The translations under genes were made by a program, and so were the position numbers. The notes beneath the pieces are model-generated. The model saw only the letters and a list, made by a program, of their open reading frames with translations, searched no databases and was not told the origin of the DNA. Below, in pieces: positions 1-64,000 of a stretch of 64,000 nt of DNA; position 1 is the stretch's first letter; every line of letters begins with the position of its first letter. The DNA lies in the NCBI GenBank assembly GCA_963665095.1, contig OY762069.1, positions 5,120,001 through 5,184,000 of the forward strand. The letters run 5' to 3'. Source of the DNA: an uncultured Desulfobacter sp. (GTDB lineage: Bacteria; Desulfobacterota; Desulfobacteria; Desulfobacterales; Desulfobacteraceae).

Positions 1-2
1 TT

Positions 3-134
3 AAGGACTGCACGGTTCAAGCCGGAGTTTGTACGGTGTCAACAGGCAGCGCGTTTTGCCCAGGGGATGCCGGGGAAAGTTCGGATTTCAGGCAGCTTGG
101 CATGGCGGTCCGGGAGATCAGGTTTTTAGACTGA
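3..134 (+). CDS. 3' end of a gene entering from the left; C-terminal beta-sandwich-type domain seen in glycan-locus proteins
   Basis: Frame 3 reads ...TGSAFCPGDAGESSDFRQLGMAVREIRFLD*. It has the same F/YxP...DxRxL pattern as the C-terminus of ORF 12074-14155 and stops 10 nt before the next ATG. Confidence 0.6.
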   Translation, partial: KDCTVQAGVCTVSTGSAFCPGDAGESSDFRQLGMAVREIRFLD

Positions 135-144
135 TGGTGGAAAA

Positions 145-1539
145 ATGAAAATTTTGATTCTCGGTGGGGGACCAACCGGCCTGGGGGCCGGGTGGCGGTT
201 AAATGAACTGGGGCATAGTGACTGGGAGATTTGTGAAGCTTCTGACCACTGGGGGGGGCTTTCCTCTTCATTCAGGGATGAGGAAGGATTTACCTGGGAT
301 GTTGGCGGCCACGTGCTTTTCAGTCATTATCACTATTTTGATAACGTTATAGATTCTCTTTTCTCATCATCAAAGGGATGGCTGACCCATAACCGGGAAG
401 CATGGGTGTGGATGGAAAACCGGTTTGTACCATATCCTCTTCAGAACAATATTCATCTGCTGCCCGAAAAAGTTTACTGGGAATGCCTTGAAGGAATTAT
501 TGATATTCAGAACAGGTCGGAACGTGCATTGCCTGAACATTTCGGCCAGTGGATCCACGCAACGTTTGGGCGGGGCCTTGCCAAATGGTTTCTGGAGCCA
601 TACAACTATAAGGTCTGGGCGTATCCGCCCAGTGAGATGGGCTGGTCCTGGGTGGGGGAGCGGGTGGCCCCTGTTGATTTGAAACAGATCCTGAAAAATG
701 CGGTTTTCAAGGAAGATGATAGTGCCTGGGGGCCCAACAGCTGTTTTCGATTTCCTGCCCAGGGCGGAACCGGCGCTATCTGGAAAGAAATCGCATCAAC
801 TCTGCCGCAGGGAAAAACGGTGCTAGATGAAAAAGCCGTTTCCGTGGACATTCATAAACGGCAGGTCAGGTTTGAGGATGGCAAATCAAGGGATTATGAT
901 ATCTTATTAACGACCCTTCCTTTGACGGATTTTATCCGGATGGCCGGTATCGACAATGTTTCAGCTGGTCTTCCCGACTTAAAATTTTCTTCCACCCATG
1001 TGACCGGCATTGCCCTTAAAGGAAAAGTACCCGAAAAACTGGCATCCAAATGCTGGATCTACTTTCCGGAAAACAACTGTCCTTTTTACCGGGTAACGGT
1101 GTTCAGCAACTATTCTCCCGGCAATGTCCCGGACAGCGCCACACAGTGGTCCCTCATGTGCGAAGTCAGCGAAAGCCCCATGAAAAGAGTGGATGCAGCT
1201 ACTGTAATTGAAGATGTAGTTCAGGGACTGCTGAATACGGGCCTGATTCCGGACAGGGGTATTATTGATCATACCTGGTACCGGTTTGAAGAAAAATCTT
1301 ACCCCACGCCGTCAAAAAAAAGGGACAGTGCGCTTGTTCCAGCCTTTTTGGAACTTAAGCAAAACAATATCTATTCCAGGGGCCGGTTCGGTGCCTGGAA
1401 ATACGAAGTCGGCAATATGGACCATTCTTTTATGCAGGGTGTTGAATTTGTGAACTCGGTACTGGGCTATGCCGAAGAGATGACTCTGTGGTATCCGGGG
1501 GTGGTGAATGCAGACCACCCTGCAGGCGGCAAACGGTAA
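145..1539 (+). CDS. glf: FAD-dependent UDP-galactopyranose mutase, eukaryote-like (fungal/trypanosomatid) type
   Basis: GGGPTG Rossmann start, DVGGHVLFSHY histidine loop, PYPLQNN, PYNYKVW, GERVA, WGPN, CWIYFPENNCPFYR, YPTP and RGRFGAWKYEVGNMDHSF, in the same order as in Aspergillus/Leishmania UGM. Confidence 0.75.
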   Translation: MKILILGGGPTGLGAGWRLNELGHSDWEICEASDHWGGLSSSFRDEEGFTWDVGGHVLFSHYHYFDNVIDSLFSSSKGWLTHNREAWVWMENRFVPYPLQNNIHLLPEKVYWECLEGIIDIQNRSERALPEHFGQWIHATFGRGLAKWFLEPYNYKVWAYPPSEMGWSWVGERVAPVDLKQILKNAVFKEDDSAWGPNSCFRFPAQGGTGAIWKEIASTLPQGKTVLDEKAVSVDIHKRQVRFEDGKSRDYDILLTTLPLTDFIRMAGIDNVSAGLPDLKFSSTHVTGIALKGKVPEKLASKCWIYFPENNCPFYRVTVFSNYSPGNVPDSATQWSLMCEVSESPMKRVDAATVIEDVVQGLLNTGLIPDRGIIDHTWYRFEEKSYPTPSKKRDSALVPAFLELKQNNIYSRGRFGAWKYEVGNMDHSFMQGVEFVNSVLGYAEEMTLWYPGVVNADHPAGGKR

Positions 1540-1567
1540 GAAGGTATTCTGGAAAGGTAAAGGACGC

Positions 1568-3382
1568 ATGGAATTATCAGGGTATGTCACAGCGGATAAC
1601 AGCGCCCTTGACCATGATATGCTTCATATCCTCGACGACTTTTACCGCAGACAGACACTTTTGCCGGCTGACAAAGATGACAGCAGGGCGGTTGAGGTCT
1701 TTATAAGTGCCCCTTCAGGCACTATTCTTGACGATCTGCCTGATACGCTTCTTGAAGAGATGGCTTGGGCGCTGCTCTGCCGTCCTTCTCATGAACTTCT
1801 TGTACAGCCTTTGCATATCAGTATCGATACGGATTGTAATGGTCTTATTGAGCACCCTTCAGATCGTTATATCCAGGAAGTAATGAAAACCGGATTTTTG
1901 GCTGTTGCCGGGAAAAGAGGGCTTTTCAGCCAGCGCACCAGGGTTTTGGCAAATTCAAAAGGCGCGTTTTTTCTTCATGCCGCTTTAAAATCCGAAACTG
2001 TTTTTTCATATTCAGCCGTTCGTATCACCTCTCCCATGAATATCAGGCAAAGGCTGGTCTCAGACATTAAAAGAAAAATTCCTGCGCCTTTGAAATCACG
2101 TATCCTGCAAATTTATCGCGGGATGATGATGATCGCGGGAAAAAAGGATTTTACCCCAGGGGCCGTGCAGGATCCCGGCCTGGCCAGGCGGAAAAACTGG
2201 GAAAGTGTCTACCCTGTCCTTAAAATAAAATCAAAGCCGATGGATACAGGAGACAGAGTCCCGGTATTAATCGCCATGCACTGGCTTGAGCTTGGCGGTG
2301 CTGAAAAGTTTGCCGTGGATTTGATTAAAAGCCTTCCTAAAGACAAATACGCCTTTTACGTAACCTGTGATGTGCCTTCCCCCAATACCTGGAAAAAGGA
2401 ACTGGCAGGTTTTGTTCAGGAAATCTGGGAGCTGCCCGTATTTCTGCCTGATTCCATGGCCCACACTTTTTATAAAGAGTTCATCCGGACAAGAAAGATT
2501 AAACTGCTCCATATCCACCATGGGGTAAAAGTCTACCAGTCTCTGTTTTACCTCAGGCGTTTTTATCCTGATCTGGTTATTCTGGACAGCCTTCACATTA
2601 TTGAGATGCCTCCCAATATCGGCGGGTACCCTGAATACGCAGGCCGGGACCTTTCCCCATTGATGAATCATCATCATGTAATCAGTGACAAGCTGAAGCA
2701 TTTTTTGGTGCAAAGGTGGCAGGTTCCGGAAGAAAAAATCACCCGGGTATATTTAAACGTTGATCATGAATATTTTAACCCTGATATCATTCAGAAGCAT
2801 TTTGTCAGATCCCGGTTCAATATACCGGATGATGCGCTTCTGATAGGCTTTATAGGTCGGTTTGTCGTTCAGAAGCAGCCCTTGGTGTTTGTTGAGATGG
2901 CAAAACGGCTGAAAGATCAGATTCAGCAGGCAGGCCATGATGTTTTTTTTGTTATGGTGGGCTCAGGGCCGCTTAAAGGCGCTATTGAGAAAAAGATTGG
3001 CCAGGATGAGCTGAGTCGCGTGCTTTTTATTCACGAGGAGGTTGTGGATACAAGGCCGGTATACAGGGATATTGACCTACTGGTGATGCCTTCTGAAAAT
3101 GAAGGCCTTGCGCTGGTCTCCTATGAGGCCATGGCCATGAAAGTGCCTGTTGTTTTCAGTGATGTGGGCGCTCAGTCCGAGCTGCAGGATTCCCGGTACC
3201 TTGTTTCACCCGAAGAAGGTGATCAGGCTTCAGCATTTGCCGATAAAACCATGCCTCTGATTCGGGATATTGACCAGCTAAGGCAGTCTGGTGAGGCCCT
3301 GCGCAGTTACATCCTGGAACACCACCGGGCATCTGACACAATTAAAGAGATGGCGTCGCTGTATGACCGTTTGTTAGAATAG
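1568..3382 (+). CDS. GT4 (GT-B) glycosyltransferase with an N-terminal extension
   Basis: LGGAEK, GRFVVQKQP and SENEGLALVSYEAMA (EX7E), SDVG. Start moved to ATG 1568 after AAGGA. Confidence 0.85.
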   Translation: MELSGYVTADNSALDHDMLHILDDFYRRQTLLPADKDDSRAVEVFISAPSGTILDDLPDTLLEEMAWALLCRPSHELLVQPLHISIDTDCNGLIEHPSDRYIQEVMKTGFLAVAGKRGLFSQRTRVLANSKGAFFLHAALKSETVFSYSAVRITSPMNIRQRLVSDIKRKIPAPLKSRILQIYRGMMMIAGKKDFTPGAVQDPGLARRKNWESVYPVLKIKSKPMDTGDRVPVLIAMHWLELGGAEKFAVDLIKSLPKDKYAFYVTCDVPSPNTWKKELAGFVQEIWELPVFLPDSMAHTFYKEFIRTRKIKLLHIHHGVKVYQSLFYLRRFYPDLVILDSLHIIEMPPNIGGYPEYAGRDLSPLMNHHHVISDKLKHFLVQRWQVPEEKITRVYLNVDHEYFNPDIIQKHFVRSRFNIPDDALLIGFIGRFVVQKQPLVFVEMAKRLKDQIQQAGHDVFFVMVGSGPLKGAIEKKIGQDELSRVLFIHEEVVDTRPVYRDIDLLVMPSENEGLALVSYEAMAMKVPVVFSDVGAQSELQDSRYLVSPEEGDQASAFADKTMPLIRDIDQLRQSGEALRSYILEHHRASDTIKEMASLYDRLLE

Positions 3383-3446
3383 AATACTTTTGTTGTGGGA
3401 TTAACATTTTAACCAGAGAGTGATCTGAAAATATTCGCAAAATGAT

Positions 3447-4565
3447 CTATTCCGGGCGGTTGCCCTTTTTGAAAAGAGATATCATTTTTCTTAAAGGGCC
3501 TGTTATTTTCCAGCTTGTTGAATTATGCAAGGCCCTGATTTGAGCTGTTAAGGCGGCGATTTCTTTCCCCATTGCAGCTGTTTCAGCAGCTAAAGAGGCA
3601 ATTCGTGCCTGGGAAGCATTCATGTCATCCTGTTTCATCCTCAATATCTGCTGGGTTGCCAGGAGAATTTCATCCTGAGAAAAGTGATACAGGACCTTCA
3701 GAAAATACAATTTTAACTCGTCATCTAAATCAAACCATTCAAGCCATGCAAAAAGGTTTTTAAACATCAATCTTTTATGGCTGTCCTGGATTGAAAAATT
3801 ATCATAAATATACAGAACGATAGATAAAACTTCTTTAAATAAAACCGGATTTTTATGATTGCTCTGTATGACACTTTTTTCGTGTCGTACATAATTGTTT
3901 AATTTTTCAGGGGTATAAGCAATCTTATTATCCTGAAATGACTGCAGAGCCAGAATATAAAACAACCAGTCTCCTGCCTTGCGGTAATCATACAGCACTT
4001 GAAGTTTATCGCGGTTTAATCTCTTTTTGTTTACAATAACAGCGCTGGCATTGGGGATGGTATTGATCACACAAAGGTAATTTTGTATCTCTTCCTGCCC
4101 TGAACATATAAATTGGGAATCCCACCTTTCAGTGTTTTTAAAAAACGCTTTTTTTTCTTCTTTTTCTTCCCGGATAATTTGCCCTTCGGGATTAACAAGC
4201 TCTGACTTGCAATAGGCTAAAACGACCTTTTCATCATCAAAAAGAACATTCATCTTTTCGATGAAGTCAAGCTCGGCATAATCATCGGTTTCAGCAATCC
4301 ATACCAGATCATTGGCAGCAAGCTCGATACCTTTCAGCCACTGGTTGAAAACACCTTTATTCTCGGTGTTTGTAATTATCCTGTGGGGTATGGCTGAATT
4401 CTTTAAAAGGCGTTTTGCCACAACAACGCTGTTATCCTGGGAACAATCATCCAGAAAAATTATTTCCGATGGTTTACAGGTTTGATTCAGGATACTTGCC
4501 ACTCTTTTGGGAAGAAACTCTTCATAGTTATAGTTTGGAAGAATAACAGATATTTTGTGCGCCAC
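3447..4565 (-). CDS. GT2 glycosyltransferase with C-terminal coiled coil and SWKITGPLR motif
   Basis: ISVILPNYN, LDDCSQD, WIAETDD; Ala/Leu-rich helical tail ending STSWKITGPLR. Confidence 0.85.
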   Translation of the reverse strand: MAHKISVILPNYNYEEFLPKRVASILNQTCKPSEIIFLDDCSQDNSVVVAKRLLKNSAIPHRIITNTENKGVFNQWLKGIELAANDLVWIAETDDYAELDFIEKMNVLFDDEKVVLAYCKSELVNPEGQIIREEKEEKKAFFKNTERWDSQFICSGQEEIQNYLCVINTIPNASAVIVNKKRLNRDKLQVLYDYRKAGDWLFYILALQSFQDNKIAYTPEKLNNYVRHEKSVIQSNHKNPVLFKEVLSIVLYIYDNFSIQDSHKRLMFKNLFAWLEWFDLDDELKLYFLKVLYHFSQDEILLATQQILRMKQDDMNASQARIASLAAETAAMGKEIAALTAQIRALHNSTSWKITGPLRKMISLFKKGNRPE

Positions 4566-4596
4566 TTACCATACCTCCGTGTCAAAACCGACTTTT

Positions 4597-6069
4597 TTAA
4601 GGTTTCAGCTTGGCCCAGGGCTGTCCTTTCCCAGGATCATAACCCAACTGTTCAAGAATAGGTGCCGCTTCCGGCGGGGGCGTTCCGGGAGCCGGTCTTT
4701 TTAAAAAACGGAACATGGTTAAGGCGGTCACAAATATCGCGAGCGCTGGACCAATAAAAGAGGTGGCCAGTACCTGCCAGGGCCTGCATGGTGCAGAGTA
4801 CAGCTTGTTGTTGTGGAAAATAGATGCAACCTTTCCGGCATGGCTTGTAACCCTGCGGGGAAACATGAACGCATCGGTTATTACAAGATCATAGCGGCGT
4901 TTCCGCAATTTAAGGAATGTTCGGGCAAAGTTTAGAATTCCGTGACGGCGGGGAATTATATTTGAGAAAATATTTTTTTGCTCAAAGAATGCCACCCTGT
5001 TCCAGTCACAGAGGATATCAATTTGCAGGGGCTTGTTGGTGAGGGTTCTGGCGGCTTGAACCATCTCTTCAGCCCAATCTTCAATGGTGATATCTATAAG
5101 AACCGAAGATATGCGGTTCATGTCAAACCAGGCAGATCCAAGAATCTGACGGTTTTCTCCAAATGATATTGGGCTTTTCCATTGTCCGTATTGCTTTAAA
5201 AATGAGTGGGTGGCGGCGGCTTTCAGGGTAAGGAAAATTTCATGATCGCCTGATATCAGACTTAGGACCATATCCCTGATTATTCTGAAAAGTGCAAAAA
5301 AAAGAGACCGGCTGCTGTTTGTCCCTTTTCTTAATTTCGAGATCATGTACAATCCATTTCTCTGGAAATAGTAGAGTCTTACCGGAGAGAACGGCTTGGC
5401 CCAGGGAAAATCGTGCTCTGCCCTGGCTGCGGTCACACAGGCGGCCTTTTGATTATTTTGTGTCAGCCTGAGGCACCAGTCCACATCATCGCTGAAAATG
5501 AAGTAGTTCCAGTCCATAACCCCAACTTGCCGGATGGCATCTGCTCTGACCATAAGGCAGCAGGCACTGGCATAGTCGATATCTAATATGTCCAGAAGGT
5601 TCGGTGTCACTGCAAATCTGTTCCAGGCCTCTACGGTCAGTCTCTTTGCAAAATGGACGCCCCCGCCGGTTTCCTGAAGTGTCGAAGGCCTTGAGGATAT
5701 GTATATTGAAGGCGCCGCAAGTACATATTCCCTGTGCTGATCCAGAAAATCTGCCAGCATTTCTATGCACTTGCCTTTGGGCATGGCATCATCGTCAAGA
5801 AGAATAATATACTCACTGTTGTAAGCAAGGGCTGAAAGCACGGCGCAGTTAAAGCCTCCGGTCCCGCCTAAGTTATGCCTGCTTTCAAGGATGACTGTGT
5901 TGGAAAATTGCCCTTTTATGGCCTCCAGCGTTCCGTCTGAAGACGCATTTTCAGTGATGGAAACAGGGATGTCCAGCGCCTCAAGGTTTGCTAAGAGCCT
6001 TAATACAGACGCTTTATGATTAAAGGAGACAATTGCTGCAGCAACCCTGGAATTTTTCAATCTGCTCAT
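4597..6069 (-). CDS. GT2 glycosyltransferase (galactofuranosyl/rhamnosyltransferase-like)
   Basis: ENASSDG, NLGGTGGFN, LLDDDA, YFIFSDDVDWCLR, YYFQRN. Likely start ATG 6069. Confidence 0.8.
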   Translation of the reverse strand: MSRLKNSRVAAAIVSFNHKASVLRLLANLEALDIPVSITENASSDGTLEAIKGQFSNTVILESRHNLGGTGGFNCAVLSALAYNSEYIILLDDDAMPKGKCIEMLADFLDQHREYVLAAPSIYISSRPSTLQETGGGVHFAKRLTVEAWNRFAVTPNLLDILDIDYASACCLMVRADAIRQVGVMDWNYFIFSDDVDWCLRLTQNNQKAACVTAARAEHDFPWAKPFSPVRLYYFQRNGLYMISKLRKGTNSSRSLFFALFRIIRDMVLSLISGDHEIFLTLKAAATHSFLKQYGQWKSPISFGENRQILGSAWFDMNRISSVLIDITIEDWAEEMVQAARTLTNKPLQIDILCDWNRVAFFEQKNIFSNIIPRRHGILNFARTFLKLRKRRYDLVITDAFMFPRRVTSHAGKVASIFHNNKLYSAPCRPWQVLATSFIGPALAIFVTALTMFRFLKRPAPGTPPPEAAPILEQLGYDPGKGQPWAKLKP

Positions 6070-6209
6070 ATGCCATCCTTTGTTTGGGGGATAATGATGG
6101 AGCAGGTTCATATCATAAACAGGGCTGCGGTGCAAACGGTAAAGCCTGAAAGCAGATCTGGCTGCTTTCAGGCAATCTGAAGCCACGGCTCTGTCAAACC
6201 AGCCACTGT

Positions 6210-9200
6210 TTAATCGGTTACATTGATGGACCCTCCGATAAGCGGGGCCGCTCCCGAAGGAAAACTTGCGGAGTTTGAGGCCCTGGCGACAATAATATAG
6301 CTGCCGGCTTCGTCAAATGTATAAGAACAGGTTGGAGAAAGGGAGAAATCCTGAATAACAGTGTAGTTGTTATACGGATCATATTCATCTGTACCATAAC
6401 CGGGGATAAGATCAAACCGGTAGTAGGTGCTGTCGGAACAGTTATTAATTGCCTGGACTGTCATGATGACCAGATCACCGGTTTTAACATCCCTGCCTGA
6501 ACTGAAATCCAGACCGGTTATCTGCAGACAGGTTTCTTGTGAGTTACTGTCTGACACTACGCTGACAGAGCCTCCCATAATCTGCTGATAACCACTTGAG
6601 AATCCCTGGTTGGAGGAGGCCATAACAACAACGATATAATTCCCTGGTTCTGTAAATGTATAGGATGCGGAATCGGAAGAAGAAAAGTTTTGAATGGTGG
6701 TGTAATTGTTATCCGGGTCATATTCTGCCGTACCATAATTCGGGACAATGGCAAACCGGTAATACATCTGGGCATCATCCTGATTCACCGCATTCATTGA
6801 GAAGGTCTGAACCGATCCCTGTTCAATGATTGAAGACGTGTCAATCCGGATATTGTCCACTTGATTTTCGTCATAAGGGTAATATCGAACAGCCAGGTCC
6901 TGAGTAAAGTCGGGAATGTAGACTGAAACGCGACTGTCTGACGGGGTCCCTGTACGAACGGCAACCGGAGTAGTCTGATCCGGGTCGGTCTGCCAGAATT
7001 CGAATTTCATAGGCGTGTCAGATTTTATGTTATCAATGGTTAACAGGGCGCCGGATATGGTTTGCACCGTTGTTTCGTTCCGGTTTTTGTTTAAATAGAC
7101 AAGGCCCTTCTCACCATCTGAGCAGCCTACGGACTGGACCGAAGCATGACTCACTGTAATATCGGAGCCGGAAAAGCGGGAATTAAAATTTTTAAAATCA
7201 AATATTGGAGAGGTACTGCCGTTTTCCACAAATGCGGAAAGCGTTTTCTGGGTTCCATGCATATTATCAGAGAGATGAAGACCATAATCATAAGCCCTGA
7301 CGCCCCCCTGCATCCTGATGCCCGGGCCGGCGGCGCCGCCGGCAAGCTCTGTAAACCACAACCGTGTTGTGATCATTTCATCATCCGACTCTTCGAATGA
7401 GGAGAAATATGACGGGTTGGACGTATCCGGCATCCAGCCGTCTGATGGCCCCCACTCTCCGTTTAATATGGGTTTATTATGCAGCTGATTGGTGCTGAAC
7501 CATGAAATCGCTCTGGATTGTTCTTCCACTACAGCCGTGTCCATATAATCAGCCGGATTATTCCAGGGCTCTCTGTTTCCGGGAAAATAAAGATGGGGCA
7601 AAGAGGCATCAAACATATTGCTGTAATATGCGAAGTTGCCCAGTGCGCCGCGGGGGTCAAGGGCTGTGGTTGATGAAAAAATCAGGTGGGTGCCGTCAAG
7701 GGATCTGATGTAATCTGCCAGTTCTGTTACAAAGGCAACCCGGACTGATGCATCTGTATTTGCATCTGAATCGGCAATGGTCCATTCCCAGGAATCCCAC
7801 TCGTTGAGGATTTCATATCCGATTACCGAACCCGGGTATCCGCTTTGGTTTACCTGGGTAATCACCCATTGCCAGCGGGCTTTGCACATGGACAGTGCCT
7901 CGTCACTGTGAAAGAATTCATTGATATCACTTAAAGGGCCGCCGTTTGAAGCGGACCAGGCTGTCCTGGAAAAATAGTCATCGTAATAAAAGGTATCGAA
8001 CGGGCTGATAATTAAATATATTTCCCTTTCATAACACAGTTTGAGCAGATCCTTAAGAAAGGTGCCCATGGCAGTGTTATAGGTGCCCATGGGGAATTCA
8101 ATCCAATAGGCCCCGTTTGTGCCGTTAAAGTTTGCGTTGTTGCTTACGTTTAAAGAAAAATCTTCAAGAAAAATCCGCATGGTATTGATGCCGTTTTCTT
8201 TAAGCGTGTCCAGGTATGAGGTGACGGTTTCAAGGGCGTTGGCTTCTGAGGAAAAGTCGTAAAGCGTACTGCCCGTCCATACATACCCCTGGTACAGGTA
8301 ACGGGTGGCCGCATCCTGCATGAGTAAGTGATGGCCTACCGGAATAAAGTTGGCACCGTCTTCCCTCATGAAATACCGTCCTCCGGGAGCCGGAAAAACA
8401 TTTCCTTTGTAGGTCTGCCGGTCCAGATTTGAATTAAAAGCCCATACAGCTGGAGTTGTAACGGGCCCCAGGGTTGATACAGTGCCGCAGTTGCCTTCTT
8501 CGTCATAGGCCCGGACAGCAAAGTAATAGGCCGTATTGGGTTCAAGGCCCATTACCCTTGCAGAGGCTGTTCCCCCTGACCAGGGGACCGGCAGATTTAA
8601 AGGCCAGTCACTGCATTGGGAAAAATTGCTTTCATTGATGGACGAAGTGGCATATTTTACCTCAAATCCATGACAATCTCCGCCCTCTCCCTCATCTTCT
8701 TCAGCAGACGTCCACTGCAGCTTCACTGAATAAGGACGAACCTCCGACACGGAAATAGAGCCGACAGAACCAGGGGCAGTTATGTCCGAAGCCGGATGAA
8801 ACTGGAGGGGGATATATGCGTCAGGCCCCTGCAGACCTGACTGGGACGCGTTGTCTGCGCTGCATATTAATTCCACATATTCGTCCGGGCGGATCGGCGT
8901 GGTAAACCTGGCACTGGCAGGCGTGATGGACCTGTTGTCGGACCAGTCCCTGGTTCCGCCTGTATCATCCGAAATAACAATGGCATTTATCTTCATCCAG
9001 TCTCCCTGGCCGGGGGGATTCCTTAGGATAGCACTCCACGGGATTTCAACTTCAATGCTGTAACCGGTATCTGTATCTGAGTCATCATTGACCGTACCGT
9101 AATGGCTGACCATATAATTTACACCGGAGGGAAGTTCTCCCGGCCCTGCAAGGCCGGCGCAGCCACCACTGCCGTTTCCCTGGTTGAAACTTCGTCTTGA

Positions 9201-9665
9201 AACAATTCCGGTTCCGTCCTGGGGGTCGGTGAGATTGCCGATGTTCACTGCAAGATACCGGTCAGAGTCTGTCAGGTATTCCCCGCCTGAGTTGTCCGGA
9301 TCAAAGTACCACTCAATGGCGTCGTCATCATAATGTTCCCAGTATTCTCCAGAGCCATCGCCGCCTCCGTCCGCCTGAAGGTTCTGATCCTCGACATATG
9401 CGCCAAGATAGAGATATGAATCGTCATAAGCAAAGTAAAGCCGGATCCCCAGTTTATTGTGAAATCCGCGGCTTAAACGGATCATGTTCTCCTCAGGCCA
9501 TTCGCCGGAAGAGATTTCACCATCAATAACCGGGGTTTTTTCCATGCAGAGAATTTTTAAAGGGACCTCGCCGGCATAGGATGAGCCAATCGTTATTAAC
9601 ACGACGAAGGTTGGAATCAGGATTGATGCGAAAAAATTGCGGGGTTTCCCGTATGTTGGGATCAT
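6210..9665 (-). CDS. Secreted modular glycoside hydrolase: CBM9/DOMON-like + FN3 + GH5-like barrel + two C-terminal Ig-like repeats
   Basis: Signal peptide ending SSYA; PVIDG...YLYLGAYVED; FN3 GLEPNTAYYFAVRAYDE; GINTMRIF, YEILNEWD (acid/base) and ILNGEWG (nucleophile); GGAGG RBS before ATG 9665. Confidence 0.75.
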   Translation of the reverse strand: MIPTYGKPRNFFASILIPTFVVLITIGSSYAGEVPLKILCMEKTPVIDGEISSGEWPEENMIRLSRGFHNKLGIRLYFAYDDSYLYLGAYVEDQNLQADGGGDGSGEYWEHYDDDAIEWYFDPDNSGGEYLTDSDRYLAVNIGNLTDPQDGTGIVSRRSFNQGNGSGGCAGLAGPGELPSGVNYMVSHYGTVNDDSDTDTGYSIEVEIPWSAILRNPPGQGDWMKINAIVISDDTGGTRDWSDNRSITPASARFTTPIRPDEYVELICSADNASQSGLQGPDAYIPLQFHPASDITAPGSVGSISVSEVRPYSVKLQWTSAEEDEGEGGDCHGFEVKYATSSINESNFSQCSDWPLNLPVPWSGGTASARVMGLEPNTAYYFAVRAYDEEGNCGTVSTLGPVTTPAVWAFNSNLDRQTYKGNVFPAPGGRYFMREDGANFIPVGHHLLMQDAATRYLYQGYVWTGSTLYDFSSEANALETVTSYLDTLKENGINTMRIFLEDFSLNVSNNANFNGTNGAYWIEFPMGTYNTAMGTFLKDLLKLCYEREIYLIISPFDTFYYDDYFSRTAWSASNGGPLSDINEFFHSDEALSMCKARWQWVITQVNQSGYPGSVIGYEILNEWDSWEWTIADSDANTDASVRVAFVTELADYIRSLDGTHLIFSSTTALDPRGALGNFAYYSNMFDASLPHLYFPGNREPWNNPADYMDTAVVEEQSRAISWFSTNQLHNKPILNGEWGPSDGWMPDTSNPSYFSSFEESDDEMITTRLWFTELAGGAAGPGIRMQGGVRAYDYGLHLSDNMHGTQKTLSAFVENGSTSPIFDFKNFNSRFSGSDITVSHASVQSVGCSDGEKGLVYLNKNRNETTVQTISGALLTIDNIKSDTPMKFEFWQTDPDQTTPVAVRTGTPSDSRVSVYIPDFTQDLAVRYYPYDENQVDNIRIDTSSIIEQGSVQTFSMNAVNQDDAQMYYRFAIVPNYGTAEYDPDNNYTTIQNFSSSDSASYTFTEPGNYIVVVMASSNQGFSSGYQQIMGGSVSVVSDSNSQETCLQITGLDFSSGRDVKTGDLVIMTVQAINNCSDSTYYRFDLIPGYGTDEYDPYNNYTVIQDFSLSPTCSYTFDEAGSYIIVARASNSASFPSGAAPLIGGSINVTD

Positions 9666-9694
9666 GGTTCCCTCCTGGTGCTGGTTAAACATTA

Positions 9695-10840
9695 TTACCG
9701 GAACGATTTATAAAGTTTTAAAAAATGAGAAATTACAACTCTATCTGTATACCGGTTGAGTATTTCGCTGTAAAGATTCTCCGGCATTTTTTTATATATG
9801 TCCGGGTGTTTGATGATATTGCAAAGGGCCATGCAGATGGCCTCTGCATCACTGGGTTTGACAAGGATTCCAGTGACATTGTTCCGGATCAGCTGGCTAC
9901 ATCCGGGAACGTTTGTTGTAATAACCAGCCGGCCGACAGCACCTGCTTCAATAAGAATTCTGGGTACGCCTTCTCCATACCGGGTCGGCAGTGCAACAAC
10001 ATCCACCTGCTGAATCAGAGACGGCATGTCATCTACCTGCCCGAGCCATTGAATTTTTTTTGTCACGGCAAGTGACTTGATTTCTGCTTTAGAGTAAGCG
10101 CCTTTGGCCTCAGGGTCAAAAATACCGGCAACCAGCAGATCGCAGGGGAAGCCTTTTGCTTTTGTTTTTTCTACGGCCTGGATCAGGGTATCCAGCCCCT
10201 TGTTTTTCAGCAGACGGGCTGCAAATAATACGCTGAGCCTGTTTGAAGGGGGCTTGGGAGTATATTGGAACCGGCTGGTATCAATGCCGGCTCCGGGAAT
10301 ATGGATCAGTCGTTGCTTTTTTTTCAGGCCGCTTTTTTTAAACTCGGCTTGATCGCCAGTGTTTTCAAAGACAAAGGCACCCTGGTTTCCTTTAGCTGCC
10401 AGTTTATACAAAGAAATAATGAGTTTTCGGATAAGTTTGAAATAAATCTCCTGGCTCGAAAAAACAGCGCCAAGGCCGGTGATGCTTTTAATGGAGGCAA
10501 TACCAAGTTGATTTGCTGCAATGCCTGCGTAAATATTGGGCTTGACGGTAATGCTGTGTACAATGCCCGGTCGTAATCGTTGAAGCGTTTTGTAAATTTG
10601 AAATGCACTTTTAATTTCCTGTACCGGATTGACCCCGCTGCGGGACAGTTGGATATGAATACAGTCAAAGCCCAGGCTCTCCAACTCAGCCTTTAACCCC
10701 GGTGTCACAAAGGCTGCAATTATATATACCCTGTAACCTGCCACCAGTGATGCCATAGCCCTGTTCAGCCAATGGAGCTTGAAATACCAGTCTACATTGA
10801 CAACATACGCCAGTTTGGGATTGTCAGGTTTTTGATCCAT
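9695..10840 (-). CDS. GT4 glycosyltransferase (CapM/PglA-like)
   Basis: VHSITVKPNIY, FAARLLKNKG, YGEGVPRILIEAGAVG, TNVPGC. Confidence 0.9.
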   Translation of the reverse strand: MDQKPDNPKLAYVVNVDWYFKLHWLNRAMASLVAGYRVYIIAAFVTPGLKAELESLGFDCIHIQLSRSGVNPVQEIKSAFQIYKTLQRLRPGIVHSITVKPNIYAGIAANQLGIASIKSITGLGAVFSSQEIYFKLIRKLIISLYKLAAKGNQGAFVFENTGDQAEFKKSGLKKKQRLIHIPGAGIDTSRFQYTPKPPSNRLSVLFAARLLKNKGLDTLIQAVEKTKAKGFPCDLLVAGIFDPEAKGAYSKAEIKSLAVTKKIQWLGQVDDMPSLIQQVDVVALPTRYGEGVPRILIEAGAVGRLVITTNVPGCSQLIRNNVTGILVKPSDAEAICMALCNIIKHPDIYKKMPENLYSEILNRYTDRVVISHFLKLYKSFR

Positions 10841-11777
10841 CTTTTGATCCGTAGCGAAGAATTTTTTTTATGGGGTCGGTTTGTCCAAATCTGTTGAAAT
10901 TACCGGTTATCCCGTCCCGAATACCAGTTATAAATAATTTTAACCCGGCTGAGTCAGGCGAATTTTTCAGGATAAAACCGGCCAGGCGAACAAGCTTGAA
11001 AAACGCCAGCCCCAGAAAAGCTGGTCCTGTGCATAGAGGGCTAAGACAAAAAATATTCCGTGCAAGGAAATAGATTTTCCAGGCAGGCATCCGGTTATTC
11101 GGTTCTACATTGTGAAAGAATTTTAACTCCGGTATAAAAACAAGGCGATATCCTGACTTGTGAAGCCAAAGCGTATAAAAAATATCATCGTAGTAGATGA
11201 ACAGGTTCGCGTTGATGGCGTCCCTGGTCTGCTGCAGGACATCAAACCTGATAAAAAAACCTACAAATGAGGCTGCTTCCACAGGAGTGATCGCATTGCC
11301 TATGTCTTTTGGAGTGATGAGCATTTTATTTCGCCCTGAAAGGTATCTGAAAAGGCGACCCGGGGTTGATGGATAACGCTTTATTGGCGTATTCATCAAT
11401 GGAAGAGGATCTCCCGGGGCACGTACATGGCAGGCAACGGCATGGTAATTTTTCAGGTTGAATCGCCTGAACTTTTCAATAAGGTCTTCATCAGGCAATG
11501 CGTCATCATCAAAAAAAACAACCCAGTCAGTTTTTATATGACGGGTAATCCAATGGGTGCCAAAGGAAAACCCCCCCGCACCTCCGATATTTTTAATGTG
11601 AACGGCAGTCAGCCGGGAATCTTTCAGCCCATTCAGGTATTCTGTCGTTCCATCCGTGGAGCCGCAGTTTACCACCACAATACCATGGAAATCCTGGGCA
11701 AACGTTCGGGAGATGGTCGTTTTCAGTTTGTCAAGGCGGTTGTGGGTGACAATCAAGGCCGTTATGTTTTGTCCCAA
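10824..11777 (-). CDS. GT2 glycosyltransferase (GlfT1-like, possible galactofuranosyltransferase)
   Basis: VTHNRL, NIGGAGGF, FFDDDA, ASFVG, FIYYDD. TTG start; overlaps the next GT4 gene. Confidence 0.8.
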   Translation of the reverse strand: MGQNITALIVTHNRLDKLKTTISRTFAQDFHGIVVVNCGSTDGTTEYLNGLKDSRLTAVHIKNIGGAGGFSFGTHWITRHIKTDWVVFFDDDALPDEDLIEKFRRFNLKNYHAVACHVRAPGDPLPLMNTPIKRYPSTPGRLFRYLSGRNKMLITPKDIGNAITPVEAASFVGFFIRFDVLQQTRDAINANLFIYYDDIFYTLWLHKSGYRLVFIPELKFFHNVEPNNRMPAWKIYFLARNIFCLSPLCTGPAFLGLAFFKLVRLAGFILKNSPDSAGLKLFITGIRDGITGNFNRFGQTDPIKKILRYGSKDGSKT

Positions 11778-12073
11778 GATAAGATAATCCTGTTTTATTC
11801 CTGTTTGTCAGGCCCAGGTGATTTTTTTCAAACACTCAGGTGGTTTACTGAATCTTCATATTTTGAGGGAAACGTCGAAAATATCCGGAAATTTGGCCTG
11901 GAAGTCAAGCAAAAAGAGACAGAAACTCCCAGAAACGAATAGGCGATGTTTTCTGCAAATTTTCTCTCCATGGCACTTTTGAATATTTTTAAGACCGTGT
12001 CTGTTGTCTGATTCTTTTACCTCAGAAGGAGTCCGTTGAATTCCAATAAGAGACACCCAATGATCTTTCTGCG

Positions 12074-14155
12074 TTAATTTTGATCTATGAAACCGATTCC
12101 GGTTAGCAGGAAAGACAGCTCTCTGACATCTGTTGTGCCTTTGTCAAAAAACGAAGGTACGTAAGCCTTATCTGATGTAATTAAAAAAGATGTCCGATGG
12201 CCAAACGCCAAGGTGTCGGGCAGGTCAAAAATTAATTTCTGATAGCCTCTTACAATATTTTTTTTGCTTAGTTTAATTCCATCAATGGATAGTGTTACGG
12301 CATTATGGTAAGAGCGCCACGCTTCAGGTACATATATCTCAACGGCAAATTGTATTTTTCCTTTTTTCTGTTCCGGAACGGCCATTTCCCCGGATAAATG
12401 CCGGCCGACCCAGCCATCATTGAATAATCCGTCAAAAAGAGAGCGCTTTATCTGATCACCATGATAATACATCGGTGCTTTTTGGGGAGGGGCAATGGAT
12501 TCGTTCATATGGATTACCTGGTCCTTAAATGATTTAGGGCGTCTGTCTGTTGTGTAGATACCGTTTTTCTGGACAGAGAAAAACATCTCAACATCATCAA
12601 TGCAAATATCTTCTCCCATATTTTCGATTTGAAGCGTTCCCTGTCTTACCGCAGGTAAATCACTACAGGAAATCAACTGGGATTTTAAAGAGGACATGGT
12701 AATATGTTCTGTCTTGAGTACCGCGTCGTTTTTGTCTTTTATTGTTATTGAAACCGCTCCGTTTTCAGCAGCACCCTGTTCAGGTTTTGCTGTGAATTGA
12801 ACCGTTACACAGATGCTGTTGTTATCCGGTGGCGGCCCGGCTCCCTTGAGGTGAAAAGACTGATTAATACTGCCGGATCTATGAAGCAGCACCTCGAATT
12901 CATTTTCAGCAGTTTTCTTTTTTACATGTTCGCCCTTTATTACGCACCACCCCTTTAAATCTCTTTCAAATGAGCTGTTGGCCAGTAAATTGGCATTTAA
13001 ATCATCCAGTGCCCATAGTGCATAGCCTATGGTTCCCTTGGAGATGAGCGGGGCAGATTTGTCAATGAATTTGGTGAGTTCATCCGATGCTATTTTGGTG
13101 TTTTTTTCAAAACCAATGGTATTGTCTATGAAATTAAACTGATCAATAAATATCTGATTGTCTGTTTTTGTTTTGATGGTATCGATAAGGTATTTCAATC
13201 GGGCAATTGCCGTATCGGCACTTGCAATATCTCCATTATTGGGCGCCCCCCACGCCGGTGTATAGTAAATTGTGGTGATGTCACCCTCACCGTTCAAATC
13301 AAACGTCTTGTCATGGCAGATATATTTTCTGTCATCATTGGACGGGTCGCAGTCCACCCGGACCTCCATGGACAGGCCAGGGAATAATTGCTTTGTTCTG
13401 GAGAATATAGAAAGGAGATACTCGTCCCAGAATTCATAAAATAATGCAACTGCCTTGGAGTCTCGGGAAGGAATGGGGACTTGAGCATGATCTGTAAATT
13501 CCTGGTTATAATAACGGGATATCTCTTCAATAGAATATTTTTTTAAGAATTCATCAAATTTGAGCCTGCCGGCGATTTTCAATCTCAAACTTAAAGGAAT
13601 TCTCATGAGGTCCAGAAGGAAAAAATCTTCCCAGGTGATAAAGCCAAATAAAAAATTATCATGTTCCTGTGAGATCTTGTAAAGCTTTTCAACGTAGCTG
13701 CCCCATGCATCCCATGTATTGCCGTCTGTGTTTATGGAAATAATTCTTTCCATATGGTCGGGAGTGCTTGGGACCTCTCCAATCTCATGGGCATACCCAA
13801 AACGGAAAATGACGTTTAAGCCGTGTTCCCCGGCCATATGCATTAGGGTTTCAAGATGTTGAAAGTATTCTTCTTTGAAAATAACGGGCGCAATGGAATA
13901 TTGAAATCCGGACCAGGGGATAATGACAACTATGGTATTGATTTTATTGTCCTTCAGGCGGGTGAAATCCCTGGTCAGGTTGTCCGTATCAAAATTGCTC
14001 CAGAAAGATGGTGCCCAGTGGCCGCTTGTATAATGTACTGCAGCAATTTTTTCATGGCTGAATACAGCCCCAAAGCAGTTGATTGGTACCAGAAACAGCA
14101 GGCATAACACGATAAAACAGTGCATGGATTTTTTAATCTGCTTTTCTTTGGCCAT
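12074..14155 (-). CDS. Secreted GH-A-clan-like TIM-barrel protein with CBM-like and C-terminal beta-sandwich domains
   Basis: Hydrophobic N-terminus; DFTRLKDNKINTIVVIIPWSGFQ, GFITWED, NSSFE (CBM-like start), DGWVG...DVRELS tail. Confidence 0.55.
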   Translation of the reverse strand: MAKEKQIKKSMHCFIVLCLLFLVPINCFGAVFSHEKIAAVHYTSGHWAPSFWSNFDTDNLTRDFTRLKDNKINTIVVIIPWSGFQYSIAPVIFKEEYFQHLETLMHMAGEHGLNVIFRFGYAHEIGEVPSTPDHMERIISINTDGNTWDAWGSYVEKLYKISQEHDNFLFGFITWEDFFLLDLMRIPLSLRLKIAGRLKFDEFLKKYSIEEISRYYNQEFTDHAQVPIPSRDSKAVALFYEFWDEYLLSIFSRTKQLFPGLSMEVRVDCDPSNDDRKYICHDKTFDLNGEGDITTIYYTPAWGAPNNGDIASADTAIARLKYLIDTIKTKTDNQIFIDQFNFIDNTIGFEKNTKIASDELTKFIDKSAPLISKGTIGYALWALDDLNANLLANSSFERDLKGWCVIKGEHVKKKTAENEFEVLLHRSGSINQSFHLKGAGPPPDNNSICVTVQFTAKPEQGAAENGAVSITIKDKNDAVLKTEHITMSSLKSQLISCSDLPAVRQGTLQIENMGEDICIDDVEMFFSVQKNGIYTTDRRPKSFKDQVIHMNESIAPPQKAPMYYHGDQIKRSLFDGLFNDGWVGRHLSGEMAVPEQKKGKIQFAVEIYVPEAWRSYHNAVTLSIDGIKLSKKNIVRGYQKLIFDLPDTLAFGHRTSFLITSDKAYVPSFFDKGTTDVRELSFLLTGIGFIDQN

Positions 14156-14358
14156 ATTTTCATCTCCATTTTTTAAGAAAGTGTTGTTGCTGTCAATATA
14201 TCTGGAAAAAACCATAAATGTGTTTTGTGGTACTTGAAATTATGATATGCACTTAGCCTGTATGACTGATAGAAATCGAACAACTCTACCCAAAATCCAT
14301 AAGGCTTACAAGCTTAAAATGGGCGTCTTCTAATCTTTTGAAATTTATGGGCTATTTT

Positions 14359-15705
14359 ATGAATCTTAAGAAGTTTTATACAGTTGCCAGGATGATTGCC
14401 ATCTGTTGGCTGGTGTTTATCATTGCGTTTTTTTATGGGATTTATATCTATGCAAATCAAATATGGCCCTATCCGATTGTCGATGCAATGCAAAAATTTG
14501 CAGCTGGTGATCCGGAAGAAAAAACCTCCCTGGTGGAAAAATTGGAAAATGACCTGGATATTGTCCCGGCCAGGCACATTGTTGATTGTGAGAAAAAATA
14601 TCCGATTCCTTCCGGTTATAAAGAACTGAAAGGAATTGAGATGAATGCCCGCCGTCAGCTCCCCAGGGTTTTCTTCTCAGATGCAGCCCCCAGAGGATAC
14701 CGTTTGATCTACGGCGTTTTTGATTTTAAAAAATCCCTTCATGGCGCTATTCTTTTCGGGCCTGACGGGAATGTTGAAAATGTCTGGTATACCACTCAGG
14801 AGGATGTTGAGTGGCATCACAGGCCTGACAAAAACTGTTACCCGCATGGGTTCGTCATTGGGCATGATGGTACCATCGTAACCGCATATGATGGAGGAAC
14901 TTCACTGACCAAATATGACTGGTGTGGAAATATTCTCTGGCGGAATAAAGGCGCCTTTCACCATTCAATTTCCTTTGACGCAGATAATGCCATTTGGGTA
15001 TGGGGTAAGGCCGGGGAGGTGGAGAAACCGGACGGAAATCATCTGATAAAGGTTGATTATCAGACAGGCAGGATAATCAAAGAATTTCATATGAACGAGG
15101 TGATAAACGCCAATCCGGACATTGATATTTTCAGTATTATGCAGGAAGACACCCCTGAAGGTTCGAAATGGATATTCGATGCCTGGCATACCAATGACAT
15201 TGACCCTTTACCCGAAGAACTGTCTGGTTATTATCCGCAATTTGACGCCGGAGACCTGTTGATCAGTCTCAGGGCGATTGACCTGATTTGTGTCATTGAT
15301 CAGGATAATTATAAGGTAAAGTGGTGGCGTCAGGGGATGAGCCGAAGGCAGCATGATCCGGATTGGAACACCAAAGGAACCATTACCATATTCAATAACA
15401 ATATGCACCGGGGATTTTCCAATATTTTAGAAGTAAACCCTAAGACGTATGAATCTAACAAGGTCGTTGATGGCGAACGATATCAATTTTATTCCTGGAT
15501 GAGGGGCAAACATCAGTTACTTCCCAATGGGGGCTATCTGATAACCTCAACCCAGCAGGGCAGGGTCTTTGAAATCAACGAAAAAGGTGATATTGTCTTT
15601 GAGTTTGTAAATTTTTTCGGGAAGGACGAAGGCTTTTTGGCTCTGTCGGAGGCTGTTTTTCTCCCGCTGGATTATTTTAAGGAGTTACCTGAATGCACAA
15701 AGTAA
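14359..15705 (+). CDS. Arylsulfotransferase (ASST family, PAPS-independent), membrane-anchored
   Basis: N-terminal TM helix; FHHSI, WHTNDID, LISLR, RQHDP and QLLPNGGYLIT motifs typical of ASST beta-propellers. Confidence 0.8.
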   Translation: MNLKKFYTVARMIAICWLVFIIAFFYGIYIYANQIWPYPIVDAMQKFAAGDPEEKTSLVEKLENDLDIVPARHIVDCEKKYPIPSGYKELKGIEMNARRQLPRVFFSDAAPRGYRLIYGVFDFKKSLHGAILFGPDGNVENVWYTTQEDVEWHHRPDKNCYPHGFVIGHDGTIVTAYDGGTSLTKYDWCGNILWRNKGAFHHSISFDADNAIWVWGKAGEVEKPDGNHLIKVDYQTGRIIKEFHMNEVINANPDIDIFSIMQEDTPEGSKWIFDAWHTNDIDPLPEELSGYYPQFDAGDLLISLRAIDLICVIDQDNYKVKWWRQGMSRRQHDPDWNTKGTITIFNNNMHRGFSNILEVNPKTYESNKVVDGERYQFYSWMRGKHQLLPNGGYLITSTQQGRVFEINEKGDIVFEFVNFFGKDEGFLALSEAVFLPLDYFKELPECTK

Positions 15706-15899
15706 TAAGTGTTTTAATAATAATTTTGCTTTTTCCTTTGCCTGTTTATGCTTATGTGGGGCCGGGGCTCGGCTTAGGCGCCCTGGGGGCCGTACTTGGA
15801 GTGATCTTTTCTATATTTTTAGCTATATTTGCTATTTTCTGGTATCCCATTAAACGACTAATCCGGAAAATAAAGGGTGAAAAACAAGCGGAGCGGTGA
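15693..15899 (+). CDS. Small membrane protein: signal peptide, YVGPG motif, one TM helix, basic tail
   Basis: 68 aa; overlaps both neighbours; VYA|YVGPGLGLGALG...WYPIKRLIRK. Confidence 0.8.
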   Translation: MHKVISVLIIILLFPLPVYAYVGPGLGLGALGAVLGVIFSIFLAIFAIFWYPIKRLIRKIKGEKQAER

Positions 15900-17374
15900 T
15901 GTCGGATAGTTTGTTTATATATCTTCCGTCCATTGTTGTTTCGGTTATAGCTGTTGTCGAGCTTTTATTTCGGCTCCCCTTTGCCAGTCACGTAAATCAG
16001 GTGCGGAATATCTCTTCTAAAGCTATTCATACCGTAACCAGTTCAAAAGTTTCAGATCGCTGGAAAGAAAAGGTTTTACCTGTTTATTCATTTAAAATTT
16101 TTTGTTCCAGTATCATGTTCGGTATTTACCTGGTTGCGGCTTTTTCTGTTTTCATTTCCATCTATGCCCTGGTGGGGCTTGTTTTTTTTGATACCTTCCA
16201 TGATTCGGTTAAAAGCCTTTACCAATGGGAAATTGAAGGTATTATCTGTATTGTCGGTATCGGATACGCCTGGTTTCGGAAGAACATGGCCAGGCGCGGA
16301 TTAAAAGAATCCAATGCGGATGATTATTCTGCATCTTCCAAGCTTCTTCACCACATGGCCCTTGGCAGTAATGCCATCAGGGAAATCTCCTTTGATATTG
16401 ACTGCATGGTGACCAAGGCTTCCGTTGATGTCGGAACAGATGCGCCGGTATATGTGTCCGGCCTGGCAAGGGCCGGGACAACCATTCTCATGGAATCCCT
16501 TTATAAGACAGGTTTATTTGCCTGTCTGACATACAGGGATATGCCCTTTGTTCTGGCCCCGGGGCTGTGGTCAAAGATTTCAGGACGCCATCGTACCCAA
16601 TCAGAATTAAAGGAACGGGCACATGGGGACAGGCTTCTGGTAAACTATGACAGCCCGGAAGCCTTTGAGGAGGTGTTCTGGAAAACGTTCTCTCCCAAAA
16701 AGTATATCCATGATTCCCACCTTGAAATCTGGAACCGGGATGACAATGAACTTGTGGAGAAATATCGAAGATATGTCGCCAATATCATTCATACAAAGGG
16801 GGATGGCAGCGCCTTAAAAAAGCGTTACCTTGCAAAAAATAACAACAATTTACTCCGCATAAATACAATTGTCTCAGCTTTTCCGGATGCTAAAATCATT
16901 GTGCCCTTCCGTCACCCTGTGGATCATGCTGGTTCTCTTATGGCACAGCATACACGATTTTTGGAAGTACATAAGAGTGACCCATTTGCACGTGCTTATA
17001 TGAATTGGCTGGGGCATTTTGAATTCGGTTCTGAATTCAAACCGTTTAACATGGGGGCGGCCTGTCTGCCCGAGTCAACTGACGTTCTTCTGGATCAGGC
17101 CTACTGGCTGGAATATTGGCGGCAGATTTACCAATATATTATAAAAAAACATACCGGCCAGGTGATCTTTTTTGACTATAATTATTTTTGCCAGTTCCCG
17201 GCCAAAGTCTTTGAGCGGATTGAGGATAAGCTGGGGATAAAAGAGAATAAACTGCTCAGTCTGGCCGGGAGCATCAAGCCTGCAACCTCATACTGCGCTG
17301 CATCAGGAAAAGGCCTCTCTTTCGAAGTTAAGAAAGTCTATCAGATGCTCCGGGAGCTATCTATAACGGATTGA
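15896..17374 (+). CDS. PAPS-dependent sulfotransferase fused to an N-terminal multi-TM domain
   Basis: About three hydrophobic segments in the first 130 aa; 5'-PSB SGLARAGTT, KNNNN, 3'-PB FRHPVDHAGS. Confidence 0.85.
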   Translation: MMSDSLFIYLPSIVVSVIAVVELLFRLPFASHVNQVRNISSKAIHTVTSSKVSDRWKEKVLPVYSFKIFCSSIMFGIYLVAAFSVFISIYALVGLVFFDTFHDSVKSLYQWEIEGIICIVGIGYAWFRKNMARRGLKESNADDYSASSKLLHHMALGSNAIREISFDIDCMVTKASVDVGTDAPVYVSGLARAGTTILMESLYKTGLFACLTYRDMPFVLAPGLWSKISGRHRTQSELKERAHGDRLLVNYDSPEAFEEVFWKTFSPKKYIHDSHLEIWNRDDNELVEKYRRYVANIIHTKGDGSALKKRYLAKNNNNLLRINTIVSAFPDAKIIVPFRHPVDHAGSLMAQHTRFLEVHKSDPFARAYMNWLGHFEFGSEFKPFNMGAACLPESTDVLLDQAYWLEYWRQIYQYIIKKHTGQVIFFDYNYFCQFPAKVFERIEDKLGIKENKLLSLAGSIKPATSYCAASGKGLSFEVKKVYQMLRELSITD

Positions 17375-17487
17375 CATCCTCTGCCATTTTTAAAACTGCA
17401 GGGTGATAACCGCAACACCGCTACCGGCAGACTTGCTCCTTCGTTGAATTATCCTGCTATCTCGATGGATTCTATGCAAGACCAGTA

Positions 17488-19206
17488 TTAATTTACAGCG
17501 CCTGTAAAATCAGTCCCGTCATCCTTGGCCAGTACCCCTTCCTGAGTGATACTGATATTGACGGTTTCAGCAGTTGGGCTGCCATCCTGATCAATCAGGG
17601 TCACCCTGGCTTTTCCGGTTGTTTGAATTTCGAGGGAACCACGGGTTCTCCAGAGAGAACTATTACGTGAGGCTATTCCTTGAACAGCCCAGAGACCCTG
17701 CAAATCAGAAACCGTGTACGGGGTATTTTGTCTGACCCATATTTTCATTTCACTTGCACCGGGGGAGTCTGTTGTCCATGTTTCAGTGGATACCAATACT
17801 GTTTTATTGGCATTCAGGTTGCCTTGAAATTCCCAGGAATCTCTTCCTGTCATGGTAATTGCGCCATTTTGATCAATGTTGAATTGGCCGGTTACGGTAT
17901 CCTCTTCTCCATCAATTTCTACTAAGGAGGCGACAAAGAACCCATCGGCATTGATAGTTGCTGTTCCACGAATCCACCAGGGGGAATCTGATCCGGATGC
18001 CAGCCCATGAAATGTCCAGGTCCCCTGCAGATCGGAAATTGAGTAAGTATCGGCCTGTTTGACCCACATTTTTATTTCACTTGCCCCGGGATCTCCGGAA
18101 CTCCAGGTGTCTGTACTTGCAATGACGGTTTTTCCCACATCCAGATTCCCCGAGAAAGTATTACCGCCATTCTGGGATACCGTGCCGTAGCTGGAGATTT
18201 GAAGGGCACCCGAAAGAGAATAAGACGCTTCGTTGCTGTCTGTTACATCCGCCTGATAAGATCCGTCTGCCTCGATTTCCAAGGTGGCTCTTTCCCACCA
18301 TGGGCCTCCGGGCGCGGTTGCCAGGCTGTGGGAAGACCATGTCCCGCATAAATCAGAAATTGAATAAGAGGTGCCCTGCTTAAGCCAGACATCCATCTCT
18401 GCCGCCCCGGTATCCTCTGAACTCCAGGTCTGTGTCCCGACAGCGATTGTGGATTGTTCCGTATCTGTTGACTGGCAAACTGCGGTTCCTCCGATTATGG
18501 GCAGATCCTCTGGCTCGCTTTCGGGGTCTGTCACAGCCCGAACAACGACAATATATTGTCCTTTGTTCGGAAAAACGTATTCGCAGGTGTTTTCAGTGGC
18601 GTAATCCTGAACAACCACCCATGGGCTGTTTTCATACTCATTGGTTCCGTGATTTCCACGGTAAAACCATTTAAAATAGATATCATCGCCGTTGCCACTT
18701 GACGCATTAGCTGTATAGGTCACGGCAGTGCCGGAATTCACCGGGCCGTCTGAGTCCGATGACAGTCCGGAGATGTGGACTGCGTTTGTATTGCCGATCG
18801 CTACGACACTGCCAATAATAGGCAGCTCCGCCGGTTCGTTTTCAGGATCGGACACAACCCTGGCAACCACAATATATGTTCCGTCTGAAGGGAACGTGAA
18901 TGTGCAGCTGTTATCCAATGAATAGGGTTGCATCACCACCCATGGTGAATTCTCATAATCTGCTGTGCCATAGTTGGCACAGTAGAAAAATTTGTAGTAG
19001 AGGTCCGCATCGCTTTGGTCTGATCCCTCGACGGAAAAAAGGACAGGCAAATTTGATTCCAATGTCCCTGAAATATTCATGGTAAAGGGAACAATCTGAT
19101 TGTCTGAAGCCTGGCTTGGCCATGGGAACGTCAAAAAAATAAAAGCGAAAAAAAGAACGGTTTTAATATTTTTCAACACTGGAAATTTTGAAACAATTTT
19201 CATCAT
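17488..19206 (-). CDS. Secreted repeat protein: two Ig-like repeats plus three ~110-aa beta-rich repeats
   Basis: Signal peptide ending SQA; NYGTxxYENSPW twice; SDLxGxW...W.R three times. Confidence 0.75.
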   Translation of the reverse strand: MMKIVSKFPVLKNIKTVLFFAFIFLTFPWPSQASDNQIVPFTMNISGTLESNLPVLFSVEGSDQSDADLYYKFFYCANYGTADYENSPWVVMQPYSLDNSCTFTFPSDGTYIVVARVVSDPENEPAELPIIGSVVAIGNTNAVHISGLSSDSDGPVNSGTAVTYTANASSGNGDDIYFKWFYRGNHGTNEYENSPWVVVQDYATENTCEYVFPNKGQYIVVVRAVTDPESEPEDLPIIGGTAVCQSTDTEQSTIAVGTQTWSSEDTGAAEMDVWLKQGTSYSISDLCGTWSSHSLATAPGGPWWERATLEIEADGSYQADVTDSNEASYSLSGALQISSYGTVSQNGGNTFSGNLDVGKTVIASTDTWSSGDPGASEIKMWVKQADTYSISDLQGTWTFHGLASGSDSPWWIRGTATINADGFFVASLVEIDGEEDTVTGQFNIDQNGAITMTGRDSWEFQGNLNANKTVLVSTETWTTDSPGASEMKIWVRQNTPYTVSDLQGLWAVQGIASRNSSLWRTRGSLEIQTTGKARVTLIDQDGSPTAETVNISITQEGVLAKDDGTDFTGAVN

Positions 19207-19661
19207 GGCTCCTTATTACGGATTTAAAAAACGTCTGTTATTAAATCAGATCCTTCAAAACCGAACTATTGTAACCGACTGAATCAACTGATAAGGATCA
19301 GCGATCCTAAATCAGGGCATAATGAGGCTGATAAAATGCATAATCAAGGCTCTCATATATGTCGACAATAAGGTATGATGTTCTTTAATCCGTGTAAGCC
19401 TTGTTTAGAAAAGCTGAACAAAAAACGTATACAACAGCACCTCGGAAAAATACAGGGAAATTTTTTGCAGTCCAAAATAAATTGATTTTCTGCATTCCAA
19501 TGCAGCGAAAAAGAAGCCCCTTGCTGCTATCCAGACTTCTGCAGTAGCTTTATTTGTATGCACAGGTTGCAATGTTGATGAATAAGGCCTGAGCCTTGAC
19601 CCTTTTACAGGGGTGCGTATCTTTATTTAAACAGACACATATATAAAAAGGAGCGGATAAA

Positions 19662-19874
19662 ATGACACAGGTTTATGTATTTAAAGGGTTTCCTTTTGAA
19701 AAAGGTCAAAAAATACGAATTGAAGATTCTCCTCGTGCCGGGGACTGGGAAGTGGTTGATGTTTCAAAACATAAAGTGACGCTCCGTTGTCCCATTTCAA
19801 AAAAAGAGTTCACCTGGGACCGGTTTTGCTATATGACTGAAAAGGTTGAGGGACTTTGGCCCCAACCTGATTGA
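19662..19874 (+). CDS. Small hypothetical protein (beta-rich, SH3-like pattern)
   Basis: AGGAG RBS; 70 aa FEKGQKIRIE...GDWEVV...LRCPIS. Confidence 0.75.
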   Translation: MTQVYVFKGFPFEKGQKIRIEDSPRAGDWEVVDVSKHKVTLRCPISKKEFTWDRFCYMTEKVEGLWPQPD

Positions 19875-19928
19875 AATATTGCCCGTCCATAAAGCAGGAA
19901 AGCCCGGGCAGACGGAAAGGCGGTATTT

Positions 19929-20435
19929 ATGGAAGTAATTTTACTGATGGCCTCCACCCTGGATGGAAAAATCGCCAGGAATGACAGTCAGTTTGTAGAC
20001 TGGACTGGCAAGGCAGACAAAAAGTACTTTGTGGAGATAACCAAAAAAACCGGTGTGATCATCATGGGGTCAAAAACCTATGATACCATTGGCAAGCCGT
20101 TGCCTGGTCGGCTAACCATAGTTATGACCCGGGATAAAACCCGGTGCTCTGATCAGGACCATCTGGTTTTTACGGACCAGGCTCCGGATGAGATTCTGAG
20201 TATGCTGGAACGTAAAGGGTATGACAGTGTCGCCCTGGTGGGAGGGGCCACGATTAACTCTTTGTTTGCCCACGCCGGTTTGATTACTCAGGTCCACTTG
20301 ACCCTGGTTCCCCTGGTGTTTGGTTCAGGGCTCTCCCTGTTTGACCGGCCTTTGGATATGCGCCTCGCATTTAAGTCGAGCCGGGAGATTGAGAACGGGC
20401 ACCTTTTACTCATTTATCAGGTGGCTGAATCATGA
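19929..20435 (+). CDS. Dihydrofolate reductase family protein
   Basis: ASTLDGKI, IIMGSKTY, KPLPGR, LVGGA, GSG. Confidence 0.85.
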   Translation: MEVILLMASTLDGKIARNDSQFVDWTGKADKKYFVEITKKTGVIIMGSKTYDTIGKPLPGRLTIVMTRDKTRCSDQDHLVFTDQAPDEILSMLERKGYDSVALVGGATINSLFAHAGLITQVHLTLVPLVFGSGLSLFDRPLDMRLAFKSSREIENGHLLLIYQVAES

Positions 20436-20548
20436 AAAAGGATATCCCTGAAAAGAAGAAAAAATCCTTCCTGACCCGGTTTTTCAACTGGATCGCAAAA
20501 GGCGCTGAAAGAGCAAACCGACAGGGGCAGGGAATCTGCCGGTCCTGA
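20432..20548 (+). CDS. 38-aa basic amphipathic peptide (not in the ORF track)
   Basis: ATGA overlap with the DHFR stop; MKKDIPEKKKKSFLTRFFNWIAKGAERANRQGQGICRS. Confidence 0.55.
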   Translation: MKKDIPEKKKKSFLTRFFNWIAKGAERANRQGQGICRS

Positions 20549-20697
20549 GCCCCCCGGAAGAAATGACCGGCCCGTGGGGCCGGCAACCATCTTAAAAAAG
20601 CCCTTGAATCTTGCGGCAAAGCCGATATACTTCGCAAAAAAAATTATCGTCCGGGATTGCTTTGTCCCGGATGTTGTAATGTCAAAGGATTGAATTT

Positions 20698-21126
20698 ATG
20701 AAAGAACGGGTCAAAGGGCTGCTTCAGCAAATCAACTTTATTGAAACAGATATGGAAATCCAGAAGCAGATTCTTTTTTCCATTCCTGAAGGGAATAGGG
20801 AGGAGATGGAAAAAGTTGTGGGGACCATAGCCGCCCATAAGGAGCAGATAAAGAAATTACGGGCACGTATAAAGCAGGTTGACCCTGAAGAGTACAACCG
20901 GATTACCATGCTGGAACAGGCCACGGAGAGATTCAGGCAACTGTCTGAAAATAAGAAATGGGTCGAGGTGGTCACGTTGAATGAAACAGGGCACTGTTCT
21001 GTGATGCTCAATGACGGTTCCTGCATAGAGTGCCTGGTTAAGGCCAGGGATGACAAGGGCAACTGGACGGTTTTGACCCTGGAGGGTGAAACAAAACAAT
21101 ATCCCGGCGGACTGGTTCGACAGTAA
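20698..21126 (+). CDS. Hypothetical protein (N-terminal coiled coil, C-terminal beta domain)
   Basis: 142-aa ORF, co-oriented and 12 nt upstream of mntP. Confidence 0.7.
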   Translation: MKERVKGLLQQINFIETDMEIQKQILFSIPEGNREEMEKVVGTIAAHKEQIKKLRARIKQVDPEEYNRITMLEQATERFRQLSENKKWVEVVTLNETGHCSVMLNDGSCIECLVKARDDKGNWTVLTLEGETKQYPGGLVRQ

Positions 21127-21138
21127 TGAAGAAAAGTA

Positions 21139-21699
21139 ATGCCGCTGTTTGATATAATTTTTATGGCAGTTGGTCTTGCCATGGATGCCTCAGCCGTGTC
21201 CATGGCCGCTGCCGCATCAGGGTATGCAGATAATCGCCGGGCGGTTTTCCGTCTGGCATTTCACTTTGGGCTGTTCCAGTTCATGATGCCTGTGATCGGA
21301 TGGATTCTAGGAGCTGGCTTTGTCTCCTATATACAGTCTGTGGATCACTGGGTCGCCTTTGGCCTTCTGGCCTTTGTGGGTGGCCGCATGATTTATGAGG
21401 GAATTCAGTCAGGTCCGGAACAACTGCATAAAGATCCGTCCAAAGGCCTGACCATGGTAATGCTCAGTGTGGCCACCAGTATTGATGCCCTGGCCATAGG
21501 TTTGAGTCTTGCAGTGATGGATGTCAATATCTGGTATCCGTCGGTGCTGATCGGGCTTATTACCTGCGGGATGTGCGTGGCTGCTGTCACAATTGGTCGC
21601 CGGGCCGGAATGTTATTCGGCAGCCGGATGGAAGTTGCAGGCGGGATTATTTTAATTGGTATTGGTATTCGGATTCTTTTCCAAGCTCTTCTTTCCTGA
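21139..21699 (+). CDS. mntP: Manganese efflux pump MntP
   Basis: GLAMDASAVS and ATSIDALAIG duplicated motifs, DHW, about six TMs. Confidence 0.9.
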   Translation: MPLFDIIFMAVGLAMDASAVSMAAAASGYADNRRAVFRLAFHFGLFQFMMPVIGWILGAGFVSYIQSVDHWVAFGLLAFVGGRMIYEGIQSGPEQLHKDPSKGLTMVMLSVATSIDALAIGLSLAVMDVNIWYPSVLIGLITCGMCVAAVTIGRRAGMLFGSRMEVAGGIILIGIGIRILFQALLS

Positions 21700-21795
21700 A
21701 AATTCCCCACAAATAGTTTGATTTTTGCCAGATTTTTTGGCATGTTACTGTGCGCAGAAACATTGGTAAACCCATTTGAGGTTATAAATATAGTT

Positions 21796-23613
21796 ATGGA
21801 TACAAAAAGACTGATGCTGGGAAACGAGGCACTGGCTTATGGTTTGCTGAAAAACAGCTGCCAGATGGCTATGGCCTATCCGGGCACCCCTTCTTCGGAG
21901 ATTCTGTCCGCAGTTGTTTCCCTGAAAAAAGAGATGAATCTGGATATTCACGCCCAGTGGGCGGTGAATGAAAAAGTAGCGTTTGAGACCGCGTATGCCG
22001 GCGCCCAGGCTGGCCTTAGAACCGCTGTGGCCATGAAACAGGTGGGCCTGAATGTGGCGGCGGATCCTTTGATGAGTTCCGTATATTTAGGAGTCAAAGG
22101 TGGTTTTCTGGTGATCAGTGCGGATGACCCCGGCCCCCACTCCTCCCAGACCGAGCAGGACTCGCGACTTATGGCTGTCATGGCCAAGCTGCCGGTGCTG
22201 GACCCGGACTCTCCGGGCCAGGCAGCCGAACTTGCCGGCATTGCCTTTGAACTGTCCGAAGCCTTTGAAATCCCGGTGATGATGCGGCCCACCACCCGGG
22301 TCTGCCACTCCCGCCAGAGCATGGATGTGGAAAAGATTGAGATTACAATGCGCAAGGCTGCCTTTGATAAAAATCCGGGCAGATGGGCTGCCACGCCTAA
22401 GTTCCGGCTTCAGCTCCACAAGGAGCTGGAGGCCAAACTTGCCAAAATTGCAGACCATGAACCCACCCGTCCCCGGCTGGTGTCCGGCACGGCCAAAGGG
22501 TCCGGCCAGGCCATTGTGGTGGCAGGGGTGGCCGCGGCCAATGCCCGGGACATCATCAAAGAGCGGAACCTGGACATCCCCGTGTATCAGGTGGTCCAGC
22601 CCTTTCCCCTTCACAGGGATTTTATCCGGGAGCTGGATGCCTACGACGAGATCCTGGTACTGGAAGAGACCTGGGGCGTGATCGAAATGCAGCTGGCCGA
22701 CAAAAACCGCGTCAAGGGAAAGAACACAGGATTTATCTCTCCGGCGGGTGAGCTGCTGCCCGAAAACGTAGAGGAACGGATCTGTGCCTTTGCCGGCCTG
22801 GATTACCAGACCCCCGACATTACCACCCTGCCGGGACGGCGTCCCACCCTGTGTGCCGGCTGCCCCCACCGGGCCAGCTTTTACGCCATTAAAAAAGCCG
22901 CTCCCAAGGGCATATTCACCAGTGATATCGGGTGCTATACCCTGGGCTGCAATCTTGGGGCCGTGGATACGGTTACCTGTATGGGCGCAGGTGTCAGCCA
23001 AGCCGCAGGCTTCAGCATTGCCTATGCTAAAAACGAAAAGCAGCCCCCGGTGTTTTCCACCATCGGGGACTCCACCTTTTTCCATTCCGGCATCCCCGGA
23101 CTTATTGAAACCGTTACTAAAAAGATCCCTTACGTCCTGGTTATCCTGGACAACCGGACCACGGCCATGACAGGGCACCAGCCCACCCCTGCCACCGGCC
23201 GGGATGCCTCGGGCGACCCCTGCATTGCCGTTGATATCCCCGCCATTGTCAAAGGCTGCGGGGTCAATTTTATTAAAACGGCTGACCCTTACGACCTGCC
23301 GGCATTTATAGACCTTCTCAAGGAGGCAAAGGCGTATTGCAAAGAGAACGGTCCGGCCGTGGTTATTGCCGAGCATCCGTGTATTCTCAACCTGGACAGG
23401 GCCGAGCTTAAGGCCGGCTTTAAACGAGTGGTTGTCGACCTGGATGTATGTGACGGCTGCGGATATTGTGTCAGCCAGTTTGAGTGCCCGGCCCTGAGCC
23501 TGAACCAGGAGACAGAGCAGGTCGGCATAGACCCGGGGCTTTGCACCGGCTGCGCGGTCTGTTCATTTGTCTGCCCCAAGGGTGCCCTTGTACTTGAAAA
23601 TCAGGAGTCATAA
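21796..23613 (+). CDS. iorA: Indolepyruvate:ferredoxin oxidoreductase alpha subunit
   Basis: GNEA, YPGTPSSE, NEKVA, DDPGPHSSQTEQD, LCAGCPHR, GDSTFFHSG TPP motif, C-terminal ferredoxin Cys motifs. Confidence 0.93.
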   Translation: MDTKRLMLGNEALAYGLLKNSCQMAMAYPGTPSSEILSAVVSLKKEMNLDIHAQWAVNEKVAFETAYAGAQAGLRTAVAMKQVGLNVAADPLMSSVYLGVKGGFLVISADDPGPHSSQTEQDSRLMAVMAKLPVLDPDSPGQAAELAGIAFELSEAFEIPVMMRPTTRVCHSRQSMDVEKIEITMRKAAFDKNPGRWAATPKFRLQLHKELEAKLAKIADHEPTRPRLVSGTAKGSGQAIVVAGVAAANARDIIKERNLDIPVYQVVQPFPLHRDFIRELDAYDEILVLEETWGVIEMQLADKNRVKGKNTGFISPAGELLPENVEERICAFAGLDYQTPDITTLPGRRPTLCAGCPHRASFYAIKKAAPKGIFTSDIGCYTLGCNLGAVDTVTCMGAGVSQAAGFSIAYAKNEKQPPVFSTIGDSTFFHSGIPGLIETVTKKIPYVLVILDNRTTAMTGHQPTPATGRDASGDPCIAVDIPAIVKGCGVNFIKTADPYDLPAFIDLLKEAKAYCKENGPAVVIAEHPCILNLDRAELKAGFKRVVVDLDVCDGCGYCVSQFECPALSLNQETEQVGIDPGLCTGCAVCSFVCPKGALVLENQES

Positions 23614-23615
23614 CA

Positions 23616-24167
23616 ATGTCAAATAATCAGCAGATTATCATTTCAGGTCTGGGCGGGCAGGGCGTTCTTTTTATCACCAAACTGCTTGCAGGCGCTGCCA
23701 TGGCAGACGGCCTTCCTGTACTGACCTCGGAAACCCACGGTATGGCCCAGCGGGGCGGCAATGTGATTTCATATCTTAAAATCGGTGATTTTTCAGGACC
23801 TCTGATCCGTCCGGCCACCGCAGATGCATTGATCGCCCTGAAAGCGGAAAGTTTTGCCCACCATTCATACTTTCTTAAACCCGGCGGGGTGGCTGTGGTG
23901 AATTCCAGCAGTATTGTGGAAGACGAAAAATACCGTGTTTTTTCAGGGGATGCCGCAGCCCTGGCCGAAGAGGCCGGTAATGTACGCAGCGAAAATGTGG
24001 CCATGCTGGGTTTTTTCCTGGGCGCCATGAAAGATGTGACTGATGCCTTCAGCCAGGCAAGCCTCTCCCGAGCGGTACAGCGCAAATTCCAGGCAAAACC
24101 CGCCGTGGCAGACAGCATTTTAAGCCTGCTTGAATCAGGCATGCAGCTTTACAAAGCAAAACAGTAA
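23616..24167 (+). CDS. iorB: Indolepyruvate:ferredoxin oxidoreductase beta subunit
   Basis: GLGGQGV, ETHGMAQRGG; follows iorA. Confidence 0.92.
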   Translation: MSNNQQIIISGLGGQGVLFITKLLAGAAMADGLPVLTSETHGMAQRGGNVISYLKIGDFSGPLIRPATADALIALKAESFAHHSYFLKPGGVAVVNSSSIVEDEKYRVFSGDAAALAEEAGNVRSENVAMLGFFLGAMKDVTDAFSQASLSRAVQRKFQAKPAVADSILSLLESGMQLYKAKQ

Positions 24168-24217
24168 CCTGAATATATTCCGGGCCAAGTATGAGGTCCG
24201 GTCTGATAAGGACAATA

Positions 24218-25504
24218 ATGAGTTTTATCCCTGAAATAACCAGTGGACAGATAACCAATATCCAGGAAGCGGGCCTGAAATGGACCGTATCCCACGCGTA
24301 TAACAACAGTTCCTATTACAGAAACAAGCTGGAAGCGGCCGGGTGCAGGTCCGAAGATATCACGGCGCTTTCCGACCTTGAGAAACTGCCCTTTACCGAC
24401 AAGATCGATTTTCTTGAGGATTACCCCTTTCCTTTACGCTCTGCTCCCATGTCTGACATCGTACGGATTCATGGATCATCCGGCACCACAGGCAAAAGAA
24501 AAATTCTTTGTTACACAAGAGAGGATGTGGACAACTGGGCCAATATCTTTGCCCGGTGTTATGAACTGGCCGGCGTCACCAGAGAGGACCGGGTACAGAT
24601 TGCGGTGGGGTACGGGCTGTGGACCGCTGGTGTGGGCTTCCAGAACGGGTGCGAACGGTTGGGTGCCATGGCCGTGCCTTTAGGTCCTGCCAACGTGGAC
24701 ATGCACATCGACATGCTTCTTGACCTTGAGGCTACGGTATTCTGTGCCACAGCCTCCATGGCCCTTCTTATGTCCGAAGAGATTGAGAAACGTAAACTGA
24801 CAGATAAAATCAAACTGAAAACCATAATTCTGGGCGCAGAGCGCCACAGTGCCTCCATGCGAAAACGCATCCAGGAGATTACCGGTGCCCAGCATATCCA
24901 TGATATCTACGGCATGACCGAACTCTACGGTCCCGGTACAGGGCTGGACTGCACGGAACATGCGGGCATTCACTACTGGGCCGATCATTTTATTTTTGAG
25001 GTCATTGATCCGGTCACCCTGAAACCTGTGCCTGAAGGGGAAGAGGGGGAGCTGGTGGTCACCACCCTGAAGAAACAGGGGACACCGCTTATCCGTTACC
25101 GGACCCATGATGTCACCCGGCTGATCCCCGGCCCGTGTGCCTGCGGCAATCCCTTCCCCAGGCATGCCCGGATTTCCGGCCGCACCGACGACATGTTTAT
25201 CTTCAGGGCTGTCAACATCTATCCCAGCCAGATTGATCATATCTTAAGCGGCATTGACGGTGTGGGCAGCGAGTACCAGATTCACCTGAACCAGGATGCC
25301 GACGGCAGGGATTACATGACCATCCGGGTGGAGCGTACGGCTGATGCCGGTGCGTCTGCTGACAACGGTCTTGCCGAACAGGTATCCGGCAGGATCCGCA
25401 AAAAACTGCTGGTCAGATCCCGGGTTGAGATCGTGGGGTATGGCGACCTGCCCCGGACTGAGAAGAAGAGTAAGCGGGTATACGACAACCGTCCGGAGGC
25501 TTAG
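24218..25504 (+). CDS. paaK: Phenylacetate-CoA ligase family protein
   Basis: HGSSGTTG, YGLWTAG, DIYGMTE, PLIRYRT, GRTDDM. Confidence 0.88.
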   Translation: MSFIPEITSGQITNIQEAGLKWTVSHAYNNSSYYRNKLEAAGCRSEDITALSDLEKLPFTDKIDFLEDYPFPLRSAPMSDIVRIHGSSGTTGKRKILCYTREDVDNWANIFARCYELAGVTREDRVQIAVGYGLWTAGVGFQNGCERLGAMAVPLGPANVDMHIDMLLDLEATVFCATASMALLMSEEIEKRKLTDKIKLKTIILGAERHSASMRKRIQEITGAQHIHDIYGMTELYGPGTGLDCTEHAGIHYWADHFIFEVIDPVTLKPVPEGEEGELVVTTLKKQGTPLIRYRTHDVTRLIPGPCACGNPFPRHARISGRTDDMFIFRAVNIYPSQIDHILSGIDGVGSEYQIHLNQDADGRDYMTIRVERTADAGASADNGLAEQVSGRIRKKLLVRSRVEIVGYGDLPRTEKKSKRVYDNRPEA

Positions 25505-25577
25505 TGTTTGAACGTAAAGTCACCCACCTGCTGCGTTGCAGAAACATTTGCATCTGGGCAATTTTACGCCCAGACAC
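25502..25577. repeat. Internally deleted copy of a palindromic intergenic repeat (MITE/REP-like)
   Basis: TAGTGTTTGAACGTAAAGTCACCCACCTGCTGCGTTGCAGAAA closely matches the reverse complement of the right part of 62735-62861; ends ...TTTTACGCCCAGACAC. Confidence 0.75.
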
Positions 25578-25659
25578 AGGACGGAACGTTAGGCAGACAT
25601 GAAATATTTTTCAAATGATATGAATCTATTCCCTGTGGGGAAAACTTGAAGGAGTTAAA

Positions 25660-26679
25660 ATGAAAAAACTGTCATTGTTTTTCTGTGTTCTGGCAGCTGC
25701 GGCAATCGTTTCCGGAACAGCCCCTGTACCGGCCCTGGCAAAAAAAGTCAGCCTGAATTATGCCAATTTTCCCCCGGCGCCCACCTTCCCCTGTGTTCAG
25801 ATGGAAAGATGGAAAACCGAAATTGAAAAACGCACGGATGGGGCAGTACAGATCAATACCTTTCCCGGCGGTACCCTGCTTGGTGCCAAAGATATGATGG
25901 ACGGGGTTATAAACGGCCAGGCCGACATCGGCTGCATCTGCATGGCCTATCAGCCAGGCAGATTTACGGTGACAAATGCCACAAGCCTGCCCCTGGATAT
26001 CCCCGATGCCAAAACCGGCAGCCTGGTGCTTTTAGACCTGTACAATAAATACCAGCCTGACGCCTTTGATAAAGTCAAAGTGCTGACCATGTTTGTTACA
26101 GCCCCTGCCAACATCATGTCCAAGGAGCCGGTGGCCGAGCTTTCCGACCTCAAGGGCCTGGATCTGCGGGCCTCAGGCGGGGCTGCTCAGATTCTTAAAG
26201 CCTGGGGTGCCAACCAGGTGGGCATGCCCATGTCCGACACTCCCGAAGCCCTGCAGAAAGGCGTGGTCAAAGGGCTTTTTTCTTCTCTGGAGGTCATGAA
26301 GGATCTTAAATTTGCTGAAATCTGCAAGTACATCACCATCACTGACACGGTAATCTATCCCTTTGCCGTAATTATGAACAAAAGCGCCTGGAACAAGCTG
26401 CCGGATCCTGTCAAAGGGGTGATGAACGGCATGATTGAGGAACAGGCTGCCTGGACCGGCAATTATATGGACAACCATGTCCAGGATGCCATTGAATGGT
26501 CAAAACAGGAGCATCAGGTCAAAGTGATTACACTGACGCCTGAGAAAAAAGCGGATTGGAATAAAAAGCTGGCCCCAATTACGGAAAACTGGGTTAAAGC
26601 TGCCAAGGAAAAGGGCCTGCCCGGAGACCAGATCGTTCAAGATATCAAAGAATTAATTGTGAAACGCACCGGAAATTAA
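25660..26679 (+). CDS. dctP: TRAP transporter substrate-binding protein
   Basis: Signal peptide; FPGGTLL, DLKGLDLR, ALQKGVV. Confidence 0.92.
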   Translation: MKKLSLFFCVLAAAAIVSGTAPVPALAKKVSLNYANFPPAPTFPCVQMERWKTEIEKRTDGAVQINTFPGGTLLGAKDMMDGVINGQADIGCICMAYQPGRFTVTNATSLPLDIPDAKTGSLVLLDLYNKYQPDAFDKVKVLTMFVTAPANIMSKEPVAELSDLKGLDLRASGGAAQILKAWGANQVGMPMSDTPEALQKGVVKGLFSSLEVMKDLKFAEICKYITITDTVIYPFAVIMNKSAWNKLPDPVKGVMNGMIEEQAAWTGNYMDNHVQDAIEWSKQEHQVKVITLTPEKKADWNKKLAPITENWVKAAKEKGLPGDQIVQDIKELIVKRTGN

Positions 26680-26689
26680 TCAGGTGTCC

Positions 26690-27175
26690 ATGGAAGCCAT
26701 TGATAAAATAAGCGATTTTTTGAACCGGTGGGCCGGCATTATTGCGGGGATCATCCTGGTGTTCATGATTCTTCTGACCATGGGCAATATTGTGTTGCGC
26801 CGTGTCTGGGTGCCCATTAGGGGCACCTATGAGATCATGGGTTTTGCAGGGGCCGTGATCACGGCCATGGCCATGGGGCTTACCCAGAAAAAAAGAGAGC
26901 ATATCCATGTGGATATTCTGGTCAGCCGCTTTCCGCGGGTAGTCAAAAAGGTGGTTTTTGGGGTGAACACGGCACTATGCTCCGCCTTTTTCCTGGTGGC
27001 GGCCTGGTTTGTGGTGCAGCGGGGCATGACCCTTTTTGAAACAGGCGAGGTCTCTGAAACCCTTAGAATGGCCTATTATCCCTTTGCCTTTGTGGTGGCA
27101 TTCGGCTGCTTTCTGCTGGCGGCCATGCTCTTTATTGATCTGATTAAATTGTTTGTTTTAAAGGATTCCAAATGA
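26690..27175 (+). CDS. dctQ: TRAP transporter small permease
   Basis: Four TMs, HIHVDIL. Confidence 0.9.
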   Translation: MEAIDKISDFLNRWAGIIAGIILVFMILLTMGNIVLRRVWVPIRGTYEIMGFAGAVITAMAMGLTQKKREHIHVDILVSRFPRVVKKVVFGVNTALCSAFFLVAAWFVVQRGMTLFETGEVSETLRMAYYPFAFVVAFGCFLLAAMLFIDLIKLFVLKDSK

Positions 27176-28473
27176 GTCTGACCCTGGTGGGCATCCTTGG
27201 GATTGCCATTCTCATGCTGCTGCTCTTCGTGTTCGGTATGCCCGTAAGTTTTGCCATGGCCCTGGTGGGATTTGGCGGATTTTCCTATATCATCAACTTT
27301 AATGCCGGGGTCAACATGGTGAGCCAGGAGATCTGGTCCGTGTTTTCCAAATATGGGCTTACGGTGATTCCTCTGTTTGTCTTTATGGGTCAGATTGCAT
27401 TCTATTCCGGCGTGAATGAAAGGCTCTACAAGGCGGCGTACAAGTGGGTGGGCCATATCCGTGGCGGCATTGCCATGGCAACCATTATGGCCTGTGCCGC
27501 CTTCGCCGCCATCTGCGGTTCCAACACCGCCACGGCAGCCACCATGACCACCGTGGCATTCCCTCAGATGTCCAACTTCAAGTACAAACCCATGCTCTCC
27601 TGCGGGGCCATTGCCTGCGGTTCCACCTTAGGGGTTGTGATCCCGCCGTCCGTGGTTCTGATCATCATCGGTCTTTCAACGGAACAGTCCATTGCCAGGC
27701 TTTTTTACGGTGGCATCGGGGCTGGTATTCTTTTATGCCTGCTTATGCTGTTCTCTGTCTACGTGGTGTGCCGTCTGAATCCCGAATGGGGACCGGCCGG
27801 GCCAAAGTCCGGGTTCAACGAGCGCATACGCTCACTTTCCGGCGCCATTGAGATGTTGATCCTTTTCTTTCTGATTATGACCGGACTCTATGCCGGTTAT
27901 TTTACCCCCTCCGAAGCCGGCGGGGCAGGTGCTTTTTTTGCAGTGGTCATCAGCCTGGTTCAGCGGACACTTTCCTGGGAAAATTTTAAAAAGGCGGTTA
28001 TGGATACGCTGCGGGTCTCCTGCATGGTGATCATGCTCATTACAGGGGCCATGATTCTGGGCAAGTTTTTAACACTTACCCGCATTCCTTTTAACATGGC
28101 CTCCTGGGTGGCAGACTTAAATGTCCCCGACCCTGTGATTCTGGCTGTAATTTTTGGCATGTACGCCATTGGCGGCGCCATCATGGATGCCCTGGCCCTT
28201 TTGCTGATCACCATTCCCATCTTTTTCCCGGTGGCCGCAGAGATGGGATGCGATCCCATCTGGTTTGCGGTACTCATCACCGTGGTCACCACCCTCGGGG
28301 CGGTGACTCCGCCCGTGGGCGCCACTACCTATGTGGTCGCCGGTATGGCCAAAGGCAGCACCTTAAACGAGGTGTTTAAAGGGGTGACTTTCTTTCTTCC
28401 GGCCTACCTGATCTGCATTGTCCTGCTGATGGTCTTTCCCTGGATCATTACCTTTTTGCCGGGGTTGCTGTAG
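27172..28473 (+). CDS. dctM: TRAP transporter large permease
   Basis: IPLF, FAAICGS, IPPS, TPSEA, TPPVG. Confidence 0.93.
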   Translation: MSLTLVGILGIAILMLLLFVFGMPVSFAMALVGFGGFSYIINFNAGVNMVSQEIWSVFSKYGLTVIPLFVFMGQIAFYSGVNERLYKAAYKWVGHIRGGIAMATIMACAAFAAICGSNTATAATMTTVAFPQMSNFKYKPMLSCGAIACGSTLGVVIPPSVVLIIIGLSTEQSIARLFYGGIGAGILLCLLMLFSVYVVCRLNPEWGPAGPKSGFNERIRSLSGAIEMLILFFLIMTGLYAGYFTPSEAGGAGAFFAVVISLVQRTLSWENFKKAVMDTLRVSCMVIMLITGAMILGKFLTLTRIPFNMASWVADLNVPDPVILAVIFGMYAIGGAIMDALALLLITIPIFFPVAAEMGCDPIWFAVLITVVTTLGAVTPPVGATTYVVAGMAKGSTLNEVFKGVTFFLPAYLICIVLLMVFPWIITFLPGLL

Positions 28474-28628
28474 AAAGACACCATTTTACGTTTTAGGTCT
28501 TGCCCTGATTTTTTATCCTTTGGTTGACAAAAAGGCCGTTCGTTGCCCAGATCCGGGATAGTTTCCGGATCAATACCCGGTGGTGTGACCACCGTTCCCG
28601 GGAGTGTGATGAAAATCACCGGGGGCGT

Positions 28629-30533
28629 TTATGACTCCTTTTTCGGGCCGGGCGGTTCGTTCATATCATGTTCGTTCATATCAAAGGACATGATCACTTC
28701 AATCTCCCCGCCCTCGCCCCGTATGAATTTGGCGTGGGGGTAGGTATTCTTGAATACATTGAGCATTTTGTGGTTTTCCGCCAGAACAATGGCGGTAAAG
28801 CAGGTGTAATTATTCTGCCGGGCGATCTGTTCCAGGCAGTTCAGCAGGAAGGTGGCAATCCCCTGTCCATGCAAATCCTCCTGCACCAGGAATGCCACTT
28901 CAGCGCTTTGGCTGTCCACCTCTGCATAGGAGGCCACCGCCACTATTTCTTTGCGCTTACCCTGCTGTATCAGGGCGATGAGGGTCATATTCCTGCTGTA
29001 ATCCACCTGGCTCCACATCTGCTGGAGCAGTTTCCGGGAAAAGACCTTCCGCCGGTTAAAAAAACGGAAATAGATGGAGTCTTCCTGAAGGGAGTAGTAA
29101 AAATTTCTGGATTCAAATTCGTCTGACGGCTGCAGGGGGCGGACCTCCAGGTGTTTGCCGCCGGCAAGGGTCATGAGGTATTTGTAGGCATTGAGAAATA
29201 CCAGATCCTGGCTGGTGGGGGGCAGCTGATCACTGAAGATGTAATGACGCTTCTTGGCCTCTTCAATCAGTTCCTTGCGGAATTTCGGGTGGGCAATCTG
29301 GACCAGTTCTATGACCCGCTGAAAAATGCTTTTACGCCGGATTTCCGCGATGCCATATTCAGTGACCACAATGTCAATATCTCCCCGGGCCGTGGCCACA
29401 CCCGCGCCTTCGCTCAGGTGCGGGACAATTCTGGATACTTTGCCGTTCTGGGCTGTGGAGGGAATAATGACAATGGAAAATCCCCCTTTGGACATGGCAG
29501 AGCCCCTGATAAAATCCACCTGGTCGCCAATGCCTGAATAAAACATATATCCCTTTGAATCTGTGCAGATCTGTCCTGTGAGATCCACCTCCAGTGCCGA
29601 ACTGATGGAGATCAGATTGTCGTTTTTTGCAATGACATTGGGGTCGTTGACAAATTCCGAGGATATGAAATAGAACATGGGGTTGTCATTCACATACTCA
29701 TATAACTGCCTGGAGCCCATGCACAGAGATGCCACGGCCCGCTGCCCGAGATAGTTCTTTCTGCGGTTGGTGATCACTTTCTGCTCAAACAGAGGCAGCA
29801 TCCCTTCTGTGATGACCTGGGTGTGAATGCCCAGGTCTTTTTTGCCGGCCAGGTAGGGCAGAACAGCATCGGGCAGATGGCCGAATCCGATCTGCAGGGT
29901 GGCACCGTCGTCCACCAGCTGACTCACATAGTTCCCAATCCGTTCGATAACTGTTTTGTTTTTGGATATGGGGATGGATTCCAGCAGGTCTTCTTCGTAT
30001 TCCACGATATAGTCTATGTCGTCAATGTGGACCAGGGAGTCCCCCCAGGTCCTGGGCATATGTGGGTTTACCTGGGCAATGGTGACAGAGGCGTTTTTTG
30101 TCCCGGACAGGGTAATGTCCACGGAGATGCCTAAAGAACAGTACCCGTGCGGGTCAGGAGGACTGACCTGGATCAGGGCAAAATCCAGGCCAATCTCATT
30201 ATCACTGAAAACTTTGGGAATCTGTGACAGGTAGACCGGGATGTAATCGATCTTTCCTTCATATGCAAATTTACGCATGAGAACGGAAATAAAAAAGAGC
30301 TTAATGGAAAACCGGGATGAAAAGTTATCATCATTGAGGTATTCCGCCAGGGTGGTTGACAGCATCTGATAGACAACAATGTCCTGCAGAGACTGGTTTT
30401 CGACCATGGCCCGGATCAGCTGCTGGGGTTCCCCGCATCCTGTGCCGATGAATACCCGTGATCCATTACGAATTTTCCTGACGCTTTCTTCCGCGGTGAG
30501 CAGCTTTTCAGGGCAGACCTGTTTTAAATCCAT
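28629..30533 (-). CDS. Acetyl-CoA hydrolase/transferase-family domain fused to a C-terminal GNAT acetyltransferase
   Basis: QVSPPD, DGATLQIG, SGIGDQVDF, VVTEYG; GNAT AEVAFLV...HGQGIAT...ENHKM. Confidence 0.9.
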   Translation of the reverse strand: MDLKQVCPEKLLTAEESVRKIRNGSRVFIGTGCGEPQQLIRAMVENQSLQDIVVYQMLSTTLAEYLNDDNFSSRFSIKLFFISVLMRKFAYEGKIDYIPVYLSQIPKVFSDNEIGLDFALIQVSPPDPHGYCSLGISVDITLSGTKNASVTIAQVNPHMPRTWGDSLVHIDDIDYIVEYEEDLLESIPISKNKTVIERIGNYVSQLVDDGATLQIGFGHLPDAVLPYLAGKKDLGIHTQVITEGMLPLFEQKVITNRRKNYLGQRAVASLCMGSRQLYEYVNDNPMFYFISSEFVNDPNVIAKNDNLISISSALEVDLTGQICTDSKGYMFYSGIGDQVDFIRGSAMSKGGFSIVIIPSTAQNGKVSRIVPHLSEGAGVATARGDIDIVVTEYGIAEIRRKSIFQRVIELVQIAHPKFRKELIEEAKKRHYIFSDQLPPTSQDLVFLNAYKYLMTLAGGKHLEVRPLQPSDEFESRNFYYSLQEDSIYFRFFNRRKVFSRKLLQQMWSQVDYSRNMTLIALIQQGKRKEIVAVASYAEVDSQSAEVAFLVQEDLHGQGIATFLLNCLEQIARQNNYTCFTAIVLAENHKMLNVFKNTYPHAKFIRGEGGEIEVIMSFDMNEHDMNEPPGPKKES

Positions 30534-30629
30534 AGTTTTTCTCCTGCCGGTTAAATGCCAGAGTCGAAATCTTTTAAGCCCTTGTACAGGTCAAAGCAAA
30601 CCACAAAACAGCCGAATAATCAATTGTCT

Positions 30630-31892
30630 TTATTGTTTGAAGATCGTTTTGGGTTCAAAATTCAACGTGGCAAAATAGTCATCCAGGTTTTCTGCACGGC
30701 GGATCAGCTCAATACTTCCATCGCTTTTAAGCAGCAGTTCTTTAGGGCGAAGGTGACCATTGTAATTAAATCCCATGGCGTGGCCGTGGGCGCCTGTGTC
30801 ATGGATAACCAGAAGGTCTGACTCCCGGGTTTCCGGCAGATCCCTCTGGATGGCGAATTTGTCATTGTTCTCACACAGAGCGCCCACCACATCCACGGTT
30901 TTTACCGGTGCGGATGCCGGTTTTCCGTGGATATGAATATGGTGGTAGGCCCCATACATGCCCGGGCGCATCAGGGAGGACATGGAGGCGTCCACGCCCA
31001 CATAGTTGCGGTAGGTGTTTTTGTGGTTGATGACCGAGGTGACAAGTGCGCCGTGGGGACCGGTAATGAACCGGGCACTTTCCATATAAAGCCTGGGTAC
31101 CCAGCCATTTTTTGCCTCAAAGGTTTCAAAGGCCTGGACAATACCTTTGGCCATGCCGGTGATATTGAAAGGTGCTGCATCCGGAGTGTAGGGAATCCCG
31201 ATGCCACCGCCGATGTTGATAAATTCAAAGCGGATATCCAGTGCCGCGGTGATTTCCTGACATAAATCCAGCAGCATAACAGCTGTGTCAATCATATATT
31301 GATAGTTGGATTCATTGGATGCCAGCATGGTATGAAGGCCAAACTGTTTCACCCCAAGGGCTTTGGCCTGCTCATAGGCTGAAAATATCTGGGCTCTGGT
31401 CAATCCGTATTTGGCCTCTTCGGGTTTGCCGATAATGGCATTTCCCTGACGTTCGGCGCCGGGGTTGTATCTGAAACAGAGCCGTTCCGGGATTTCCGGC
31501 AGTTTGGGAATCAGGGTAATATCATCCAGGTTGATGATACTGCCACCCTGGTCCATGGCAATTTTCAACTGCTCCCTGGTGGTGTTGTTGGAGGTAAACA
31601 TGATCTCCTCAGCCTGGCTGCCGACCTTGCGGGACAACATAAGCTCCGCGACAGAAGAGCAGTCAAAGCCGAATCCCTGTGATTTAAGCACAGTCATCAC
31701 AGCGGGATTAGGCAGGGCTTTAACTGCAAAATATTCTTTAAATCCTTTAATCGGGGCAAACACTTTTTTCAGTTTTTCGCAGGTCTGAATAATTCCTGCT
31801 TCATCATAGATATGAAAAGGCGTACCAAAGGCAGCCGCCGCATTTTCGATAACAAAAGAAAGGCGGGTTTTAAACTCAGATGACATGGGCAT
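30630..31892 (-). CDS. lysA: Diaminopimelate decarboxylase
   Basis: FAVKA (PLP Lys), AKYG, NIGGG, CENND, GAHGHAMGFNYN. Confidence 0.88.
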   Translation of the reverse strand: MPMSSEFKTRLSFVIENAAAAFGTPFHIYDEAGIIQTCEKLKKVFAPIKGFKEYFAVKALPNPAVMTVLKSQGFGFDCSSVAELMLSRKVGSQAEEIMFTSNNTTREQLKIAMDQGGSIINLDDITLIPKLPEIPERLCFRYNPGAERQGNAIIGKPEEAKYGLTRAQIFSAYEQAKALGVKQFGLHTMLASNESNYQYMIDTAVMLLDLCQEITAALDIRFEFINIGGGIGIPYTPDAAPFNITGMAKGIVQAFETFEAKNGWVPRLYMESARFITGPHGALVTSVINHKNTYRNYVGVDASMSSLMRPGMYGAYHHIHIHGKPASAPVKTVDVVGALCENNDKFAIQRDLPETRESDLLVIHDTGAHGHAMGFNYNGHLRPKELLLKSDGSIELIRRAENLDDYFATLNFEPKTIFKQ

Positions 31893-31931
31893 GGGTCAGG
31901 GTTCCTTTAAACAAAATTATAAAGTTAAGAA

Positions 31932-32399
31932 TCATGACAGATCAGATTCATCCGGCAGCCTTATTTTGGCGCTCTCCTTGAATGTGGACAGCGCAATAAA
32001 GGTCTTTGTGGATTGAATATTTTCAAAGGAGGCGATCCGGGTCTGGATCAGGTCTTCCAGTTCCGGGATTCCTGATGTTTTTATTTTGATCATTAATGCG
32101 TCACTGCCGGCCAGGTGATGAACCTCCTGGACCTGTTCAATGGCTGTCAGCAGATTGCCGGTTTCCCGAATCAGGGCGGGGCGCATGACCTGGACGCAGA
32201 CAAAGGCGGTGACGGCACAGCCGAACATATCCGGATTCAGGCGGACCTCATATCCCTGGATAATACCTTTGGCCTCCAGTTTTTTAATACGTTCAAGCAC
32301 GGCTGAAGGCGCCATGCCTATGGTTCTGGAGACCTCAACATTGGGGATTCTGGCTTTTTTCTGAAGAATTTTTAATATTTCAAGATCTGTTTTATCCAT
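31932..32399 (-). CDS. Lrp/AsnC family regulator
   Basis: N-terminal HTH (LERIKKLE..GII.GY) followed by a RAM domain. Confidence 0.92.
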   Translation of the reverse strand: MDKTDLEILKILQKKARIPNVEVSRTIGMAPSAVLERIKKLEAKGIIQGYEVRLNPDMFGCAVTAFVCVQVMRPALIRETGNLLTAIEQVQEVHHLAGSDALMIKIKTSGIPELEDLIQTRIASFENIQSTKTFIALSTFKESAKIRLPDESDLS

Positions 32400-32455
32400 G
32401 ACAATACCGGGTTTTCTGTGTTAAATATATCATATAAAATTTATTCGTGTTGACC

Positions 32456-32499
32456 AGAATAATATTCGCGATATTTTATTGTGTCAAGAATATTATTCT
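32456..32499 (-). promoter_or_regulatory. Sigma70 promoter of lrp-lysA overlapped by two Lrp-type boxes
   Basis: Minus strand TTGACA(32487-32482)-N17-TATTAT(32464-32459); boxes AGAATAATATTCG (32456) and AGAATATTATTCT (32487). Confidence 0.7.
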
Positions 32500-32732
32500 A
32501 AAATTTGCCAAATAAATGAATAAAAATTTCTAATTGTTCCGTATGGACGATGCAAGGCCGTTTGATTGATGTTGATAAATTACCATGTTTCATATACATG
32601 TAATTTTTTATATGAAAGAATCTATAACCTGCAGGGTTTCTTTCATGCTTCGTTCAGGGATGAACCTGGATACGAAGACCAGGTCAGCCCATGGCTGTTA
32701 TTTGAACTCCAATTAACAACAGGTTGAGGTGG

Positions 32733-34265
32733 ATGGATAAGGATAACATCAAAATCCTGGTGGTGGATGATGAAGACGGCATCCTGGATGTCACCGAAGG
32801 ATTTTTTGAGAGAAAAGGGTATGAGGTATTTACTGCAGAGAACGGGATGGACGCGCTGGATATTGTCAACCGTGAAAAAATAGACTGCATTTTTACCGAT
32901 ATCAATATGCCCGTGATGGACGGACTTGAATTTGCCGAAAGGATTCGTCAGATTGAAAGTACCCTGCCGGTGGTGGTGATGACGGGGTATCCCTCCCTTG
33001 AAAGTACCATTCAGACCCTGAAAAACGGGGTTGTGGATTACCTGATCAAGCCGGTAAACCTTGAACAGATGGAATTGACCCTGCGCAGGATTCTGCGCGA
33101 ACGGGAACTGTTTGTTGAAAATCTTATATTAAAAGAGGAGGTTGAACGCCGGGAACGTCTGCAGCAACTCAATTATGAACTGGTTAAAAAGGTGGAGAAG
33201 GTTAATACCCTGAACCGGATCATGGAAGACTTTGCCGCCATCGATTCCAGTTACGAAATATTCAATAAGGTTGTCAGCCTTGGTGTGGAGGAATTAAAGG
33301 CAGATATGGTTTTTTTCCATGTCTGTTCAGAACATGATAATTCTCTGGTTCTGGTGGACAAAGCGGATGCTTCTCAGGGAAAACACGAGAAATTAGAGGC
33401 GTATTCACGGGATATTCCAGATATTGAAAAAAGATATATCCTTGATGCACTGGGCAGCGACCACAATCCCTGTCTTATTTCAGATGCATCCCGGATCCCG
33501 TCACTGGGAGAGGCTGTCCGCTCTTTTATGGTGGTCCCGGTAAAGATCAGGGATAAAATTTTCGGTGTTGTCTGCGCGTATATTTTTCACAATGAAATAC
33601 TATTTGGAGAACAGGATATTTACTATCTGAATTTTATTACCCAGAAAGCAGCGGCCGCCATTGAAAATATTGCCCTGTATGAAAATATCTACGAAAATCT
33701 GTTTTCCACCCTGTTTGCTTTTGTTACCGCCCTTGAAGTGCGAGATCTTTATACGCGCAAACATTCCACACGGGTGGCCAGATACGCCCATATGATTGCC
33801 GAAGAGATGGGGTGTACGGAAGAGGAGTTGGATATAATCAATGTGGCAGGCAGCCTTCATGATATCGGAAAGATCGGAATTCCTGACGATATCTTGTTAA
33901 AACCGGGTCGCCTGACGGAACAGGAATACGAAAAAATTAAAGAGCACCCGGTTATTGGTGCGGATATTATCAGCAAACTGGGCCTGTGGGGCCGGGAGGC
34001 CGAGATTATCCGGCACCATCATGAGCGGTATGACGGGCAGGGCTATCCTGACCGCCTTAAAGGAGATAGTATTCCCCGGCTGGCAAGAATCCTGTCTGTT
34101 GCAGACTGCTATGATGCCATGGCATCAGACAGGTCATACCGGAAAAAGATGGACAAAAAAGATGTTCTTGACATTATTGTACAGAATTCCGGCACGCAGT
34201 TTGACCCTGAAGCAGTGGCGGTTTTTTTGCGGGTGGCGGAACAGGACCTTCCCGATGATTTTTAA
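32733..34265 (+). CDS. REC-GAF-HD-GYP c-di-GMP phosphodiesterase response regulator
   Basis: VVDDE/TDINMP/IKP receiver, GAF-like middle region, HDIGK and HHERYDGQGYP. Confidence 0.92.
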   Translation: MDKDNIKILVVDDEDGILDVTEGFFERKGYEVFTAENGMDALDIVNREKIDCIFTDINMPVMDGLEFAERIRQIESTLPVVVMTGYPSLESTIQTLKNGVVDYLIKPVNLEQMELTLRRILRERELFVENLILKEEVERRERLQQLNYELVKKVEKVNTLNRIMEDFAAIDSSYEIFNKVVSLGVEELKADMVFFHVCSEHDNSLVLVDKADASQGKHEKLEAYSRDIPDIEKRYILDALGSDHNPCLISDASRIPSLGEAVRSFMVVPVKIRDKIFGVVCAYIFHNEILFGEQDIYYLNFITQKAAAAIENIALYENIYENLFSTLFAFVTALEVRDLYTRKHSTRVARYAHMIAEEMGCTEEELDIINVAGSLHDIGKIGIPDDILLKPGRLTEQEYEKIKEHPVIGADIISKLGLWGREAEIIRHHHERYDGQGYPDRLKGDSIPRLARILSVADCYDAMASDRSYRKKMDKKDVLDIIVQNSGTQFDPEAVAVFLRVAEQDLPDDF

Positions 34266-34347
34266 TGGCTTGAGACATAAAATAAAATATGCTAACTTAA
34301 ATTTGACCATCACGGTATGACGATCTTAAAAGTGGAGTGAAACTGCA

Positions 34348-34701
34348 TTGGGCCTTTCAGACAAAGACGACAGACGAAAATATTCCAGGGTAGTTTTTAC
34401 AACGAAAATCGAAATTCGTATGCATGACGAGGCTGGGCAGGCAGTTCTGCTTGAGGCAAACTCAAAAGATTTAAGCCAGAGAGGCGTATTCGTCAAAACC
34501 GGGAAAAAATACGCCATAGGCACGGAATGTCGGGTGAATATCTATCTGTCCGGCGGCATAGAAGATGTCAAGCTGGACATACAGGGGCGTATCGTCAGGC
34601 ATACGGATATTGGATTTGGTGTGGAGTTTGACTCCATGGATGTGGACACCTATACCCATTTGAAAACGCTTATTTTATATAATAGTGAGCAAGCTGAATA
34701 G
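34348..34701 (+). CDS. PilZ domain protein
   Basis: RKYSR (RxxxR) and DLSQRG (DxSxxG) motifs intact. Confidence 0.88.
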   Translation: MGLSDKDDRRKYSRVVFTTKIEIRMHDEAGQAVLLEANSKDLSQRGVFVKTGKKYAIGTECRVNIYLSGGIEDVKLDIQGRIVRHTDIGFGVEFDSMDVDTYTHLKTLILYNSEQAE

Positions 34702-34772
34702 GCGTTGTATAATGGTCTGCCCGACCTGCCCGGCAGAATCAGGACGTTGAAACCGGCCGGAGAAATTAGACT

Positions 34773-35234
34773 TTGGATGTTACATTAATAAACCCTTTTA
34801 TCAATGCGACCATTAATGTGCTGGAGACCATGGCGTTTGTAACGGTTACGGCTGGAAAACCCTATGTGAAAAAAGATAATATCGCTGTGGGGGACGTGAC
34901 CGGTGTCATGGGGCTTACAGGTGTGGCTATGGGAACCATTGCCGTGACCTTTGAGGAAAAATGCATCTTGAAGGTTGTTTCCAATATGTTTGGAGAAAAC
35001 ATAGAGGAGCTTAACGATGATATCGCTGATGCTGTAGGTGAATTAACCAATATGATTTCAGGACAGGCCCGACGGGAGCTTGATGAAGCAGGCAAAGTGT
35101 TTAAAGCAGCCATACCGACAGTGATTACGGGGAAAAGGCATTCCGTCCGGCACTATGGGGATGGCCCCAAAATCGCAATACCTTTTCAGACCGATGGCGG
35201 TGATTTTACAATTGAGGTGTGCTTTGACAGGTAA
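34773..35234 (+). CDS. cheX: Chemotaxis phosphatase CheX
   Basis: INPFI, DAVGELTNMISG (ExxN). Confidence 0.92.
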   Translation: MDVTLINPFINATINVLETMAFVTVTAGKPYVKKDNIAVGDVTGVMGLTGVAMGTIAVTFEEKCILKVVSNMFGENIEELNDDIADAVGELTNMISGQARRELDEAGKVFKAAIPTVITGKRHSVRHYGDGPKIAIPFQTDGGDFTIEVCFDR

Positions 35235-35273
35235 AAGATGGGTTTCAATCCAATTAAGGAGGAAAATGTGCCA

Positions 35274-35648
35274 ATGGACACATCCATCAAGATTTTGATT
35301 GTTGACGATTTTGCGACCATGCGCCGTATTCTGAAGAATATTTTAAAACAGCTTGGTTTTAAAAATCTGGTGGAAGCCGATGATGGTACAACGGCGTGGG
35401 AGGTCCTTGAGAGCCAGGAGATTGACCTGATCATTTCCGACTGGAACATGCCCAAGATGACAGGGCTCGAGCTGTTGAAAAGAGTCAGGGCCAGTACCCA
35501 GTATAAGACGGCCCCCTTCTTAATGGTCACCGCCGAGGCTCAGAAACAGAATGTTATAGAAGCCGTCCAGGCCGGTGTTTCCAATTATGTGGTCAAGCCT
35601 TTCACTGCAGAGGCCATCTCCGACAAACTTACAAAGATTTTAAAGTGA
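35274..35648 (+). CDS. cheY: Chemotaxis response regulator CheY
   Basis: IVDDFATMRRI, SDWNMP, MVTAE, YVVKPF. Alternative start GTG 35268. Confidence 0.95.
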   Translation: MDTSIKILIVDDFATMRRILKNILKQLGFKNLVEADDGTTAWEVLESQEIDLIISDWNMPKMTGLELLKRVRASTQYKTAPFLMVTAEAQKQNVIEAVQAGVSNYVVKPFTAEAISDKLTKILK

Positions 35649-36715
35649 GCCCGGCGTCAATGGCCCAAGCTGCAGCCGAAGAAAAAGCAGTGCCTGCCCA
35701 GACTATGCCGGACTCGTTGCCGGCTTTTGACCGCAGCGGTATTGCCGGTGTCAGCAAGGGGATGACAGCCGTGCTTGACCGGGTCCGTAAAGTGGCCCGC
35801 TCTGATTCATCCGTACTGATTACAGGGGAGAGCGGCACCGGCAAAGAACTCATCGCACGGGCTATTCACAAAAATTCAGACAGAAAAGACGGCCCCATGG
35901 TAGTAATTAATTGCGGGGCCATACCTGGTGAACTGTTGGAAAGCGAACTGTTCGGGCATGAAAAAGGGGCTTTTACCGGTGCCCACAGATCCAGGACCGG
36001 ACGGTTTGAAATCGCTGATAAAGGCACTATTTTCCTGGATGAAATCGGGGATATGAGCCCTGAACTGCAGGTCAAGCTATTGCGCGCCCTGCAGGAAAGG
36101 CGGTTTGAGCGGGTGGGCGGTTCCCAGACCATAGAGGTGGATATCCGGGTAATTTCAGCCACCAATAAAAATCTGACAGCTGCTATTGAAAACAAGGAGT
36201 TCCGGGAAGATTTGTATTATCGTCTGAATGTGATACCCATCAAAATTCTACCCTTGAGAGACCGTCCCGAAGATATCATGCCGCTTGTTGACCATTTCCA
36301 GGCAGGACTGTCCCGGCGTAGTGCCCACTACACCCCCAAAGTATTTCCTGAAAAAGTCAGACAGGTGCTTTTAACCTATGAATGGCCGGGAAATATCAGA
36401 GAGCTTGAGAATTTGGTGGAAAGGTTGTCAGTGCTGGCCGAGGGGGATACGGTCTGCACGGAGGATCTGCCGGGTTGTATGATGGGGGCCGTATCAGACC
36501 CTGCCATGGTCAGTGTGGCCGGGGTGTTTCGTAATAATGTCGGGTTTGCAGAAGCCGTTGAATTATATCAGAAATCTTTAATTACCCATGCCCTTAACGA
36601 AACCGGCTGGGTAAAAGCCAAAGCTGCCCAGATGCTAAAAATGAACCGGACCACCCTGGTGGAAAAGATAAAAAAAATGGACCTTGAACCGGAAAGCCAG
36701 ATGCCGGTATTTTGA
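35645..36715 (+). CDS. Sigma54 enhancer-binding protein without a sensory domain (FleQ/FlrA-like)
   Basis: [22 protein letters not shown] and NRTTLVEK HTH. Confidence 0.88.
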   Translation: MSPASMAQAAAEEKAVPAQTMPDSLPAFDRSGIAGVSKGMTAVLDRVRKVARSDSSVLITGESGTGKELIARAIHKNSDRKDGPMVVINCGAIPGELLESELFGHEKGAFTGAHRSRTGRFEIADKGTIFLDEIGDMSPELQVKLLRALQERRFERVGGSQTIEVDIRVISATNKNLTAAIENKEFREDLYYRLNVIPIKILPLRDRPEDIMPLVDHFQAGLSRRSAHYTPKVFPEKVRQVLLTYEWPGNIRELENLVERLSVLAEGDTVCTEDLPGCMMGAVSDPAMVSVAGVFRNNVGFAEAVELYQKSLITHALNETGWVKAKAAQMLKMNRTTLVEKIKKMDLEPESQMPVF

Positions 36716-36829
36716 CGCCTGCCGCCGGAATTCCCTGCACCCTTCGTTTTAGCCCTTTCTCCTGAAATCAATTGCCAGTCATGCTTTTTTTTGGTTGCCG
36801 GATTTGATATGATACATCCGTTTGGGGTA

Positions 36830-36845
36830 TGGCATATTATTTGCT
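36830..36845 (+). promoter_or_regulatory. Sigma54 (-24/-12) promoter of the TPR gene
   Basis: TGGCATATTATTTGCT, GG-N10-GC, about 40 nt upstream of ATG 36888. Confidence 0.8.
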
Positions 36846-36887
36846 TTTTAATTCTCCAACCATGAACCCATCGGATATGAGAATGTC

Positions 36888-39569
36888 ATGAGAGAATTAA
36901 CATCTACAGGCCTAAGGGTATTAGCGGCAGCCGCAATCCTTGTGGTCAGCTGTGTCATTTTTGCGGGCACGGCCCTGGCAGCATACCCGCTTGTGAAATC
37001 CATTCAGATCAAGAGCCGTCCGTTTTCACTGGCCGTCCAAATGACCGGCCGGGCTCCTGTCAAGGTTATACGCATCGGAGAGAGAGAGGTGCTGGTTGCA
37101 ATTAAAAATGCAACGCTGGCCAAAGGATTGACCATTGCCGGTAAAGATAATCCACAACTTGAATCTGTCCATGTGGAGACCCTTGAAGGTAATGTCATTG
37201 CTTTGATGATGACAAGCCGCAAGCCTAACCGGAAAACCATAGATTCATCATTCAACTCAGCCACAAATCAGCTGGTGGTGGTTTTTAATGAAAGCCTGCG
37301 CCCCGAAAGCCGTCTGCCGACGCCCGCAGTATCCATGCCGGCCCTTGAAGTGCCTGAAACTTCAAGGACTCCGGTTTCCGGAAATACGGTTGCGCAACAG
37401 GGGGCTGCGTCTTCATCCGACACCGATAATCAGGTAAAAGCCCCGTTAAAACCTGCCCTTGAGCCGGCTGTGTCAAAATCAGAACCAGCTCCCCCCGCTT
37501 CCATGACCAAAAAACCGGTTTCTCCGGCTCCTGAAGCTGTCGGGGAAACTGAAACGGGGAAACAGAAAGCAAAGGTCACCGGGACGCCTAAAAGAGTCAC
37601 CCGGCCACCGGTTTACATCCCTGTCCAGCGTCAGTCCGGCCCCTTCAAGGGGGATGTGTCAGATATGTTCCGGAATGAGGAGCCCTTACTGGGCTGTGAG
37701 ACAAAGGCAGTTGTAAATGCGCTTCTTCTGGTAAAAAAACAATTGTATAAGGAAGCCGGTGCCATTCTGGACCAGTATCTGTACGAAGAGAATGCCGATT
37801 GCCTGGAACAGGTGCATTATCTGAGAGCATATGTCCATTTTATGGCAGCGGAAAAAGATGACGCGGCCAAGCTGCTGACTGCCGAACGTATGTTCCAGGA
37901 TGCAGTGGTGGCTTATCCGAAATCAAGCTACCTTCCCTTTGCCTATGCGGCCATGGGGCTGATTCAGTATCGTTTGCGCAATACTGCGGCAGCTGAAGGG
38001 TATTTTGATATTATCCGGGAGGGATATCCTGAATACTCAGGCATGCCTGAAGTTGAGTATCACCTTGCTGACATCTATGATGGAAAGGGCTATACAGACA
38101 AAGCCATGCGCCTGTATAAAAAGGTGTTCGAATCCAGGATGAACAACGCTTACATTCCTGATGCGGGGCTTGGGTATGGGAAGGCTCTGTTTAAAAACCG
38201 CCGGTATTTTGACGCATTGAGTATACTTAACTTTGTCATTAAAAATGATGTCAAAAAGGTGTATGAATCAGCGGATCTTCTCAGGTACACGGCAGATGCC
38301 AGTTTTGAACTGGGCATGAACAAAGAGGCCCGGCTCAATTATATCCGGCTGCTGAATATTTTTCCGGACATCGAAGACCCGGATATGGCTTTAAGCAGGG
38401 CCGGCGATGCCTATGGCATGGATAATCAGGAAGACAAGGCCATCAGGCTGTATGAGCTGGTGCGGGAAAAATATCCTGATTCCCCGGGGTTCATCAATGC
38501 CTCCATCGGCATTGCCAGGTATCTGAAAACAGATGCTGAAAAGATTGAGATCTATGAGATGATTAAAAACCGGTTCCCGGAAAATACCTATGCCCGGATT
38601 GCTATGATGCGCCTGGCTGAAATCTACCAGAAAAATGGTGAATATAATAAGTGCATCCAGGAGATTGAAGATCTGTTGTCCACCCATCCCAGAGGGCTGC
38701 GTTACGAGGCTGTCAAGCTCATGCAGAAAGCCTATGAGGCCCTGTTCAAAGAGCAGATGAAAGCGGATGAATATACGTCCGTGCTGAAACGGTATGAGCT
38801 GGAGCGTTTGAAGATCGGTAAAATGAGCAGTCGGGAGATTCCCTATTACGTGGGCAGCGCCTATTTAAGAGCCGGTCTGTATGAGCAGGCATTTAACCAG
38901 CTGATTTCTGCCTACAAATTGTATAAACGGTCTGAAAGGCCGTCGGGCCTGTTGTTCGGGCTGGGCAGAGCCATGGATGAATCCGGCAGGGATGATGATG
39001 CCATCAAGCTTCTGGATGCATTTGCCAAAAGATATCCAAAGGATAAAAGGCGGGTGGAGGCTTTAACCCGTGTGGGGCGGATTTATCTGGAAAAGAATCG
39101 TTTTACAAAGGCTGATCAAATACTTGCCAAAGCCTATGAAGCAGGCGATAATAGTCTGGACAAAGGTCGTATCCTTTTGCTTCGTGCCGATGTTTTTCAG
39201 GAAAAAACCGATCTTAAGACGGCTGCCGGGCTCAGAGAACAGGCTGTAAAGGCATTTTCCGCATCCCCGGGGGGAAATTACGACATACTGTCACAGGCTT
39301 ATAAAATTTTAGGCACCACCTATCTGGAGATGAAATCCTATGTGTCTGCCGCAGACGCCTTTGCCAAAGCCCTTGATTTTTCTGAAGGGGACCGTGCCAG
39401 GGCCAATCTCGGGTTTTTGCTCGGGGATGCATACCAGAAGGGGAATGTGCTGGATAAGGCAAAAAAAACCTTTGAACATGTGGCGCACTCCTATGACTCT
39501 GTGTGGGCGCGTCTGGCCCAACAGCGGCTGACAACCATAAACCTGGCTGAAAAAATGATAAATTCATAA
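36888..39569 (+). CDS. Exported TPR protein (N-terminal beta domain, Pro-rich linker, long TPR array), flagellum-associated
   Basis: Signal peptide ending ALA; P/A/S-rich linker about aa 140-250; many TPR-like helical pairs ending YP. Confidence 0.8.
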   Translation: MRELTSTGLRVLAAAAILVVSCVIFAGTALAAYPLVKSIQIKSRPFSLAVQMTGRAPVKVIRIGEREVLVAIKNATLAKGLTIAGKDNPQLESVHVETLEGNVIALMMTSRKPNRKTIDSSFNSATNQLVVVFNESLRPESRLPTPAVSMPALEVPETSRTPVSGNTVAQQGAASSSDTDNQVKAPLKPALEPAVSKSEPAPPASMTKKPVSPAPEAVGETETGKQKAKVTGTPKRVTRPPVYIPVQRQSGPFKGDVSDMFRNEEPLLGCETKAVVNALLLVKKQLYKEAGAILDQYLYEENADCLEQVHYLRAYVHFMAAEKDDAAKLLTAERMFQDAVVAYPKSSYLPFAYAAMGLIQYRLRNTAAAEGYFDIIREGYPEYSGMPEVEYHLADIYDGKGYTDKAMRLYKKVFESRMNNAYIPDAGLGYGKALFKNRRYFDALSILNFVIKNDVKKVYESADLLRYTADASFELGMNKEARLNYIRLLNIFPDIEDPDMALSRAGDAYGMDNQEDKAIRLYELVREKYPDSPGFINASIGIARYLKTDAEKIEIYEMIKNRFPENTYARIAMMRLAEIYQKNGEYNKCIQEIEDLLSTHPRGLRYEAVKLMQKAYEALFKEQMKADEYTSVLKRYELERLKIGKMSSREIPYYVGSAYLRAGLYEQAFNQLISAYKLYKRSERPSGLLFGLGRAMDESGRDDDAIKLLDAFAKRYPKDKRRVEALTRVGRIYLEKNRFTKADQILAKAYEAGDNSLDKGRILLLRADVFQEKTDLKTAAGLREQAVKAFSASPGGNYDILSQAYKILGTTYLEMKSYVSAADAFAKALDFSEGDRARANLGFLLGDAYQKGNVLDKAKKTFEHVAHSYDSVWARLAQQRLTTINLAEKMINS

Positions 39570-39586
39570 AGGATCCTTTTGGCAAA

Positions 39587-40969
39587 GTGCCCGGACAACG
39601 ACTATTCCTCATAATTGAAAATCCCAAAGAGCGTATGACCTATACAGACCTGTTTGAAGGAATGGGTTTTCTGGTTGATGCCGTGCCCGAAGGCTCAAGT
39701 ACCCTCAATTACCTGGAAGAGCAAAAACCTGCCGTGGTTGTTGCAGACGAGGCTACCCCGGGATTCAATGCCGTTGACTTCCTTAAACAGGCGTCAGAAA
39801 AACCCGGGGGGTTGCCAAAAACCATTATCATTACGGCTGATCCGGTGGTGGAATATGCTGTCAGCCTTATCCAGCATGGCGCCATGGATTATCTGATCAA
39901 GCCGGTTGATTTAAGACAGCTGGAACTTAGTGTAAAAAAATCCCTGGCTGCCGCTGTGGCTCAGGTTCCGGCTGCTTCCGGTCTGGAAAAGGATTCCCGT
40001 GTCAGGCATAAATCCGTTCAGATCATTACCAAAGATCCCAAGATGGAAAATCTGCTTGCCCTGGCTGCAAAGGTGGCAGACTCTTCAGCCTCTGTGCTCA
40101 TCCAGGGGGAAAGCGGTACCGGCAAGGAGCTTTTGGCCAGATTCCTCCATGAAAAAAGTTCCCGCAGCCATCAGCCTTTTATAGCGGTTAACTGCGCAGC
40201 ATTGCCGGAAAACCTGCTGGAAAGCGAGTTGTTCGGCCATGAAAAAGGTGCCTTTACCGGCGCTCTGGCCAGAAAAGCCGGAAAGTTTGAACTGGCGGAC
40301 AAAGGCACCCTGTTCCTGGATGAAATCACAGAGATGCAGTTTCATCTCCAATCCAAACTGCTCCGGGTGCTTCAGGAAAAAGTGGTGGACCGGGTGGGTG
40401 GTATCCAGTCTGTGGACGTGGATGTCCGGGTGATTGCCACCACCAACCGGGATGCCAGAGCGGCTGTGGAAAATCAGACGTTCCGGGAAGATCTGTTTTA
40501 CCGTCTGAACACCATTCCCCTGATCATTCCGCCGTTAAGAAAGCGCCTTCGGGATATCCGTCCCCTGTGTGATTTTTTTATTAAAAAATACTGCAGGATT
40601 GACGGCCGGTCTGTCAAAGGATTGACAGAAGAGGTTTCCGCCATTCTGTACAGCCACCCGTTTCCCGGGAATGTCCGGGAGCTTGAAAATATTATACACC
40701 GGGCAGTCCTTCTTGCTGACGCCGAGTTGATCACCCCGGCCGACCTTCTCATGGAAGGCTATGACATCCCCGCGGATACCGATGATCCAAATGCTGAAAT
40801 CCCGCCGGCAGCCGACCTCTCCGCTGGTTCCCTGAAAGAGATGGAGCAGAAAATGATTTTCAGGACCCTGGACCAGACCGAGGGCAACCGGACCCACGCC
40901 GCCAAAATTCTGGGCATCAGTGTCCGAACCCTTCGAAATAAATTGAACGAATATAAAGACGCCCTCTGA
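39587..40969 (+). CDS. Sigma54-dependent response regulator (FlrC/FleR/FlgR-like)
   Basis: REC domain, [14 protein letters not shown] and [13 protein letters not shown]; directly upstream of flgB. Confidence 0.88.
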
Positions 40970-40993
40970 TAATTCCTTCGCGCCTGTCAACCC

Positions 40994-41009
40994 CGGCATG
41001 TAATTTGCT
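40994..41009 (+). promoter_or_regulatory. Sigma54 (-24/-12) promoter of the flgB operon
   Basis: CGGCATGTAATTTGCT, GG-N10-GC. Confidence 0.75.
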
Positions 41010-41125
41010 TTTTCCGTTACCAGTGGTGTTATCCCGGCACTGAATGCATGCAGGGATATCCGGGAAAAGGTCAACAGGAAAAAGCCTTTTTCAGCAGCAG
41101 TTCATCATAATAAGGAAGCGATATC

Positions 41126-41539
41126 ATGGCCGATTCAAGAATTTTCGGACATACCTATGACATGATCGGAAAGAGCCTGGATATATCCACCCGGCGGCAC
41201 AACCTGATCTCCGGTAATATTGCCAATATGGATACCATTGGATATACGCCCACCGACATTGATTTTCAAAGCGCCCTTAAAAGAGCCATGGCAGATCCCG
41301 AGCCTGATTACCTGGATAAGACCAATGCAAAGCATCTGGCCGGAAATCTTGACCGTCCCGGCAGTGGTCTCAACGGTATGGACAGCGAGGATGTGGATAT
41401 CTATCACCTGGACTCGGTAAATATTGATACGGAGATGATGAGCCTGATGGAGAACAATGTGAAATTCCGTTCCACCGCCGAGATGCTGCTGCGCAAAATG
41501 AGCATTCTCAACTATGCCATTGATGAGGGAGGACAATAA
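41126..41539 (+). CDS. flgB: Flagellar basal-body rod protein FlgB
   Basis: GNIANMDTIGY, VNIDTEM. Confidence 0.93.
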   Translation: MADSRIFGHTYDMIGKSLDISTRRHNLISGNIANMDTIGYTPTDIDFQSALKRAMADPEPDYLDKTNAKHLAGNLDRPGSGLNGMDSEDVDIYHLDSVNIDTEMMSLMENNVKFRSTAEMLLRKMSILNYAIDEGGQ

Positions 41540-41542
41540 ACC

Positions 41543-42043
41543 ATGGATTTAATGAATGCGGCAAAAATCAGCGGCACTGCTCTGGCAGCACACCGTATGA
41601 AGCTCAATGTCATTGCTGAGAACCTTGCCAACGTGGACACCACCCGCAGTAAAGAAGACGGCGGACCTTACCGCAGGAAAATGGTGGTATTCAAAGGGGA
41701 TAATATTGACTCTTTTGAAAGTGTGGTGCAGCAGAAGATAAGAAAGGACCAGTCCGGCCAGATTGAGTTCTCCCCCATTGAATTTGAAAATGAAAAAAAA
41801 CCGGATAACGGTACCGGCGTTAGGGTAGATCAGATTGTCAGATCCCAGGAAGATTTTCATCTGGTATACAACCCTGCCCATCCCGATGCGGACCCGGATA
41901 CCGGGTATGTCAAAATGCCCAATGTGGATCATCTAACGGAAATCGCAGACATGATGGTGGCCAGAAGAAGCTATGAAGCCAGTGTTACAGCGCTTTCCAG
42001 CACAAAGGATATGGTTTCCAAGGCACTTGAGATCGGTAAGTAA
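41543..42043 (+). CDS. flgC: Flagellar basal-body rod protein FlgC
   Basis: ENLANVDTT, PYRRK, HPDAD..GYVKMPNV, RSYEA. Confidence 0.95.
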   Translation: MDLMNAAKISGTALAAHRMKLNVIAENLANVDTTRSKEDGGPYRRKMVVFKGDNIDSFESVVQQKIRKDQSGQIEFSPIEFENEKKPDNGTGVRVDQIVRSQEDFHLVYNPAHPDADPDTGYVKMPNVDHLTEIADMMVARRSYEASVTALSSTKDMVSKALEIGK

Positions 42044-42058
42044 GAAAGGGGTGAATAA

Positions 42059-42355
42059 ATGGATAAAATAAATGCGGCAGATTCCGGTAAACTCTCCCTT
42101 TACAGAGAGCCTGTGGCAGACCGGGTGGCAAAAAGAAGTCCGGAGTTTATGGAGCGTCTTGAATCGGCCATGCTGGATGTAAACAATGATCAGCATGTGG
42201 CGGATGACTCGGTTGAGGCTGTGATTGAAGGACGGCTGGGCATCCATGAGGGCATGATGGCCCTAAGCCGTGCCTCCACCTCCCTTAAAATGCTGGCCCA
42301 GGTAAGAAACAAGGCCATGAGTGCCTATAAAGAAGTGATGAATATGCAGGTGTAA
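42059..42355 (+). CDS. fliE: Flagellar hook-basal body protein FliE
   Basis: QVRNKAMSAYKEVMNMQV C-terminus. Confidence 0.93.
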   Translation: MDKINAADSGKLSLYREPVADRVAKRSPEFMERLESAMLDVNNDQHVADDSVEAVIEGRLGIHEGMMALSRASTSLKMLAQVRNKAMSAYKEVMNMQV

Positions 42356-42436
42356 CAGCCATGGGGCTGCCTGGGGTATGCCCGGGTTCCTCCCACGAAA
42401 GAAAGTAAAATAAGAAAGCATGCAGGAGCTGCGTAA

Positions 42437-44152
42437 ATGAATCCCGTTATTGAAAGAATCATTTCAATATTCAAAGAGATGAGTGTGGTCCGTAAAGCCC
42501 TTCTGGGCGGACTTGTTCTGGTGGTGATCGCGGGTTTTATCACCATGTTTTTCTGGGCCAACAAAACGCCGTACAAGACCGCATATTCAGGTCTTAACCA
42601 GGACGATGCCGCAGCGGTTGTGGAATCCCTTAAGGCCTCCAATACCCCCTATACCCTTGCCGGTGACGGCACCACCATTCTTGTTCCGGAATCCATTGTC
42701 TACGATGTCAGGCTGACCATGGCCAAACAAGGTATCCCCAAAGGGGGCGGTGTGGGATACGAAATTTTTGATAAAAGTGAATTCGGCACCACTGAGTTTG
42801 TCCAGAAGATCAATAAGAAGCGGGCGCTCCAGGGAGAACTGGCCCGCACCATTGCCGCATTTGATGCAGTCAAAGATGCCAAGGTCATGATTGTGCTGCC
42901 CAAAGAGTCGGTTTTTGTTGAAGAGACCAAACAGCCGTCTGCCTCTATCCTTCTGGAGCTGGTGTCGGATCTTGAAAAAGAGGAAGTGGCAGCCATTGCC
43001 CATCTGGTGGCCTCATCTGTTCAGGATCTGACCCCGAAACTTGTGACCATCGTGGATACGGCGGGCCGGATACTGTTTGAGGGCAAGTCAGAAGAGGAGC
43101 AGGCCCGCATTGATGCGGAAAATCTTGCCGATGCCCAGTATCAGTATAAGATCCGGTTTGAGGAGAACCTGACCCGCAGAATCCAGACCATGCTGGAGCG
43201 CATCGTGGGCAAAGACAAGGCCATTGTCCGGGTCACATCGGAGATGGATTTTTCTAAAAACAGCATGAATGAAGAGATCTACGACCCCTTTGAACGGGGC
43301 GGGGAGTTCATCCGCAGCCGGAAAAACAGGGCTGAAAAGATCGTTCAGCTCAATGAGGAGATTGGCATTCCCTCATCGGTGAATCCCATAACCGATGAGG
43401 ACCAGACCGGGGACAAGAACCAGGAGCGGGTAAATAAAAGTGATGATACCGTTAATTACGAGATCAGCCGCCGGATCCGGGAAACTGCCAAGCCCATGGC
43501 CACTTTGGCCCGGCTTTCCGTGGCGGCTGTGATTGACGGCAAATATGAATTTCAGACCGATGACCAGGGCAATACCAAGCGGGTTTATACACCCAGATCC
43601 GCAGAGGAGATGCAGCAGTTTCAAAGCATTGTGGTCAAGGCCATGGGGTTTAATGAAGAGCGCAGTGATCAGGTCTCCATGGAGTGTTTCCCCTTTGTAT
43701 CCATTGGCGATATGGCAGGTGCCCAGGAACAGATCACCGGATGGCGCATGGTCCAGAAAGAGTACGGCCGGCTGATTGCCAATCTGCTGCTGGTGTTTGT
43801 ACTCTTTTTATTTGTTATCCGGCCCATTATAAAAACGGTCCGGGATATCAAGGTGACTGTGGAACAGGAAGCCCTGCCGTCTCCCGAAGAACTTGCCCTG
43901 CTTGAGGAAGGGGAAAAGGAACCCACCTTTGTTGAGATGAATGCCGAGCAGCAGCGTGAATTTTTTGATACAATGACAGACGCCCAGAAAGAGGAGTTCA
44001 TCCAGAAGATGACAGCCGCGGAAAGGGCTGCCTACCTTGCCAATATGACGCCCCAGGAAAAAGCCCGGTATTACGCGGACAAGGATCTGGTAAGAACAGT
44101 GAACATCATCAAGGGCTGGATCAGTGAAGTAGAAGAAGAGGAAGAGGAGTAA
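42437..44152 (+). CDS. fliF: Flagellar MS-ring protein FliF
   Basis: GYEIFD, RALQGELARTI, PSASI, two TMs. Confidence 0.95.
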   Translation: MNPVIERIISIFKEMSVVRKALLGGLVLVVIAGFITMFFWANKTPYKTAYSGLNQDDAAAVVESLKASNTPYTLAGDGTTILVPESIVYDVRLTMAKQGIPKGGGVGYEIFDKSEFGTTEFVQKINKKRALQGELARTIAAFDAVKDAKVMIVLPKESVFVEETKQPSASILLELVSDLEKEEVAAIAHLVASSVQDLTPKLVTIVDTAGRILFEGKSEEEQARIDAENLADAQYQYKIRFEENLTRRIQTMLERIVGKDKAIVRVTSEMDFSKNSMNEEIYDPFERGGEFIRSRKNRAEKIVQLNEEIGIPSSVNPITDEDQTGDKNQERVNKSDDTVNYEISRRIRETAKPMATLARLSVAAVIDGKYEFQTDDQGNTKRVYTPRSAEEMQQFQSIVVKAMGFNEERSDQVSMECFPFVSIGDMAGAQEQITGWRMVQKEYGRLIANLLLVFVLFLFVIRPIIKTVRDIKVTVEQEALPSPEELALLEEGEKEPTFVEMNAEQQREFFDTMTDAQKEEFIQKMTAAERAAYLANMTPQEKARYYADKDLVRTVNIIKGWISEVEEEEEE

Positions 44153-44156
44153 TCCC

Positions 44157-45170
44157 ATGGTAAAAAAGATTGATCCGGAAAATTTAACAGGCTGCCAGAA
44201 AGCCGCTATATTCCTCATGTATATGGGTGAAGAATACACAACATCCGTATTTTCAAAAATGAAGGAGCAGGAGATTGCCGAGATTGCCTTTGAAATGTCC
44301 AAAGTCGATCAGATTACCCCGGAGATGCTCAAAATCGTGTGCGGTGATTTTGTGGATAAATTTGAAGGCGAATCCAAGATGATCGTTGAAGGTGATTCCT
44401 TTATCAAAAATGTGGTGTCCAAGACGCTGCAGGATAAGCAGGCTAAGGCGATTCTGGATGATCTTGAAAAGAAAAAACAGGCCAAACCGTTTATATGGAG
44501 CCGTAATGTCAATGTGGGCACCCTGTCCGCGTATATTGAGGGTGAACATCCCCAGACCATTGCCATGATTCTGGCCCATATGCCGGCGGAGATCTCTTCA
44601 GAGATCATGATGAACCTCTCGGATGAACAGAAAGGGGATATTGCCATGAGGATTGCACGGCTTGGCCAGATCTCCGAAGATGTGGTCCGGGATGTGGACA
44701 AGGCATTAAAATACGAACTCTCCGGCGCTGTGGGCCCTGGTGGCAAAGCCGGAGGTCTCGAAGTGCTGGTGGATATTATCAATGGTGTGGACAAATCCAC
44801 CGAAGATGCTGTTATGGAATATGTTGAAGAAGATGATGCTGAAATGGCCAATGAGATCAGAAAGCTCATGTTTGTATTTGAGGATCTGACTGCCGTTGAT
44901 GACAATGCCATGAGAGAAATTCTCAAGAAGGTTGAGGGCCAGCAGCTCACCTACGCACTGAAGACTGCCACGGAAGAGATGAAGAACAAAATCTTCTCCA
45001 ACCTGTCCCAGCGGGCCGGTGAAATGCTTAAAGACGACCTGGAAGCCATGGGTCCTGTCCGTCTGGCTGAAGTTGAAGAGGCTCAGCAGGCAGTGGTCCG
45101 GGCAGCCAAGGAGCTTGAGGCTGACGGTACCATAACCCTGGGCAAAGGAAAGGATGATGTCCTTGTCTGA
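44157..45170 (+). CDS. fliG: Flagellar motor switch protein FliG
   Basis: QKAAI, EHPQTIA, MFVFEDL, GPVRLAEVE. Confidence 0.95.
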   Translation: MVKKIDPENLTGCQKAAIFLMYMGEEYTTSVFSKMKEQEIAEIAFEMSKVDQITPEMLKIVCGDFVDKFEGESKMIVEGDSFIKNVVSKTLQDKQAKAILDDLEKKKQAKPFIWSRNVNVGTLSAYIEGEHPQTIAMILAHMPAEISSEIMMNLSDEQKGDIAMRIARLGQISEDVVRDVDKALKYELSGAVGPGGKAGGLEVLVDIINGVDKSTEDAVMEYVEEDDAEMANEIRKLMFVFEDLTAVDDNAMREILKKVEGQQLTYALKTATEEMKNKIFSNLSQRAGEMLKDDLEAMGPVRLAEVEEAQQAVVRAAKELEADGTITLGKGKDDVLV

Positions 45171-46194
45171 TAATCAGGAAAATATGGATCTGCAGAATCC
45201 TGTGTCATCGGCCTCTGTCGGAGCAGCACCTGCTGATGATGACGGGTTTAGGGCCATTGATGTAAATACTCTGGACAGTTTTAAGGAAGAGGTGTCCCTG
45301 AAGGGGCCGGATACCCAGCCTGATTTTGACCGGTTCAAGCTGTTATTTGATCCCGAGGAAATTAAAAAGGAAGAGGGCGGTTTTGACGCCCTTTATAAGA
45401 TTACCAAAAAGGTAAAAGAAGAGTTGTTTGAGCCCCTGATCCCTGGCGCTGATGTGGAGACTGAACCACTGAAAGGCTCAGGCGCTGGGCCAAATGATGA
45501 TTTGGCAGATGAAGAAGCTGAGGCTGAAGAAGGGCCCACTGCCGAAGAACTGGGGTTTGCCAGGGGATATGAAGAGGGCCTGGCCAAAGGGCTTGAGGAG
45601 GGTAAGGCACAGGGGCACGCCAAAGGGTATGAACAGGGCCTGGAAGAGGGCCGGGAAGAGGGATTTAAACAGGGAGAGGCGGACGGGTTTGCCAAAGGGG
45701 AGGCGGACGGCCTTGAAAAAGGGATGGCAGAGGGGCTTGAGGCCGGTAGGAATGAAGTTGTTAAGGAGATGGAAAGTATCCTGACCCCTTTTAGAGAGGC
45801 CCTGGGAACCGTTGACCAGTTGATGGAGAATCTGCTGACGCGCTATGAAGATCAGCTGGTGGGACTGGTGTTCAAGATTGCTGAAAAAGCAGTCATGGCC
45901 AGGCTGGATACGGATGATTCCGTGATCAAGAATACCATTATAGATGCCCTGTCCTATCTTGCCTCCCCTGAAGAGATTACCCTGAGCGTGTCTGATGAAG
46001 ATTATGAATATGTGGAGATGGTCAAGGAGACTTTTTTTGAGTCGTTAAGTTCTCTTACCCGTGTCACGGTAAACACCGATTCCATGATTCCTAAAGGGGG
46101 GTGCCGGATTGAAAGTGCCGGTGCCACCATTGCCACAGACCCTGAATCCAAACTTCAGGCGGTTTATGAGGCGATTACCCAGGTTGGAAAGTAA
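45154..46194 (+). CDS. fliH: Flagellar export protein FliH
   Basis: GxxxG repeats and GGCRIES; lies between fliG and fliI. Confidence 0.9.
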   Translation: MMSLSDNQENMDLQNPVSSASVGAAPADDDGFRAIDVNTLDSFKEEVSLKGPDTQPDFDRFKLLFDPEEIKKEEGGFDALYKITKKVKEELFEPLIPGADVETEPLKGSGAGPNDDLADEEAEAEEGPTAEELGFARGYEEGLAKGLEEGKAQGHAKGYEQGLEEGREEGFKQGEADGFAKGEADGLEKGMAEGLEAGRNEVVKEMESILTPFREALGTVDQLMENLLTRYEDQLVGLVFKIAEKAVMARLDTDDSVIKNTIIDALSYLASPEEITLSVSDEDYEYVEMVKETFFESLSSLTRVTVNTDSMIPKGGCRIESAGATIATDPESKLQAVYEAITQVGK

Positions 46195-46242
46195 GATGCA
46201 GTGTTATGTAATTTCTTTTGATAATGAGGCTTTTTATTCAGC

Positions 46243-47601
46243 ATGAATGATCTTCTGGACATGGTTGATTTCAGCATCTATGAAAGGGCCGTGGACAATG
46301 CCCGCACCTTGACCCCTGTGGGCCGGGTTTCCCAAGTGATCGGACTGATCGCCGAAGGGGACAGCTTAGGCCTTGGTGTAGGCGGGGTCTGCCGCATTAT
46401 CAATGATCATGGGCAGACTGTAATGGCTGAAGTGGTGGGCTTTAAAAAGGAAAAAGCCCTGCTCATGCCCTATGGGGATATCCGGGGGATCAGCATGGGC
46501 AGCCGGATTATCCCGGTGGCATCTTCACCCATGGTCCCGGTGGGTGACGGGATGCTTGGCCGGGTGGTGGACGGCATGGGAAATCCCATAGACGGTAAAG
46601 GCGCCATCAACGCCACCAGTTCCTATTATCTGTACGGCAAACCCTTAGGCCCCCTGGAAAGAAGAATGATTAAAGAGCCCCTGGATGTGGGGATCGGTGC
46701 CGTCAACAGCATGATAACTTTGGGCCGTGGACAGCGGGTGGCCATTATGGCCGGTTCCGGTGTGGGGAAAAGCGTGCTCATGGGTATGATGACCAAACAC
46801 ACGGCTGCGGATGTGGTGGTGATCGGGCTCATTGGCGAACGTGGCCGCGAAGTAAAGGATTTTGTGGAGGAGACCCTGGGCCCGGAAGGAATTAAACGGG
46901 CCGTGGTGGTGGCGGCCACATCAGACTCCCCGCCGCTGACCCGTATCCGCGGTGCCTACCTTGCTACCACCATTGCCGAGTATTTCCGGGACCAGGGAAA
47001 GGATGTCCTGCTCATGCTGGACTCCATTACCCGGTTTGCCATGTCATCGCGGGATGTGGGCCTTGCTGCGGGGGAGCCCCCCACCACAAGAGGGTATACC
47101 CCTTCGTTTTTTGTCCAGATTCCCATCCTGCTGGAGCGGGCCGGGGCCCTTGAAAGCGGCGGTTCCATCACTGGTATCTACACGGTGCTGGTGGAGGGCG
47201 ATGACCTGAATGATCCGGTGGGGGACACGGTACGTTCCATTGTGGACGGGCATATTGTACTTTCCAGGGATCTGGCCAACCGTGGGCATTACCCGGCCAT
47301 TGATGTGATGGCCAGTGTCTCCAGGGTGATGCGGGATGTGTCCAAACCCGATCACATGGCCATGCGGGACAAGGCCGTCAATGTCATGGCTGCTTACAGA
47401 AGTGCCGAAGATATGATTACCATCGGGGCCTATGTGGACGGGTCAGATCCCAATGTGGATCAGGCCAAGAGGCTGATGCCGGGCATCAACCGGTTTCTGC
47501 GCCAGAGGATCGAGACAAAAATGGATATGCCGGCCAGCATGGCCGGGCTCAAAAAAGCCCTGGACATCAAAGGGGAAAAAGCCGCCCCCAAAAAGGGATA
47601 G
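46243..47601 (+). CDS. fliI: Flagellar export ATPase FliI
   Basis: GSGVGKS, IGERGREV, DSITRFA, DGHIVLSR. Confidence 0.95.
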   Translation: MNDLLDMVDFSIYERAVDNARTLTPVGRVSQVIGLIAEGDSLGLGVGGVCRIINDHGQTVMAEVVGFKKEKALLMPYGDIRGISMGSRIIPVASSPMVPVGDGMLGRVVDGMGNPIDGKGAINATSSYYLYGKPLGPLERRMIKEPLDVGIGAVNSMITLGRGQRVAIMAGSGVGKSVLMGMMTKHTAADVVVIGLIGERGREVKDFVEETLGPEGIKRAVVVAATSDSPPLTRIRGAYLATTIAEYFRDQGKDVLLMLDSITRFAMSSRDVGLAAGEPPTTRGYTPSFFVQIPILLERAGALESGGSITGIYTVLVEGDDLNDPVGDTVRSIVDGHIVLSRDLANRGHYPAIDVMASVSRVMRDVSKPDHMAMRDKAVNVMAAYRSAEDMITIGAYVDGSDPNVDQAKRLMPGINRFLRQRIETKMDMPASMAGLKKALDIKGEKAAPKKG

Positions 47602-47621
47602 CATAGACACAGGTTTTTTCT

Positions 47622-48080
47622 ATGAAAAAATTTCAGTTCAGACTGCAGCCCCTGCTCAACTACAGACGCCACCTTGAGCAGCTTGCCAAACAGGAGATGG
47701 CAAAGGTTGTGGCTGATATTGCTGCCTGCGAGCAGCGGATACAAGGGCTTTTGGATGACGGCCGAGAAGCTGCACAAAAGCTGGACCGCCTGGTGGAGAA
47801 AGGAATGGAGGCCGGCAGTTTCAACAGCTACCGTAATTTTATTACCTCTGTGGAGTATACAGTCTCCCAGGAAAGAGCCCTTAAGGCGGGGTTGGAAAAG
47901 ACGCTGGAAGAGAAGCGGGAGGCCCTTAAAAAAAGAACCATTGAAAAAAAAGCACTGGAGCGGTTGCGGGAAAAGCAGGCTGACGCATACACACAGGAGA
48001 TGATCCGGGAGGAACAAAAAGGCCTGGATGAGATGGCATCCGTAAGAAAGGCCAGGGAGGTGAATAATGAACATGTTTAA
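47622..48080 (+). CDS. fliJ: Flagellar export protein FliJ
   Basis: FQFRLQPLLNYR start, coiled coil, EEQKGLDE end. Confidence 0.9.
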   Translation: MKKFQFRLQPLLNYRRHLEQLAKQEMAKVVADIAACEQRIQGLLDDGREAAQKLDRLVEKGMEAGSFNSYRNFITSVEYTVSQERALKAGLEKTLEEKREALKKRTIEKKALERLREKQADAYTQEMIREEQKGLDEMASVRKAREVNNEHV

Positions 48081-48729
48081 GCGCTGGATCACGGGGCTGA
48101 CTGTGATACTGTTTTTGATAACAGGTGCCTGGGTCGTTGTGTCACATATCAGCCCGGGCCAGCCGCCTGTAACTCTGGCTGCAGATGAAAAAAAAGAAGA
48201 AAAGCCGGCAGCCCAGGAAAAAAAAGAGGCCAAAGAGGGGGAAGAGGGAGAGACGGAAGAGGGAGAAGCTCCTCCCTGTCCGGAATGCCCGGAATGCCCC
48301 GACCCTGCCAAAGTAGTCCTCCAGGGGCTTGAAGAAAAGAAAAAGGCAGTGGCTGACGCCAGTGAAAAACTGGCCGTGGAAAAAAAGGAACTGGAAACCT
48401 ATGAAGCGCAGATTGACGAAAAGCTGGCGTCCCTGACTGCTCTAAAAAAACAGATTGAAGTGGATATGGCCCGGCTGGAAAATAAAAAGAGCGCCAAAGA
48501 GCAGGAGGAAACTGCTGCCTTTGAAGCAAAGATGAACCGGTTGGTGAAAATGTATGCCGGCATGAAACCCAAGGCTGCTGCAGAAATCGTGAACAAGATG
48601 GAGCTTTCCGTTGCCTATGAAATATTTTTAAGAATGCGGGAGGCCTCTGCGTCCCAGATCCTGGCATTTGTGGATTCGGAAAAAGCCGCAAAGATCAGTG
48701 AACGCATGGCATTTAAACGCAAAAATTGA
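48067..48729 (+). CDS. motE: MotE/FlbB-like protein (TM, coiled coil, MgtE_N-like domain)
   Basis: LVKMYAGMKPKAAAEI...ILAFVDSEKAAKI; follows fliJ. Confidence 0.75.
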   Translation: MNMFKRWITGLTVILFLITGAWVVVSHISPGQPPVTLAADEKKEEKPAAQEKKEAKEGEEGETEEGEAPPCPECPECPDPAKVVLQGLEEKKKAVADASEKLAVEKKELETYEAQIDEKLASLTALKKQIEVDMARLENKKSAKEQEETAAFEAKMNRLVKMYAGMKPKAAAEIVNKMELSVAYEIFLRMREASASQILAFVDSEKAAKISERMAFKRKN

Positions 48730-48735
48730 TAGGGG

Positions 48736-51483
48736 TTAAATCAGTTCCAGCAGCTCTTTTTCCGAAAACGGGGCACCTGTGGATTCCGTGTGCCCCAGAA
48801 TTGTTTCCCCCATGTCCCGCTTTCTGGCCTGAAGGCGGCTGACATTTTCTTCCACGGAATTCCGGGTGATAAACCTGTAAACCGTTACAGGATTTTCCTG
48901 GCCGATCCGGTGGCTTCTGTCCACGGCCTGATTTTCCACGGCCGGGTTCCACCAGGGATCCAGCAGGAAAACATATCCCGCCTCTGTCAGGTTCAGCCCC
49001 ACACCCCCAGTCTTTAATGAGATCAGAAAAATGCAGGGGTCAGGACTTTTCTTGAACCCCAGAATCTGTTCCTGTCGCTTCTGTGTGGTGCCGTACAGGG
49101 CGTACTGCTTAATCCCGTATGCATTGAACATCTGCCCTGCCAGTTCAAGAAGGGCCACAAACTGGGAGAAGATCAGGATTTTATATCCGCTGCTCAGGAT
49201 CTCCAGGGCTGTTTCCAGAACAAGCTCAAACTTGTTGCTTGATTCCTCCGGCCGGATATTTTCCCCCGGCTCCGCGCCGGGCAACAGGGCCGGGTGGCAG
49301 GCGGCCTGCCGCAGCCTGAGAAGCAGGGTCAGGATCTGCATGGTCCTGTGTTCCCGGGGCTGGTTGTCCGCATGGGCAAAAAGCTGATGTCTCCCGGTAT
49401 TAAGCATTTCATCATAGCAGGCTTTCTGCTCTCTGCTGAAATCACATAGCAGGGTGATTTCCGTTTTTGCCGGCAGCTCCCTGCAGACCTGTTTTTTCAT
49501 CCGTCTCAGGATAAAAGGGGCGGTCAGGATGTTAAGCCGGTTCAGTGCGTCCCGGTTCTGATCGCCATAGGTATTTTGAAACGAGGTCCGGTCTCCTAAA
49601 AAACCGGGCATGAGAAAATCAAACTGGCTCCACAGGTCCAGGGGGCGGTTTTCAATGGGGGTGCCTGTCAGGCAGATCCGGCTTGCCGCCCTGAGTGTTT
49701 TTACAGACCCGGCAATCTGGGAATCCGGATTTTTAATGGCCTGGGCCTCGTCCAGGACCACGAGATCCCAGGAGACCCGGTTCAGGATCTGTGCATCCTG
49801 CCGGACCAGTCCATAGGATGTGATCATAAGATCGGTGTCCGAAAGACCGGGTAAGGATTTATCCCTGGAAGCACCTGTGTAACACTGCAGGTTCAGGTCC
49901 GGGGCAAACCGGTTCACTTCCGATTCCCAGTTCCAGATCAGGGTTGTGGGAACAATCACCAGAGTGAGGTGGGCACCTTTGGTCCTCTTTTTTAAATCAA
50001 GAAGAAACGCAAGCACCTGCAGGGTTTTCCCCAGTCCCATGTCATCGGCAAGGATGCCGCAGAATCCAAACCTGTAAAGCCCGTGGAGCCAGGAAAATCC
50101 GGTTTTCTGGTAAGGCCGCAGGGTTGCCTTCAGGGTGTCCGGTACCCTGACAGGGCTGTCCGGGGTGCATCTGTCGTTCAGAAAAGCCAGGTAACAGCTG
50201 AATGCCGGGTCATGGACAACATTTTTTTTATGGCTGAAGAACCGGGCCACAAAGGAGAGATCATGGCCTTCAAACCGGATGTCATCATCCCTGACGTCCC
50301 CGCGAAGTTCAAGATATTCAAAATCCCGTGCCAGGCGACCCGGGATAAACCCTTTAAATCCCCCCGGAAGATCAAACCAACACTGCCCGCAAAGGCAGGC
50401 ATCCAGAATATTTTCCAGGCTGGCCTGCCCTTCCTGGTACTGAACGGTTCCTCCCACAAAAATTTCCTGGTTCTCTGTTTTGATATCCCAGGAAATTTGG
50501 ATGTCCGGTATCAGGCAGTTGCCGGAAAGGGTCAGAGCAAATCCGTGTTTCCGGGCATTATTGATGATATGTTCCCTTTTCCCTTCCGGGATAAACCAGT
50601 CTCCGCGATTGGTGCCCCTGAGTTCAGCACCAAAGCTTTCAAGCTGTTTGCGGTACTTCTGCTCTTCCGTGACATTTCGGTGTACTTCAAGGTTTTTTGG
50701 GGGATCAAACAGGATCTGCCGCTGGTCTTTCATGGGCACCACGCCTATGTCTTTATATTCAAACCCCAGATCGGCAAATTTAAAGGAGGGATGAAAATCA
50801 ATTACGGGGACGACCGGTGCATGGTGTCTCTCTTTCAAAGGTTTTCCAGGGATTGACAGGGACAGTTTTCCTGCGTACTGACTCAGTTTTTCCACCATCC
50901 CTTCAACGTCATTGACAGGGAGGGTGATTCCCTGGATCAGATCCCCGACCATGGCTGCCGGCAATCCTTTGGGCAGTTCATAAACATGGGTACCGGATAT
51001 AATTCTGACCGGATCGGATGCAGTGGCATAGTCGAATGCTGCTTTTTTTTGTCCGTCCAGGGAAAGAAAGACGTTAACATCTTTCCTGACGTCTTTGAAC
51101 CTGATGTCAGGGATACTATTTTTTGTATATTGAAACCTGAGCACCCGGCCGTCTTTTCCGCACAAAATCCCCCTGGCATTGCATCGTTCCAGAAACACCT
51201 TGAGATCACATGGGGAGATCCTGAACCGAGTATACTCTTCATCCAGGGAGAAAAAGTGGGCCTCCATTTTTCTGAGATCTGTTTCAGATTTGAATGCCAG
51301 GGAAAAAATCGCTTTATCCAGGATGTTCAGCCCGGGCATTTGAAGGTCCCTGGCTGTATAGACTTGTTTCCCGCCTGCAGGTATCCAGACGCCCGCTTTT
51401 TTCCGCCGCTCTTCAATGCGAACAGTCAGCAATCTGTTCTGAATCGACGGCTTTTTTTCATATACAAATACAATTCCCTGCAT
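48736..51483 (-). CDS. SNF2-family helicase/ATPase
   Basis: LRPYQ, ILADDMGLGKT, DEAQ, TGTPIEN, LIFSQF, GGVGLNLT, QAVDRSHRIGQ. Confidence 0.93.
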   Translation of the reverse strand: MQGIVFVYEKKPSIQNRLLTVRIEERRKKAGVWIPAGGKQVYTARDLQMPGLNILDKAIFSLAFKSETDLRKMEAHFFSLDEEYTRFRISPCDLKVFLERCNARGILCGKDGRVLRFQYTKNSIPDIRFKDVRKDVNVFLSLDGQKKAAFDYATASDPVRIISGTHVYELPKGLPAAMVGDLIQGITLPVNDVEGMVEKLSQYAGKLSLSIPGKPLKERHHAPVVPVIDFHPSFKFADLGFEYKDIGVVPMKDQRQILFDPPKNLEVHRNVTEEQKYRKQLESFGAELRGTNRGDWFIPEGKREHIINNARKHGFALTLSGNCLIPDIQISWDIKTENQEIFVGGTVQYQEGQASLENILDACLCGQCWFDLPGGFKGFIPGRLARDFEYLELRGDVRDDDIRFEGHDLSFVARFFSHKKNVVHDPAFSCYLAFLNDRCTPDSPVRVPDTLKATLRPYQKTGFSWLHGLYRFGFCGILADDMGLGKTLQVLAFLLDLKKRTKGAHLTLVIVPTTLIWNWESEVNRFAPDLNLQCYTGASRDKSLPGLSDTDLMITSYGLVRQDAQILNRVSWDLVVLDEAQAIKNPDSQIAGSVKTLRAASRICLTGTPIENRPLDLWSQFDFLMPGFLGDRTSFQNTYGDQNRDALNRLNILTAPFILRRMKKQVCRELPAKTEITLLCDFSREQKACYDEMLNTGRHQLFAHADNQPREHRTMQILTLLLRLRQAACHPALLPGAEPGENIRPEESSNKFELVLETALEILSSGYKILIFSQFVALLELAGQMFNAYGIKQYALYGTTQKRQEQILGFKKSPDPCIFLISLKTGGVGLNLTEAGYVFLLDPWWNPAVENQAVDRSHRIGQENPVTVYRFITRNSVEENVSRLQARKRDMGETILGHTESTGAPFSEKELLELI

Positions 51484-51730
51484 TGGCGCGTCCTGTGGGT
51501 AATTAAAAAACGGTTTAATGGGGCTTGTTTCTTATTTCTGCGCAAGGCTGAAAAAGTACCATGGCCACATGAAAAGGGAAAGGATTTGAACGGTGACAAC
51601 ATCAGAACAAAGAATCAATAAATGGCCTTTTCCGGTTGAACCCCCGGGTAGAGTTTGATAGTAAGATGAAAATCAGGTTCAAACAGCAGTTCATTCTTTT
51701 GTCTACGGGTTTCAAAAATTGGAGGAATTG

Positions 51731-52732
51731 ATGCGGTTGAGCAGAAAAAATTCAATATCGGTCTTTATCTTTTTTATTTTATCAACATTACTGTTCTTTT
51801 CATGTGGCACTAAAGCCGTGCAAATACAAGTGCATCGTCCCGCTGAAATTAACTTAAAGAAATATGCCAAAGTGGCCATGGGAGATATCACCAATGCGAA
51901 AGGCCGCAAAGATGCACATGCCAAAGATGTCAGTGATTCTATTACATCTGCCTTTTTTGAAACAGGATATTTTGAAGTGCTGGACAGACAGCACCTGCAA
52001 AATATTATTGAGGAGCATAATCTAAAACTTTCCGGTTTGTTGGACGCAGACAGCGCCCCTGAACTTGGGCGTATCATTGGCACCTCTGCACTGGTTTACG
52101 GCAGAATTCAGACAGATAAATACGATGAGGAAAGATCTTCAAGCGATACCTGGAAAGACAGTAAGGGAAAAAGCCATAAGACGCACTACCGCAAAGGCGT
52201 GTATACGTTAGCAGTCAGCATTAAGATTCTGGATATAGAAACATCACAAATCGTTGCCTCAAAAAATCTGCAGGCCAGTTATAAAAACAAGACCCGCAAA
52301 ACAGATGGAACCGCGCCAAAAATAGATGATAATGCATTGTATACCAGCTGCTTAAACCGTATAAAAACAGATCTGGAAAAGTTGATTGCACCCTATAAAA
52401 AAATGGTGGAGGCAAATTTTCAGACAGATTCAAAACTGCCGGAAACAGAGAGTGCATTAAATCAGTTCAAAATAGATGAGTGGGATACCGGGGTAAGCCT
52501 GCTGGAAGATGCCGCTTCCAAGCCGGGACTGGAACCTAAAGTCCAGGCAAAAGCCTATTATAACCTGGGCCTGGCACAGATGTATTCCGGACAGTTTGAC
52601 GAGGCCATAGAAAATTTTAAAAAGGCCATGATCCTGAATCCAAAAGAAGACAGGTATGTTGACGCAGTCAAGACTGCTAAAAAAGAGCAGGCCATGGCAG
52701 ATAAACTGGAAATGCAGCAGCGGGATAACTGA
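51731..52732 (+). CDS. Lipoprotein with a CsgG/HfaB-like domain and C-terminal TPR
   Basis: Lipobox-like FFSC; FEVLDRQHL..IIEE, ELGRIIG; AYYNLG TPR. Confidence 0.8.
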   Translation: MRLSRKNSISVFIFFILSTLLFFSCGTKAVQIQVHRPAEINLKKYAKVAMGDITNAKGRKDAHAKDVSDSITSAFFETGYFEVLDRQHLQNIIEEHNLKLSGLLDADSAPELGRIIGTSALVYGRIQTDKYDEERSSSDTWKDSKGKSHKTHYRKGVYTLAVSIKILDIETSQIVASKNLQASYKNKTRKTDGTAPKIDDNALYTSCLNRIKTDLEKLIAPYKKMVEANFQTDSKLPETESALNQFKIDEWDTGVSLLEDAASKPGLEPKVQAKAYYNLGLAQMYSGQFDEAIENFKKAMILNPKEDRYVDAVKTAKKEQAMADKLEMQQRDN

Positions 52733-52973
52733 TGTTTGTGCGTTTCCTTGTTTATACTTTTGATATGATGTTGGGGAGGAAATTTAATATTCAAAATCAA
52801 AAAATGGAAAGTTTTCCCAGTTTTTCCATGAATAATATGATGATAGCTGGAAAATTAAGCCGTATATATGGGCTGATATCATGACAATTTTCCACTTATT
52901 ACAACTGTTGTGCTTTAAAATGAAACGAGGTCGGTTAATTCTCAATAATTTTACCGTTGCTGGTAGCATAAAA

Positions 52974-53519
52974 ATGCGAAAAACATTAATTTACATTCTG
53001 ATAGTATTCTGTGCTGGAAATGCTTTTACCAGTCTTTGTTTTTCATCGGACCTCACCAGTCTTATTATTCGTGTCAAAAAGGTTCTTCCGGAAAAATGGG
53101 AGCTTATAGAAGCGCAGGCTGGTATCGTCCCCAAATGGGCTTTATCTCAACAGACTTGCATTCGACTAACCGTAGTCGGGCCTGTGAAATCTGGGTATCG
53201 TTTTTTTGATAGAGACCACCAGTTGATTCTCTATCAGGATACCCACCAAGAAGCTGTATACTTATGGGTCGCCGAATCTGACTATAACTCGGGATGGACC
53301 CTTTTAAAAAAAATTAAAAATCAATTCAGTATTTGTCCGTCCTGGCGACCGAAAGAACTGGCCGACAAATATTTCAAAGTCTTCGGGCGTAATGGTTGGT
53401 ATACATTTGACCACAATTATACCAAAGAATCTCCCAAAGGAACCCTTGAGGCTCGATTCAAGAAGGCAGAAACTAGTTGGCCCACTTGGGAAAATGACGT
53501 GACGACGGCGTTCCAATAA
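52974..53519 (+). CDS. Hypothetical exported protein
   Basis: Signal-like MRKTLIYILIVF; AT-rich; no recognised family. Confidence 0.55.
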   Translation: MRKTLIYILIVFCAGNAFTSLCFSSDLTSLIIRVKKVLPEKWELIEAQAGIVPKWALSQQTCIRLTVVGPVKSGYRFFDRDHQLILYQDTHQEAVYLWVAESDYNSGWTLLKKIKNQFSICPSWRPKELADKYFKVFGRNGWYTFDHNYTKESPKGTLEARFKKAETSWPTWENDVTTAFQ

Positions 53520-53625
53520 AGGGATTCAACAAAGCAACAATACACGTGTTTTTTTATAGCGCAATCAATAAATTTTTAACTTTGAGAGATAGCTTGCTTG
53601 AAAAATATTGCACAACAAAACGCTG

Positions 53626-53875
53626 GTCGTTCCCAGATAAATCCGAATCGTTGGGACTCCACGGAATAGGAGGATGAAACTCGATATTGTTACCCAGTGG
53701 GTGAAAGTCCCACATGAACAAAGCGTAGCCGGTAGTTCATTAGTGAAATCCACAGGCAACACCGTCAGACGGCGGTCTGAAGCTGGATGGAACAAGATTG
53801 CAGGCTCCTGCATTCGGCAAATTAAGTTGTGCCTGCCAGGCAGGGCTTTCGCCAGACTACGGCCTCCTATCCACG
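53626..53875 (+). ncRNA. Highly structured non-coding element resembling group II intron domain I or a mobile-element leader (orphan)
   Basis: Long-range ATAGGAGG(53666)/CCTCCTAT(53863) helix enclosing GTGGG-TGAAAGT-CCCAC, ATGAAC/GTTCAT, CAGAC/GTCTG, TGCAG/CTGCA and CCTGC/GCAGG stems. Confidence 0.55.
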
Positions 53876-53900
53876 AAATTCCTGTTAAAAATGGAAAACT

Positions 53901-54488
53901 ATGAAACAGATTCATGAGATTGCGGAATCAATGCAAAAGAGTGCCTGGGAGATCATTAAAGATACAAACATTATTGAAATATGGTCTTCAATGGGGGCAA
54001 CGATTAATTTAGTTGGGTCGCTGAAAATGGGGTTGTTGATAAATAATCGGGATATTGATTTTCATATCTATACTACACCATTCAAGCTTGCAGACAGCTT
54101 TTCCGCTATATCTACACTTGCGGAGAACAACCATATTAAAACAATAAGTTACGGCAATTTACTTGAAGCAGAAGATAGATGCATTGAGTGGCATGCTTTC
54201 TACGAGGGCAGAGATGGTTATTCCTGGCAAATTGATATGATTCACATCTTGACTGACTCTCCTTATGCCGGCCATTTTGAAAAGGTTGCCGAACGTATTT
54301 CTGCTGTTCTGACACCTGAGATCCGGGCCAATATTCTCAGGATCAAACATAGTATTCCCATTGAAAAAAAGGTAATGGGAATTCAAGTATATAGAGCCGT
54401 TATTGAGGGTGGCGTTCAGGATACTGATTCGTTCTGGCAATGGAAAGAGGCGCATCCGGATGAAGGGATCATCACATGGATGCCTTAA
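53901..54488 (+). CDS. Pol-beta-superfamily nucleotidyltransferase-fold protein
   Basis: LVGSLKMGLLINNRDIDFHIY (hGS...DxD) plus a third acidic residue in WQIDM. Confidence 0.7.
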   Translation: MKQIHEIAESMQKSAWEIIKDTNIIEIWSSMGATINLVGSLKMGLLINNRDIDFHIYTTPFKLADSFSAISTLAENNHIKTISYGNLLEAEDRCIEWHAFYEGRDGYSWQIDMIHILTDSPYAGHFEKVAERISAVLTPEIRANILRIKHSIPIEKKVMGIQVYRAVIEGGVQDTDSFWQWKEAHPDEGIITWMP

Positions 54489-54672
54489 ATATATAACTGT
54501 ATAATACGCTGGGCCGGACTTACTGTGCGGTGTAACGATTTTCTGAGCGTTTGGGTTAAAAGCCTGCCCCAGAGCTCCCGGTTCTTTTTCAAGTTGATGG
54601 AACTTGCGGGATGATAGTTTATACAGTCAGAAATGCAGCCTGTCTGCGGGTTGATTTTAATTGATTGAGAGG

Positions 54673-54950
54673 CCTGAAAGTCATAAATATTTTCTTCACA
54701 GTCAGTGTCAGACACTGAAGTTAAAAATTTTGAAAAAACGTATGACATTTTGCTTCCCGAGGATTATAAGAATTTTATAATTCGTATTGGAGACGACGGA
54801 ATTTCTTAATGAAAATTCTGGAAAGGGACCTTACCACTGAATTTGCCGGTTTGGTGAGTCGCTTGAAACAGCATTGTACAATAGGTCAGCATATTCTATC
54901 AAAACGACTCCCACCTATCCGGGAATGTCTGACGAATATTAGGAAGGACA
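54673..54950 (+). pseudogene. SMI1/KNR4 (SUKH) immunity-protein pseudogene
   Basis: ESHKYFLH / VSDTEVKNFEKTYDILLPEDYKNFIIRIGDDGIS / ENSGKGPYH*I...YPGMSDEY*, with two frameshifts and in-frame stops. Confidence 0.7.
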
Positions 54951-55121
54951 GTAAATAGATCAAGGGGGGATAAACTAAAACATTAATCGACGATTACCGC
55001 ACCAGGTTCCATCTGAGGCTCATAGTTCTTTCCGCTGATCTAAATGTTCGGTTATCCATTCGATTTAACAGGCTACAATGATGTAGTATTCATAAATTTT
55101 CAAAGGAAAAGGAGTTCTTTT

Positions 55122-55478
55122 ATGTTGCGATTCGCTATGTTTCTGAAGGTTGCGGTTGTTTTGGCAGCCCTGTTGCTGATAACAGGCTGTGCTTCCAAAT
55201 TTGAACTTGTCGCCCCGGAGCCACCGGAAAAATACGAAAAGTTAGGCAAAGTTTCAGGTTCTGCAACAGGGTCGCTCGGTCTTGCCGGCACTGCGTACTA
55301 TGTTGTGCCAATGGCGCTCAATTCCCGTGTTAAACGGGCCTATGATAATGCATTATCCAAAGCGCCCGGTGCCACTGGACTCATTGATGTGACTTACAAA
55401 GAGTCGTGGTTCTGGTGGGTCCTGGGAACTGCAAGAGTGGTTACTATTTCAGGTGAAGCCATCAAGGAGGTAGAGTAA
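55122..55478 (+). CDS. Small lipoprotein (TRL/YbjQ-like fold suspected)
   Basis: AGGAG RBS; lipobox ITGC; RAYDNAL...GATGLIDV. Confidence 0.75.
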   Translation: MLRFAMFLKVAVVLAALLLITGCASKFELVAPEPPEKYEKLGKVSGSATGSLGLAGTAYYVVPMALNSRVKRAYDNALSKAPGATGLIDVTYKESWFWWVLGTARVVTISGEAIKEVE

Positions 55479-55849
55479 TGAAAATTAAACTCAATGCGCT
55501 TTTAATTGTTTTTGTCTGCTTTATCCTTTTTTCTGGTTGTGCAGGACGGCCCGTAAAATTAAGTTCCACCAACGCTCAGGCCGACAGTTCAACTGTTGAT
55601 TTCAGCAAAGGAAGAGAGATTACAGGAACGGCAAGCGGGTTTCAGCTGTTACTTTTAATACCCATTCAGATTCATAACCGGCATGCAAGAGCCTATAACC
55701 AGTTGATTGCCCAGGCAAAGGGTGACTATATAACCGACATTAAGGTTCAGGAGTCATGGGCCTATGGCTTTGTGGGGACGGCATACATCACCACGCTGAA
55801 AGCCACAGCCTACCCATACAAAGAGTGTTCAACTGCCAATAGTCAATAG
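55478..55849 (+). CDS. Small lipoprotein, paralog of the upstream gene
   Basis: Lipobox FSGC; G.A.G...RAY..L...D...ESW pattern shared with 55122-55478; TAATG coupling. Confidence 0.75.
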   Translation: MKIKLNALLIVFVCFILFSGCAGRPVKLSSTNAQADSSTVDFSKGREITGTASGFQLLLLIPIQIHNRHARAYNQLIAQAKGDYITDIKVQESWAYGFVGTAYITTLKATAYPYKECSTANSQ

Positions 55850-55925
55850 GCTTGTCGGCAGTTTTGGCCCTTCCGGTGACGCGGACTGTCATAGAATTAA
55901 TTTAAATCTATTAAGGAAAAGAAAA

Positions 55926-56459
55926 ATGAGAATGAGAGGGACCTATGCTCCAGTTATTTTAGTTTTATTTATATTCCTGAGTGGTTGCGCAATAAAGCAT
56001 AATTATGCATGGACCGAGTATCCAATTGCATCAAAACGAATAACGCAAAATAGTTATGTCAAAGGGCAGAAAATAAAAATTATTAAGGGAGACGCGGACG
56101 ATGCAAAGCGATTTCTTGGCAACGTTGGCGCACATCAATATTACGGCAGTGAAAAATCACTTACGGACGGCATAGCAGATCAACTTGCCAAGGAGCTGAA
56201 GAAAAAAGGAATCGAAATCATCAATGATGCTGAAAAGTCACTTGAAATTAAGGTGGACAATTATAATTTTGAACAAGGTATGTGGAAAATTGCTGCAACA
56301 ATAAACTTTTCAGTGGCATTTGGAAATGAAAAGACCAAATCATATACCGTAAGAAACAGCAGCCCGGGTACTGTTGACATGACATACAACGGCGCGGTTG
56401 CCCTGGCAGTTCTTGAGATCATGAATGATCCAGAGGTGCTGTCGTATATCAACAAATAA
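55926..56459 (+). CDS. Lipoprotein of unknown function
   Basis: Lipobox LSGC; AAGGA RBS. Confidence 0.75.
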   Translation: MRMRGTYAPVILVLFIFLSGCAIKHNYAWTEYPIASKRITQNSYVKGQKIKIIKGDADDAKRFLGNVGAHQYYGSEKSLTDGIADQLAKELKKKGIEIINDAEKSLEIKVDNYNFEQGMWKIAATINFSVAFGNEKTKSYTVRNSSPGTVDMTYNGAVALAVLEIMNDPEVLSYINK

Positions 56460-56510
56460 TAAAAGAAAGCCGGCCCCGGTCTTTTTTTAAATTTTATATG
56501 AAACGGGCAT

Positions 56511-57224
56511 TCAGGCCATGAACTGCCTGACCCATTCATTGGCCGGACGGCTGACAAGGTCGTCCGGACTGCCCTGCTGGACAATATGGCCTTTATCCAT
56601 CAGTATGATGCGTGAACCGGCAGCAAAGGCCTCTTCGTGGTCATGGGTGACAAAGATAGTGGTGATGTGAAGCCGGGAAAAGATCTGTGTCAGCTGGGCC
56701 AGCAGACTTTTCCTTAACACCCGGTCCAGTGCGCTTAAGGGTTCGTCAAGCATGAGCAGTTCCGGGCCGGGGGCAAGCGTCCGTGCCAGCGCTACCCGCT
56801 GGCGTTCGCCGCCGGACAGTTCATCCATCTTCCTTTTTTCAAACCCCTCAAGATTGGTCAACGCCAGCATCCGGGCCACAATTTCTGCCAGTTTCTTTTT
56901 CGGCGTTTTTTTCATTTTCAGGCCAAATGCGATGTTGTGAAATACATCCAGGTGGGGGAACAGGGCATAGTCCTGAAACATCATGCCGAAGCGCCGTTTA
57001 TGCGGCGGCAGATCAAGTATGGAGGTTTCGTTAAATCGGATATCCCCGCTGTCCGGTGTATCCAGTCCTGCAATTATTCGCAGAAGCGTGGTTTTCCCGC
57101 TGCCGGAAGGCCCAAGCACTGACAGGCGGCTCCCCCTGGGAAGGGCCAGATTAATATTGGCAAGGAAGCAGATGCCTGTCTCTCCGGTTTTGCTTAAATT
57201 GTCTATAACAAGTTCATTTTCCAT
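56511..57224 (-). CDS. thiQ: ABC transporter ATP-binding subunit (ThiQ-like)
   Basis: GPSGSGKT, LSGGERQR, LDEP; operonic with thiB/thiP. Confidence 0.8.
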   Translation of the reverse strand: MENELVIDNLSKTGETGICFLANINLALPRGSRLSVLGPSGSGKTTLLRIIAGLDTPDSGDIRFNETSILDLPPHKRRFGMMFQDYALFPHLDVFHNIAFGLKMKKTPKKKLAEIVARMLALTNLEGFEKRKMDELSGGERQRVALARTLAPGPELLMLDEPLSALDRVLRKSLLAQLTQIFSRLHITTIFVTHDHEEAFAAGSRIILMDKGHIVQQGSPDDLVSRPANEWVRQFMA

Positions 57225-57226
57225 TT

Positions 57227-58915
57227 TTAAAACAGCTGAGTCCCTTTTGTACTGATTTTTTCAATAAGGATAAATCCGGCGGCTGTGACCACCATGAGAA
57301 TGGTGGAAATGGCCATGGCCTGGCCGTAGTTCATGGCGCCCGGCTGACCGAGAAACCGGTAGATGGCCAAAGGAATGGTGGGGGTGCGCGGACCTGCCGT
57401 GAAAATGGTGGCCCCGAATTCTCCCAGGCTGATGGTAAAGGCAAATACTGCCCCTGCTGTGAGTGCCCTGGATATCAGGGGCAGGTCCAGACATTTGAAG
57501 ATGGTGGCAGGAGAAGCCCCCAGAGTGGCGGCGGCCTCCCGGATATCGTCGGGAATGCTTTTCAAGGCAGGCAGCACCGCTCTTAGCACAAAGGGAAATC
57601 CCACCAGGGCATGGACCAGGGGCACCAGCAGGATGGAGGCCCGTAAATTCAAAGGTGGTTTGTCCAGGGTGATGATGATGCCAAACCCCAGAGTTACGGC
57701 TGACGTGGACAGGGGCAGCATGAATAACGGATCAAAAAATCGCGTAATGCCATGGGCTTTAATCCGGTCAAAGTGGGAGAGGCAAAGGGCCGCACAAAGA
57801 CCTGTAATGAGCGCAATGACCAGGGCGGTGCCGGCAAATAGGAATGAAAATTTTACAGCGGTAAACGGTGGTACATGGAAAATAGAGTTGGCCGGATTGG
57901 TGAAAATGGCCTGGTAATACACCATGGAGAGCCGGCCGTCATGGACCAGGGATTTGGCTGTGAGCGCTGCCATGGGTAAGGCGCATAACAGGATGATAAA
58001 ACCGGCAGTTCCTGTTATGGCCACTTTTTCCCATGCCTTTGCCGGCCGTTTAAAATGCGGGGCCGCGCCCTGGGGTGCCAGGCGCACAGCACGCCTGGAA
58101 AAGCCAGTGTAAAGGCCCATAAGCACCAGGGTGAACACAATCTGGAGCAGGGAGAGAAATGCGGCCAGGGGCAGGTTGAACAGATAGGCCGCCTGCCGGT
58201 AAATTTCTGCTTCAATGGTGGAATAGGAGGGTCCCCCAAGGATCAGGATAATACCGAAACTTGAAAAGCAGAACATGAACACCAGCAAAGAGGCCGCCCA
58301 TACAGCCGGTTTCAGGAGGGGCAGGGTAATGTGTATAAAGGTTTGAAAGGGCGTTGCTCCAAGCATGGCGGCTGCCTCCTGAATATTTCCCCGCAGGCCG
58401 GACCAGTAACTGGTCAAAATTCTGAGCATCACTGAAAAATTGTAAAACACATGGGCCATGAAAATAAGAACCAGGGGATGATGGATATGCAGAAACGAAA
58501 GCCACCCGTTTTTGCCAAACCCCGCATCAAAGGCGGCTGCCACAACCACGGCCGGAAGCACAAAAGGGATGGAGGCAAGCATGGTAAAAAGCTTTTTTCC
58601 GGCAAATTCATAGTGGGACATGACAAAGGCGCAGGGCATGGCACAAACCAGGGTAAGTCCCGTGGACACTGCCGCCTGCCAGAAGGTAAACCAGATAATA
58701 TGGTGCAGCCGACCGGAGCCGGTGACCTGGGCCATGAATGAGAGGTCCGGGTGAAACGTTGGAGGAAACCCGGGGAAAAAGCTCCGGGTGAAAATACCGG
58801 AAAGCGGATAAAAATAGAAAACAATGAAAAATACAAGGGGCACCAGACCGGCCAAGGCATAGGGGTGTGGAAATCGGCCGCGGGTAGTGCCCGGTTTTTT
58901 ATTTTTCAGATCCAT
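57227..58915 (-). CDS. thiP: ABC transporter permease (ThiP-like, duplicated)
   Basis: FTFWQA, two EAAAxLGA loops, SLGEFGAT. Confidence 0.82.
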   Translation of the reverse strand: MDLKNKKPGTTRGRFPHPYALAGLVPLVFFIVFYFYPLSGIFTRSFFPGFPPTFHPDLSFMAQVTGSGRLHHIIWFTFWQAAVSTGLTLVCAMPCAFVMSHYEFAGKKLFTMLASIPFVLPAVVVAAAFDAGFGKNGWLSFLHIHHPLVLIFMAHVFYNFSVMLRILTSYWSGLRGNIQEAAAMLGATPFQTFIHITLPLLKPAVWAASLLVFMFCFSSFGIILILGGPSYSTIEAEIYRQAAYLFNLPLAAFLSLLQIVFTLVLMGLYTGFSRRAVRLAPQGAAPHFKRPAKAWEKVAITGTAGFIILLCALPMAALTAKSLVHDGRLSMVYYQAIFTNPANSIFHVPPFTAVKFSFLFAGTALVIALITGLCAALCLSHFDRIKAHGITRFFDPLFMLPLSTSAVTLGFGIIITLDKPPLNLRASILLVPLVHALVGFPFVLRAVLPALKSIPDDIREAAATLGASPATIFKCLDLPLISRALTAGAVFAFTISLGEFGATIFTAGPRTPTIPLAIYRFLGQPGAMNYGQAMAISTILMVVTAAGFILIEKISTKGTQLF

Positions 58916-58949
58916 TTACATGAAGGTGTCAATTGGTGGTGAACTTTTT

Positions 58950-59996
58950 TTACCTTAAAAGTTTTTCTGTCCACTCCCGGATCCATTTGTCCCGGTTCTC
59001 GTTGATATCGTCAGCCGGCAGGGATGCCGGTGAGGCGGAAATCCTGGCATATTTTTCAAATACTTCCGGCAGTTTTGCCTCTGTGCTGGCCGGAAAGACG
59101 AACATCTGCAAAGGGATATCTTCCTGGAATCGCCTGCTTAAAAGAAAGTCCATGGCCTTGCGGGCCAGGTCTGTATTGGGACAGTTTTTCAGTATCCCGG
59201 CAAATTCGATCTGGCGAAAGGCGGCTCCGTTCTCGTTAATAAGGTCAGTGGGGGCGCTTTCCATCTTTTTTTCAGCATAAAATACTTCGGCTGCCGGACT
59301 GGAGGCATAGGAGACCACAAGGGGCCGGTCTCCTTTGGAGGCCGCGGTGAACTGTCCCCAATAGGCATCCTGCCAGCCGTTGACCACCATCACCCCGTTA
59401 TCCTTGAGGTGCTGCCAGAAGGCCAGATATCCGGTTTCTCCGAACCGGCTGATGGTAGCCAGAAGAAAGGCCAGGCCCGGGGAGGAGGTGGCTGGATTCT
59501 GAACCACCAGAAGGTTTTTATATTCAGGGCGCATCAGATCTTCAAGATCTGCCGGGGGGGCAAGGTTTTTATCTTTAAACCACCTGATGTCGTAGTTCAG
59601 GCAGACATCCCCGTAATCAACCGGCACCAGCCGGTTTTTGTCATCCAGCATGAGCGTCTCATTAATATCTTCAATGCCTTTGGGCGGGTATGAAATAAAC
59701 AGATCATTCTCCAGGGCCCGGCCAAGAAAGGTATTGTCCACCCCGAAAAACAGGTCAGCCATGGGATTGTTTTTTGACAGGATGGCCTTATTCAGGGCCT
59801 GGCCAGCATCTCCGCTGCGCAGAATAACGATATCCGCCCCCACTGCTTTTTTAAAATCTTCGAGCACCGGTTTTGACATGCTGAAACTGTCATGGGTCAT
59901 GATGGTCAGCTCCCTGGCAAAGACCAGAGAACACAGAAAGGAAAGACTTAAAAATGCAGAAAGAATAGTAGTAATAACAGCCGTAAATATCTTCAT
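58950..59996 (-). CDS. thiB: Thiamine ABC transporter substrate-binding protein
   Basis: THDSF, GVDN, NPATSSPGLAFL, SYASSP, FRQIE. Confidence 0.88.
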   Translation of the reverse strand: MKIFTAVITTILSAFLSLSFLCSLVFARELTIMTHDSFSMSKPVLEDFKKAVGADIVILRSGDAGQALNKAILSKNNPMADLFFGVDNTFLGRALENDLFISYPPKGIEDINETLMLDDKNRLVPVDYGDVCLNYDIRWFKDKNLAPPADLEDLMRPEYKNLLVVQNPATSSPGLAFLLATISRFGETGYLAFWQHLKDNGVMVVNGWQDAYWGQFTAASKGDRPLVVSYASSPAAEVFYAEKKMESAPTDLINENGAAFRQIEFAGILKNCPNTDLARKAMDFLLSRRFQEDIPLQMFVFPASTEAKLPEVFEKYARISASPASLPADDINENRDKWIREWTEKLLR

Positions 59997-60069
59997 TTTT
60001 CTTCTTTGTTTTACAGATTCCTATTATAAAAAACGCTGTCATGGGAGGGCAGGCAAGTTATAGTTGAAC

Positions 60070-61722
60070 TTAGCGCCTTTCCGGCCAAATCTTCTCCGAC
60101 ATCTCGCTCAGTTTATACTTCTGGATCTTGCCCGATGCCGTCATGGGATATTGATCAATAAAATGGACATACCTGGGGATTTTGTAGCGGCTGATTTTTC
60201 CCCGGCAAAAGTCCTGGACATCGCTGGGCTCAAGGTTTGCCCCCTCTTTTAAAATTACAAAGGCACCCACCTCTTCACCGTATTTCGGACTGGGAACCGC
60301 CGCTACCTGGATGTCGCGTATCCCATCCATATGATATAGAAACTCTTCGATCTCCCTGGGGTAGATGTTTTCACCGCCCCGGATGATCATGTCCTTATGC
60401 CGGCCAGTGATGGACAGGTTGCCTGCTTCGTCCATGATTCCTAAGTCGCCTGAATGCAGCCAGCCGTCCTTGTCAATGGCCTGGGCTGTGGCTTCGGGAT
60501 TATTGTAGTATCCTTTCATGACGCTGTAGCCCCTGACACATACTTCACCCTGTTTGCCCGGGGGCAGATCTTCCCCGGTTTCAATGTCAATGACCTTTAC
60601 TTCAAGGTGGGGAAGCGCCCGGCCCACGGTCTCTGTCCGAACCCGGATGTCGTCGTGGGGCCGGGTCTGGGTCATGACTGGAGATGCCTCGGTCAGACCG
60701 TAGCAGATGGTGACTTCGCTCATGTTCATTTTATCGATAACGCTTTCCATGGTGTGGATGGGGCAGTTGGACCCTGCCATGATGCCGGTGCGCAAAGATG
60801 AAAAATCAAACTTATTGAAAAGGGGGTGGTCCAGCACGGCAATGAACATGGTGGGCACGCCGTAAAGCGCTGTACACTTTTCCTGTTCCACCGAGGCCAT
60901 GATCAGCATGGGGTCAAAGCTTTCAAGAATTACCATGCAGGTGCCGTGGTTGATGGCCGCCATTACCCCTAATACACAGCCGAAACAGTGGAACAGCGGC
61001 ACCGGCAGACAGACCCGGTCATCAGGGCCGAAATTCTGGTTGGCCCCGATCCAGAAACCATTGTTGCCGATATTGTAATGGGTAAGCATCACGCCCTTGG
61101 GAAAACCGGTGGTGCCTGAGGTATACTGCATATTCACCACATCATGGGGATCCAGGCTCTCCTGGCGGGCCTGGTACTCCTCTTCGGTTACCATTACGGA
61201 CAGGGCCCGGATTTCCGGGATGGTATACATGCCCCTGTGTTTTTCAGGACCAAGGAAGGCCACCCGTTTAAGATGGGGGAATTTTTCAGATTTCAGGTGT
61301 CCGCGCTGACAGGTTTTAAGCTCCGGGACCAGTTCGTATATGGTGGAGATATAATCCGTGTCCTGGTATCCATCAATGAGAAAGAGGTTTTCACAGTCAG
61401 ACTGTTGAAGCAAATATTCAAGCTCAGCGGTTTTATAATTGGTATTCACCGTGAGAAGCACAGCCCCGATTTTGGCCGTGGCAAACTGTAAAGTAACCCA
61501 GAAAGGAATATTGGTGGCCCATACCCCGACCTTTTCCCCTTTTTTAACCCCTAAAGCCATGAGCCCCTTGGCGGTTTCATCCACATAGGTTGCAAACTGG
61601 CTGTAGGTCAGGCGAAAATCTCTGTCTACATAAACAATGGCCGGGTTGTCCGGGTATTTTTCAACAGTACGGTCCAGGATCTGGCCCAGGGTAAGCGATT
61701 GTAATGCCAAAGTTTCATCCAT
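60070..61722 (-). CDS. AMP-binding acyl-CoA synthetase
   Basis: [35 protein letters not shown]. Confidence 0.92.
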
Positions 61723-61839
61723 TTTAGTATTATTCCTCTTTTATAAGGAAAGAACCGGTTTTGAAAAAAACTGGTTCTTTGATTCAATGTTTCAGGCGCT
61801 TTTGAGAGGATACCCGCTCAGGCCGCAAAAATTAGTGTT

Positions 61840-62409
61840 CTATTCGGGGATATAAATTACCGCATGGATTTCAGCTTTTTCTTCACCGGCACAGGAGACA
61901 TAATGAGGGACCACGGAGTTGTAATATATAGAGTCGCCGGCGTTAAGTTCATAAATTTTGTTGCCGTAAATCACTTCCACCTTGCCTGATACAACAATGA
62001 TGAACTCTTCGCCTTCATGGGAAGACAGGGTTTTGTCCCTGGCAGATTCCGGCATGATCTCAACGAAAAAGGGCTCCATGTGCCGGTCTGATTTGCCTTT
62101 GCCCAGGGCATAAAAATTTAAGGCCGGGGTTTTGTTTGTCCCGTCCAGTACTGAAAAACCGTCTGCCCGCTCCGCTTTGCGGACAATAAAGGGATCGCCG
62201 CTGTCCTGGTCATCCAGAAAAGTGCCCAGCCGTACGCCAAGAGCCCGTGCAATTTTCATTAAAGGTCCCAGAGGCGGATACACATCCTCGTCAAGCATGG
62301 TGGTGATAAATTTGGGATCAAGGCCTGCTGCCTCTGACAGGGCTGTGATGTCCATCTCCCTTTTTTCCATGTATGCTCTAATCCGCTGGTTTACTTTTCC
62401 TGTTTGCAT
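61840..62409 (-). CDS. XRE-family regulator with cupin domain
   Basis: N-terminal HTH; HEGEEF...GDSIYYNSVVPH cupin. Confidence 0.9.
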   Translation of the reverse strand: MQTGKVNQRIRAYMEKREMDITALSEAAGLDPKFITTMLDEDVYPPLGPLMKIARALGVRLGTFLDDQDSGDPFIVRKAERADGFSVLDGTNKTPALNFYALGKGKSDRHMEPFFVEIMPESARDKTLSSHEGEEFIIVVSGKVEVIYGNKIYELNAGDSIYYNSVVPHYVSCAGEEKAEIHAVIYIPE

Positions 62410-62734
62410 TTATCCTCCCTGTTTTTATAAAAGGTACCGGGGATTCCCACTTTTCATGTCCGCCCCATGCCCGGAACCAGGCCGTGATTCGCACCGGCTC
62501 CTATCCTCATTTTAGAAGAGATAATGCTATAATATATCATGACATTTTTGTCAAAAAATTCATAAAAATATGATCGCTGTTAACATCGCACGGGCGTAAC
62601 CGTTCGATTTGCCGGGTCCGGGAGTGAAAGCATGGCTGCTGGAAGTTGCTCAAAGGAGGAACGGCACCGGGCTGTTCATACCTCATGCCCCGGCACCCGG
62701 TGCTTCAGGGGTGAAGCACCGCCGAAAAGAATCC

Positions 62735-62861
62735 GTGTTTGAGCGAAAAGTCACATATATGCAAGGCGTAGAAAAAGTTGAGACCGGAGCAACATTTTCG
62801 GTAGTGAGGATTTTAAATTTTCTGTAACACAGCAGGTGGGTGGCTTTTCGCTCAAACACTA
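62735..62861. repeat. Full-length palindromic intergenic repeat (MITE/REP-like, about 127 bp)
   Basis: Terminal inverted repeats GTGTTTGAGCGAAAAGTCAC / GTGGCTTTTCGCTCAAACAC (19 of 20 match); related copy at 25502. Confidence 0.8.
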
Positions 62862-62873
62862 AGAACGTAAGTC

Positions 62874-63080
62874 TCAGGCATCTATCATGACACTGGTTGC
62901 TTTGATAACGACGGTAACCTCTTTGCCTGCCGCAAGGCCAAGCTTTTCTGCTGAACTGGTTGTGATGGTGGACACGACATCAACGCCCGGTGCTACCTCT
63001 ACAACGATTTCAGCCATAACCATGCCTTTTTTGACATCTTTAACCTTTCCTTTAATAAGGTTTCTTGCGCTTAACGACAT
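62874..63080 (-). CDS. mop: Molybdate-binding TOBE (Mop) protein
   Basis: SARN..KG.V, STIT..S...LGL, VIKA. Confidence 0.9.
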   Translation of the reverse strand: MSLSARNLIKGKVKDVKKGMVMAEIVVEVAPGVDVVSTITTSSAEKLGLAAGKEVTVVIKATSVMIDA

Positions 63081-63410
63081 AATAATTTTCTTCTTTTTTT
63101 TGATTGAAATAATGTTTTTTTGACAGGAATGCGTCAGGAAGACGACGGATGAAAATATGGTATGCTTATATCAGCACCTTGTCAAACGGTTCCGCAAAAA
63201 AAATGCATGGTACAAATTTTTTTGCTGAAGCATATAAATTTGTTTTAATAACAGGATGTTAACGATGTATTCGCCGGGTGTGGAATTTTTACTTGTTTCT
63301 TTGGCCGATTTAATAGTATCAAGACCCCGAAAAGACTGAGTGATTAGTGAAAAAAGGGGCTACCCCGTTTCGATCAAACGGCGAAAAGAAAAAGATAAAA
63401 GGAGTCTGCA

Positions 63411-64000
63411 ATGTCCGATACAGTTTCTTTCTCTATATGGCAGGGAATCCATCACCGGATACTTGAATCATTTCAGGGAAAAAATATAGTGGTGTCATAT
63501 TCAGGTGGAAAGGACTCATCCCTGCTCTTAAATTTCCTTCAACAGGCCGTACCGGTTTACGGATTTCATCTCCATGTGCATGGTGTGGCATATCCCTGCC
63601 ATGTATTTCCCAAAGACGAGCAGGCCCGGTTGTCAAAATACTGGCAGGACCATGGCCTTGACATTATCTGGCACACCGGTCAGGACTCGGATGCCCCTTT
63701 GGATAAGGTGTTTAAAAACAAGAAAAGCCCCTGTGTGGCCTGCAGTAAAGAAAAAAAACAGGCCCTTTATTCTTATTTTGATTCCCGGAATACAGACTGG
63801 AAAAATATGGTAATCGTTATTGGATATACCCTGTGGGATCTTGCCAGTGCCGTGGTGGAGCACACCCTGCGGGAAAGCTTTGGCGGGGGAGATCAGGGAG
63901 ATTTTCAGGGGCGGCCGGCCAAAGACCGTTTTCTTGAGATTGCCCAGCGCTTTTATCCGGTGCTTGACATGGGAAACGGGCTTAAGGTTTTCAAACCGCT
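63411..64000 (+). CDS. PP-loop ATPase of the TtcA/tRNA-thiolase family (partial, runs off the window; not in the ORF track)
   Basis: AGGAG RBS; VVSYSGGKDS, SPCVAC; frame stays open to the window end. Confidence 0.75.
   Translation, partial: MSDTVSFSIWQGIHHRILESFQGKNIVVSYSGGKDSSLLLNFLQQAVPVYGFHLHVHGVAYPCHVFPKDEQARLSKYWQDHGLDIIWHTGQDSDAPLDKVFKNKKSPCVACSKEKKQALYSYFDSRNTDWKNMVIVIGYTLWDLASAVVEHTLRESFGGGDQGDFQGRPAKDRFLEIAQRFYPVLDMGNGLKVFKP

Follow-up and report, generated by a model that had tools for sequence, protein, structure and literature searches.

We found that a gene cassette in the genome of an uncultured Desulfobacter sp. encodes a four-part module. It combines an arylsulfotransferase (ASST) that carries an N-terminal anchor, a membrane micro-protein with a Y-x-G-P-G motif, a membrane helper of three helices and a PAPS sulfotransferase. 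The module appears to be both widespread and undescribed. We consider it reasonably probable that Tyr21 of the micro-protein is the covalent carrier that takes sulfate from the PAPS sulfotransferase to the ASST.

Organization of the cassette

The window is a stretch of 64,000 nucleotides of contig OY762069.1. It contains three overlapping plus-strand genes (Table 1), in agreement with the initial annotation of this DNA. That annotation had placed the cassette inside a glycan locus. We found that it sits at the edge of the locus, shares no operon with it and is divergent from a minus-strand run whose GT2 and GT4 genes lie 2.6 kb away. The GT2/GT4 run is a candidate maker of a local acceptor; a comparison of neighbourhoods in relatives showed that it does not consistently accompany the cassette. 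The multi-TM domain described as the N-terminus of the sulfotransferase is indeed fused to it here, but it is an independent fourth component, since it is a separate gene in 54/76 matches. The helper as a component of its own, its possible link to Oxa1/YidC and the wider peptide superfamily had been overlooked.

Table 1. Positions of the cassette genes, domains and flanking run in the window
Feature	Position	Strand	Description
ASST gene	14359-15705	+	448 aa counted from ATG; single membrane anchor at the N-terminus; predicted 'unloader' in the periplasm
Tyr micro-protein gene	15693-15899	+	68 aa; 13-nt overlap with ASST ORF; proposed carrier
Codon of invariant Tyr21, proposed sulfate-bearing residue	15753-15755	+	
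Fusion ORF, helper and sulfotransferase	15896-17374	+	492 aa; GTGATG overlaps TGA stop of micro-protein
Three-TM helper domain	15896-16300	+	fused to sulfotransferase here; possibly Oxa1-superfamily
PAPS-dependent sulfotransferase domain	16313-17374	+	predicted cytoplasmic 'loader'; PF13469
Context run: 713-aa unannotated protein, GT2 and GT4 glycosyltransferases	9695-14215	-	divergent from cassette

The two enzymes are predicted to lie on opposite faces of the membrane

ASSTs are PAPS-independent and cannot use PAPS as a donor. A Pfam profile search matched the window ASST to PF14269 (E 3e-34, 119 bits, cut-off 27). The catalytic motifs first read from the letters (HH, HxN, R and QHD) are all present in the ORF as H201-H202, H277-x-N279, R305 and Q331-H332-D333, with EcAST His252, His356, Asn358, Arg374 and His436 as the reference set, mapped to the window by order and motif. 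H202, H277, N279 and H332 are kept in 65/65 ASSTs and R305 in 59/65, and the Arg and QHD of the window ASST align with those of Cpz4. The structure model has a pLDDT of 93. Its closest structures are Cpz4 (9kf4) and E. coli ASST, which between them account for all of the best ten Foldseek matches (E 3e-14 to 9e-13, beta-propeller fold). As a single-sequence query against the PDB the ASST gave no match.

The sulfotransferase matches PF13469 over ORF3 residues 184-356 (E 5e-13). A GLARAGTT loop with invariant R191, together with invariant R338 and S346, is conserved in 80 relatives. The sequence aligns to TPST1, and we take GLARAGTT and R338/S346 to be the 5'-phosphosulfate loop and the 3'-phosphate Arg/Ser of PF13469 sulfotransferases. 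The best PDB profile matches were tyrosylprotein sulfotransferases (TPST1, E 9e-7), in a weak and patchy alignment expected for any PF13469 member. TPSTs reside in the Golgi lumen and sulfate tyrosines in an acidic context as an end modification. The loader belongs to the same Pfam family as TPST1/2 and would also sulfate a protein tyrosine, but Tyr21 is flanked by no acidic residues and would act as a carrier only transiently.

Of 78 sulfotransferases in which no helper domain was detected, 76 have no hydrophobic segment at all, while the ASST has one at residues 12-30. Charge bias and hydrophobic segments predict a cytoplasmic sulfotransferase and a periplasmic ASST, so the two would not share a compartment, a point on which the annotated relay depended.

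Tyr21 of the micro-protein is invariant

The 68-aa micro-protein consists of a signal-like leader (residues 1-20), a tip of Y-V-G-P-G-L-G-L-G, one TM helix (31-49) and a basic tail, with zero K/R in residues 21-51 and about 5 in 52-62. It carries VYA directly followed by YVGPG and, further on, WYPIKR, as annotated; signal cleavage between VYA and Tyr21 is predicted from the A-x-A pattern. Neither Pfam nor NCBIfam gave a match for the protein that exceeded the cut-off. A chance ORF was ruled out by 257 close homologs and 2,981 representatives at 50% identity.

Tyr21 was invariant in 121/121 and 149/149 homologous stretches, and stays constant while the remainder of the peptide drifts. It is also present in 35/35 across all peptide classes, rows that were picked by the motif itself. 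Phe was never seen at Tyr21 in the 149 diverse stretches, yet it does occur at Tyr51. G23, P24, G25, P52 and K54 are conserved to the same degree as Tyr21. The initial annotation had allowed the carrier tyrosine to be that of YVGPG or of WYP; we settle on YVGPG because the WYP tyrosine is lost in related peptides. We rejected the latter as a carrier, since it is Ile or Phe in 2/74 and missing from related peptide classes.

The peptide occurs together with both enzymes

All four parts were found together in 69/80 sulfotransferase loci from many phyla, and most shortfalls were contig ends. Among 251 genomes, both enzymes were carried by 18/18 with a free peptide, and the peptide by 18/19 with both enzymes; in samples from two other phyla 19/19 YxG(P/A)G regions held both enzymes, all counts that include related genomes, which are not independent observations. 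In these samples the free YxGPG peptide was always accompanied by both enzymes, rather than occurring mostly without sulfotransferases, and the PAPS sulfotransferase and ASST are encoded together. In 82/92 cassettes the peptide gene stood between those of the ASST and the sulfotransferase, with all three on the same strand. Two ASSTs with one peptide were present in 6/92 cassette stretches, as would be seen if several acceptors were supplied by a single donor arm.

APS kinase was directly adjacent and co-oriented in 12/96 cassettes, and a glycan or envelope gene directly adjoined only 18/96. An MBOAT gene was present in only 6 of the clustered sulfate loci. Neither a phenol- or pyrone-making gene (linked genes only) nor genes for sulfate starvation or aryl-sulfate uptake were recurrent near cassettes. 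Sulfotransferases of the same family occur without the peptide (L006, L021, L023, G014, G029, G059), as do ASSTs (G097, G118, G130, G154; the G130 stretch was left out of inspection), and two cassettes (L035 and L076) have no helper gene.

A possible link of the membrane helper to the Oxa1 superfamily

The window helper is laid out as TM1, a basic helical hairpin, TM2, a short helix and TM3. Its model (pLDDT 95) has helices at 2-25, 28-47, 53-96, 100-108 and 110-133, with K/R of 7.7 in the hairpin and 0.8 in the TM2-TM3 loop. This predicts three TMs, a cytosolic hairpin between TM1 and TM2 and a C-terminus inside. Oxa1 superfamily proteins (YidC, Ylp1/MJ0480, TMCO1, EMC3) are outlined in PMC5868721 as having a three-TM core, a helical hairpin in the cytosol that joins TM1 to TM2, and an N-out/C-in orientation, the same plan that is predicted for the helper. 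The known members, as presented there, serve membrane-protein biogenesis, whereas the helper gene belongs to a single cassette and can be joined to that of an enzyme.

Whole-domain fold matches of the helper were 6w6l_6 (Z 7.9, rmsd 4.5, 121 aligned) and 7tut_8 (Z 7.6, rmsd 3.9, 121 aligned), both level with unrelated helical proteins. We take both chains to be TMCO1, which only the 6w6l title names. YidC, Ylp1, EMC3 and Get1 were not among the fold matches listed for the window helper. It had no Pfam or PDB sequence match, hence no direct Oxa1 link by sequence, and an ESM Atlas search returned hypothetical clusters only. A PF01956 profile search of five genomes gave nothing over the cut-off; the best candidate was a large ORF that resembles a multi-pass transporter and has no relation to the cassette.

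In a sister sulfate clade, helper profiles A5 and A8 match MJ0480 (5c8j, E 5e-4) over TM1-hairpin-TM2, the sole match with E < 0.1. One of 15 helpers (L211) matches EMC3_TMCO1 (E 0.003). These matches argue with moderate strength that the sister-clade helpers are Oxa1-family-like. The L120 helper gave no match as a single-sequence PDB query. Against the sister-clade helpers the window helper scored an hhalign probability of 1-10%, and it is possibly a member of the superfamily.

Comparison with known shuttles

DltX/DltB/DltD and PatA/PatB are tyrosine acyl shuttles (PMC12148441). As outlined in that paper, they share with the proposed cassette a small membrane protein or peptide with an invariant Tyr that connects an activated donor in the cytoplasm with a transferase outside it, which forms a covalent intermediate. 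The systems differ in that the Tyr of the cassette is N-terminal (YxGPG) with a variable, basic C-terminal tail, whereas in DltX/PatA, on the same account, it lies in a C-terminal hexapeptide. The cargo would be sulfate rather than an acyl group, the loader is a soluble-type sulfotransferase rather than an MBOAT with its own channel, and the unloader is an ASST rather than an SGNH enzyme. No sequence relation between the micro-protein and the DltX/PatA peptides was detected, so the DltX-type likeness first proposed holds as analogy, not as homology.

In caprazamycin biosynthesis the PAPS-dependent Cpz8 charges a pyrone shuttle, which the ASST Cpz4 then uses to sulfate a sugar hydroxyl (outlined in PMC6731281 and PMC13426309). 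There too a PAPS sulfotransferase and an ASST are encoded together, and no structure matches the window ASST better than Cpz4. The shuttle of that pair is described as a small polyketide with a linked synthase, whereas that of the cassette would be a gene-encoded membrane protein. The cassette also differs in its membrane helper and in the predicted placement of its enzymes on opposite membrane faces.

A search of titles and abstract openings in openly licensed PMC papers and bioRxiv brought up no account of either the peptide or the cassette. In its logic the cassette is like Dlt/PatAB and Cpz8/Cpz4, but its carrier and helper fall outside Pfam and NCBIfam and the system belongs with neither of the two.

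A proposed sulfate relay

In the relay that we favour, the sulfotransferase, whose family and motifs point to PAPS, would take sulfate from it and place it on Tyr21. The uncharged, glycine-rich tip of ten residues would then change membrane face, likely by way of the helper, which would serve as a groove of the Oxa1 type. If the signal peptide is cleaved, Tyr21 would end up outside, away from the loader, and therefore the relay needs this unproven crossing, its weakest step. It may occur by repeated flipping, or loading may come ahead of a single insertion. Sulfo-Tyr is an aryl sulfate, and the ASST, with its catalytic residues in place, would move the sulfate from it onto His332. From there it would pass to a putative acceptor beyond the cytoplasm, probably a glycan or glycolipid of the cell surface that varies with the host. 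ASSTs require an aryl donor and handle tyrosine and Tyr-peptides as substrates, as summarised in PMC13426309.

It is unlikely, in our estimate, that the micro-protein is instead a structural or assembly part keeping the enzymes together, that the helper serves only to insert or assemble the complex, and that the sulfate travels on a small diffusible phenol as in Cpz8/Cpz4. Such a small-molecule shuttle has precedent (outlined in PMC6731281), Oxa1-family proteins are presented as assembly and insertion factors (PMC5868721), the Gly, Pro and Lys residues named above match Tyr21 in conservation, and some cassettes lack the peptide or the helper. However, the conserved neighbours include no gene for making a phenol or pyrone, and Tyr21 is never Phe in the 149 stretches, whereas Tyr51 can be. 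The same Tyr tip is moreover retained beside unrelated enzyme folds, which a scaffold surface would not require.

We give still less credence to the sulfated micro-protein being the end product, a surface signal or ligand from which the ASST edits or strips sulfate. The tyrosylprotein sulfotransferases are the loader's best structural relatives by sequence, and the cassette is self-contained and mostly without adjacent glycan genes, both as that reading would have it. The exposed part is, however, about ten residues at the inner membrane, a sulfatase would be a simpler eraser than a transferase, the occurrence of ASSTs in tandem suggests several acceptors, and the peptide is fused to enzyme N-termini in other loci.

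Least probable of all is an inward relay for sulfur scavenging or detoxification, in which the ASST would move sulfate from aryl sulfates of the environment to Tyr21, from where the sulfotransferase would return it to PAP: gene content and topology are the same as in the outward model and ASST chemistry between phenols is ping-pong with many donors accepted (as outlined in PMC13426309), but the PAPS supplier APS kinase adjoins 12/96 cassettes, sulfate-starvation or aryl-sulfate uptake genes are not recurrent nearby, and sister systems run on one-way donors.

A wider peptide superfamily

Relatives of the peptide with a Y-x-D-P-G tip adjoin other loader/unloader pairs. Their loaders are a kinase-methyltransferase or a CDP-glycerol transferase, partnered by sulfatase-fold enzymes, and their donors (ATP/SAM or CDP-alcohols) are one-way. 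An ASST was present in 0/20 YxDPG loci. YidC (PF02096) lies beside the peptide in three loci (L123, L126, L128), and in most kinase-methyltransferase loci no helper was detected. A genome search also found the peptide fused to the N-terminus of enzymes, namely phosphodiesterases and a CDP-glycerol transferase.

We tentatively suggest, as a possibility that we hold with less than even confidence, that the cassette is the sulfate branch of a general platform for export in bacteria, so far undescribed. The tyrosine of a Y-x-(G/D)-P-G micro-protein would be loaded by an interchangeable cytoplasmic enzyme (sulfotransferase, kinase-methyltransferase or CDP-alcohol transferase), the loaded tip would be moved through the membrane by a dedicated Oxa1/YidC-type protein, and a partner transferase on the outside (an ASST or a sulfatase-fold enzyme) would decorate the surface with sulfate, methylphosphate, or phospho- or phosphono-alcohols. 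If so, an insertase fold would have been turned into a flippase for a carrier.

The natural substrates and roles of most ASSTs are still unidentified, according to the overview in PMC13426309. If the sulfate relay is true, the cassette gives one large ASST group a gene-encoded natural donor. Tyrosine shuttles would then reach beyond acyl groups to sulfate, and probably to phosphate esters, without an MBOAT channel, and Oxa1/YidC proteins could gain a role outside protein biogenesis. The cassette also hints at how bacteria of marine, sediment and soil habitats may come to sulfate their surface polymers.

The cassette in the window

The three overlapping genes of the initial annotation are present as described, by ORF coordinates and Pfam. 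They encode an ASST, a small peptide and a PAPS sulfotransferase fused behind a three-TM membrane domain. They do adjoin a glycosyltransferase region, but rather than lying inside a glycan locus, as first proposed, the cassette sits at its end and is transcribed away from it. Its GC content is 0.44 versus 0.49 for the genome, and since only 3 of 7 other genomes in the genus sample carry it, the cassette is accessory within the genus.

Features of the cassette and its surroundings (positions in the window)
Feature	Position	Strand	Family match
Protein with Tyr-rich module	6210-9692	-	NF010681 (weak)
713-aa protein	12074-14215	-	no Pfam or NCBIfam match
ASST	14359-15705	+	PF14269 (Pfam)
Small ORF, 68-aa	15693-15899	+	no Pfam/NCBIfam family
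492-aa ORF	15896-17374	+	PF13469 on C-terminal part (Pfam)
Protein with Tyr-rich module	17488-19206	-	NF010681 (weak)

The 713-aa protein has a signal-like N-terminus and is encoded divergently from the ASST, upstream of two glycosyltransferases. Both proteins with the Tyr-rich module look secreted. The module occurs in repeats and weakly matches the triple tyrosine motif; the two proteins may be surface glycoproteins, which makes them candidates for the local acceptor. This genome (G000) also has two APS kinase matches, and three further, distantly related ASST-like ORFs (G000:C1:2738686-2747682), near which no peptide relative was found.

A widespread four-part module

We kept 80 of 171 confirmed sulfotransferase loci, which by title include Desulfobacterales, Alpha-, Gamma- and Zetaproteobacteria, Bacteroidota, Planctomycetota, Myxococcota, Nitrospirota and Nitrospina. 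ASST was present in 73, the peptide in 74 and the membrane domain in 75, and the complete set in 69. Eleven loci are incomplete: six are truncated by contig ends, L006, L021 and L023 are without the peptide, and L035 and L076 are without the membrane domain. The sulfotransferase had been described as carrying a multi-TM N-terminal domain. This is true of the window, but in 54 of 76 matches (the window included) the domain is its own gene, and we therefore treat it as a helper protein. The cassette is real and widespread. It is also apparently undescribed so far: peptide and helper both lack a Pfam or NCBIfam family, their public protein names are 'hypothetical', and listings of openly licensed PMC papers and bioRxiv preprints, judged by title and opening of the abstract, gave no published description of peptide or cassette.

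In the genomes sampled, the free YxGPG peptide always came with both enzymes. A peptide-profile search of 251 genomes of the same class matched 39, and wider regions were taken for 38 of the 45 rows. The free YxGPG form occurs in 18 genomes, own genome included (G012 was counted by its score and adjacent enzyme matches); the sulfotransferase (matched in 21 genomes overall at E 1e-30) and the ASST (in 23 at E 1e-25) are present in every one of the 18. Both enzymes were found in 19 genomes, and only G014 of these shows no peptide; at its locus (L246) ASST and sulfotransferase are adjacent, with neither peptide nor helper found beside the pair. In G093 (L251 and L115) the peptide and two ASSTs share one contig and the sulfotransferase lies on another. 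In two other phyla, sampled with 401 and 351 genomes, the peptide profile matched 26 and 17; of 47 rows, 40 were examined after setting aside the two seed loci and five weak matches, and one of the 40 is a false match. Each of the 19 YxG(P/A)G peptides has both enzymes within 6 kb; two of these regions duplicate loci of the sulfotransferase set. ASST is found in 0 of the 20 regions of the YxDP group (the motif of L218 was not displayed). These are raw counts without a P value because related genomes are not independent.

Conservation of the tyrosines

Tyr21, which opens the YVGPG tip, is kept in 121/121 close homologs and, when representatives were searched without an index, in 149/149 stretches (from the best 150 of 2,981). 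Among these 149 stretches Tyr51 of WYP is kept in 144, and it is missing from related peptide classes. Of the two tyrosines initially put forward as carrier, it is thus Tyr21 that is invariant. Alanine directly precedes Tyr21 in 145 of the 149, which fits the exposure of the tyrosine by signal peptidase predicted at first. In Bacteroidota loci (L030, L040, L077, L080 and others) the leader has just 3-14 residues, since in-frame stops lie 9-20 codons upstream of the Tyr. Not every peptide can therefore have a free N-terminal Tyr, and these ones, without a normal signal peptide, would have to be inserted N-out by another route.

Topology of the two enzymes

The ASST motifs noted initially extend to relatives: H202, H277, N279 and H332 are kept in 65/65 and R305 in 59/65, the same set as reported for the ASSTs of E. 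coli and Desulfitobacterium (PMC13426309; bioRxiv 10.64898/2026.10.08.757636). The structure model best matches Cpz4 and E. coli ASST. An N-terminal hydrophobic segment is present in 62 of the 65, with charge bias favouring N-in for only 38 of these; leaning on this bias and on general knowledge of the family, we predict a periplasmic ASST. Among sulfotransferases without a detected helper domain, 76/78 have no hydrophobic segment (taking as start the nearest Met no more than 40 residues from the domain), and in the fusion form the enzyme domain comes after TM3 and a basic linker; both features point to a cytoplasmic location. Predicted topology thus places the two enzymes in different compartments. 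The best PDB profile matches of the sulfotransferase are TPSTs (E 9e-7), a weak pointer. An APS kinase gene directly adjoins 12/96 cassettes.

To look for the acceptor, the genes immediately flanking 96 cassettes were collected, 180 in all; 54 were in already annotated clusters and 77 of the other 126 were scanned, mostly short or very long ORFs being left out. A glycosyltransferase, O-antigen ligase, acyltransferase, MdoG, Wzi or nucleotide-sugar gene adjoins 18/96 cassettes by hand count, and such a gene lies anywhere in the fetched stretch in 28/79 (recurrent clusters only), both as raw counts. A surface glycan is a plausible acceptor.

The helper and the Oxa1 superfamily

The helper model (pLDDT 95) consists of TM1, a basic hairpin, TM2, a short helix and TM3, the layout described for the Oxa1 superfamily (PMC5868721). 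Its closest whole-domain matches by rmsd, 7tut_8 (Z 7.6) and 6w6l_6 (Z 7.9) over 121 residues, score no better than helical proteins of unrelated kinds, and its full length can be aligned with ABC transporter helices as well. Indirect support is stronger than these fold matches. In one sulfotransferase clade (support 1.0) 9/11 members carry a different helper family in the same slot, in one case (L119) fused in the equivalent position; the profile of this family matches archaeal MJ0480 (E 5e-4). The YxDPG loci L123, L126 and L128 carry YidC. Window-type and clade-type helpers align in register at 1-10% probability only. The window's helper is therefore a possible, not an established, member of the Oxa1 superfamily.

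A proposed relay

Gene content, conservation and catalytic residues, combined with the predicted topology, lead us to infer a set of transfers in which the sulfotransferase would load sulfate from PAPS onto Tyr21, the bound sulfate would cross the membrane, and it would then pass to His332 of the ASST and on to an outside acceptor. We lean modestly towards such a tyrosine-carrier relay. The crossing is the weakest step, as cleavage would leave Tyr21 on the outside: the tip, which is uncharged, rich in Gly and about 10 residues long, might be drawn repeatedly through a groove in the helper, or be loaded before one insertion. The initial comparison with DltX and with Cpz8/Cpz4 stands for the proposed way of working; the cassette would operate like DltX and PatA (PMC12148441) and like Cpz8/Cpz4, but does not share the features that define either system.

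Related peptides beside other enzymes

The peptide could instead be purely structural. The main argument against this is that its Tyr stays constant while the donor and acceptor enzymes change, as expected of a carrier. It is found again beside other enzyme pairs, each made up of a donor enzyme of cytoplasmic type and one with a sulfatase fold: the 20 YxDP regions hold a kinase-methyltransferase (best PDB match WbdD) in 13, CDP-glycerol transferase relatives in 3, a sulfotransferase in 2 and a sulfatase-fold protein in 15. That all this reflects a general Oxa1-assisted platform is a tentative idea, less likely than not.

In L111-L114, L116, L117, L140, L141, L146 and L147 the same Tyr peptide, here YIGPGAG, is fused to the N-terminus of a phosphodiesterase-family protein (PF01663, ~710 aa). 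Behind this there usually come another PF01663-type protein, a ~190-aa PF13469 sulfotransferase and a 280-aa Oxa1-like helper (6 loci); a sulfatase-family protein is often present too. In L124, L125, L127, L128, L130, L144 and 13/40 other-phyla regions (e.g. L209:6322-10104) YxDPG lies beside a membrane protein of sulfatase fold and a kinase-like/SAM-methyltransferase protein that has an SFRDPSG motif and WbdD as its best PDB match (E 3e-5), possibly a methylphosphate relay. A YLDPG peptide accompanies a CDP-glycerol glycerophosphotransferase-family protein in L123:7459-15000, L126:5752-12464 and L228:6528-7847 (fused in L228), together with a YidC-family gene. L123 and L126 also have PEP mutase genes, and L123 encodes a sulfatase-fold protein; these loci may be phosphonate export relays. 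Finally, L229:5098-8561 and L230 combine a YIDPN peptide and a sulfotransferase with a sulfatase-family protein in place of ASST, which would be a second way of building a sulfate relay.
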